64,000 nucleotides of DNA from Bispira polyomma (GCA_965649765.1 OZ287756.1:35712001-35776000), one strand, 5' to 3'. Positions 1 through 64,000 are shown, counted from the stretch's first letter. Notes: generated by a model not told the origin, from the letters alone. Numbers and translations: made by a program.

Positions 1-13580: not shown

Positions 13581-14067
13581 CTGATCTAATAACCCAGGAG
13601 TTTCTCACAGTTACCGAGTGTGCCTCATTGTCAGTGCAATGTTTCTCACACTGGTTCTCACGTGTGTGCAGGAATCTTGATGTCAGAGAAGCTGTAGATT
13701 TGATTACACAGATGAATACCGCCAGTTACTCAGAGTGTTTGGTCGCTAGGGTCTCCAGCCATGTTCATACAGTTAAAGTGGCTCTGAGCCATATTTGGTT
13801 AATTGCACATTCATTTTGAACCTGTTGATGTAGATCTTTCAAAAGACAGACTCTTGGGGGAGGTGAAAAGACGTTAAATAAAGCATTAGAAGTGGAAATC
13901 TCTTTATCATGTTTTGTGAGGGCCAAGGCTTTCAGTCACTTGCATTAACAATAGAAATATGCAACCTGTCGTGACATTCCTCAGCCCAAGTCTGCTGGAT
14001 ATCTGTAGACCTGGCTTTAACATATACAATAACACTCTACCCTATCTCTGTACTCCCTTTAACAAGT

Positions 14068-14372
14068 CCCTGTAAATTCACCTTAGTAAGCCCCTGTTAC
14101 TTGTAAATTAACTTTAGTAAGCCTTTGTTACCTGTAAATTGACTTTAGTAAGCCCCTGTTACCTGCAAATTGACCTCAGTAAGCCCCTGTTATCTATAAA
14201 TTGACCTTAATAAGCCTGTGTTACCTCGCAAATGACCTCAATAAGCCTATGTTAACTGTAAATTTACCTAAGTGAGCCCATGTTATCTAGAAAATGACCT
14301 TAGACAAGCCTCGGTTACCATAACACCACAATAGACTGTTATCTGTAAATCTACCTTAGACAAGCCTCATAA
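14068..14372. repeat. 31-bp minisatellite, ~10 diverged copies, in the last Lhx2/9 intron
   Basis: Unit CCTGTAAATTGACCTTAGTAAGCCCCTGTTA repeated in tandem. Confidence 0.85.
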
Positions 14373-14404
14373 ACCTATAACACGTTTTGACAAGCCTTTC
14401 TCAC

Positions 14405-14601
14405 CTGTAAGACTCTCTTTGTCAAGCCTGTCTTCTGTGCCAATTGTTTGAGATCCTTGGCATCTGGATTCTGGTTCAAAGAAAAGTAGGACTTAAGTAT
14501 TCGGATCTGCTGGTGTTTGAATGACGTCCGTATCCGTTTCTGTCTGGGGGCGTGGATCATGAGACCATCTGCAGCAAGTCCAAGGTCTTCTCCAGATAAA
14601 C
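14405..14601 (-). CDS. Lhx2/9: apterous/Lhx2-9 homeobox exon (N-terminal arm, helices 1-2)
   Basis: QKRIRTSFKHQQIRILKSYFSLNQNPDAKDLKQLAQKTGLTKRVLQ is the diagnostic Lhx2/9 homeodomain; acceptor CAG at 14602-14604 (phase 1), donor GTGAGA from 14404. Confidence 0.95.
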
Positions 14602-14663
14602 CTGCGATGAGGAGAATTGGTACAGTTGTATTAATTTCATACACTTCTACTTATTTCATGACC

Positions 14664-14832
14664 AGGGGACCTATTCTCTAAACATCTCAAGGTCAAATCT
14701 AAGGTTAACCTTTCTCAGGCAAGAAGGAAAATATGTCAAATCTGACTCCATATTTGACATCAGCATTATGATCAGTTAAAAAGAATGGCCAGGGATTGAG
14801 TCTGAGATTGAGTTCCTTTGGAGAATACAGGC
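14664..14832. mobile_element. Harbinger-like MITE (GGGCCGTATTC-type TIR), degenerate
   Basis: Ends GGGGACCTATTCTCTAAA ... TTTGGAGAATACAGGC resemble those of the element at 60338-60567. Confidence 0.5.
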
Positions 14833-15883
14833 GTATATGATGAAAGGAGGAAATGGAGGAAAAAATACTGGTGAAATTTATGTACAGAATGTTAGCACAA
14901 TTATAGTGAAGGGAGATTTACAAACCATAGTGGGCGGCACAAAAAGTCAGAAATTCTATAATATAAATTTAGACAACAAACAAAAAAACAAAAATGTCCT
15001 GCACCAAAAAAAAGAAAAAGAAAGAAATGTACATATTTATAAAAAAACGAAACAAACCTGAGTGACCTGAATATGAGACGTTTGGGCAAAAAGTCAGATT
15101 AAACAAAAGACAGTTAGAGACAGAGGGGGAGGAGTTATTTCTCTCTGGAGCAAAAAAAAAGCCTAGTCCATTGACATCCGATCACTCCTCTAAGTTTACA
15201 TTTCCGGGCGGGTCTCTTAGACACAGAGGGACCCCTGGTAACAGACCGGAAGTGCTGCACTGGCGTGAGGGGATGTGATAAGGAGAGAGAACGGGTTGTG
15301 TGGCGGCGACACTTTGGTGCAGCAAGAGGCTGTAGACATGTTTTACCCACAAACCAAAAAACAACACAGAAATCACACAAAGGCAGATGGCTGATGGTAG
15401 TTGTTTTATAGGGAAAGATGTATGGGTCTACTGAGATACAAAAGAATTTGGGCTGAGGGTGGATGGGGGGGGGGGGGGAGGGAATGGGGTATTACCTAAT
15501 ATGTAGTAAAGTGTTTCTTTTATGAGGTTGTCATAAAAAAAATATTTAAAAAATAACTCACAAAAATATTGAATACAATGGCTATAAAAATAAAGTTATT
15601 ATATACCATTATTTGAATACCTTACTTTAAGGAAATTTCCTTAAGTACTGTTTATTTTTAAACATTTTAAAGGACATGGTAAAGTAGAATGGGTGGTTTC
15701 TTTAACAAATGTTAAAGTTAGTTGAAACTGTAGCATTATCCTTTTAAGAAGGTGATAAAAATGAAAGTATTTTCACTTTCTTCAATCCCATTTTTGACCC
15801 TACTTCACTGTCAGTCAGCTCTCTGTTATTTACCTATATCTCTATGGATCACTTCTATTTTATGGCTATGTATTATTATTAGC

Positions 15884-16008
15884 TTGTTGTGCCTTTGAAT
15901 CCGCTGGCACGGAGATTAAGCACCCTTGCATGTATTATCAGATTAGATTAGATCAGATGAGATCAGATGAGATCATATTAGATTAGATTAGATCAGATTA
16001 GATCAGAT
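15884..16008 (+). mobile_element. 3' terminal fragment of the L2 LINE family found at 26.8-29.1 kb, with an expanded (GATTA/GATCA)n tail
   Basis: TTGTTGTGCCTTTGAATCC...AGATTAAGCAC...CAGATTAGATTAGA parallels the LINE end TTGTTGTGCCTTAGAATTT...AGATTAAGCGC...TAGATTAGATT at 29039-29112. Confidence 0.75.
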
Positions 16009-16015
16009 AACTCAC

Positions 16016-16410
16016 CAAGTTGTGCCGCCATGTCCGCGTCTGTCATCATATGTTGCTGCTGGTGGTTCTTCCGTTTCCGGGGCCGACCTTTCTGTGACGC
16101 CCCGACCCCATTGTAGAATGGTATCTGCTGTGGTGGCATTCTCCCGCCGATTATATCATCCATTGGTGGCCCATCTGGATGGAATCCTGTGATGGGCATG
16201 TTCATATTAAGGTCCTGATCGAGGTCGTAGTGGGCTTTACAGTAGACTGTCTCGTCCCTCATACCAAAGTACTCGCCCGTACTCAGCACCTTGTGGCAAT
16301 GGGCGCAGGTAAAGCAGTGGATGTGGTACACAAACTGGCGGGCCTTCATCACCAACTCATCGGATGAGATGTCCAGGTGACAGCGGGCACACTTCTTCAT
16401 GGCAAACCGT
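16016..16410 (-). CDS. Lhx2/9: apterous/Lhx2-9 exon encoding LIM domain 2 and the linker with the KGRPRKRK motif
   Basis: CARCHLDISSDELVMKARQFVYHIHCFTCAHCHKVLSTGEYFGMRDETVYCKAHY and the conserved QKGRPRKRK; acceptor TTTTCTGCAG (phase 2), donor GTGAGT (phase 1). Confidence 0.95.
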
Positions 16411-18408
16411 CTGCAGAAAAAACACGGATATAAATACAGAACATATTGTATTTGTTATTATACAGTTTTCAGTATTTTCTATATAACAATGTGAACCTGT
16501 TTAAATGATACAAGTTTCTGTTTTCACAGAGATTTTTGACTTTGAATTGAAATGTGAAATAATTGTCTTCATATAAAAACACATCACCCCCTCCCCCCCC
16601 TCCCTCGCCCCCCTCCCCGTTTATGACGTTTCTTCATGTCTGTCTACCCAATATACACACAGGTCTTGTACACACGTGTGTAGCATGCATGATATAATAA
16701 CAATAAACACTTTTAAACTCTTCTTGAAGCCCTCATAAAATAGCCACCAAATTCACACAAATGGGGTTCATTATCAGTCTATTAGAAACCAATTTTCGCA
16801 GGTAAACTTCATGTGAAAGTTTATCAAATGTGACCAGTTCATTATGGGTTAGTATTGGGGACTTAATATTATCATAGCATGCCATCTTTATTCTGTCAGA
16901 ACTCATAAAGGGGCAGTTAGATTCACTTTAAGGGTTTGTCACAGTCATCACGTGTTTACTCTTAGTTTCACACGACAACAAGAGGTGTAAAAACAGATGG
17001 GAAGGGTTTTTGGGTGAGGTGTGTTAGGTTAGGTTAGAAGTGGGGGAGAGGGGGGGGGGTAATTGATACCTGCCAGTCATTAATAATTATATGTCATAAA
17101 CCTTAGTCAGATTTAGGAGGAAAGAATAAGAATAATATTGTAAAAGCTCTCTACTTTTAAGTGAAAAAAGGGACAGATTTCCAGATTTTTTTTGTAACTA
17201 AAAATAGCCAACAATGAAAAATTAAATTAATTCCAGTGAATTTCCTAAAAGTGAAAAAAGAAATCCAGATAAATTTTACAATCTACCATCCAACACACAA
17301 ACATGTGAATTCCTCGTCCATTCAGTTATACATATAAACATAAAATGATAATACTAACAAGGTTGAAATTCCCCTTCCAAACAGTTCAGTATTGAAAACC
17401 TGGATGACTATTACCAGCAGGATAATTTACTCGAAATGACAGTTTATCAAAACTTGTGGGCCTGATTTATTCCAAGTGAAGGCCATAATACACGTATACA
17501 CTACAATAGATGATTAAACTCCCGAATAGTAAACCCAGCCTGTGATTTGGTATAAATATATCAAATTGTGTCGTGTTAAATTGTTCACATAATAAGATAA
17601 TAAGGTTAAAAAGAGTAGTTTTTATACAGTACAAAAAAGTCTGGGACAGAATGAAGACGACTTAAGAATAACATAGCGTGATTTGCGTGGAAAGGGTTTT
17701 TAGACAATAAGTCAGATCTGTATTCAGAAATGACAAAAATGATTAAACATTTACCTCGTGATTTGTACTCAATTCTGGCAAATACTGAATCCTTTTAAAC
17801 ACATAGAAATAAAACTGCTTGTACTAATCTTGTGTTTGGTCATACATAGTGATACTAATATTTATGTAGAACATAATTATATATGTTCTTTCCTTACAGT
17901 TTTTGTTATACTAGATTTTACTTTTAGATCTCTCATTGTAATAATTATTACTAGCTTTTGCCTGTTTACTACATGCATGTGGTTTTGAAGGATGAGGAAG
18001 CTAACGTCATGTCAATTTATGGTGTTAGCTATGATGAACACGTCATTATGATGTTGGCTGTGACGTGTCACGGTAGCAGAAGTCACTGATGGTAATTTTG
18101 GTCAAGAAAGATAATTTATATTTTAAAATATTAAGTTTTAACCTGATTTGGTGATTTTTGTCAAGAAATGTCCATATATTTTTGTAAATGTGAAGTCTTT
18201 TACCTTAAGATTACATCAGGTTAATAGTCTCTCTGGAACCCAACATTTCTATCAGTATCCAAATTAGTGCAGGCATACAGTACCCTACCAACACTTATGT
18301 ATTTAGATTTATGGCTTTATTATGCTAGAATGAGTTTCAAATTTGTCCACATTTCACCCCATCACAGGAGACACCATATACACCTGTATTTTAAACCAAA
18401 AAGCTCAC

Positions 18409-18635
18409 CTGTAGTAATCTTGTTTACAGTAAATGTTGCCATCACGTGCAAAACACGTGACGTTTGAGTCCAGCGATTGGTTACACTCAACACACGTCAG
18501 ACACGTGACGTGCCAGCGCCGGTCCACTGCTAACAAGTAAAACCGGTCCACGATTTTCCCGCCACAGCCGGCGCAACATTCGGGTTCTTGCGTCATAGCT
18601 CCACCGTTGTTGTTATCAGTCAAGGTTGGCATTTC
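18409..18635 (-). CDS. Lhx2/9: apterous/Lhx2-9 exon encoding LIM domain 1
   Basis: CAGCGGKIVDRFYLLAVDRRWHVTCLTCVECNQSLDSNVTCFARDGNIYCKQDYYR; acceptor TTTTCAG (phase 0), donor GTGAGC (phase 2). An internal ATG at 18630-18632 could also serve as start. Confidence 0.95.
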
Positions 18636-19276
18636 CTGAAAATGCAATGGAGTATAAACATGAGGTTCACGCGGACGCCATCCGATTATTATACAGTGTG
18701 TCTCTTATATGACATTCGTAAAATGGTATTGTACCAACTTGGATCAGAAATATGGTTATGTATAAAACGTCTTTTGTTCACATGGTGAGAAAACACGTGT
18801 TGATTGAAGGCAATGTACATTCATTATTCAAATACAAGGACCATTTCCGTGGGGTGGGGGGAGAAAAAGGAAAAAAGTCAAATAACAACAACTAAATAAA
18901 TCACTAGTTTCTGTACAAAGAAATGTAAATTTTGTGTTTACCAATTGGCTGGAGTGAATGGCTTACATATGATACATTAAAAGTATGACAAGAAAAGGTT
19001 GTCACTTTAAGTCTCACTTTCCATTATGTGACATATTTGTACATCTTTTATCTTCTCCAAACTATTTTTTTTTTCTCATTCAGAACCCCCTATCTCTTCT
19101 AGTAATCATTGGCTTTATAGTGTGTCCACATAATGGGCCCAAGTAGCTTTTTGGTACATGAATGGTGTGTGTCTAAACTCCCATTCAGAAAGTCACAGCA
19201 AACTGTAAAAAGATGAGCACACATAGATTGTCTAATAAATAACTCTCAGGTTGCACATTGACATGTAGGACTGTGG

Positions 19277-19527
19277 CAAATAACCCCACAATGAGGTGGT
19301 CTCACCATACAGCCAACATCCAGAAAGGGGTCAGTCTTCTGGGAGACGGTGAGGTCTCTTTTAAATGAATCCCTAGCCTGATCCTAGGCTTATGTGTGTA
19401 CATATAAACTGTGTACAAATAAGACCACATTCAGCTGGTCTCAGCATACAGTCAACATCTAAAGAGGATCAGTTCACTGGGTAACACTGTATTCATTTTA
19501 TAATCTCTAGCCTTCTCCAAGGCTTAA
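19277..19527. repeat. diverged tandem duplication (~139-bp period, 2 copies)
   Basis: CAAATAACCCCACAATGAGGTGGTCTCACCATACAGCCAACATC...CTAGCCT recurs as CAAATAAGACCACATTCAGCTGGTCTCAGCATACAGTCAACATC...CTAGCCT. Confidence 0.6.
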
Positions 19528-22500
19528 GCTTATAAATTATTAGTCCTTAACCCTCAAATTTACCCACTAGGCCAAATAGACCACCAAGTTAGTCATACAG
19601 TCTTATTTCAATTCCACAAACTTATATTTACTAGAACACTACTCAATAGAGGTAATACCTCTGTCAGCCAACCAACAGCAAGAGTTAAACTAGGGACCTT
19701 GCGATCACCAGACCAACTCCCCCCAATGAGAGTTGAATGGGTGACCTGACATAGAGAGGTAATAATATTCCTGCAGTCCAACTATTGGAGTATTTTCCTT
19801 ACCAGAAGCTGAAATAAATTCTACATATATAAGGGAAGTTTGTTCAATAAAAAACAAGGATAAAACAGTATTACATATCAAAGCTTGATATGTTTTAAGG
19901 CAAGGCTAAGGAATCCCTAAATGTTCTGAGTCTATAAAACCAGTAGTAGACAGTTACTGGCCTACAAACATAGCCCCTATAACTAGGGAAGTTTACTGCT
20001 ACAATATTTGGACATAGCAATCTCAAGAATGTGGAGTACTTTCTTCTTACATATATGTATACACAACAGATATTTGGTTAGCCCCTCAAAGTAGTAGCTT
20101 TCAATGAAATGCTTTACACACTTAATTCATATGTTGACTTTATCTTTTTTGTCTTTCTCAATTTTTTCTAATATATATTTTAGACTAGTTCTTAAAGATT
20201 CTTTCATAAAAAGCAATAAAACAAGGTGGTGTGGCTTATTTGATAGGAAATTAAAATCTTCGTCCAGTATATGGGGCAAGATGGATAAATTTGTGTCTTA
20301 CGGGCAGAATTAGTGTTAGTTATAAATGTAGATATAGATATGACTTTTGTATCAAGAATATATATAAAATGACACAAAACAAGGGAAATGTGCTATATCT
20401 ATGTGTGATAGTTTTCTTGGAGAAAGTTCAGTGATATCCAAAGTACTCAGAAAAAAGGCACACATACTGATTAATAAACATTTTAACAGTGACATAAGAA
20501 CACGTGTATGAAACTTCAGGCATCCCACACCGAAGAAAAACCCTCCACTATATATTATGTAAAACAGTTATAACTTATTCTGTCTCTATATAAACTTTTT
20601 GTTATTGACAAGCTAAATCACCCAGTCCATTGTAATCTGTTATCATCAGTAAATAAGGTTTTATACAAAGAGATGGGTGTATTGTGAGTTATAATGACTG
20701 GTTTCCAGCTCCCATAAGACCTTGTACAGCTTTCTCTGAGAGATTGGGTTCATCTTAGATATGTTTGTACTTATGCTCAGCTCAACCTTTTCACCCCACC
20801 CACCCACCCCCATAAACTGACTCTAGAAGTGATAATGTTTGGCTATTTTTTTTTTTTTAAATTTATAGTCATAATTTTAAAATTGTATTTATATTTTAAC
20901 CAAAAAATTGTGATTTAAATCTCAAAATTTGTAAATTGATGAAAATTGTTTTTTTTTTCTTGGCTGAAATGCTCACTACTATAGTGTATAAGCATCCTAC
21001 CATTACAGAGGTTTAGCATTCACCTTAAAACCCCCACAGGAGGTCACAACCCCTTTCATATGTGTGCACAGTGGGGTTGTTTCTCCCCTCAATATCTCTC
21101 ATCAAAAACATTGGATACCCTAAAATTAAGCCATTTACCGGGATAAAGAGAAGAATACAATCTCTTTTAAGGGGAGGTGAACAAGAACCTCTTAAAACCT
21201 GTGCAGGGTTATAGATTTTAAACCTAAATTTCTCCTTTTATTATTAAAATGTAAACAACTTGTTATTGTTGTCGTTGTTTACTAGTTATATTCTATATTC
21301 TTTGAATTTCACACTTTATAATCTAAAAAAACAATCTAGTGTAAAATACTGAGCCTATCCACATAAACTGATATTTTCTTGTAACCTTAAACTTAAATGC
21401 CCTATTTCCCCGTCTAACTCTCAAAGCCCCGGGAATTTTTTACTTTTTTTTTTTGGTTTTGTATCAGAAGTTGATCTCCCGTTCTGTTCAGGAAGTCTCA
21501 AGCAGTAGCTGTCAATCACCCTGTCTCCTCCCTGACATATTGCCACAAAACCACCATTGAAAGTTCGGCCCAAATGAGGGATTGTATGATGACAGGGGTT
21601 TCATATCATCATCTCAAGCACTAATAACAAGATTTAGTGGGGTTTTTCTTCTTCACAGGAAATCGGAGGTTGTTTTACTGACTACTATTAAAATATCTAC
21701 AAAGTTTGTAGATAATCTAAGATGTTTTAAAGTGTACTGGCCAAAGTTATCTGTTGGAGGAACGGCAAAAAATGTTTAGTTATAAGTTGTAAATGAGACC
21801 ATTGATTGAAAATATTGTTACATTTTAGCAGTCTATATCTGATACTCTTACAAGGCGTGGTTTGTTTTAAATTTAAGACAATGTTGTTGATTTTTGGGAG
21901 TTTAACATTGCAGTTTTCACCGTTGTTTTTTATATATATAAAAAAAACCTTCACCAGAATATGTTGTCATGCTGACATGATTATTTGTACACTACCCAGC
22001 CTCAGGTTTGCAAAGGATGGCTGTTCCTTCATATTGTGATAAGAGAATAATTTGTCTAATTTATAATTTTCTAGAGTAGTCCACTGGAACTCATACTGCA
22101 CTCAAATCCGGGTTCTCTGACAATAATTTCCACATGGGCCTATATCTGAGTTGAGTATGAATCTATTTCCAAATACCAGCTCAGGTGAATATCCATTCCA
22201 TCTATGAGACATTTTGTAGGAAAACTGTGTTTTGTCAACAGCATCCTAGAAATATAGAGATTTAACACTATAAGATGGCTAGATTAGTGTAATCTAGAGC
22301 CTTCCTATTTATACCTCACTGTGTACTGTGTGGTGTGTGTGTGGTTCTGGTGGTTTGAGAGAGAAAGTAGGAAGTGTCACACTGTGTTAACTACAACTAC
22401 CACTGTATCACTTGTATATATGGTGGTCAGCCAGGGCATCACACACACAGACATACAGCCTCACACAGCCACACAGCCAGCCACACATACACCCACACAG

Positions 22501-23481
22501 AACCACACACACTGAGAATGACATGTTAATTCCATCAATGTGGGTGGGACACACACAAGCCCCCACCACTAAATATAACATACCCAACCCCCAATTCGTG
22601 TGTACATGTTTATAATGTGTGTATCTGTAACTGCCTGAGGTCTCCGAGGTCTAGACGTCCTAAAACCTACGTATCTACACAGCCGTCTATCTAGTACGTC
22701 TGGATTATATAAGAGTCTATCTATTGTACTAGTTGTTTGGTTGGAGACTTGCTAAGAAGGGTCCCCAATTTGTTGATTTATTATGATAATCATGTGCCCC
22801 TCCTTTATAATGTGTATTTATAACAAAAGCACATCTATGTATACTCACACACAGTAAAACCTACCCCTAAATACACATACATACACATACATTGATGGAT
22901 TGAAATGTTATTTTCATTCATAATGTTTTCTGTATTGGACTGTCACGACATTCTAGAGTTCTATGTGGCTTTTTAATATGTAAAAATAACAAATATTTGC
23001 AATACCCCACAAGACCTACAGGGGATAACATGGTAAAACAGGGTTGAACACTTATTGTGGTAGGGTTGATATTTTTTTTTGCTGATCCTCAGAATTCCAT
23101 CTAAAGGTTCTTGTGACTTGTTTATTTTATAAACTAATTTATAAATAGCCAATGTTAGTGGAAGTGCCAGTGAACAAGAGAATGGGTGAAATTTATACTG
23201 AATTGTGCAGTGATATGTCTGTTAGTTTATATATATGTGTGTGACATCATACTGAGTGACCATCTAACTATGCACCACGTGACGTATGTAAGAAATAGCA
23301 CATAAATTTTGTAGAGTGATTTTAAAGGTTTCCTTTTTATGAAATGTAGGAAAAGTGAGCCAAGTTGCTTACAATCCATTTAAAGAAACCTTAAGGAAGA
23401 CAGTTTTCGTTGAAATGTGACTTCAGTACAAAGCTGACGTGTCTTACAACAGGTTGACAATTGGTGATCACTAAAATATAC

Positions 23482-23721
23482 CATGTTATCTTCTTGATGC
23501 TCGCCAAACACTGCATCAAAGGCCGGGAAACACTCGTCAAACAGCAAGTCAGACTCGGCCATTTCCGTGTCCAAGTCGGAAAGGCACAAATCTTTTTGAT
23601 CTGCACACGGAAACAGCTCGTCAATGACGTCATGACAGTCGGCGCTGACAACGCCACCGGAAGTTGTATCATCGTTTCCAGTTGGCACTGAAGTCACTTC
23701 GTCTGCTTGTTTTAAGTCCAT
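23482..23721 (-). CDS. Lhx2/9: candidate first coding exon (1b) of apterous/Lhx2-9, acidic 80-aa N-terminus
   Basis: GC/CpG-richer open frame MDLKQADEVTS...EHQEDNM ending at a phase-0 donor (ATG|GTATAT), compatible with the phase-0 acceptor at 18635; TATATAAAA ~160 nt upstream. Confidence 0.55.
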
Positions 23722-24441
23722 GTTTGGACTCTTGGCCCGTGGATTTACTGGCTTCTTCAAGTCCTTATTGCTGACAACTGATCTTAATTATTGCATTTAA
23801 CAATGGTGGTTCTTTTTGGTTATTTGTATGTACTGATATATAATGTAAGTACTTGACGTATATGTGTACACCTCACAGTTTTATATATAAACATGTTCCC
23901 TGGCTGTTTATCAAGCATTTGGCTCTATTGGACAAAATGTGTTAATAAGGGGTTAATAACGAATCTTATTCACCACATTATCATTAAAATAGTAGGTCAG
24001 ATCCATAAATACTACACGCCTTCACTAATAGTAAGTCCTTAGCACATAAGAAATTCTAGTTATTTAAGAAAAACCCTTAATTGTATATTGCAAGTTAATT
24101 CAAGTTTAACATAGGAGCTCTTAAGCCTAAGAATACCTGCTTTATTGTCTTAAATAAGATAGCAGAAACTCTAAAGACAATATAATACAATCAAAGATTG
24201 GCATTGAGTTTCACACCATGCCTTAATGTTCCCTGCCAAAGCTATCCCCTGAAAGCAGCTAATATGGCACTGAAGCTCCCTGGAAACTGCAAATTTTGGG
24301 TGAAAATTCCATTACTTGTTTTATTGCTACTCAGCAACATACACATAACTAATGATACAAGTCATATCCCTTACCATTTTGCAATGGAATAAGAGTTATG
24401 AACAGAGTTAAATTTATGTTATTACAAAAAAAACTACTGAC

Positions 24442-24474
24442 CTGTTTGAAGGCTAGGTGCTGACTAAGAACCAT
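24442..24474 (-). CDS. Lhx2/9: candidate alternative first coding exon (1a) of apterous/Lhx2-9, MVLSQHLAFKQ
   Basis: ATG at 24474, 11 codons, strong phase-0 donor CAG|GTCAGT; lies downstream of a TATA/GC/CCAAT cluster. Confidence 0.5.
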
Positions 24475-24946
24475 CTGAATGCTGTTACTACACACACTTT
24501 TTCAGATAAGAACTGTATTCACCCCGCTCTAGGTGACGTCCTCTCTTTTTATGTTTATTCCTCAGAGAATCTCCACACACAATCACACATTGAAAAAAAA
24601 GTAAACTGACTTGAAGAAGATTCTCAGTCACAAAAACATAAAACTGTGAAACCATGAAAAATTGGTGTCCATTCTGTGTTTAAATAATCCACGGAAAACT
24701 GTTTCTCCAATAACAGAATCATACAACGTTTTTATAGTCACACTGCTTAGACTATTGATATGCTACCAATATATAGTCCTTGTTTTTATCAGATTTATTG
24801 AGGTGTCTGATACATACTTATAGCAATAGAAATTGATAATAATTTTTTAGAACATGAGGGAAAAAACTGGTAGTTGTTTAGAGTGAGTTAGATACATAAA
24901 TGGCTTAGATACGTGATGTAAGCATGTTTTGAAGTCTACCAGGAGC

Positions 24947-25180
24947 TTTATAGAGAGGGAAGGGTTTCACTGGCTGACAGATAGAGAAAAAAACCCATAG
25001 AGGAGCATCAATCAACATAAAAGTGGGCGGGCACAACCCCCTTTCCCCCTCCCCAAACTCTACTTCTTCATATCATAAACAACTCGGCCCAACCGACCAG
25101 AACAATTCTAACTTTGCAATTTGCAAAACCCAACAGTCGATTTCATTGGCTGAATTGGGAGAGATCTGAGAACCAATGGC
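24947..25180 (-). promoter_or_regulatory. candidate core promoter of Lhx2/9
   Basis: TATAAA on the minus strand at 24947-24952, GC box GGGCGGG at ~25024, and two CCAAT boxes in opposite orientation at ~25145 and ~25173. Confidence 0.45.
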
Positions 25181-26139
25181 TTTGGAGGTCTAATAATCGT
25201 GTTGCGAAGCTTTCACAGTAGCACTGCACGGAATAAAAGGTAGCAAAAAGAGCTCCTCCCTAGTACATTATGGGGGAGAAGAGAAGGGTTGCTTTCATGT
25301 GAGTGTGTGTGTGTTTTAAAGGCCTTAATCCCATTTCAAGTTACATCAACCTACTTGAAAATCACCTAAAGAAGTGATAAAAGCCTGATTTATCTTTGTG
25401 TGTGTATTTAAGGTTAGAATATTCACCAATTCTAGGCCACATTCTCCTTTCCTTCTTTAGAAATGAGTTTAACTCTCTCCTGCTGTGATTTGTGGATGAT
25501 GTATACTTTGAAGTTATTCTATAAGAACATGATAACACATGTGTGTCTTCTTAGCAGTTCTTGTTAAGGTGATTGTGTCACAATACTTTAATCTGGTAGA
25601 ACATATGTACATCCCACATAAACTTTGGATTTGACCTATCCAAAGACAAGTATACTTGTATGCAAAATCAATGGTAGTTTGTGTTTTGTGTTAATAGCTA
25701 TGGCTATTTCTAGAAACACTTGAAAGTACTTAATATATTTTAAAACTTTCAAATGGTGATTATACAAAATGAAGTAGGAACATTTAGATGCTCAGTTTCG
25801 GTACATTTGTTTCTTCCTTTACAGCGTTTTTGTTTGTTGTATCAAAACATGTATAACACAAAATCTCCACACATTACTCATAACCACATTTAGCGGATGT
25901 CACTTTCATAAATAACGGTAGGAATTACTTTGATAAGATTTGCCATTGTTACTAACATGAACCAAATTATTTGGACCTATATACCATCAAAACACACTCA
26001 GCTCTAATTTAATACCATACTGAGTGCAGTAGATAGGAGCCTGACTTTGTGTAAGTCTGTGTTATAGATAATAATAAGTCAGGATACAATAATGGACAAC
26101 TGGACAACTAAAATAACAGGGGTATATTCTTAAAGCCAC

Positions 26140-26255
26140 GAGGCAAACTTGTGTTTACATCTTGCCCAAGGATGTTATCCCACCAAATGAAACTAGCGGT
26201 TAATACCAGGAATAGAACCAGGGACCTAATCATCAGACCAACACCCTAACCATGC
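26140..26255 (-). mobile_element. CORE-type SINE fragment
   Basis: CTTGCCCAAGGA...GGAATAGAACCAGGGACC...CCCTAACCA is the reverse complement of a tRNA head plus the CORE motif (CCTTGGGCAAG). Confidence 0.5.
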
Positions 26256-26819
26256 CCTCATACCACACACTTTATATTTATATATTGTAAATCCAGACAA
26301 ATTAGGCTACAGTCTCTTGAGCTTGTTAAGTTTCCTGTGAAAATGGCTTGTACCAACTGTTAAATGTCCTTAGTTCGCCAAACCCAGAGTTCTATGATGA
26401 GGGGATATACAGGTTTTCAGACTTGGCCTCTTTTCACCAATTACGATGGTGTACTTCTATACTTATATACTGCTTACACTTACAGATATGCTCTATTTAT
26501 TTAGCTACCTGTGTGTGTGCATATTTTGTTGTATTTATAGCAGACCAGGAACTATACACAAACTCTTTTGTGGATACATACAACTCCACGTTTGTATTGA
26601 TGTTGGAGGCCAACTTCGAGTTAAGCTTATCTAAAGATGTGCTCGAAGTCCAACTTATGATCCTTAATTTGGCAGCCTAACCATAACATACTGTGGGAGG
26701 CGCACTTGTATAAAATTGACCTATGTACCTAACTTGTGATTTTTGTTTTTCCAAATGCACAGCTCTGAAAGTAACAATTCCACAACCTGGCATAGGAAAA
26801 ATATCAGTAACTGTGTACT

Positions 26820-29112
26820 CTCTTTTACGAAAGTTGGCAGATACGGCCTTCGTCAAGCCTCCTGCTGATAATGCCAGTGACCAATACACACAGTACTGCA
26901 CTGACCTGCAGTCTCTTATAGAACGCCATGCGCCATGTAAATCAAAGACATTGAAGAAGCCGGCACCTGAGTGAATCACCAGTAATTATCGTGAAATGAA
27001 GATGCTGCGCAGATAAGCCGAACGAACATGGCACCGAAACAAAACTACTACAAATAGATCTAGACTACGCCAATGGATCACCCGGTGCAACAACACTATA
27101 AATGACTCAAAACGTGCCTACTATGCCAACATGACATATCACAAAGCAAGGGTGACCCGAAGAAACTTTGGCAAAAGCTAAATAGCACCCTCCACCGTAA
27201 AAAACAGACTATACTACCCGAAAATTGCAATAGCAAATCACTGGCAAACATTTTTAGTACTTTTTTCACTGATAAAATTACCAGAATCCATGACCGTTTT
27301 ACATTAGTCGCCCCAAATGCCCCTTTACCAACAGCTCCACCAACCGTCTTCAACTGTTTCTCCACAGTAACTGTTGATGAAGTCAGGAAAATTATACTGG
27401 CATCACCCGTAAAATCTTGCTTGCTAGATCCGTGGCCCACATTCCTTGTTAAGGAATGTATTGACATTTTATTGCCCTCAATCACAAAACTTATCAACCT
27501 CTCGTTGGTAAATGGCGTCTTTCCAGATGATTTTAAAAAGGCCATTGTCACTCCTTTAATAAAAAAACCTTCTCTTCCAAAGGCTGACTTGAAAAATTAC
27601 CATCCTGTCTCAGGCCTTTGCTATATCTCTAAGTTGGTAGAACGCGCGGTTGCCTTACAGATCAAACAACATGTTGACGTCAGCAATCTGTCAAATAAGT
27701 ATCAGTCAGCGTACAAAAGTGGTCATTCTACTGAGACTGCACTTCTCTGCATCAAAAATGATGTTCATAAATCTTTATCCAAAGGTATGCCTACTGCCTT
27801 AGTACTGCTGGATCTGTCAGCAGCTTTTGATACTATTGATCACAAAGTTCTTCGTCAGTGCCTATCGTCTTGGTTCGGTATCAGCGGTATGGCGCTTAAG
27901 TGGTTCACTGCATATTTGTCTGATAGATTCCAATCAGTCAAAATTGGCAATATCTTATCCGACCCAACATGGTTCAAAGTTGGTGTTCCCCAAGGTTCCG
28001 TCCTGGGTCCCATTTTGTTTTCCATGTACACCACTCCACTCAGCAAGATTATTGCTGCATACAAAAACATAAACTTTCACTTCTATGCTGATGATACCCA
28101 ACTGTATATCCACCTTACACCTGACTCTGCCAAGGCAGCTTTCACTTCCTTACAGAACTGCCTTGTTGATGTACAACACTGGATGGCAGCAAATAAACTC
28201 AAGCTGAACCCTGAGAAGACTGAGTTTATTTTGTTTGGCTCCAAGTCGCAACAGGAAAAATTGTCCTGTTGTTTTCCACTTGACATTCTTGGCAGCAGGT
28301 TTTCTCCAGCTGACAAAGTACGAAATCTGGGTGTGGTGTTCGACTCTGAATTCTCCTTCTCTAACCATGTCGCAGCGGTGTGTAGATCATGTTTTGTTGG
28401 CCTCCGTGATTTCAGGCGGATTCGACGCTATCTTTCCAAATCCACTGCAATCACTGTTGCCAATGCTTTGGTCAGCAGCAGGCTTGATTACTGCAACTCT
28501 TTGTTCCGTTCCTTATCTCGTAGTGATCTCAGACGCCTTCAGAATATCCAACACTCGTTGGCACGTATTGTGACCAAAACTTCTAAATTTTCCCACATTA
28601 CTCCTGTACTCAAGTCACTGCACTGGCTCCCAATAAAGTATCGTGTTGCTTTCAAAACAGCAACAATAATATATAAATTTCTAAATTCTGGATTACCCAC
28701 TTATTTTAGCCCCCATCTATCCAAATATACATGCTCAGTCAGGACAAGGCGCAGTAACCCTGATAAATTATACCTTAACATTCCCACTTTCGACCTTCGC
28801 ATCCACAAATCCAAAGTTCAGTTCAATCACTGCCTAGCTCATGATGGCCCCCTCATTTGGAACAGCCTACCTGATCATGTTCGCCTGGCTCAAACTTTCT
28901 CCTCTTTCAGGAGTAAGCTGAAGGCCTATCTTTTTGAACAGGCTTTTCCACCTTAGCCGTCGCAACCATTTACGGTAGTCTCCCTGGTTACGACTTCCAT
29001 CCGCCCACTATTTTTGATTTTCGATTAACGTTTTGGGTTTGTTGTGCCTTAGAATTTGTTGTACAAAGATTAAGCGCTATAAAAGTACGACTAGATTAGA
29101 TTAAATTAGATT
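26820..29112 (+). mobile_element. L2/CR1-group non-LTR retrotransposon lacking the endonuclease region
   Basis: ORF2 linker (LIERHAPCKSK..., KGDPKKLWQKL) with stops at 26972 and ~27013 and a frameshift near 27135, then an open RT frame; 3' stem-loop and (TAGAT)n tail at 29091-29112. Confidence 0.93.
27421..28956 (+). CDS. LINE ORF2 reverse transcriptase domain and C-terminus (frame open from ~27140; probably not independently translated)
   Basis: RT motifs LLDLSAAFDTIDH, GVPQGSVLGPILF and FYADDTQLY; L2-type SRLDYCNSL and HITPVLKSLHWLPI; ends with KLKAYLF. Confidence 0.9.
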   Translation: MLDPWPTFLVKECIDILLPSITKLINLSLVNGVFPDDFKKAIVTPLIKKPSLPKADLKNYHPVSGLCYISKLVERAVALQIKQHVDVSNLSNKYQSAYKSGHSTETALLCIKNDVHKSLSKGMPTALVLLDLSAAFDTIDHKVLRQCLSSWFGISGMALKWFTAYLSDRFQSVKIGNILSDPTWFKVGVPQGSVLGPILFSMYTTPLSKIIAAYKNINFHFYADDTQLYIHLTPDSAKAAFTSLQNCLVDVQHWMAANKLKLNPEKTEFILFGSKSQQEKLSCCFPLDILGSRFSPADKVRNLGVVFDSEFSFSNHVAAVCRSCFVGLRDFRRIRRYLSKSTAITVANALVSSRLDYCNSLFRSLSRSDLRRLQNIQHSLARIVTKTSKFSHITPVLKSLHWLPIKYRVAFKTATIIYKFLNSGLPTYFSPHLSKYTCSVRTRRSNPDKLYLNIPTFDLRIHKSKVQFNHCLAHDGPLIWNSLPDHVRLAQTFSSFRSKLKAYLFEQAFPP

Positions 29113-30309
29113 ACTTTACTGACTGTAAAGTCATTTATAAAGTCAAGCCCCCAAAAATGTTAAAATGAAATGATTCACTTTGTTAACTGTTGCTGACTGT
29201 TGGAAAGCACAAACACCTTGTACGATGAACCATGACCTTGTACCATGACCTTTACTTGACCTTTGACTTGCCTTTAAGCTTCATTTAATTTCCCCTCCCC
29301 TTGCCTCAACCTTCTGTATAGCCCACTAAAGGGAATGGGTTTGTGGTCTATAAACTTTTAACTTCATTTCTTTCCTCTTTTTAATTTATCCTAAATAAAA
29401 TTTTAAGATTTCTTATTTTTGAATAAAATTTAATTCCAAAGTTTTTATTACTATATTAGACTGCATTGTTTAATTTGACATACTTATATGCTCTTTTAGT
29501 CCAGTGGATGTTTTGTTACTAGCTATATTTATATGTCAATATATATGTGTATGTATAGTGTATAATATTCACAGCATTTGAGCTGAAGGAACCATAATTC
29601 AATATTCACAAGTCAGCACAATTATCATACTGCCCAGCAGACAATATTTGTGCTTTCTGAACTGACCTATTGTTAGACATGTATTCCCACTGCTGTTTTT
29701 TGTGTTTGTATAATTGTATTGACTACATAAAGCTCAGTATGTACTGACCCACCAAAAAACCACTAATTAAAATCATGCAGAGCTGCATTGTTCTTTTCAT
29801 CCATAGCCAATAATAAATCTGAGTAGGTTCTATAAAACTCCTAATTATCACATGATCGATACACTGCATTAAAGTTAATACTAATATCATCTGCTGGGCT
29901 TTTTTGTTCACTGTTTTAATTTTAAGGTACTGTATATATCTAGAAATAAATGTAGACCTCTTGAGACTTCTCAAACATGTAAATATCACCAAATGTGCAG
30001 GAATAGTGTTGTATGTCAGTAAACTTCTATATCAGAGTAGCTATGTCCAACCTCTGTACTCCATAGCACTTCTGTACTTCAGAATAACAGTATGTGTCCC
30101 AGTCTCAAGTTCCAATTCCAGCGATACTATAAGTGTGTGGCAAATACTAATGATAATCTATGAAGGTATATTACAGTCTAACAGTAGTATATAAAATATA
30201 GCCAGCCTTAGCAGGTAGGAATCCCAGCCTGCAGGTTTTACTAAATGGGCAACAACATTGAGATTTGGTAAAATGTAAGAAAAACTTAGAAAGCTAGAAG
30301 TATACAGAA

Positions 30310-30450
30310 GCCAAACCTATCATGAAAATTTGGTGAAAATCCATGCATGGGTTTAGCCTGTGGAACACCTACAAAGTTTAAGACTTCTATAAATCTTAAA
30401 AGCATTCCCATGGCAACAGTTGTTGCCAGATACCCCCAAAACCTAATCTG
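30310..30450 (-). mobile_element. Helentron/HINE-like non-autonomous element fragment
   Basis: Reverse complement of the segment at 30806-30857, plus CCATGGCAAC/GTTGCC motifs typical of such repeats. Confidence 0.45.
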
Positions 30451-30721
30451 GAGTACACAACTAGTGTGAGGTATGTGTACTTACTGAGACTTAGTGGTAT
30501 TCTGATGTACTGGTGTACTCTGGGCTAAAGTGCACTATACTCTGAGATATACAGTCACACTAACACACAGTGGTATTCTGAAACTCATAATACTGTGACA
30601 TATACTTATACTTCGAGAGCTTGGGAGTCAGCCCCCTTTTATTCTCTGTCTGTGTATAAGTATAAATTTGTGAAGGCTGGTGTAGACCTGATGTTATAAC
30701 TCTATTATATAAGTGCTGCTA

Positions 30722-30895
30722 GTGGTTTTTAACCCCAGTTCACAAAGGCTGTGGTTATATTCGTCCCCTGCGCCATCCGGGCGGCATCGGCGGTGGCGAG
30801 CATATACTTTGTGGGTGTTCCACAGGCTAAACCCATGCATGGATTTTTACCAAATTTTTAATATATCTTTACCCCAAGAGGATCTAGAGCTGACT
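30722..30895 (+). mobile_element. Helentron/HINE-like element 5' fragment
   Basis: T-run start TTTTTAACCCCAG, short GC-rich (GGC)n stretch, then CATGGATTTTTACCAAATTT, an organisation typical of HINE 5' ends. Confidence 0.45.
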
Positions 30896-30974
30896 ACGCG
30901 TTTACTTGAGACAACCCCCAGTGTCTTAGGCTACATATGTACTTCAGAGAACACTAGTATATAAAAGCACAACT

Positions 30975-31470
30975 GTATCTCAGAGTACCTGAGTACCTCC
31001 AAGTGCACTTATTCTAAGAGTACTTCAGAGTACTTTAGAGTATCCTTATTCTACGAATACTTATGAGTACCCTTATTCTAAGAGTACTTCAGAGTACCCT
31101 TACTCTAGGAGTACTTCACCTGTAAATCTGTACCTCGAAAGTACCATATACCAGAGTACCCTTACTCTCAGAGTACCTGTGTTGTTCCGAGTACTCTTAT
31201 TCTCAGAGTACTTCAGAGTACACTTACTATCAGAGTACTTCAGAGTACCCTAATTCTAAGATTATTCCCGAGTACCTTTACTTTCAGAGTACTTCAGCGT
31301 ACCCTTACTTTTATTGTACCATAGCACCCTTATTCTAAGAATACTTCAGAGTACCCTAACTCTTTGAGTACTTCAGAGTACGTCAAGAGTACACCGATAT
31401 ACCAGAGTATACCTGTTTATCTCTACCTAAGAAGTAACCCATATACCAGAATAGCCCATTGTTCAGAGTA
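30975..31470. repeat. degenerate GTAC-rich minisatellite (~28-bp unit)
   Basis: Repeated TACTTCAGAGTACCCTTA(T/C)TCT(A/C)AGAG. Confidence 0.8.
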
Positions 31471-33439
31471 GACCCTGGAGCAGAAGAGTAGGTCAGTTAC
31501 CTATCAGTTTTCAGGCTGGTTTGGCTTTATGCTATCATACCGAGATTACTGTCATCTAATGCAAAGTTTCCATTTCACATGTAACCGGTAGAACAGAAAC
31601 AAAATACTATCATTTTTTTAGTAAAAAGATTCATATATTACAGAATTTTCTTCACTGAAATGAACATGTGAAATATAAATCCATTGGTTACATGTCTATA
31701 TTGTAACTGTACTTTATGATTTAATTGTTAATTTCAAATGGGTTTGTTAAGGTTTCTCTCTTTCAAAGTCCCAATGTAATTATCTTTGTTTTCATTTGAT
31801 ATAAGAAATGGGAAATTTCGTATAATTTAAACTTTTTGGACGTACCATACGATAGTCAATAAATCCCACCTTTAAGAAAATATTAAATTTCTTTTCACCA
31901 AACATGACACAATATGAGCTTACTGTTGTGAAACAAAAACCACAATTAATTTGTGTGTAAATCAAATGTCTTAGTTGTGTTAACAGAGTTTAAAGAAAAG
32001 CCTACAAAAATTAGCTGGCTATTTTTGAACAAGTAACCTTTTTGACCCTTAAAAGTAATTTTAAATAATAAGAATTATTGTCATTCTTTTCTTTCACTAA
32101 CAACCAAAAAAAAATATCAAAGAAATATATTTTAGTGGGATTTTTTTATCATTCCTTGAAATAAAGCATTTTTATTTAAAGAGCAAATTTCAATAAGTAG
32201 TTTTTTTTTTTTGCTGTGTGTAAAACTACTGAAAAAGGTGCTTGTGTTGGACTTTTAAGCGGTCTGGTTTTATTTATCGAGAGAAACAATAGCCTCAGGT
32301 TATTGGACAGGGTTTCACAATACGTTACAACCTGAGTTTGTTGACGTTTTCAGTTACAGCCAATAGTCCCGACAAGGGCCTGTGTTAAATTGGAGACAAT
32401 GGTGCAACTTTATGGATCTCAGAGTGTGTCTATTTGAATGTGATTGTATCTTAAAATTAAAATACATTTTAAACCTTGTAAACAAAACAAAACTTTAAAT
32501 ACTGTACTTTTTAAAGAGGCAAAACAACACATACATACTTTACAGGCTTTTTTTTTTTTTTGGTTAACAGTTTATAAAGGTAGAACATTTATAAAAAAAA
32601 TTATATAGCAACAAGATTGTGTTATGTGACAGTAAAATTGAGAGCAGCCTTAAAAGGTTGGGTTTTAGTGGTCACCAATTTTTTACTGGTCACATTTAAA
32701 GGGTGTTGTCCCTGCAGGTACAAACAGACTGGTGTTGACTCAGGCCATTGTAGATTATTGGACATTTCCCCCCACAAACTGTGTACATTATCAGCCTTCT
32801 CTTGTATGACTATTTACAACTTAGTAACCATTACAACAAAAAGGCTACATTGCTTTCAAAAAGAGTACACAGCTTTCTTTCGTTTGAAATCAAGCAGACG
32901 ACACAGGAGGAAGAAATGGTGTCTGTTTGTGGGGTAAATATTTTCTCGACGAGAAATGTAAAAAAAGGGTAAAAAAATAACAGTAAAAAGATCAGGACTA
33001 GGTGGTAATTTTACCTGTATGACATTGAAAAGAACCCAATTGACCAAATAGTAGATAGGCTTGGTCAACACATAACTGTGTATTCAGCTTAACAAATACC
33101 ATGTATGCTGGCTTTGATACTGTTATTTTCCATTGATTGTTGGGTAAATTGTTCTGTTTAAACACAGTGGCTATAGAGAGAAGGTGGGGATATGATTAAA
33201 TCAATGATAATTTCCCAACAAAAATTTAAAGGGCCACTATTTTCCAAATGCAACCTGTTTCTAGAAAATCCAGACTAGAAGCAATGTGTCCACTAGCCTG
33301 GTCAAAGTCTCTAAGTTTTGTTTCTTGAAAAATTCTAATCCATAATAATCAATTGGAATTGACTAATCTAATTATATACTTAAATATCAGCCATGGTGTG
33401 TGCTAGTAGGTAATGTGCTTACATAGAAACTAGCATAAC

Positions 33440-33670
33440 CCTAACTAAACAGATATGCTTGATGATGACCATTTTGGAACATGTGCAAGGTTCTTTAGCC
33501 TGCAACTGGGTATATGACTCAGTTTGTGGGGGGATAGAACCCATCACAGAGGACCATCCTTTTAAGTGATCATCCAAGTCACTCTGTACCCTATTGCACC
33601 AGCCTGGGATTGAACCCAGATCATCTGTGTTACCATGCAATTGTGTTACCCACTAAGTAACTTTGGCTGA
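33440..33670 (-). mobile_element. SINE family B
   Basis: B-box GGGTTCAATCCC on the minus strand and the core ACTTGGATGATCACTTAAAAGGATGGTCCTCTGTGATGGGTTCTATCC. Confidence 0.65.
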
Positions 33671-35542
33671 TTCTAAGTCAAACTTTGTTGTTCCAAATGC
33701 AAGGATATATTTTGGGTATTCGTTGGCAGATGTATAGATTATATTTGTAAGCCTGGGGAAGGGCTAGCATATTCCTAAAAGTGTTATCAAAACACTTACA
33801 CACTCTTCATACCCCGGGAAATGCCACCGAATACCCGCTTACAACAAATAAACAACACGTCCGTTACGTCACACGACCACAGCGCCCGATGTTTGGCTTA
33901 ACCACTGTAGCTGTCAAATACACAGTACGGGGCGCCGACTACTGTGTTTGTATTGTAAACAAATTGTAGGGCCTCCCAAATTGTGTAAATAACTGTAACC
34001 ACATACATATTATACATACTAGGCAGTTGTAGGTGTGAGATGTATCCAGAAAGTATCCACAATGTGATTGGCTTAAAGTATGGATTTACATGGTTTGAAA
34101 AATCTGTCTGTAATAATCACCAGCCACCCCTCTCGTAAAGTACTATTCTCATTTTGTTTTTGTGTGACGTCATATACGTCAGTTTTCTTTCTGTCTTGAG
34201 ACTTTCTTAATTGGTGAAGGACTGACTAAGGGTTTAGTGAAGACAGTGAATCTGCATTGAGGAAGTACACAACTAGGTGTAAATAGTTCAGTTTATATAA
34301 GAGAGTCACAAGTTTTGCTCATCATAAGACAAACATATTAAATTTGTAAATATGAAAAAGATCTAACCCACCGGTAGTTTCATTATGATGGTAAAGTCAC
34401 ACACAAAAACACATATACGTTAGGCACTCACTCCAATAAGTCTAGGATAATACAAGGAAAGGAATAAAAAAAGTAATTTCTGATGTCAATATAAAATAGC
34501 AAATTGATTCTCACGGAGAGACACTTTAGCATACTGTCTATCCTATATTCCATAGCGTCTACGTCCCAATGTGCACATCTGCATCATTTAAAACAAATGA
34601 GGGTGGTATTGCTATTTAAATAGTTCTTTGTAAAAAAAGAGTTTTCCTTTTATTATGCTGATATATTTATCTGAGGTAACAGACTATTTTATGAAAAGTA
34701 CATATTTAGAATTGTTTTAATGCTATGCAGAATTCCAGGTATATGTGAGGGTTTGTTTTGCTTGAAAAAAAAAAAAATGCTGAAGTTTCATGTTTGTCAG
34801 AAAATTCCATAAAATGTGGAACTATTTTGAAATATCCATAAATAAAATCAACCCAGGATACTAAAAGGTACTAGGGTGGACGTTAAATATCCAAATTAAA
34901 ATCCTTTCATCAGATTTTCGTCACATCTGATTCGATGTGGGCAGACGCCTGTTGCACCTTCAGATGATATTGAGAGGTCGGTCAGACTTTTGAACAAAAA
35001 TGCAAAAATTCAATTTTCATATTGTTATACTATATGCTGTAATGTTAAGGAAGTCGTACACTTGTTGACAGACTTATTTCGTAGTTATTACCAATAAAAC
35101 TATTTTCATAGTTCTCCTTATCCAGAAAGTAAAAAGGAATACCCGTCTATAAACCTAAATATCTGAGCCGTTTCTCAACGGATTTTTATGAGAGAAAAAA
35201 AACATAGTAATTCTAATAAAATAAGCCTTCTCACACTATTTGACCATCAAAATCCTTAGTTGCACTACAACACACACGCATTTACTGTGACATAATGTAC
35301 ACATATAAATAACCGTAACTTTCCTGGTCAAAAAAACAAGAAGATCTTACTTATATGAGCACTACTGATTAAAATCTGTACACATTGTTAAAAATTATTT
35401 TCAAAACATATTATCCCTTTGTGATAAACGTGAGCCTTAAGTAATAGGCTAGTAGATAATAAACTCTAGTAGTTCAATAAACTCCAGGGCCTGTATTCAC
35501 AAATGGTCTTCGTCTTAACTTAGTCCTAAACTTAATATCTAT

Positions 35543-35786
35543 GTCTAAAGTATTTAAGACTACCTCATGTTAGTATAAAGTATTTAAGACTGCCTCCTGT
35601 TAGTCTAAAATATTTAAGACTGCATCCTGTTAGTCTAAAGTATTTAAGACTTCCTCCTGTTAGTATAAAGTATTTAAGACTGCCTCCTGTTAGTATAAAG
35701 TATTTAAGACTGCCTCCTGTTAGTATAAAGTATTTAAGACTGCCTCCTGTTAGTATAAAGTATTTAAGACTGCCTCCTGTTAGTCT
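35543..35786. repeat. 30-bp minisatellite, ~8 near-identical copies
   Basis: Unit TATAAAGTATTTAAGACTGCCTCCTGTTAG. Confidence 0.95.
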
Positions 35787-35946
35787 CATTGTTAAGTACA
35801 AAGTTAAGGATCAACCAAAGATCCGTCCTTACTGTAGCTAAGACTAAACCCAAAATATTAAATATAATATTAACCTTTTCGTCCTGGTTTGGGTTATTAG
35901 TCTTGTAAATCTTAGAAATATTAACAATACTAATATATATAATAAA

Positions 35947-36172
35947 CTCCCAGTTGACCTCAGATCAGTGGATACACTCATCGGTTTTAGGAAAAAGCTT
36001 AAAACCTATCTTTTTAACCGTGACGACCCACCTCAGCTTCCCTCGTACACGCTCCTACTTCTTTCCTTACGACTTTCCTATGCCCATGGACTTTACAATT
36101 GGATCAATGATTCTGCTGTTGCGCTTTAGAAGATGCCTAGCATCAAAAAAGCACGTTAAAAAATCATAATAA
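35947..36172 (+). mobile_element. L2-type LINE 3' fragment with (ATA)n tail
   Basis: LPVDLRSVDTLIGFRKKLKTYLFN plus a 3' stem-loop GCGCTTTAGAAGATGCCTAGCATC...AAGCAC; highly similar to 53467-53692. Confidence 0.8.
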
Positions 36173-37576
36173 TATATGTGTTATTATTTCAAAGTTTGAA
36201 GATATATCATTTATATCACTTATAGGTTCCAACCAATACTTATTGGGTGTTGCCCTCCTCCTAGTTCCATTGCCCTTCCTCGGCTGATCTTGGATGTATT
36301 AACCTTTTCGTCCAAAGTTAAAAGCCAAACTCTAAAGCTTAAGGCCACGTTAAGAATAAGGCCTTTTGTGAATATGACCACTGGCCCCTCCAATAACCGT
36401 GTGTGTTCTAACTATTGTCTGCATGTTATATACAAATACAACAAAATTGCAGACCATTGACTAATTTAGATCCAAATCTAGGTTTACAGTTGATTCAATG
36501 TAACTTCTGCATTATTATACCGTGTTTTACATGTTTAGGTCACACAAACTAACAATACATACCAATATTGGATCGTCAAAAGGTAGGGATATTTGGACAT
36601 CATTCCCAAGGATATGCAAACAAGTGTATCTCTTTTGATTAGCTTTCTAGGTTCTTACACCTTGTTTGTACATCTGACACTAGTAAAGCATTTGACTCTA
36701 TATATATTAACATGACTATTACCATCACTATACAGACTAGAGTATAAAAAGGCAGACGACATTGAATGATGAATAATTCCCTGAACAAACCCTACTCACA
36801 TAGTAGGACCCTTCCCTGTACAGTAATCAGAAATAACAACAGTTACAGACTACTTCTCTTTTCAATACATATGTGTATGCAATGAATTGACTTGTAAACA
36901 GAGTTTTAAATTTCAATAACATTCTTTTTTCGCCATTTTTACCATTCATTGTGGTTTTATAATAGGCTAGATGTATACATATATGTATACAAAGACGGGA
37001 AGAAGTCAGGAGTCAGTGCTTTGTTTGTGGCAGTGAAAGGGTTAAGAGAGAAATGAGCCTTTTGTATTTATATAGAGAGGAGGGGATTTTACATCAACAG
37101 ACCACACCCTTCTGTGATTAGTCAGTTTGTGGTAGTAAGAAGAATTCATAGCTCTTTAATCATTGGTTTAAATTATATGAGAGATTACAAATTTTAAAAA
37201 ACACACTTGAAAAATATGCAGTAACTGTTTATATAGATTCTTCACCACCAATATTTAATTTAGAAAAGGTTTCTGGTTTAAAAGGCTACATGCTTTTTAT
37301 CAGGCACAGCCTGATGTGGTTTTCATTTTGAACAAGGAAACAACCATTGCAAAAGGCGGCGTCATTTTAGAAAAAATATGTAGGGCCTTCATAGATTGGT
37401 TGAAGGGTGTCAGATTTATCCTGAGTATATAGTGGCCGTACCAACGTTAGTATATTTCATTCATACTGTACACCTGTGTCTTTTTAAAGAGACACCTCTT
37501 GTTTTCCAATGAGCCAGTGTGGGGGTTTTGGGCTGGGAGAAATTGAACACCGAGAGCAGACAGAAATCTTAGTCCT

Positions 37577-37578
<2 letters not shown>

Positions 37579-37607
<29 letters not shown>
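37579..37607 (+). repeat. poly-C tract (29 nt)
   Basis: Uninterrupted C run read directly. Confidence 0.95.
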
Positions 37608-40589
37608 AGTGGGGCCATAGACCAGCACGCTTTTACCCCAACCCCTATTTCTTTGTGTGTACATTTAATTACCACTAACAATCAAAGATTGAAAACTGAT
37701 TCAGTTTGATTATTTTTTCACAGCTTTTCTGTTTCAGTGTAAAAAGTCACTATACATTCCAAAAGTTGGTCTTCTCCACAAAGCGATGACTAAACTGATG
37801 GCAAGATTGTGTGGAAGTGTGTTTTTATATATGAAAACAACTAAATATACTTGTGGCCATTTATTTTAATAGGCCTTTCAGCACTGACTTCAAATATGCT
37901 GTCAGAGTTCATGTATTTTTCCTTTTGCCAGAGATATGGGGACCTTAAGAGTTGAGTTTAAGTGGAGATTTTTTGAGGGAAAATACACTACGGATATCAT
38001 TGAAATATACAAGCTAACTTTAAAGTAGATATGTCTGATGAAGTCACTTGTAGGTTTCAATGTTCTGTAATTAGATCTAAACACCAGTGTACAAATGTAC
38101 ACCTCCATTACTTAGTCACTTGAAGTAGCCATTTACCACACAGAAGTCCATTTTTAAACTTCACCAAATACATTTAATTGTCAACACTGTCCCTGGGTAG
38201 TTGGTTTGTCACCAGAATCAAACCACACTACAACAAATCTATTCCACCGATTTATAGGGCAACATTTGATGGTGGACGGGGGAATGGACCAAGAAAAAGT
38301 GGACCATCCAACCTTAGATCGTATCCAATTAAAACGGTTGATCTAGGATTTTGGTACTGTGGTGATCCAGCAGAGGTATGTTCTCAACTAAGTCCCCTTC
38401 TAGTGTTTTCAACCGACAGATTTTTGCATAAACTTGATACGAATTTTGTACATTAAAGTTTGTGTTTCCACCTTTTTGATATCTAACATATGTATTTATC
38501 AGGTATATTAAAAACGTCCAAATGTCACATGAGTGATGAAGTCCCAAATGACAGTGTGCTTACTTGGTATTACAACTCTGAAGTAGATGTGCCTTGCCAA
38601 AAAAACAACACCAGATCACATTCGTCAACCTGTACATGTTAAAGTGGAATTTATGATTACAGTCCCAATTTACTGTTATTACATTTTAAAAATTGTTACA
38701 TGCATGTTCGATTTTCAAATGTACTTATCTGTACTCTTATGAAAAATGCTGTATTGTTTTAATGTTTTACACACATTTGATCTGTATATATCACCTTAAA
38801 GAAAGAATTTATCAACATAAACCAATTACAAATTAGAAGTCAATGGTGCAACACTGCGCTCTTAAAGGTTTTGTTCAAAGTACTTGTGTAAACTGTACTG
38901 AGCAGGAAAAATTGAACCTCAAGGTTTTGAATATTTCCCCCAATTGTTTCAACAGTCAAATAGAAGTTACAAACTAGACTAATAGAACCAACAATGTGAT
39001 GCCTATTTCTTGACTTAAAAACTCCACAATTAGAAAATAAGTGATTGTGGTTATACATTTGTACCAAAGGTGAAATTGACAAAATTTAGAAGTAGGCTAA
39101 AATCAAGAAATGTAATTAAAATGTAATACTTTAAAACAGTGATATCAGCAAAATCATTTAGTAGTTAAGTTTTCTCTTAAACATAGATATCCCACAGTAA
39201 AAATGACCTAGCATACTCTCCAGTCATATCATTGCTATAATAAGTAGCTCCAGACATAATTATTGCTCCAATGACTAGTGACGTCTTAAGTGGGAATCTC
39301 CTTCTTCATATCATTATCAAGGAATTGGCATAACTTACTACAGTGTTGAGTATTCCCTAAATGTATGTAAACATAGGTTCTGACCATAATATAGTTATGA
39401 AAAGACACTAATTATATGCTTCTTGCTCTTAATATTATGAACTGTTATATAAATTATCTCTTTTTCACATAATGTATACTTTTGGTCTTTCTGTATATAA
39501 TGTCTATCATGTATTGTATTTAACATAAGAAATGAAGTTTTGCTGTTAATGTTATGAACTAATCATATATTTAGAAAGTAGAGTATATAAGCACCAGATA
39601 TTCTCTGACAAAGGAGGCAGAGGAAGGGAGAGTAGTTACCACCAGAGATAGTGATTAGAATGGGTCTAGCAACAGAGCATGTATAATAAAGAGATAAGTT
39701 CTTAGACAAAGAGGAAAACAGCTGTGGGACTGTGTAATTATGAAGCTCTGGAAAATAGCGCTGGTAGAGCTCACACATTTGTGCTTTGCACTGTTCTAGT
39801 TTTAATTTATTTGTGCGTATTTTATGTTCCAAAAAGCAATACAAAGTTTTATGTTGCCCTGTTATTCTTCTGGAAGGAAGCATTTCAATACTAATATTTC
39901 GTTGACATATAGCTACTACACCAAATAAATCTGTGGATTTGTGTGTTAAATATTAAATAGTTACACATTAGGAACTGAATTAGATTAATAACGGGAAACA
40001 CTAATAACTTGAAATTAAATTCTCAGTTACAACAAAATGTAGAACCTGGGGAAAGGCATGAAATCGAAACCCAAAGCAGGTAAAAAAAACTTGTTAAATT
40101 CTAAGATTGGAAATAATGGGATTGAGTTGAACAAACAATATGATCACAATGTACTAGTGTACTGGGCTACCATACTGTTCTCATATAGGAACAGATCTCT
40201 AAAACTCTATATGTTTACTATCTGCCACTGTGGTCCAGGTGTAAGGTGATACAGCATATAGCTGGCCTTTCACAATCCAGTAAACAATAATGTCCCCATC
40301 TAAGACATTTTCTTGAATTTCTTTAATACAAGGAAAGCTATATTTTGGCGCTAAAGACGTCTCAGCTGAGCTGGGCTTGTATTCATAAACAATATTATTC
40401 TTAATTTAATTTTTTTTTTGTCTCAACCAAATTGATTGGCTTAAAAGATTTTTTCCCGAAAAAACTTATTGATAGAGACTGTCAAATTCCAAGAATTTGT
40501 GTGAATACGAACCCTAGAGATGTCTGTGTCTGATAAAGGAGTAGCTAAATATATATGTGGACATTGTTGATAATTCTTAAGACATCTGA

Positions 40590-40845
40590 GGGGCAGCTGG
40601 GTTTGTCGGGTCAGGAACACACTCGCTTAAGAACACAGAAGACCTGAGTTCCATCCAAACATAGGGTTTCAAGCTTTATTATAATTAGTCTATTTTAATT
40701 TTAATTTTTAGCTACTGACAGATGATACAAACATGACTCGGATGACCACTTAAAATGGCAATCCTCGGTCATTAGGTCCTATCGCAAGTGGCAGGCTTTG
40801 GAATGTTGATAAATGGTCATCCTCAAGCCTCTGTCCTTAGGTAGT
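40590..40845 (+). mobile_element. SINE family B (interrupted by an AT-rich insert)
   Basis: Head with AAGACCTGAGTTCCATCC and core GACTCGGATGACCACTTAAAATGGCAATCCTCGGTCATTAGGTCCTATC. Confidence 0.65.
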
Positions 40846-42684
40846 ACGTTTTCATTTTTATAACCTGGGAAATATTGACCAAGTAATGGATTATTTTCTT
40901 ATATTGTGAAAATACATTGTTTGCACAGATATAGTTGTTTGTTGAATATTTTACCAAGGCACTTCTTAGATCAACTTTACATTTACTGGTGTTCAACAAA
41001 TAAGTTCTTCAAATTCTTCTGGTATAGGTTTACTATATTTTGTGTTCTAATGGATTACAAAGAAATTAAATTATGGAAGTCCTTTTAATTACCATTGGAA
41101 AGTTTTATATTTTTTTTTTATTTTTTTTTTTTTTTTTTTTGTTGTTGTTGTAATTGAGCTATGTTTATGTTTTTTGATAAAATCAGTGTAAAAATCTAAC
41201 CGTAATATTTTTGCGAGGTGGCGTTATGACGGTTCCCCAAAACTTATGTTCACTTATAGTTGACTAACCTCATTAATTGTAACAGTGGTTTTTTTAATCA
41301 TATGAATATTATGTTATATGATAAGCCTAAGTGGCTGCTTCTCATTGATTTTCTAGAAGACCTGGATTTATATTTCAATTAGTTGTTCGTGATTGACAAA
41401 CTTAAACCTTGAGGTTTTATCTCTGCTGCTACTCAGGAGCTTAAGGATATAGTGAAAACATCATCTAACTTTTACAGATCCGGTTGACTTCTTATTGCCC
41501 AAAGAGGGAATGCAGAAGCAATATCTACAACTTATAACATGGTATATGAACCATACATGGTGCTGATCTGCAAGTCATAGTATCACCAAGTAGTATCATA
41601 TGGTCGTGGTAGACACATATACATACAACAGGGTCTACCTCGTTGGATCTGGATGTCAGTCCTCAAACAAACAAATATGTGATAGCAAAGAAAAGACCCA
41701 TTGTGATAACCTAGATGTGAATACTTTATAAAGTTATTATACAATTGAAATGTGTGATATTTGAACGACATTTGTGTATCAGTTAATCTTCTCAAATATA
41801 TTGTTACACATCCATTTGATACTTTTCATTTGATTTGATATTACAATGAAATTTTATTTTTGGCAGTTAAACACAAACCCCACATTGCAGTAGATGAAAG
41901 CTCCATTCAAATATCATGAAATGTTTGTATAATGTGGAACCATACAAAAAAAATCGGTTATAACATGGGTGACACTTTTAATATCACAAATATCACAAGA
42001 GTATGAAATCATTATTTTATTGTCAAAAGCAGTAGCAATTTATTAACATGGACATATAACAGCACATTGACAACAAAACCATATTTACTCTAGCTTTGAA
42101 GCACTGACTAGCTGTAAAACAACACTGGTCTGGGATATAAAGAGATGTAAAGAAAGCAACTAAAACTTGTAAAACGAGTCAATAAAAGATTCAAGCAGAG
42201 CTATGGTACATGCAGAAAAATATAGTGCATTTTGTAGACAGTCTTAATATAGGGATAAAAATTGTGAAATATATTTAATTAATACCATATATTTTATCAA
42301 ATTTGTAGTAAAACACAATATCCTTATTAATAGCTTGTATACATTCCAATATTCATATATTTATTTCTTACATTTTCTTCAGATTATGCAGCACATGTAT
42401 TTGTTGTGCCCTGTAATATCAACTGTTTCAAGGTTAACATGTAATTTTAAATATTTGGCACTAAAAATCTTCAGCAACGTAGTTGAGACACAGACATTTT
42501 GTGTTTTAAGATTCCTCTGAAACAAGAAATGTTCATGACTCATCATAAGCTATGTATAAAGGTAAAAGTTCAACCGTGTGAATGATTGATTCAACATAAA
42601 ATTGGTTACTCCCAATGTCATAACTAATACAACCCAAGGTACCCAATGTGTCGCGCATCATGACTCGTGTTATAATGGTGCTTT

Positions 42685-45393
42685 CTAGTCACTTGCTTGA
42701 CCAGAGTATAGTAACATACATTCTGACAGTGATGACAAAAGGTTGTACATTGCTGTGTCTTTACTTCTGGCCAGACTCTGGTAGTTATCTACTTCCTGGG
42801 ACGTATCCATCATGGCATCTGCTACGTGATCTTGTTTCGCTTTTCTCAGAGCGTTGATAAAAGCCTCAAAAGCTTTGGGACCACATCTTGGAAGAATCAG
42901 CAGCAAAGCTTGTATTCTGAATTTACGTGTCCGCAGAGTTCCAATTTCTTCAACTTGGTCCACTGTTAACACAGATTCCTGTATTAAGTAATCCGTTAAG
43001 TCTCTTGCTTCAACCTCTTCTACCAGAAGTTGTCTGTGTTGGATGAGTTTTTTCTTGTGTTCGTCTGTCATCCCAGCTCGGTGGGCATGTCGCCTTTTAG
43101 AGATCGCCTCACACCGATCTGTAAAGTAATCCAAGTTAAACTGAAGCTCTTCCTGGTCTGCTTCTGTAAATGTTGCCTTGTGCTGTACAACTTGTCTCAA
43201 CCTAAAAATAGCTTCATATAGTTCTGTATCAGATGACGAAAGCCGATTACAACGACCTTTGTCTTTCATTGAATTACATATAAGCGTCTTTATTCTTGGG
43301 TCTTTTGCATCTGGTTGCATATTGTCAAAGATGTCTTTCACAGTTTGTTTGAAGGTATTTTGCAAGTGGACATATTTCTTAGATTTTTCAAACAGATGTC
43401 GAAAATCCTCTGCTTTTAAGGTAGTCACACCATACATTAATGGAGTATAACCTTGACAGTCTTGCAGGGATAAATCAATGTTGCTGTGGTCAAGAAGAGC
43501 AAGCATCATTTCTTTGTGATCGTGATTCTTTGATGCATAATGCATGACACTTCTACCGTCCACATCCTGATAGTTAACATTGCAGTCTGGATGTGCAAGG
43601 ATGAGCTTGACAACCTCCAATGATCCACTTTCAGAGGCAGCAATAAAGGCCTCACCTAATGTCTCTGGTGTGAACTTTTGTCTTAATATTACTTCCAAAA
43701 AAGGTATCTGCTTTGCCTCTAAAGCAATGCGAAGGGCAGTTTTACCATCTCTATCTTTAACGTTGATGTTCAATTGTGTCGGATAACGAAGCAGACTGCG
43801 TAAGAATTTTATATTGTTAGTATATGCAGCTATAATAACACAAGTCTGACCGGCTTCGTTACATCTGTTTATTTCAAGGTTTCTGGCCCTTAGCAAACAC
43901 TCAAGACCATCATCAGAAAACTCAGTTTCTTGAGCCAGCAAATGTAAACTGGTATTTCCTCCTGAATCACACACATTTGGATCTATGCTTGGTAACTTTA
44001 ACAGTAGTTCAGTTATATTAACACACCGCCGCTGGATTGCATAGAACAGCAGTGACTTGCCCGCGGAATCTAGTTCGTTAATATGATTTGAAACATCTGG
44101 GTGTTGAAGTAAAGACTCAAAGTCTTCAAACTCACCTTCCATAGCCACCTGATGCATTAGAGGTAAACCCTTTGGTGCGGTTGTTGCAATCAAACTAATT
44201 TCGTGAAAATTATTGGCTTTGGCTAATATTGGAAATACACAAAAAAGTTTTCTCTGCAGAAGAATATCTAGAAGTGTTCTTTCAGGGTCTCCTTCAGTGG
44301 ACAATGAAAAATCTTTTCTTTCCACAATGACTTCTAAAACTTGACAAATATTCTGTTTATGTTCTGTATGTATGTAGCCAGCAGTCATAAGCCGTAGAAA
44401 TACACATTGTCCTTCTGTATCCAAGGTAATGGCATTGACCTCTGGATTGCGGAGCAACTCACTCAGTACCTCCAGAAATTCTGTTTTTCTTTCATTCTGA
44501 AATTGCGATACCAAGAAATGTGTCACTGTTTGGCCAGACTTGTCCTGCAGGTTAAGTTCTAGGTGTGTGAACTTGAGCAAGATTTGAACAACATCACGAC
44601 TCATGCAGTAAAACAATGGACTTCTTCCACAAGTATCTGTTTGTCTTAAAGCTTCCTGTGCAATACTAAGCGAACATATGTAAGCACAGAGTGAGGCGGA
44701 ATCCATGATAACAGCCATATGTAGGACATTGCGGTTATGTGAGTCTCTTGCATCACTCAGTTGCAAATTGTGGCCCTGATGCACACTTTCCAGTAGTGTC
44801 CTTATTGATTCTCTGCACCCAGTAAGAGCTCCTTGAAATGTACCAAACAACTTTACCATACACATAGTATCCACATTGTAGCCTCGTTTTAAACCCTTTG
44901 ATGATTCCATGAAGATAGAGACTATTTGCTGGATGAGAGACAGGTGCCCCTTAAGAATATCCACCGGAAGTCCTAGTAGTACCTGTTCTATGATGTCCCA
45001 CCAGCTGTTGTATGTCCCATCCCCAGATTGTTTGTTTTTAATGGCCCTGGTGAGAAAGGTTTCAGTGACTGTCTTGTTATCCATTTGACCAAGAACCATT
45101 TTGCGCAGAACGGTTTCAAAACAGGCCAATGACAAAATGGCCTCCTTCTCTAAGAGCACGTTCATTTTACGAACCATGTTTTCAACTGCGTTGGCCTTGG
45201 TTTGTTCCACGTGGTGTATCAGCAAATGTTCCACCAAGCTCTTCTGTTTAATCTTACTGTTGATACTGCCAAACATGGGGAGAAATGTAGAATGCAACTC
45301 GTTCTCAAACTGATCGGCATGTGCAGCAGGGTGGAAGATTGCCATTCTGTCATTCTGAACCATGCTGTGAAAATCAGAATCCCGTAAAGCCAT
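42685..45393 (-). CDS. intronless ankyrin-repeat protein with C-terminal CARD (~902 aa)
   Basis: Single open frame. The first in-frame ATG (AAAATGG context) is at 45393; the track's 45486 start is a GTG preceded by an in-frame TGA. About 12-14 ankyrin units (e.g. DSGGNTSLHLLA, DRDGKTALRIAL, DVDGRSVMHYAS) and a CARD MTDEHKKKLIQHRQLLVEEV...LLLILPRCGPKAFEAFINALR at ~42811-43071. Confidence 0.9.
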   Translation of the reverse strand: MALRDSDFHSMVQNDRMAIFHPAAHADQFENELHSTFLPMFGSINSKIKQKSLVEHLLIHHVEQTKANAVENMVRKMNVLLEKEAILSLACFETVLRKMVLGQMDNKTVTETFLTRAIKNKQSGDGTYNSWWDIIEQVLLGLPVDILKGHLSLIQQIVSIFMESSKGLKRGYNVDTMCMVKLFGTFQGALTGCRESIRTLLESVHQGHNLQLSDARDSHNRNVLHMAVIMDSASLCAYICSLSIAQEALRQTDTCGRSPLFYCMSRDVVQILLKFTHLELNLQDKSGQTVTHFLVSQFQNERKTEFLEVLSELLRNPEVNAITLDTEGQCVFLRLMTAGYIHTEHKQNICQVLEVIVERKDFSLSTEGDPERTLLDILLQRKLFCVFPILAKANNFHEISLIATTAPKGLPLMHQVAMEGEFEDFESLLQHPDVSNHINELDSAGKSLLFYAIQRRCVNITELLLKLPSIDPNVCDSGGNTSLHLLAQETEFSDDGLECLLRARNLEINRCNEAGQTCVIIAAYTNNIKFLRSLLRYPTQLNINVKDRDGKTALRIALEAKQIPFLEVILRQKFTPETLGEAFIAASESGSLEVVKLILAHPDCNVNYQDVDGRSVMHYASKNHDHKEMMLALLDHSNIDLSLQDCQGYTPLMYGVTTLKAEDFRHLFEKSKKYVHLQNTFKQTVKDIFDNMQPDAKDPRIKTLICNSMKDKGRCNRLSSSDTELYEAIFRLRQVVQHKATFTEADQEELQFNLDYFTDRCEAISKRRHAHRAGMTDEHKKKLIQHRQLLVEEVEARDLTDYLIQESVLTVDQVEEIGTLRTRKFRIQALLLILPRCGPKAFEAFINALRKAKQDHVADAMMDTSQEVDNYQSLARSKDTAMYNLLSSLSECMLLYSGQASD

Positions 45394-45864
45394 TTTTATC
45401 ACAATAGGAATACTATATTCATCTGCAGTGGTACTAGCGTGGACTGCTACAGCTCCTGTCGGAATCCAAATGGTTTCTGTGGGCACAAACGATTTTTCAG
45501 AGCATTTTCAACCTGTGTATGTCAAATAACTACAAATTCCTCAACAGGTTGATGGTATAACTGTTTACACATATATGAATCAGCGATACATTTGTTGGGG
45601 GAAATCCCACAGACCCAGAAAAAGCATTTCCCAGTATATTAATAAATTTTTAACCATGACTTACATGATATGTAGTGGACCCATTAACATTGTGTTGGCT
45701 TTTTCATTGTATTTGAACAAGTTCCTACATAAGACGGCTTTGGATGTACACATGTTATCATTATGTCATTTTGTTACCAGATAGAAACCACTCAGACATT
45801 TGTGTCCGCGGTGAGAAATCACTCGATACTTGAGCTGACGTGTGATTTGCAGTATATTTTTTAG

Positions 45865-46095
45865 AGCTAGCCTTGACTAGACTTTGGCTTGTAACTATTC
45901 AAATCACTGATCTCTCGCCTCTGCAGATCAAATGGTCGCGAGTTTGCCTCCAGTGATATCTATGGGGGAAAGGTGGTAGTTCCTTACTGTAGGTCGCTGG
46001 TTTCAGTACAGAACCTTGACCAACTGTATGCAGTGTTTCCTCTAGCGTTCCAACTATCCGTCACAATATAACCGAATTAAAAGTACTGAATTGGA
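45865..46095 (+). mobile_element. family A SINE (older copy of the same subfamily as 46557-46808)
   Basis: GAAAGGTGGTAGTTCCTTACTGT...AGAACCTTGACCAACTGTATGCAGTGTTTCCTC...GGACGTTAAATAT. Confidence 0.8.
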
Positions 46096-46556
46096 CGTTA
46101 AATATTCGAATTAATTTGAGTGAAATTCGTATCACAGTTGAGTCAGTCAACCTTGCTCAACTTTAAGCTCGAGTTAATCAAAAATCTTAAAATATTGAAG
46201 AATACAAATGTGAGTGTGTCACCATGGCAACTGAGCAAAAACTCGGAGTTGAGTCTGATTTAAATCTTTTTTTTTTCGAAAATACAGCCACAGGTTTATT
46301 TATGTTTGTATAACTACATACATAACTGGAGAGAGTCAACTATGTGAACTCCAAATCCAGGGGAATCAAAGCGGTCTTTATTGATTGGTGGTATTTTTAA
46401 AAAATGAAATTGTGGTCTTTATTCAGAGGTGGTCTGATTGTAGAGGTGGTCTCTTGAGCAGGTTTCACTTTAGAACTATATTCTTGTTAGACTGAAATCA
46501 CACGACAAAACAATATACAGGTAGGCTTATTTTTAGGGGAATCAACAATATAGGAT

Positions 46557-46808
46557 TTGAATTTGGATATTTAACGTCCACTCTAGTACCTTTTTAGTAG
46601 GTTATATTGGGACGGGTAGTTGGAAACGCTGGAGGAAACACTGCGTACAGTTGATCAAGGTTCTGCGCTGAAACCAGCGGCCCACAGTAAGGAACTACCA
46701 CCTTTCCCACATAGGCATTGGCAGGATTCGAACTCACGCCGCCCAGAGGTGAGAGACCAGTGATTGTGAAGCGCAATGCTTGCTAACCACAAGGCCACCG
46801 CGGCCCCC
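46557..46808 (-). mobile_element. young full-length tRNA-derived SINE (family A) with a perfect 16-bp TSD
   Basis: A box TGGCCTTGTGG and B box GAGTTCGAATCC on the minus strand; TSD ATCAACAATATAGGAT at 46541-46556 and 46809-46824. Confidence 0.92.
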
Positions 46809-48112
46809 ATCAACAATATAGGATAATCATTTGAATGTTTAGGTGAACATACCTCGCCATTAAGAAAATGGAGATATAAGGTTTCCCTTGACCACTGAAG
46901 GAAAAGTAGAAGTACCATATAATTACAGAACCATCTCACAGCCTATCATCTAATCTATAGGTCATCTACCAAATCTGACCTCTAAACCGTCTATGTGATT
47001 TAATGGGCTAATTCATGTCATATGTACCATCCGGTATGCAGTTTATGAATGTTCCTAAAAAAATATTAGAATTTATTTTCTCCTTCACGGCAAAAATTTT
47101 AAATTGTTTTCAATTTGACCTAAGAAAATATCCATTCAAATACATGTACTTCAAAAGTACCTAACTTGTGGGCTGGATTTTTGACAATTAAGCAAGTATT
47201 TATACAAATAATAAGTCTCATATACACTAAATTACCTATTAAAAATTCAATTTTCCCATATGCAGTAGTGTTACTGTAAAGCACATGTTTTTGATGTGGA
47301 GTAACATAACATCTTTTATAATTTTTTTTTACTCATTTGAGTCCTACAATTGATTGATTTCATGACATTTTCTGTGAGGCATACTTAGTTAATCAACCAT
47401 CATAATAATCTTACAAAGCGAACAAGCATAATGCGTTTTTTTAATTCATTGAGTAAAGGAGAAATTCAGCATTTTCCTATTTTGTCTTGTCAGAAATCCT
47501 GACACATATCATTAAGATACAACAGGGAAAACAACATGGGGAACAGGAGAAATTTAATCTAATTGTTTTACTAACTTTGCTAGCCATCCTCAAATTAAAA
47601 GGTACTTTGCTCAGTCTAGAACTTTTTCTTCTCTAAAAAATTCAAACTTCTAGGCTAATTTCCTTCTTTTTTGTTGCCATGGTGTCATAGTGTTTTTTTT
47701 AATAACACAGATTCTAAAGTTTGTTTTACTTTGATTAATTGATTAAAGCAAAAGCAATATATTTGGTAGCTTTATAAATTAACAATTTCCACAGTGGAAA
47801 TCTCATTAGTTGTAATAACCCCCCTGAGTACCTAATAACCTCCACGACAAAGCACAAATTTGGCGCAAGTGTGGCATGAATGGAAATCATTATAGTGTTT
47901 ACGCTGCAGCTCATGTAAACAGTCAATACGTAGCATTCTCAAGAACTAAGCCCATGTAGATACTTAATACTGTATTGATCAGGTACCATATATATATATA
48001 TACTGATTTATAAGATTACTTTTGTATTCTGCAAACAGACGGCATATATTCTACCGTATAAGGTACACATGTTCTCAGAACGTTGCTGTACATATACAAC
48101 AAAATAATAATA

Positions 48113-48175
48113 ATGGCTGAAGGTAGTAAAACTTGTGAAGATCAAGATGAAGTGATGTACCCAAAGGTTGTCATG
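48113..48175 (+). CDS. CISD3: CDGSH iron-sulfur domain protein (CISD3/MiNT-like), coding exon 1
   Basis: MAEGSKTCEDQDEVMYPKVVM, then consensus donor GTGAGT (phase 0). Joins exon 2 to give PKVVMYGPMNV, matching the strand that precedes the first CDGSH motif; in-frame TAA upstream at 48059. Confidence 0.75.
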
Positions 48176-48594
48176 GTGAGTGGTACTAAATTATGGGATG
48201 GGTTGTTTGTACAGCGGTTCTTGTTTTGGCAGAGCATGCAGGTTCAGTTGATTTAGTGGCCGTTTCCATTTGAGACCACTATTAATTTTGTTATACGGTA
48301 TTCGATATAATTAGCGCACAGTACCCTGAGAAAAACAAATTACCCCTATAAATGATGTTTTATGTTATCTTGTAGCCTTTTGCGCTATACTGAAGTCCGG
48401 CGAAGTGCTGACCCTATAAATCATATATTAAATTAAACATCGATCATAGCCTGACATTTCAGTATAAATGAAAACAGTTCTGAACTGGTTTGGTTTTTTT
48501 TAGATATCTTAAAAAATATAGAACTAGGTGATTTCCTGTTTAATCCAAGATGGCTGAATATTACAGATAGGCCCTCAAACAAATAGCTTCTGAT

Positions 48595-49940
48595 CTCCAG
48601 ATCGGTGGATACTTTGGTTCAGCGTTCGCTACGGCGCCGCCAAGAGATTGTAGCCGTTAACACTCTCAGCGGAAAACTAGACCAGCTAGCTCCACTAAAT
48701 TTGGATATCTTCATTCGGAGGTGAGCATTCTGCGACTGAAATTAGCCTCATTCTGAAAAACAAGATGGCCACCATGGGCATTTCTTTAAAAATTATCTAC
48801 CTTTTTCTACTGGTTGGTTCTCTTACTAAAAGGTTTGATCTCTTCAAAGGTGATATGTATAACAGATATATATGTCCTCTACAAGCATGCAGACATTTGA
48901 CCTTGAAAATCTTTGTTCAAGGTCATCCACTGAGTGCCAGAGTACCCCACGTAGCGGACTTTAAAAGTGCCTATATCTCCCTTAACATTAGTCTTAGCAG
49001 TTTTTCATGTGGAGCCAACCTATAGGAAATCATGGGCTGGGAATCTTCTGATGTAGCCAGGTTTGAATTTGGGACCCTCCTTCAATGTCAAACAGGATAA
49101 CCAAACTTAAAAGTGCTTATAACTCGCTTATTATTGGTCCTACAGTTGTGAGATGTGAAACCAACCTATAGGAAATCATGAGCTGGGAGTCTTCTGATGT
49201 GGTCAGGTTTGACCTTGGGCCCCTCCTTCAAGGTCAAATGAGGAAAGCCAAACTCAAAAGTGCTCATAACTCGCTTATTATTGGTCCTACAGGTTTGCAA
49301 TGTAAAACCAACTTATAGATAATCATGGGCTGGGAATCTTCTGATCTGGTCAGATTTGACCTTGGGCCCCTTCTTCAAGGTCAAATGAGGGTAGGCAATC
49401 TTAAAAGTGCTTATAACTCGCTTATTATTGGTTTTACAGTTTTGGGATGTGAAATCAACCTATAGGAAATCATAGGCTGGGAGTCTTTTGATGTGGTCAG
49501 GCTTGACCTTGGGCCCCTCCTTGAAGGTCAAATAATGGTAGCCAAATTTAAAAGTGCTTGTAACTCGCTTATTATTGGTCCTAGAGATTTAGAATGTCAA
49601 ACCAACCTAAGAAAATCATGGTCTTAGAGGTTTGGGATGTGAAACCAACTACAAGAAATCATAGGCTGCTAATGTTTTGGTCACATTTCACCTTGGATCT
49701 CTCATGCAAGGTGGAATGGGTACACCAAACTTTAAAGTGCCTATCACAGACTTATTATTGGTCCCACAGGTTTGCAATGTCAAACTCACTTGTGCCATTT
49801 AAGGCTTTAGCATAAATGCCCTATAGGAAATCATAGGCTTCTAGCTTGGGTGCTTGCTAGAGTGCTTGCTACCGCGGGTGCTTTGTCATTTTGGTGGATA
49901 CAAATATACATTGGTTCTTCGATGCGCTAGGTCAAGTTTA
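48595..49940 (+). mobile_element. Helentron/HINE-like element containing a 147-bp tandem array (in intron 1 of the CISD3-like gene)
   Basis: GGTGGATAC near both ends, GCCGCC near the 5' end, terminal hairpin-like CATTGGTTCTTCGATG, and internal TTGACCTTG...CAAGGTCAA units. Confidence 0.6.
48890..49840. repeat. ~147-bp tandem repeat, ~5-6 copies
   Basis: The CCAACCTATAGGAAATCATG landmark recurs (TATAG or its equivalent) at 49021, 49167, 49314, 49461 and 49608. Confidence 0.92.
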
Positions 49941-50294
49941 TTTTGCTTAATCAGCTTTCAGATACATTTGAAATTTTCAGCAGTCATTCCCTTACATTAT
50001 CTGTGAATATTCACTAAAGTAATAGATGTTTACTACTTTTATGAATTTTAGTTGCAACCCTGTCCATTATTTTTGTTTCTTCCTTAAATACTCTGTAACC
50101 ACAAAGCCGGAAATAGTAAAATCACTCCATGTGCGCGGCAGCGGGTGCGGCTTGCGGTTATATTCTGTGGGACAAATGATATACCAAATATATAATTTTT
50201 ATTCCGAAAATCATAACTTTCTTATTTCTGGTCCGATTTTAAAAATTATTTCACCATTCAAGTAGAATAAGACAATTGTTTATTCTCAGCTCCC

Positions 50295-50470
50295 TCAGAA
50301 AGTGTATTAGCCGTGCTGCCACATGCCGTGCACAATGACTAACACCCATTAGCGGCCAGGTTCCCATTTATACAGCTGGGTGGAGATGGACAACTTTGTG
50401 TAAAGCACCTTGTCAAAGGGGACAATCTTCAAGCCTGCAGAGAGGATCGAACCAGGGATCTCAGATCACT
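50295..50470 (-). mobile_element. CORE-type SINE
   Basis: CCAGGTTCCCATTTATACAGCTGGGTGGA...GTAAAGCACCTTGTCAAAGGG...GGATCGAACC is the reverse complement of a B box plus the CORE domain; a related 3' part lies at 61320-61500. Confidence 0.7.
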
Positions 50471-50504
50471 CAATTTCAAAGTCTGTCACTCATATGTTAC
50501 AAAA

Positions 50505-50668
50505 ATATGCTGGGAGAGTAACATTTTGTTTGGATAATAGAAGGTTTATAAAATAGAAGGGGTATCGCTGTACAAAACAATAGGAAAATATAAATTTGGA
50601 AGAATGAAAATGAGTTCATAATATTGAATATTCGGATAATAGATGTTCAGATAATAGAGGTTCCACTG
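50505..50668. mobile_element. TA-flanked MITE (CAGTAGAACCTC family), missing the left TIR
   Basis: Right TIR GATAATAGAGGTTCCACTG-TA; body matches 60083-60268. Confidence 0.7.
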
Positions 50669-52036
50669 TAGTATATACCATTTTCCTACTACTTGTTATG
50701 TAGGAATGTTTTGATGTAAATGTTAATTTTTTCGTCAAGTATTTGGTTAACATTTTTCTTAAATGCAAGTCCTTCATATTTCAGTAAATGGACTATTATT
50801 GATCTGAACTGTAATCCAGAAACCTAGTGTTTTTTTATACATATGATAATATTCTAAATCAACGATGCTCCATTTTTTTTTATAAATTTAGAATGTTAGT
50901 TAGTTAAGAGTGTATATATGTATATATCTTGTGTATTCAATTGTATTTATACATATATATATATATATCTGTACATGTTTCTATGTTGTAACAATATATA
51001 TTATGAATGTAGAGGCCTCATAAGCCCTGATGGTATAAGGGCTGGCTGCTCAATTATTATATGTGCTTGTTGTAAATATTGTGAATAATAATGCAGGTGG
51101 CACTTAAATAAACTTCTCTCTCTCTGAATGTATATCTAACTAGCCTTGCTGAAGACTTAAGTGAAGTGTGCCACAAAGTCTGTTGTGATTTGCAAGAAAT
51201 TTAACATACCGTACACATGTAAATGCTCCTTTAATTCTGCATAATGTATGTCCTGTAAATACCGGGATCCATAAAATGGCAGGGCTATTTAGGAAAGATG
51301 AGGGATTGTTTTTTACATAGCATTGTATCAACACGTATTTAAAGTGTTAATTAACCTTTAACTTAACCGCCCACATTATAGCCTACCATCGCCAGTAACT
51401 ATCCTTCTCCTAACCGAAGAGTGAGGTTTGAGGATGACACCCTTTACCATCATACCCAAGGTTTTTGTACCTTCCACTTAGTATAGGACCCAATGACAGA
51501 GGACCGCCATTTTAAGTGTGCCACTCTTTATCTGCCTGAACCAGGTCACCACAATGTTGGGAGATGAATATCTTGTTTGGATACCAGAATGTTCAGAAAC
51601 AATAGGATGAATTCTAACACCAAAAGAGTTATATAAAACAGAAGCTTAGGAGACTGGATGTGTCATGAAATGAATATTCAGTTATTACAAGTTTGAATAA
51701 TAGAGTTTGAACTATACACATACTACACTAAAACTTCTATTTTATGAGTAATCTCCCAGATAATAGATTTTCTTGATTCATATTTGTCGTTTCCTAATAA
51801 AATCTGTGTTAAAACATTTGATACATAGGGTAGAACCCTTTAAGTGGAAGTTCAAGCGACTAGGACAAATACCTCTATTAAAAGCAGGATTTCCACTTAA
51901 CACTTTTAAAGATAAAACCATTTGTGTGGTACTACACCTAATTTTCAACATAAGCAGGAAATTAACTTAACACAGTTCTACATAAAGGGGTTCAAATGTA
52001 CATTTCACTGGCGTACTCTATTCAGTTAATATAGTA

Positions 52037-52421
52037 CAGTAGAACCTCTATTATCTACACATGTTGGCAGATTGATAATTTGTTTGGATAATAGAAGGTT
52101 CTTTAAACAGAAGAGAAGCCTTTCTGTGTCAAACAATAGAAAAAAATTTTATTTTGAGATATTCGAAATGAGTTTGTAAATTCGAATGTTTGGTTAATAG
52201 ATTGCGGATAATTAGATGTTATACGGTAGTAATAGTAGTAGAACCTCTAATATCCAAACATGTTGGAAAAATGACATTTTGTTCAGATAATAGAAGGTGT
52301 ATAAATTAGAAGCAGCATTGGCATATAAAACAATAAGAAAATACAACTTTAGTAGAGTGAAAGAGAATTCATAAAATTGAATATTTGGATAAAAGAAGTT
52401 CAGATAATGGAGGTTCTAATG
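52037..52421. mobile_element. two tandem TA-flanked MITEs (52037-52226, 52236-52421), Tc1/mariner-pogo-type ends
   Basis: Each starts (C/T)AGTAGAACCTCTA(T/A)TATC and ends with a degenerate inverse followed by TA. Confidence 0.8.
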
Positions 52422-52436
52422 TATTTCTAATTTCAG

Positions 52437-52527
52437 TATGGTCCTATGAATGTGCGAGGCCTGAAGAAAGGCGAAGTGAAGCTATGGTGTGCCTGTGGAC
52501 TGAGCAAACAGCAGCCTTGGTGTGATG
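52437..52527 (+). CDS. CISD3: CISD3-like coding exon 2 (first CDGSH motif)
   Basis: TTTCAG acceptor; YGPMNVRGLKKGEVKLWCACGLSKQQPWCDG; donor GTTAGT (phase 1). Confidence 0.92.
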
Positions 52528-52699
52528 GTTAGTGACCTGGAATTTGTTGCTTTCAAATTCTTGAATCTATTTATGATCTATTGTTAATTTTTAGCTTTTT
52601 TTATTGCTATTTTTAGTTGGCTTTCACCACTTTATCTGGTGATGTGGCCAAATGAGTAACACACTCACTAATCAAGCAACTGCTGTAAATATTTACTTA

Positions 52700-53058
52700 T
52701 GCCCTGTTCACACATTGGCGGTAGTGAGGTGATACCAGAAGGTACCAGAAGGTCTTGTAACTTGTCTTTCTACCTGTTATATCGGTTGTTCCATCTAGGT
52801 GTGAAATATACCCCTGAAAAACTTGTCGACATAAGTTTTACTGATGGAAACAGATAATTACTGCTGCAGAAGACTTACACTAGTAATACGAAAATAGTCG
52901 GAAACATTTGGAAATGGCTTTGTACGGCTGACTGTAGAAGGTTCAGGCACAAATCTGAAGTTAAGGGAAGTTGTAGACAGGGTTCTTCCATGCTACACAG
53001 CAATTTTCATAATGTCTATTACCACCTCTACATACCGTCATAATGTGAACCTCACTTT
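52700..53058. mobile_element. degenerate MITE with GTTCACA-type TIRs
   Basis: The left end GTTCACACATTGGCGGTAGTGAGGTG resembles the reverse complement of the right end, GTTCACATTATGACGGTATGTAGAGGTG. Confidence 0.45.
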
Positions 53059-53209
53059 AGTGTAAAAAATTTCACTTGTGAAGGTACAAAAAATTAGTTC
53101 ATTTCAGTATGTTCACAGTAAGCAAGCAAAGAGTTCAGATTTTTATCTCCCACTGTGGCCTAAAAGTGAGATTAAAAAGCCCTAGTCCATTTAAAACCAC
53201 CTATGCAGA

Positions 53210-53692
53210 GTGATTTTTTGCCTGGGTTGTCACACAGACGTCACTCCTTATCTCATAAAACTACACTGGCTGCCCATTCACTCTCGAATTTTTGTCAAAA
53301 TTCACATTACCACTTTTAAGGCTGTAGTCACCCAACAGCCCTCCTTCCTTGCATCGCTTCTCTTTTTAAATAATCTGAATAGAGGCCACAGACTCTGTTT
53401 CTTTGGGTAGACCCATCAGAAAGGCAGGATCCAGAGCTTTCTCAATTGCAGCTCCCTTGTGGAACAGTCTCCCAGTTGACCTCAGATCGGTAGATACATT
53501 AGTTTTAGGAAAAAGCTCAAAACCTATCTTTCTAACCTTGTCCACCCACCTTAGTTTTCCTCCTGTACGCCCCCACGTTTCCTTACGACCGCGCTATATC
53601 CATGGATTTTATGATTGAATCACTGATTTTGCTGTTGCTCTTTAGATGATACCTAGCATCTTCAATAAAGCGTGTTAAGAACGCATAATAAT
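53210..53692 (+). mobile_element. L2-type LINE 3' fragment in intron 2 of the CISD3-like gene
   Basis: HTDVTPYLIKLHWLPIHSRI...GSRAFSIAAPLWNSLPVDLRS with frameshifts, then a 3' UTR and ATAATAAT tail. Confidence 0.85.
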
Positions 53693-53963
53693 GACAGTGG
53701 GCAACACACTCGTTTACAAACACATTGGGTGACATTATATAGAGAGATACATAGTGGCTCTGTTTACCACTTAAAATTGTGGTCCTCTCTTATTGATAAC
53801 TATCCTCAGTATGGTCGGATAAAGAACCTTGGGGAAACTTTGGTAAATACTCAGCCTCGAGCCTCTCTCATTGGTCAGATGAATGACAGTTACTGGTGTT
53901 GGGTGGCTTAATTAGTCCTTTTAGTATCAGATAAAGGAAGGTTCATGCACTTTCTATAAATCT

Positions 53964-54109
53964 CAATGGAACCTCAATTATGTAATCACGTTCAGAGAGC
54001 AAGTTATTTTAGTATAAAATCATGGACAAATGTAAATTTGCGAGACTAATTTGAATTCATGAAATTGAATATGTGGATAACTGACGTTCGGATAATAGAG
54101 GCTCTATTG
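53964..54109. mobile_element. TA-flanked MITE (CAGTAGAACCTC family), internally deleted
   Basis: CAATGGAACCTCAATTAT ... GATAATAGAGGCTCTATTG-TA. Confidence 0.65.
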
Positions 54110-54148
54110 TACAACATGAGTTTAACAGTTCTTTTGTACATATTTCAG

Positions 54149-54381
54149 GATCTCACGTTGGTACTGGCATAAAACCGCTTTCATGGAAAGTACCTCACCA
54201 TCAGTCTCTGTACCAAGTGTGTGTGTGTAAATACAGCAAGAGTGGCCCACTATGTGATGGTACACACACTAACCTACCAGTGAAAGTCATAGAGAGACAG
54301 AAGACCTGTACAAACAAGGAGGCCAACCATACAGAGGCCTGTAAACTCTGTACAAAGTGTGGATGGGTGCCTGACTTTTGA
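54149..54381 (+). CDS. CISD3: CISD3-like coding exon 3 (end of motif 1, second CDGSH motif, Cys-rich tail)
   Basis: TTTCAG acceptor, phase 1 completes CDG-SH; ...VCVCKYSKSGPLCDGTH...CTNKEANHTEACKLCTKCGWVPDF, then TGA at 54379-54381. Confidence 0.92.
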
Positions 54382-54600
54382 AATACAGAGGCCTGTAAAG
54401 TGTGTACAAAGTGTGGATGGGTGCCCGACTTCTGAAATACAAAGGCCTGTAAACTCTGTACAAAGTGTGGATGTGTGCCTGACTTCTGAATTACAAAGGC
54501 CTGTAAAGTGTCTACAAAGTGTGGATGGGTGCCTGACTTTTGAATTACAAAGGCCTGTAAAGTGTGTACAAAGTGTGGATGGGTGCCTGACTTCTGAAAT
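54331..54600 (+). repeat. 54-bp tandem array (5 copies) of the last codons and stop codon of the CISD3-like gene
   Basis: Unit ACA (G/A)AG GCC TGT AAA (CTC/GTG) TGT ACA AAG TGT GGA TGG GTG CC(T/C) GAC TT(T/C) TGA A(A/T)T, starting at 54331, 54385, 54439, 54493 and 54547. Confidence 0.97.
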
Positions 54601-54914
54601 ACAGTTTACAATTAAAAGTCCAATATACATGCAATAGGTATAATTGCTGAAAATCCAACAAATCAGTCCAGGACAAATAAATTCTGGCCCACTTTAGGAG
54701 GCCCGACTTACTTTAAGTTATCCTGTGTGGTACACCTCTAATATTAGGATTACATTGTGTGAATAATTAGTTTCATAAACACACTGTCACTCTCCTAAAA
54801 TCATATTTTCCTGTTGTTTTATATCCTAAAATACTATTTTATGACCCTTCTATTATCTGGATAAAATCTTGCCCCCCAGGATTAAACAAAAACAACTAAC
54901 CCAATATACCTGTA

Positions 54915-55037
54915 CGTTTTTTGTGAAGGTATGGGGCACCAAAAAAGGAAGAATCCGTCAAATTTTGGAGTGAATCCCAGAATTGTTTTCATCTTTTGTC
55001 AATGTGGTGCCTTGGCAGAGGTATGCGCTCTACTGAT
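54915..55037 (+). mobile_element. Helentron/HINE-like 3' end fragment
   Basis: Ends in CCTTGGCAGAGGTATGCGCTCTACTGA, resembling the CTTGGCGGAGGT subterminal repeat plus hairpin of Helentron-derived elements. Confidence 0.55.
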
Positions 55038-56389
55038 CTATTTATACGAGTGCATGCTGTTGAGGAGACAACTTGCATTAAGGAATCATGTGTTAATACA
55101 GTTGTCCTAGATGTTTTTCATTCCTTTTGAACTACCTGTATCTACCTTTGTAAAGACACTTTAGCCTTCTTTTGCAATGGGATTGTCTTTATAAATGGGT
55201 CTTTGTACATCGAGTGTGCTGTGCAGTGTTGTTTTAAAAATAAACAAGATCTACATATAACTTATAATTAGCAACATATTAGGGAATCACATTTTTGATA
55301 ATCCATTTTACTTTTAATGCTATGACATCATGAACTTGCCATGTTCCATTTTCACCCTGATTTGAAATGTCTTTGCCTTGAATGTGTGCAGCATGTGGAC
55401 TGTTAGATGTACAAATTATTTAGTAGCAGCAAAAATACATGTTACCACCTTAAAGACTGTATCTGTCGACTAGCAGGGGACCTTATATGTGTGTTCCACA
55501 CTACCACGTTTATTTTCAAGCCGTCAACACCCCTATATTATTGCTCATCATGTGAGCAGTAGAATTGAGCAAATAAATCATACATAACGCCAAATGAAGT
55601 TGCCTGTGTCTTTCTTTGGTAAAGTGGATTACTGCTCCATTGGTGGCTGAGGGGGTTAAAGCAATGACAACATAAAATTCTAGCAGAGTAAAAATTTACC
55701 AGGTAATGGATTTATTATTCACCCTGTTTTGAGACTTGCAAAGGTCACTGTTTAATAAGACCTTATGATAACTATGACATCAGCACATATATTATGTAGA
55801 GATAAAATAAAGGGATAAAATTGGACACTTATACATACCTTATTACTGAAACAGGATATCCTTTATGGACAAATAAAAAAAAACGTTGCAAACATTGTTT
55901 GCACTTTATACGAGTCATCTGAAGTCTGCGTTATGTCATCAATCAATAAGCTCTTTTATAAGTAAATCATTAAGCTAATAATATAGCACAGTATGTAATT
56001 GATTATGTAAGCCCGAAATAAAAACAAGAGGAAGTAAAACAAAAATGAACTATGCTCTGCTTTCTTAGAATTATCAGCTACTTAGTAAATGAAAGAGGAA
56101 AGGTTTAGTAGACATTCTGGGTAATCTGTAACTTTTGTTAACTACTCGGACTTGAGTGGCTTGGGTTGTTAAAAACTGAATTAGAAAAAATTTGTATGTA
56201 CGTTGCTTAAACAAATTGGCAAATAATCTATCTTCATACAAAAATGCTGTGCTAGATTAATTCAGACATACAGATTACCCAGATTTGGTACTAAACTTAT
56301 AACTTACACGGAACATGAATCAAAATTATGGGAGAAAGGCCACTTTTAAATTACCTGTGCTATGTACCCAACCGGTGCAAGTAACATTC

Positions 56390-56515
56390 GCCCAGCTAAA
56401 GACAGAGGTTTGCGGATGAGCATTTATCAATGTCCTTAAGGGTTCTTGAGCCTGCCACTGGGACAGGACCAAGTGACAGAGGACTACAGAGACCTCGACA
56501 GATTGTAACCAACTT
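56390..56515 (-). mobile_element. SINE family B fragment
   Basis: GGATGAGCATTTATCAATGTCC...GCCTGCCACTGGGACAGGACCAAGTGACAGAGGAC. Confidence 0.55.
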
Positions 56516-56774
56516 TTCATGACATATATACACTAGCATAATATTTAGATCTTCCTAATGGCCTAATCTCATTTACACGTACCTACTTGGCTATTCATGG
56601 AGTTGGACGAATGAACATGATGAAAGTGTAAGCAAATGGAAGTGTCTGTCTGTAGATTTCCCTCTGATGTAGCATTTTCCTATCAAACTTTTTGGGGCAT
56701 GTTTGTGTTACCTTGTGACATTAACGCGTCACTAACATGGAACAACATTATTCGGCAATCAAAAAAAGTCCATC

Positions 56775-56882
56775 AAGATGGTGCAGCGTGTGCAAAATAT
56801 AGCAGCCAAGCTTGTATTAGGTAGAAACAAATATGACAACTCAACAGAAGCATGGACAGTCTTAAGGTGTTTGCACACTGAA
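56775..56882 (+). mobile_element. L2/CR1 ORF2 remnant
   Basis: VQRVQNIAAKLVLGRNKYDNSTEA...LH resembles the LQRVQNxAARLV...LHWLP segment of L2 ORF2. Confidence 0.6.
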
Positions 56883-57531
56883 ACCGTACCGACACGACAC
56901 TGCAGGAAACTTTCTCTGTGTATACACCAGAAGCGACAGTACACACCATTAACATTGAAAAAAGTATGGAAATATTCACAATATCAATATTTGTTTATAT
57001 TTAATTGTTTTTTTTTTGGGGGGGTGTCATTATTTTCTATTTGATTAAAAAGTAAACAGGAAAGTGCTGAAGCCTGCTGACTAAATTATGTATGATAATT
57101 ATTATTTACAACGGCTTAAAAAAGTCATGAAAAATTAAAAAGTTTTAACAGCTACAAGATTGAGAAAATCTTCCTCCCATTAAAATTCTATTGACTTGGT
57201 GGTCGGGTTTCTTTGTTATTTGTTCCCGTTGTACCATTCCTCCTTTAGCTGGATTTTCAGGACACATACATCACACAAGTTATAGGCCCGATTAGGTTTT
57301 CACCTGGAGTAAATTAAAAACAGCCAAAACCCAGAGTAACTGAAACCCCACAGCCTTTGGGTGTAATCAGACCACAGTGTTGCACACCGACACCCCCTAA
57401 GGAATATCTGTACCAAATACGAGCTTCCTTGGCCCGAAGCTTTCTCAGAACTAACTCAGACAAACCATCTATAGGCTTTTTATAGACTATAGAGTGAAAA
57501 CGACCTTTTTAGAAATAAGGATTGTCTATGT

Positions 57532-57761
57532 GGGGCTGTGGTGGCCTAGTTGTTATAATCATCTGCTATAAAAGCACTGGCCTCTCACCTCTGGGGATCA
57601 AATCCCACAGATTGCTTCTTCATGTGAGAAAGTTTGTCGAGTACTTGCTGTAGGTCAGTGGTTTAAAGTGCTTCAGCACTGGTTTTCTCCCCACCACTAA
57701 ACCTGGCCATTGCAATAAGACCAAAGAAAGATGTTGAAAGCGACGTAAAACCCAAATAAAC
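57532..57761 (+). mobile_element. full-length family A SINE with 12-bp TSD
   Basis: GGGGCTGTGGTGGCCTAGTTG head and tail GTTGAAAGCGACGTAAAACCCAAAT; TGTCTATGTGGG at 57523-57534 and 57762-57773. Confidence 0.85.
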
Positions 57762-58580
57762 TGTCTATGTGGGATTGTTCTATTGGAGTATAGGTTTTGA
57801 ATATGTTGATTCTATGAATCAACCTCCTTGATCGATTCCCACAATTTGTCCAGGGAATTCCAGTCCTTTGTGACATGTTCCACATCACACGACAAACGCT
57901 TTTGCTCCCCCTGTTAAGGGAGGGTTTACAGCATAAAAAGCTGGTTATATTTCAGAAGTACATAAGATTGTCAAATAATGTCTAAATCACAACAGAGGTA
58001 CATGTTTTACATAATTTATACTACCTAAATATGGGATTTTATCAATTCATTCTCACTCGCCCATATTGATGGGTTGCCTATTGGTTTATATATATATATC
58101 TATACATCACACTGAAAGGCCCCTTTCATTTTAGGGAACCTGTTATATCCGACAAAATCTTGCCTTTCTCGCATGTTCAGATAAAAGAGATTCTACTGTC
58201 TATGTGTTTAGCAATACAGGGTAAATAAGCTTCATGTATGCATGCAGATACAGTTGAATATTGTCAAGCTGCACTTCAAAGGATCAATGGACCTATTCTT
58301 CTGAAGCAAAAATTCTACTTGACAGGGAAACGTTTATAGAAACAGTCTTAAATAAGACCACCAACTTGAAACAAATTATTACTGTGAAATTAAAGCTTTT
58401 CTGTGTAGCCTTAATCTTATTTATTAAGCATACGTTACCAAAATAGAATTCATATAACAGTCTAACTTAATAACATCACTTCAACATGATAAATACACAG
58501 GAATGTATATTTTCAAAATAGCTATTTTACAAATACTGCATATTTTTGCATTAAATTAGATGACAAAAATCAGAGATGTA

Positions 58581-58922
58581 CAGTTGAACCCCTTTAAACT
58601 ATAGTCCTCCATGACAAGTAGAAATACTACTTAAACAGGATTTCCACTTAACAGGAGAGATTTTAAGAGAACAGGCCTTTCCATGGGACAACCATTTTCC
58701 CCCACATCATAGAGACATTGACTTAACAGCGTTCTTCTTAAAGATTGTATAAATGAACCCCTTTAAGTAGAACTCTGTTAACTCAATTTTCTTTTATGTA
58801 AAGCAACATATATAGTCCCACAAAGGCATTTTCTATTAAAATCTACACTGTTAAGTGGAAATCCTGCTTAAGTAGAACTATTTTACTCGTTCCTTGTGGT
58901 TCGACTAAAAGGGGTTAACCTT
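58581..58922. mobile_element. TA-flanked MITE(s), CAGTTGAACCCCTTT family
   Basis: TACAGTTGAACCCCTTTAA ... AAAAGGGGTTAACCTTA; a related copy lies at ~51825-52001. Confidence 0.55.
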
Positions 58923-59764
58923 ATATATAAATATATATATATGTATTTGTTCTCCAATAATGTGTTTGTTCTATTAGTTAAAACCCAATGAAACATTACA
59001 CAAAAACAAGCTTTATCCACAACATTTGAACTTGTGACACAATAACAGAATATATATTTGTCAATGAACGTAAAAAAAGATCCTGATCACCTTCTTGAAT
59101 AATTGAAATAATAAATGCAATAAACAAAAGCAAAATTGGTGGATAAATAACCATCAGGTAAATATTTTGTTGGCTTCACTTGCTTTGCAAATTATACTAG
59201 TACATGTAGTAGATAGTAAAAATATATAATATTTGCTATTATTCTTAAAATCACTAATAACAACCTAATCATCTAACAAAACTGATCTGCAGTTGCAACT
59301 TAAAAAAACTAAATTAATACAGTATATATTTAAATAAATTTACTACCTAAAATAGCTCAAACTAATGACATTGAATGCTCAGTTATCCATATATACCATC
59401 AGATCAATTCATTTCTTTTCTACTATTTTAATACTTCTCTCATTCTAAACTATTGAAAGCGACATAACTCAACTAAATTCTAGTAAACAATTTTTTGAAC
59501 ACCATGCTACACGTTATATTTTCTGGACCATCTAATATATACAAATTCAGATAGGCGAAGCCCTACTATACTTTCGTAATCTTTTGATTATATCAAAACA
59601 GTATACAACATTTACAAAATTTCTACGACAACACACATTTCTATCACAGACAGAGGCATTATATAAACACTGACTACCACAAAAAATATTCACTGAAGGA
59701 ACATACACAAGGAACACAGATTGTGAGTGTATTTTGACTTCATGTTATGTTCAACATGTTATGT

Positions 59765-60035
59765 TCAACATCTTAGGTCAAATCACGACAGCTGGATATT
59801 TCAGTGGAAGATCACAAGGTAAACTACTGATCAACAGAAGGTACCCAATATACTTTCCTACATGAATGGACCCGAAGATTAGAATCAATTTTCATAAAAG
59901 CGAGAAGTAAGTGATAGCCATTAGGCCACCTTGGCCCGTAGGTCAGTGGTTTACAGAGACTTAGCACTGGTTTCTTCCACCATTGAATTTGGATGTCGTA
60001 ATATTACCTAAGCTGTTGAAAGCCAAGTAGCTTCC
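59765..60035. mobile_element. two abutting family A-type SINE fragments in opposite orientation
   Basis: A minus-strand head ending CATTAGGCCACCTTGGCCC (~59937) is directly followed by a plus-strand body/tail GTAGGTCAGTGGTTT...CTGTTGAAAGC. Confidence 0.55.
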
Positions 60036-60082
60036 AATTTACACTTTGAAATTAAGATCTTATATAAAAGATTATACATGTA

Positions 60083-60268
60083 CAGTAGAACCTCTATTAT
60101 TCGACCATATTGCGAGAGTGAGAATTTATTTGGATAATAGAAGGTCTGTAAAATAGAAGGAGTATTTAGTATAAAACAATACCAAAAAAATAAGTTTAGG
60201 AGGTTTAAATTGAGTTTGTAAAATTGATTAATCGGATAATAGAGGGTCAGATAATAGAGGTTCTACTG
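60083..60268. mobile_element. intact 186-bp MITE with 18-bp perfect TIRs and TA TSD (Tc1/mariner-pogo type)
   Basis: TA|CAGTAGAACCTCTATTAT ... ATAATAGAGGTTCTACTG|TA. Confidence 0.92.
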
Positions 60269-60337
60269 TATATTCATACCGTCCACACATTTAACGGTTT
60301 TAAACAATCTGGCCTTTGTTTTGAGTAATAAGATCTG

Positions 60338-60567
60338 GGGCCGTATTCTTGAAAGAAATTCAAGCTTCAACCTAGACTCAACTCAAATGAAAAGTATGCG
60401 GAAGTCCTTGTATATGGAGATAACCTGTACTTGTGACCATTCATTTTCATTGCAGAATTCAAATATACACTCAGATTTGACTAAATTTGACCCTAGCCAG
60501 AGATAGGTGGACTTGAGATTTGAGCTGGAGGCTGAGAGGAGCTTGAGATCTTTCGAGAATATTCCCC
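60338..60567. mobile_element. PIF/Harbinger-like MITE with 3-bp CTG TSD
   Basis: CTG|GGGCCGTATTCTTGAAAGA ... TCTTTCGAGAATATTCCCC|CTG. Confidence 0.7.
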
Positions 60568-60893
60568 CTGGTGCTTCAATAAATAAAATCTCATAAGTGA
60601 TAGGAAGGATAAAGGCAGACTGGTATCCGCAGCTATATATAAATGCCCGGGAGTTTTTTCCAACAATCACCTGGCCAGTGCTTTGCCAAATGCCCCGTCT
60701 TCATTGTAACGAGTTAAATCAAATATACATGGCGAGTTACAGTTAAATTTGGCACATATGGCGGGGCACCAGTCGTCTCCATCTATTCTCAACTTATATA
60801 ACTATATGAACTGGTTATGGAATGTTAAAAAAAATATAGGTGCACAAAAATATTTTCTTGACTTGAATAAACAGCAGTTTTATAACAATCAAG

Positions 60894-61146
60894 GGCATCT
60901 TCACACAAGGTCTTAATCCTAACTTAGTCTTAATCCTAAGATTCTGGTGTCTTAATTTGGTCAAACAGGTTAAGATTTGGTTGTTAGTCCCAGTGACAAT
61001 AAGAAACAATCTTCTTTGTTTAGTGTTACTTTTGCTCTTTACACTAAGCCTAAAAGTAGGCAGTCTTAAATATTTTAGACATAAATGTTAGGCTTAAGAC
61101 TAAGTTAAGACAAAGTTAAGACTAAGACCTTTTGCTAATAAGGCCC
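60894..61146. mobile_element. Harbinger-like MITE, same family as 35488-36380
   Basis: AAG flanks on both sides; long imperfect inverted arms GGTCTTAATCCTAACTTAGTCTTAA / TTAAGACTAAGTTAAGAC...AGACC. Confidence 0.65.
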
Positions 61147-61555
61147 AAGGAAAACACCTGATATAACATTTACAAGGCTTTACAAGTGACACACAACTAC
61201 TGAGGAAAGAAACACTGAACATTTTCTAATAAATAAATTCCAATTAGAAAACAGAACAAACTTCCAATTAAAAAACAGAACACGCCATTCGTTACACTTG
61301 AAATTTGCCATACAATGTCATGCATTTATACAGCGCTTTCTCTTTGCAGCTCAAAGCTCTGTACACAGTTTACACCCCTAGTCTGGGTTATTCCACTTAT
61401 CAAGCAATTATTCACTCTCTGCTTTCTAAGGGAGCATACTAGCTGCCACATACAGCACAGAGACTAACACGCAATAGCAGCCAGGTACCCATTTATACAC
61501 ATTTTTACAACAAAACAAGAAATTCGAGAAACTTTAAGCAAAAGAATTTTAACAA

Positions 61556-61620
61556 TACAGTAATAATTGAAACATTATAAAGCGCCAAATTGATGAGAAC
61601 ATCCTCTAAGGCGCTGATAT
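61556..61620 (-). mobile_element. L2-type 3' terminal stem-loop fragment
   Basis: Minus strand AGCGCCTTAGAGGATGTTCTCATCAATTTGGCGCTTATAATG...TTATTA. Confidence 0.5.
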
Positions 61621-62000
61621 TCAAAAAGGGAAAAAAATATCTCTTAACATTTTAAATTCTGGAAGATAAATATTATGATAATTTTTTCAGTTCAAAAGCC
61701 AAGGCCCATATTTTTCAAAGGTCTTATATTAAAACTCACTATCATTACCACATAATCCCTGCCATATTAAATTTGACATATTTGAGTTCCTAACTCAAAG
61801 TTCTGTTGAAATGCTGACATGTGTCGGTTATTCCGATTAATACACAGAAATCTCTATAAATGTATGTGGTGGTATATGAGAGAGTTTGACTTTTAAGACC
61901 TTTCATCTAGACTAGAACTAAACACTTTTGAACTTGCTCACATATAGCCACATAGATCACTTAAGTCCTACACCTTTTCCTCTTAAACCTACTGTAAAAC

Positions 62001-62376
62001 TAGTGTTGTTAACCGTAAAGCAGTTTTCGTTTCGCTATACCTAAAACGAACAACATATGGTTCACATCTAATGATACCAGTTTTTGTAAAAAAAAACTCA
62101 CATTTCTACAGTAAAATATCTAATTTCCCATGATTTGGTCATATTTTACTATTTTATTAACTTTTTCCTTTAGTATTTTTTATATTCCAAAATGCATATG
62201 AAGTTTCTACGTGAGTTTTGGAGGTTGTTTTGACAGGAAACAGGAAGTACAGGCGAATAGCATTATTTGCCGTACAAAAGTATTTATAATACAAGTAAAA
62301 ACGTAATTTACCGGTTTTCCGTCGGTAGCTTGTGAACAACAACCGGTTTTCAAAAACGTAAGCGATAGCAGCACTA
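62001..62376. mobile_element. possible hAT-like MITE between ~80-bp direct repeats
   Basis: Imperfect TIR TAGTGTTGTTAAC / GATAGCAGCACTA; the flanks are duplicated. Confidence 0.45.
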
Positions 62377-62609
62377 GTAAAAACCCTTTTGAACTTGTTC
62401 ACATATAGCCACATAGATCATTTAAGCCCTACACCTCCTCTTAAACCTACTGTAAACACGTAACATGTGATGCACTTTACCAATGATACTGGTATAATAT
62501 ATACACACACACTAACACAGACATTATGTTCACAGACATCACTTGAGAAACACACACACATTGCTCTTCTAATACTGAGTACACATTCACCACTTTTGCA
62601 ATCCAATCT

Positions 62610-63382
62610 TCAACTCAACCACCCCCGAAACGATCTTTTTACTGACATTCTCTTACGTACCATCAGGTTAAAATACACAGCGATTATGATCAAGGTACAC
62701 ACCATATAGAACACCACACAGAGACTGATGTCAAAACTGCTGAAGTTCCAGAACGACCGATACTCCTCCCTTGACTCATTATAGGCCTCTTGTTCTATAT
62801 GCAGAAACTTACTGCGCATCAGATCCTTCTGGAGGTTGTATTTGAGTTCCAGGTGACTTAAACTTACGTCCTCTATACTTTCATTCTCCTCTTGTAGCCG
62901 CTGTTGACGATTTTCAAATTCCCTCCTTATCTTGGGGTCTCGTGGGTTTAGTCTCCTCGCCCCAATCATCATCCCATCGTTAACCCTGCCCATGGCTGTG
63001 TCATTAGCAGCATTCTCACTTCCTTGTCCCGTATCCATGACGATATTCTGCAGGTACACCTGCGACAGGAAACTAAACACTTCCTCTTTGTCCCACTGAA
63101 AGTGTCCATTACCCTCGGCTACACGACACGAGGGACACAGTTCCTGTGTAGGGAACGGCACCTTAAGGTGTTTTGGGTCCTCTGTGAGATCTCCGTGTAA
63201 CCTCTCGTTGACGCTATTGTGCACCTTCCAGAGGTAGAGCACTGAGTCCTTGGGTTGTAAGACTCTGTCGGTCATGTCCTGCGCTTCTTTCTTGAAGTTT
63301 CTAGCACATTCCCTGCAGCCAAAGAAGTGAGTGATGTAACCCTTCATGGCCTTTAACACTTCCTGAGGATTGAAGTCACTGA
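62610..63382 (-). CDS. QSOX1: sulfhydryl oxidase (quiescin Q6/QSOX), last coding exon: Erv/ALR domain C-terminal half + transmembrane anchor
   Basis: FFGCRECARNF redox motif, LWKVHNSVNERL, EDPKHLKVPFP...CPSC, and the C-terminal FSSFDISLCVVFYMVCTLIIIAVYF TM segment; TTTTCTAG acceptor ending at 63383. Upstream exons lie outside the window. Confidence 0.93.
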
Positions 63383-64000
63383 CTAGAAAATAACAAAGAT
63401 ATAGGAGAGAATGTAAGGCTGTCGCAAATAGCCAAAATATAATCCACAATAAGAACATTGCTAATTGGAAGTCAATAATTAAATTTTATTGTTTTACATA
63501 TTTACATGTATTTTTAATAAATGCCCAATTGTGTAACAGATTCGTTATTTTTTTGTGTTCCACATTAATATTACCTGTAGATCAGTTCGATCAACCTTAC
63601 AACTAGCTTGGGGAAACAGTTACAGGAAGTGTGTCATAACATTGTATGACTAGGAGTAGGTGATCTTAATTCATAACCTAGGAATAACCCTTCATAGCAG
63701 TTAACACTTCACTAGCATTGAAGTCGGTGATTAGAACAAATAACATGCTGGAGTACACAAGTTAGTGTAGAAAATTAGCTACTCCTGGTCATGCAATGTT
63801 ATTAATTAATCAAGGCATGGCACTTCTCGTAATAACTGTAATTAATAAAGACTGAAGCAACTTTACACCTCTGAATAGTGATCACCTCTCTAGAATGAAC
63901 ACTTTTCTCGGTCCTGTACTGCAATAAGTGAATTGTACAGTACCTCCAAAAAGTAAACACTTTTTTATAGTGAACCTTTGGCTGGGTTTTATGAGTGTTC

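Follow-up and report, generated by a model that had tools for sequence, protein, structure and literature searches.

The uninterrupted 902-residue coding frame at 42685..45393 on the minus strand of the window (the whole 64,000-nucleotide stretch of DNA that was analysed) is a genuine, conserved gene belonging to a small lineage family, and its product joins a helical head and a long ankyrin array to a C-terminal CARD. What is new, as structure modelling predicts, is a family-specific helical hairpin placed before the CARD that would pair two chains as a dimeric four-helix bundle. We propose that the protein is an NTPase-free adaptor whose ankyrin arm would bind a target and whose paired CARDs would seed the recruitment of a RAIDD/caspase-2-type CARD partner, a reading whose chances we place a little below even.

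What is the evidence for the gene itself? An ORF scan found zero internal stops over the 902 codons, and the probability of an open frame of such length arising by chance, given the base composition of the window, is approximately 3e-28. Contigs assembled from three of three public runs cover the ORF with zero letter differences and zero gaps, these runs being drawn from two samples of one study and possibly being the source of the assembly itself; all three behave as DNA, covering the sequence between genes and reaching high depth on repeats. The first AATAAA downstream of the stop, a candidate poly(A) signal, lies at 42360..42365 on the same strand. The neighbouring genes are likewise all on the minus strand: one that we take to be of Lhx2/9 type, split into several exons over approximately 12.5-18.7 kb, and the last exon of a presumably QSOX-like gene with an Erv1/Alr domain at 62.6 kb. 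The first-pass annotation had described a single-exon coding sequence among intron-split genes; this holds for the neighbours and for the coding frame, but beyond the frame an intron in the 5' UTR is possible, since a weak acceptor-like AG occurs near 45513. An Rfam search of the window returned zero RNA families, and 25 open frames of at least 75 aa between 38 and 61.5 kb gave zero coding matches save weak ones in a tandem repeat at 54 kb.

Several repeats surround the gene. A high-copy MITE-like element with long terminal inverted repeats occupies window positions 45960-46714, approximately 570 bp upstream of the start codon, and the plus strand carries, at 27106-28956, a fragment of a LINE-type reverse transcriptase whose open frame spans 616 aa. 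A T-rich run at 41103-41140, which reads as poly(A) on the gene strand 1.55 kb past the stop, adjoins a high-copy repeat and is more likely a repeat tail than the relic of a retrocopy.

How is the protein built? The predicted models show helical repeats throughout, and the AlphaFold model contains no strand element of three or more residues. Residues 1-215 (44749..45393, minus strand, as are all features below) are modelled as an all-helical head (pLDDT 70, pTM 0.73) of approximately five helical hairpins that resembles a generic HEAT/ARM-like solenoid, possibly one of degenerate ankyrin-like repeats. Fold comparison with VIA-align gave a best Z of 10.7 (rmsd 4.0, 195 residues aligned), which is under the level that singles out one family and is trailed by a flat tail of TOG, CID and HEAT rows. 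For the same residues Foldseek returned zero matches at E≤0.001, a search of the host genome returned the self-match only, and Atlas feature matches (0.92-0.93) were mostly to ankyrin proteins. The mostly helical N-terminal region of the first-pass annotation is borne out by this model, and the head is best read as further solenoid rather than as an enzyme.

Thirteen ankyrin repeats follow at residues 216-670 (43384..44748), within the earlier estimate of approximately 12-14. Pfam (Ank_2, E 4.8e-35), the AlphaFold helices, Foldseek (top matches ankyrin-1, AnkB and DARPins) and the repeat register all identify the array, the count being taken from anchors at 220-648 by regular expression and by eye, with a capping helix pair on top. 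In alignments, residues 671-712 (43258..43383) form a family capping segment with the motif N..QTV.D. The hairpin (residues 721-768, 43090..43233) comes next, and a pattern search of residues 661-790 found no caspase-type cleavage motif. The CARD (residues 775-862, 42808..43071) is the best-conserved part of the protein, and the chain ends in a C-terminal helix (residues 863-902, 42688..42807) that the orthologue and one paralogue retain.

The RAIDD-like C-terminal CARD that the first-pass annotation had recognised stands. Pfam CARD (PF00619) matches residues 782-862 with E 2.7e-15 and 56.6 bits against a cut-off of 23.9, over profile positions 3-83 of 85; the best match among solved structures is RAIDD (3crd, E 2.7e-7), and the family profile is also nearest to RAIDD (E 3.5e-14). 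The CARD keeps the basic H1/H4 and acidic H2/H3 patches that serve CARD-CARD contacts. Likewise confirmed is the absence of a switch or kinase domain: among the nine Pfam families matched at E≤1 there is no NACHT, NB-ARC, kinase, Death (PF00531), FIIND, ZU5 or UPA.

The hairpin was formerly called a helical linker. Helical it is; a mere linker it does not appear to be, for this amphipathic segment is conserved in the family and is predicted to form a homodimer interface. When two copies of residues 700-902 were modelled together, the score was 0.44 versus 0.00 for the best control, at least 64% of the contacts agreed among runs, and pLDDT was at least 70. In a microbial calibration, 21 of 30 homodimers and 0 of 23 monomers attained the mark applied; in a eukaryote calibration 17 of 29 homodimers (7 of 16 from animals) and 0 of 30 monomers did so, the figure being only 1 of 7 for homodimers without an older solved relative. 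The modelled interface consists of the hairpin, arranged as an antiparallel four-helix bundle with L725, L732, L750 and F757 in its predicted core and the CARDs outside it; the dimer of two chains is a prediction of this model. A buried hydrophobic face in the hairpin is supported by evolution: among paralogue cells, 38 of 68 are hydrophobic at the interface, compared with 16 of 73 at the remaining hairpin positions (p 6e-5). Residues identical in the orthologue are not enriched there (12 of 23 interface positions, 13 of 25 others). Bundles of four helices are a common fold, and such a conserved face might also bury itself inside a single chain; the single-chain model is poor at residues 710-776 (pLDDT <50). 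In the 60 top PDB rows for the family profile the best-matching stretch never falls on the hairpin, and thus a memory of a close relative in the model is not evident. Finally, a hairpin profile built from four family loci, which match it by construction, scores family loci only among 17,076 frames of 178 loci, the next match being the copy on contig C14 at E 0.11.

Is the fusion recent? One other assembly-derived cluster contains an orthologue of 914 aa, 52% identical over 908 columns, colinear and with the same start, and its colinearity suggests that its coding frame is also without introns. Identity is highest in the CARD (58/88, 66%), intermediate in the ankyrins (53-55%) and lower in the head (100/215, 47%), and conservation is lowest at the protein ends and at the ankyrin positions that are varied in DARPin libraries, as we presume to place them on this protein. 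Across these two sequences the DARPin-type binding positions are conserved in 37 of 91 cases versus 113 of 208 for other non-framework positions (p 0.03), a lower conservation that does not equal positive selection. Only one species-level cluster (P0002/P0023) held an orthologue in searches that are weak at 25-30% identity, and a metagenome scan for the family gave 0 of 43 pattern matches. Horizontal transfer of the ankyrin arm was considered and gave no signal, its nearest generic ankyrins (insect, gut fungus and others) being scattered at approximately 25-30% identity.

Within the host genome (1.04 Gb in 75 contigs searched), the module of last ankyrin, cap, hairpin and CARD occurs at at least six loci on contigs C1, C9 and C14, three of them disrupted. 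The five further loci, a lower bound for the paralogues, are 24-27% identical to the 902-aa protein where aligned, and the ankyrin arms of the paralogues share 24-30% identity. Two are open, namely C9:62.87 Mb (a 650-aa frame with its 5' end unresolved) and C1:105.76 Mb (698 aa); C1:88.99 Mb, a 97% twin of the latter, carries a TAG, C1:89.64 Mb has an in-frame TAA, and C14:7.69 Mb has a frameshift, a stop and a cut CARD. The C1 twins, whose pN/pS is approximately 0.35, lie in an inverted duplicate of 97% identity (C1:88.6-89.0 versus C1:105.76-105.88 Mb) that includes a homeobox gene; this is a segmental duplication or an uncollapsed haplotype, and the copy at C1:88.99 Mb is perhaps allelic. 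An orthologue and divergent loci share the module; the fusion is therefore of long standing, with individual copies gained and lost, and the earlier suggestion of recent domain shuffling is not supported; six loci on three chromosomes, three of them disrupted, fit an immune-type pattern of gain and loss.

The first-pass annotation had also taken the absence of introns as a sign of retroposition or recent shuffling. This feature is not special here: 34 of 38 ankyrin/CARD matches sit in open frames of at least 400 aa, in a six-frame search that favours long exons, and long uninterrupted frames also occur in caspase genes of this genome. Since such frames are usual for its ankyrin genes, the lack of introns says little, and an old retroposition of the gene is still compatible with these data. 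In a CARD tree that retained 17 of 30 CARD loci, with near-copies and long branches excluded and four rows added, support for family monophyly was 57/39, so that monophyly is neither shown nor rejected. Separately, an ankyrin gene at C3:57.20 Mb (L039:5464-7533, plus strand) has the family's last repeat and cap, with its best match at C9:62.87 Mb (E 7e-11); it ends, without hairpin and CARD, in a short tail that looks RHIM-like by eye and has zero Pfam RHIM match at E≤10.

Which partners could such a CARD find? The genome contains at least 53 CARD matches and 66 caspase matches. At C3:53.72 Mb, caspase exons carrying SHG and QACRG are preceded at approximately 6 kb by a CARD-like exon, which scores 20.3 bits against the Pfam cut-off of 23.9 and in the tree falls on a long branch separate from the family. 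CARD matches lie approximately 1 kb ahead of NACHT matches at C4:80.62 and C13:1.03 Mb. A limited search, of 40 stretches near spliced caspases and nine near CARD exons, found no canonical caspase-2 or CRADD, and among 25 candidates there were zero NB-ARC matches in a search that is weak and can miss spliced genes. Canonical ankyrin exons with a CARD exon 1.4 kb further, putatively joined, occur at C11:6.19 Mb (L095) and C4:2.92 Mb (L098). The tree test excludes their CARDs from the family clade (p-AU 0.027), and therefore ankyrins and a CARD were apparently joined on at least two occasions even within this genome, which makes the family less surprising.

Other death-fold genes were seen alongside these. 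At C12:23.04 Mb (L038:4366-5724, plus strand) and C12:11.02 Mb (L037), an N-terminal CARD leads through a coiled segment into a Bcl-2 domain, and at the former locus one 453-aa frame contains both domains (CARD E 4e-17, Bcl-2 E 1.5e-21); we know of no described CARD-Bcl-2 fusion. Uninterrupted CARD-CARD-TPR-like genes of approximately 620-650 aa at C2:24.39 Mb (L031) and C1:31.63 Mb (L007) also combine repeats with CARDs and lack an NTPase. Many uninterrupted caspase-like genes are present (C6:35.81, C4:91.08, C10:23.58 and C6:27.80 Mb, among L070-L074, and others), some of which have a CARD-like prodomain missed by Pfam, an altered catalytic pentapeptide (QICQG, QVCSG) or a small subunit with a large insertion. 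Six dispersed, near-identical genes of a CARD-plus-proline-rich type, some of them broken, lie at C8:1.47, C7:59.87, C2:54.47, C9:66.44, C11:3.94 and C11:14.81 Mb (L053, L054, L056, L057, L059 and L060) and look like mobile-element cargo or recent duplication. As for the host, the Hox cluster on C13 includes rows that we take to be Post2- and Lox4-like, and one gene with KLTGP after the homeodomain. A passage of PMC5431905 names KLTGP as marking Lox5 in lophotrochozoans and flatworms; judged by such signatures, the host is a lophotrochozoan.

How does the protein compare with known systems? The pairing of ankyrin repeats with a CARD is not new; it is already characterised, in reverse order, in the fish protein Caiap, for which the passages of PMC5662874 describe an N-terminal CARD followed by 16 ankyrins (744 aa, two exons), ankyrins that bind active caspase, a CARD that self-oligomerises, and a range from cartilaginous fish to marsupials, with none found in invertebrates. 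Both proteins have a similar size and consist of a CARD and a long ankyrin array without NTPase or kinase. In the protein described here, however, the CARD at 782-862 stands behind the ankyrins at 216-670, a predicted dimer hairpin and a HEAT-like head are added, and the host is a lophotrochozoan rather than a jawed vertebrate. For residues 640-902 the top two Atlas matches (both 0.95, with 139-140 of 256 features in common) are chordate clusters of Caiap size, one of them named Caiap-like; protein searches returned none by the name Caiap, and among the 172 fetched proteins examined a CARD was present only in the query and its orthologue. Caiap is the closest functional comparison, and the present protein falls outside it by domain order and range. 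In a literature search of main texts for the ankyrin-then-CARD order, only Caiap surfaced, and it has the opposite one; the passages of PMC2575513, PMC2246300, PMC8260672 and PMC6208332 contain no ankyrin-then-CARD protein. Unannotated examples elsewhere are likely.

The next Atlas clusters, ANKDD1A/B (0.93-0.94), also place a C-terminal death-fold domain after an ankyrin array, their ankyrins preceding a death domain; here that domain is a CARD, with no Pfam Death match at E≤1, and we know of no comparable hairpin in ANKDD1A/B. Like NLRP1 and CARD8, the protein has a C-terminal CARD directly behind an oligomerising module, here a predicted one; theirs is the beta-rich UPA, freed by FIIND self-cleavage, whereas here it is a helical hairpin. 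Passages of PMC11874512 describe UPA-assisted CARD filaments for NLRP1/CARD8. The PIDDosome (PIDD1-RAIDD/CRADD-caspase-2) shares the RAIDD-like CARD and a repeat domain upstream of a death-fold module, but PIDD has LRR, ZU5, UPA and a death domain and relies on RAIDD as a bridge, whereas here the repeat arm and CARD are in one chain; in the passages of PMC11463336, PIDD is moreover not detected in lophotrochozoans. The protein has neither the NACHT or NB-ARC NTPase of NLR/Apaf-1 STAND proteins nor the ZU5/UPA (FIIND) module of PIDD1, NLRP1 and CARD8. It has no kinase family match either, RIPK2 and RIPK4 being defined by a protein kinase domain.

We propose the following sequence of events for the protein as an NTPase-free death or immune adaptor. 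First, the solenoid of head and ankyrins would bind a protein target, which might come from a pathogen or be a host protein that is damaged or modified. Second, two chains, paired through the hairpin as the model predicts, would carry two CARDs side by side, and target binding may cluster or unmask these pairs. Third, the CARD pairs would seed CARD-CARD assembly with a host partner, which could be a CARD caspase, a CRADD-type adaptor or a CARD-NLR, and a caspase would be activated by induced proximity. Recruitment of a CARD partner is suggested by analogy with UPA-assisted NLRP1/CARD8 (passages of PMC11874512), and on this reading the family would mirror vertebrate Caiap, reversed in order and convergent in origin, with an NLRP1/CARD8 layout. 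A best-conserved CARD together with less conserved binding positions would fit a fixed output and a looser input. The adaptor reading is favoured by a CARD that is nearest to RAIDD and most conserved, by its charged patches, by the predicted dimer with its hydrophobic interface, by the less conserved binding positions, by the gain and loss of family loci and by the candidate CARD partners in the genome. Against it stand the limited search that found no canonical caspase-2 or CRADD, the score of the C3 candidate CARD below the cut-off, a modelled interface that is the hairpin and leaves CARD-CARD contacts outside the model, and the precedent of Caiap, the only tested ankyrin-CARD protein found, which according to PMC5662874 binds caspase through its ankyrins and not its CARD. 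A role as a death-pathway adaptor, as first suggested, is still the best reading, yet that suggestion had left a Caiap-type mechanism, with ankyrins on active caspase, unconsidered.

In such a Caiap-like mechanism the ankyrin arm would grip active caspase, the hairpin and CARD would associate with further copies of themselves and so keep it in a large complex, and the protein would amplify a signal rather than sense one. We consider this unlikely for the present protein, even though it is the tested mechanism of Caiap (passages of PMC5662874), the Caiap-size chordate clusters head the Atlas matches, caspase genes are many and self-association is predicted by the dimer model; the domain order is reversed, protein searches returned zero Caiap sequences, and ankyrin arms as divergent as those of the paralogues (24-30% identical) suit varied targets better than one caspase surface. 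Equally unlikely is a decoy or brake, in which a dimeric CARD would cap or sequester its potential partners (CARD caspases, CRADD or CARD-NLRs), with placement or turnover set by the ankyrin arm. CARD-only inhibitors exist, the protein has no catalytic or switch domain, a constitutive dimer, as predicted, could cap a filament instead of seeding one, and the genome holds other CARD fusions of this broad type, including CARD with Bcl-2. However, a 670-residue solenoid that varies among paralogues exceeds the needs of a decoy, and filament caps often lose one charged CARD surface, whereas both are retained here. That the death-fold domain serves some other interaction outside apoptosis and immunity, as in an ANKDD1A-like scaffold, we judge quite improbable: the ANKDD1A/B clusters match well, ANKDD1A is reported in passages of PMC6318269 to act on FIH1/HIF1-alpha, and the copy is single and conserved over its full length with the orthologue, but a RAIDD-like CARD is the best-conserved part and the family turns over with disrupted copies. 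A recent retrocopy or silent, functionless pseudogene, to which the intron-free frame, the three disrupted loci of six and the poly(A)-like run 1.55 kb past the stop might point, is extremely improbable in the face of 902 open codons colinear at 52% identity with a 914-aa orthologue from the same start, conservation that varies by domain, and the lack of a spliced parent in our searches, the CARDs of the two putatively spliced ankyrin loci being rejected from the family clade (p-AU 0.027).

Finally, what would the family mean for these animals? The family is of interest mainly because APAF-1 and PIDD are reported to be missing from the group: passages of PMC11463336 state that molluscs, annelids and brachiopods are without both and call CRADD the sole CARD-containing activator, which leaves the question of what acts upstream of CARD caspases. 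If the protein does not activate caspases, it is another lineage-specific death-fold shuffle, of which invertebrate genomes hold many. If it does, it is a minimal receptor design that dispenses with an NTPase as switch, and ankyrins and a CARD would have been joined independently a second time, beside vertebrate Caiap. A broader idea, which we hold to be unlikely, is that a lophotrochozoan lineage evolved its own family of NTPase-free receptors. Each would combine a solenoid sensor that varies between copies, a novel four-helix bundle for dimerisation and a RAIDD-type CARD, and would switch on CARD caspases with no intermediary; copies would come and go, and output modules could be swapped, as the related gene with a RHIM-like tail in place of hairpin and CARD may illustrate. 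If true, this receptor family would supply a missing upstream activator of caspase-2/Y in these animals.
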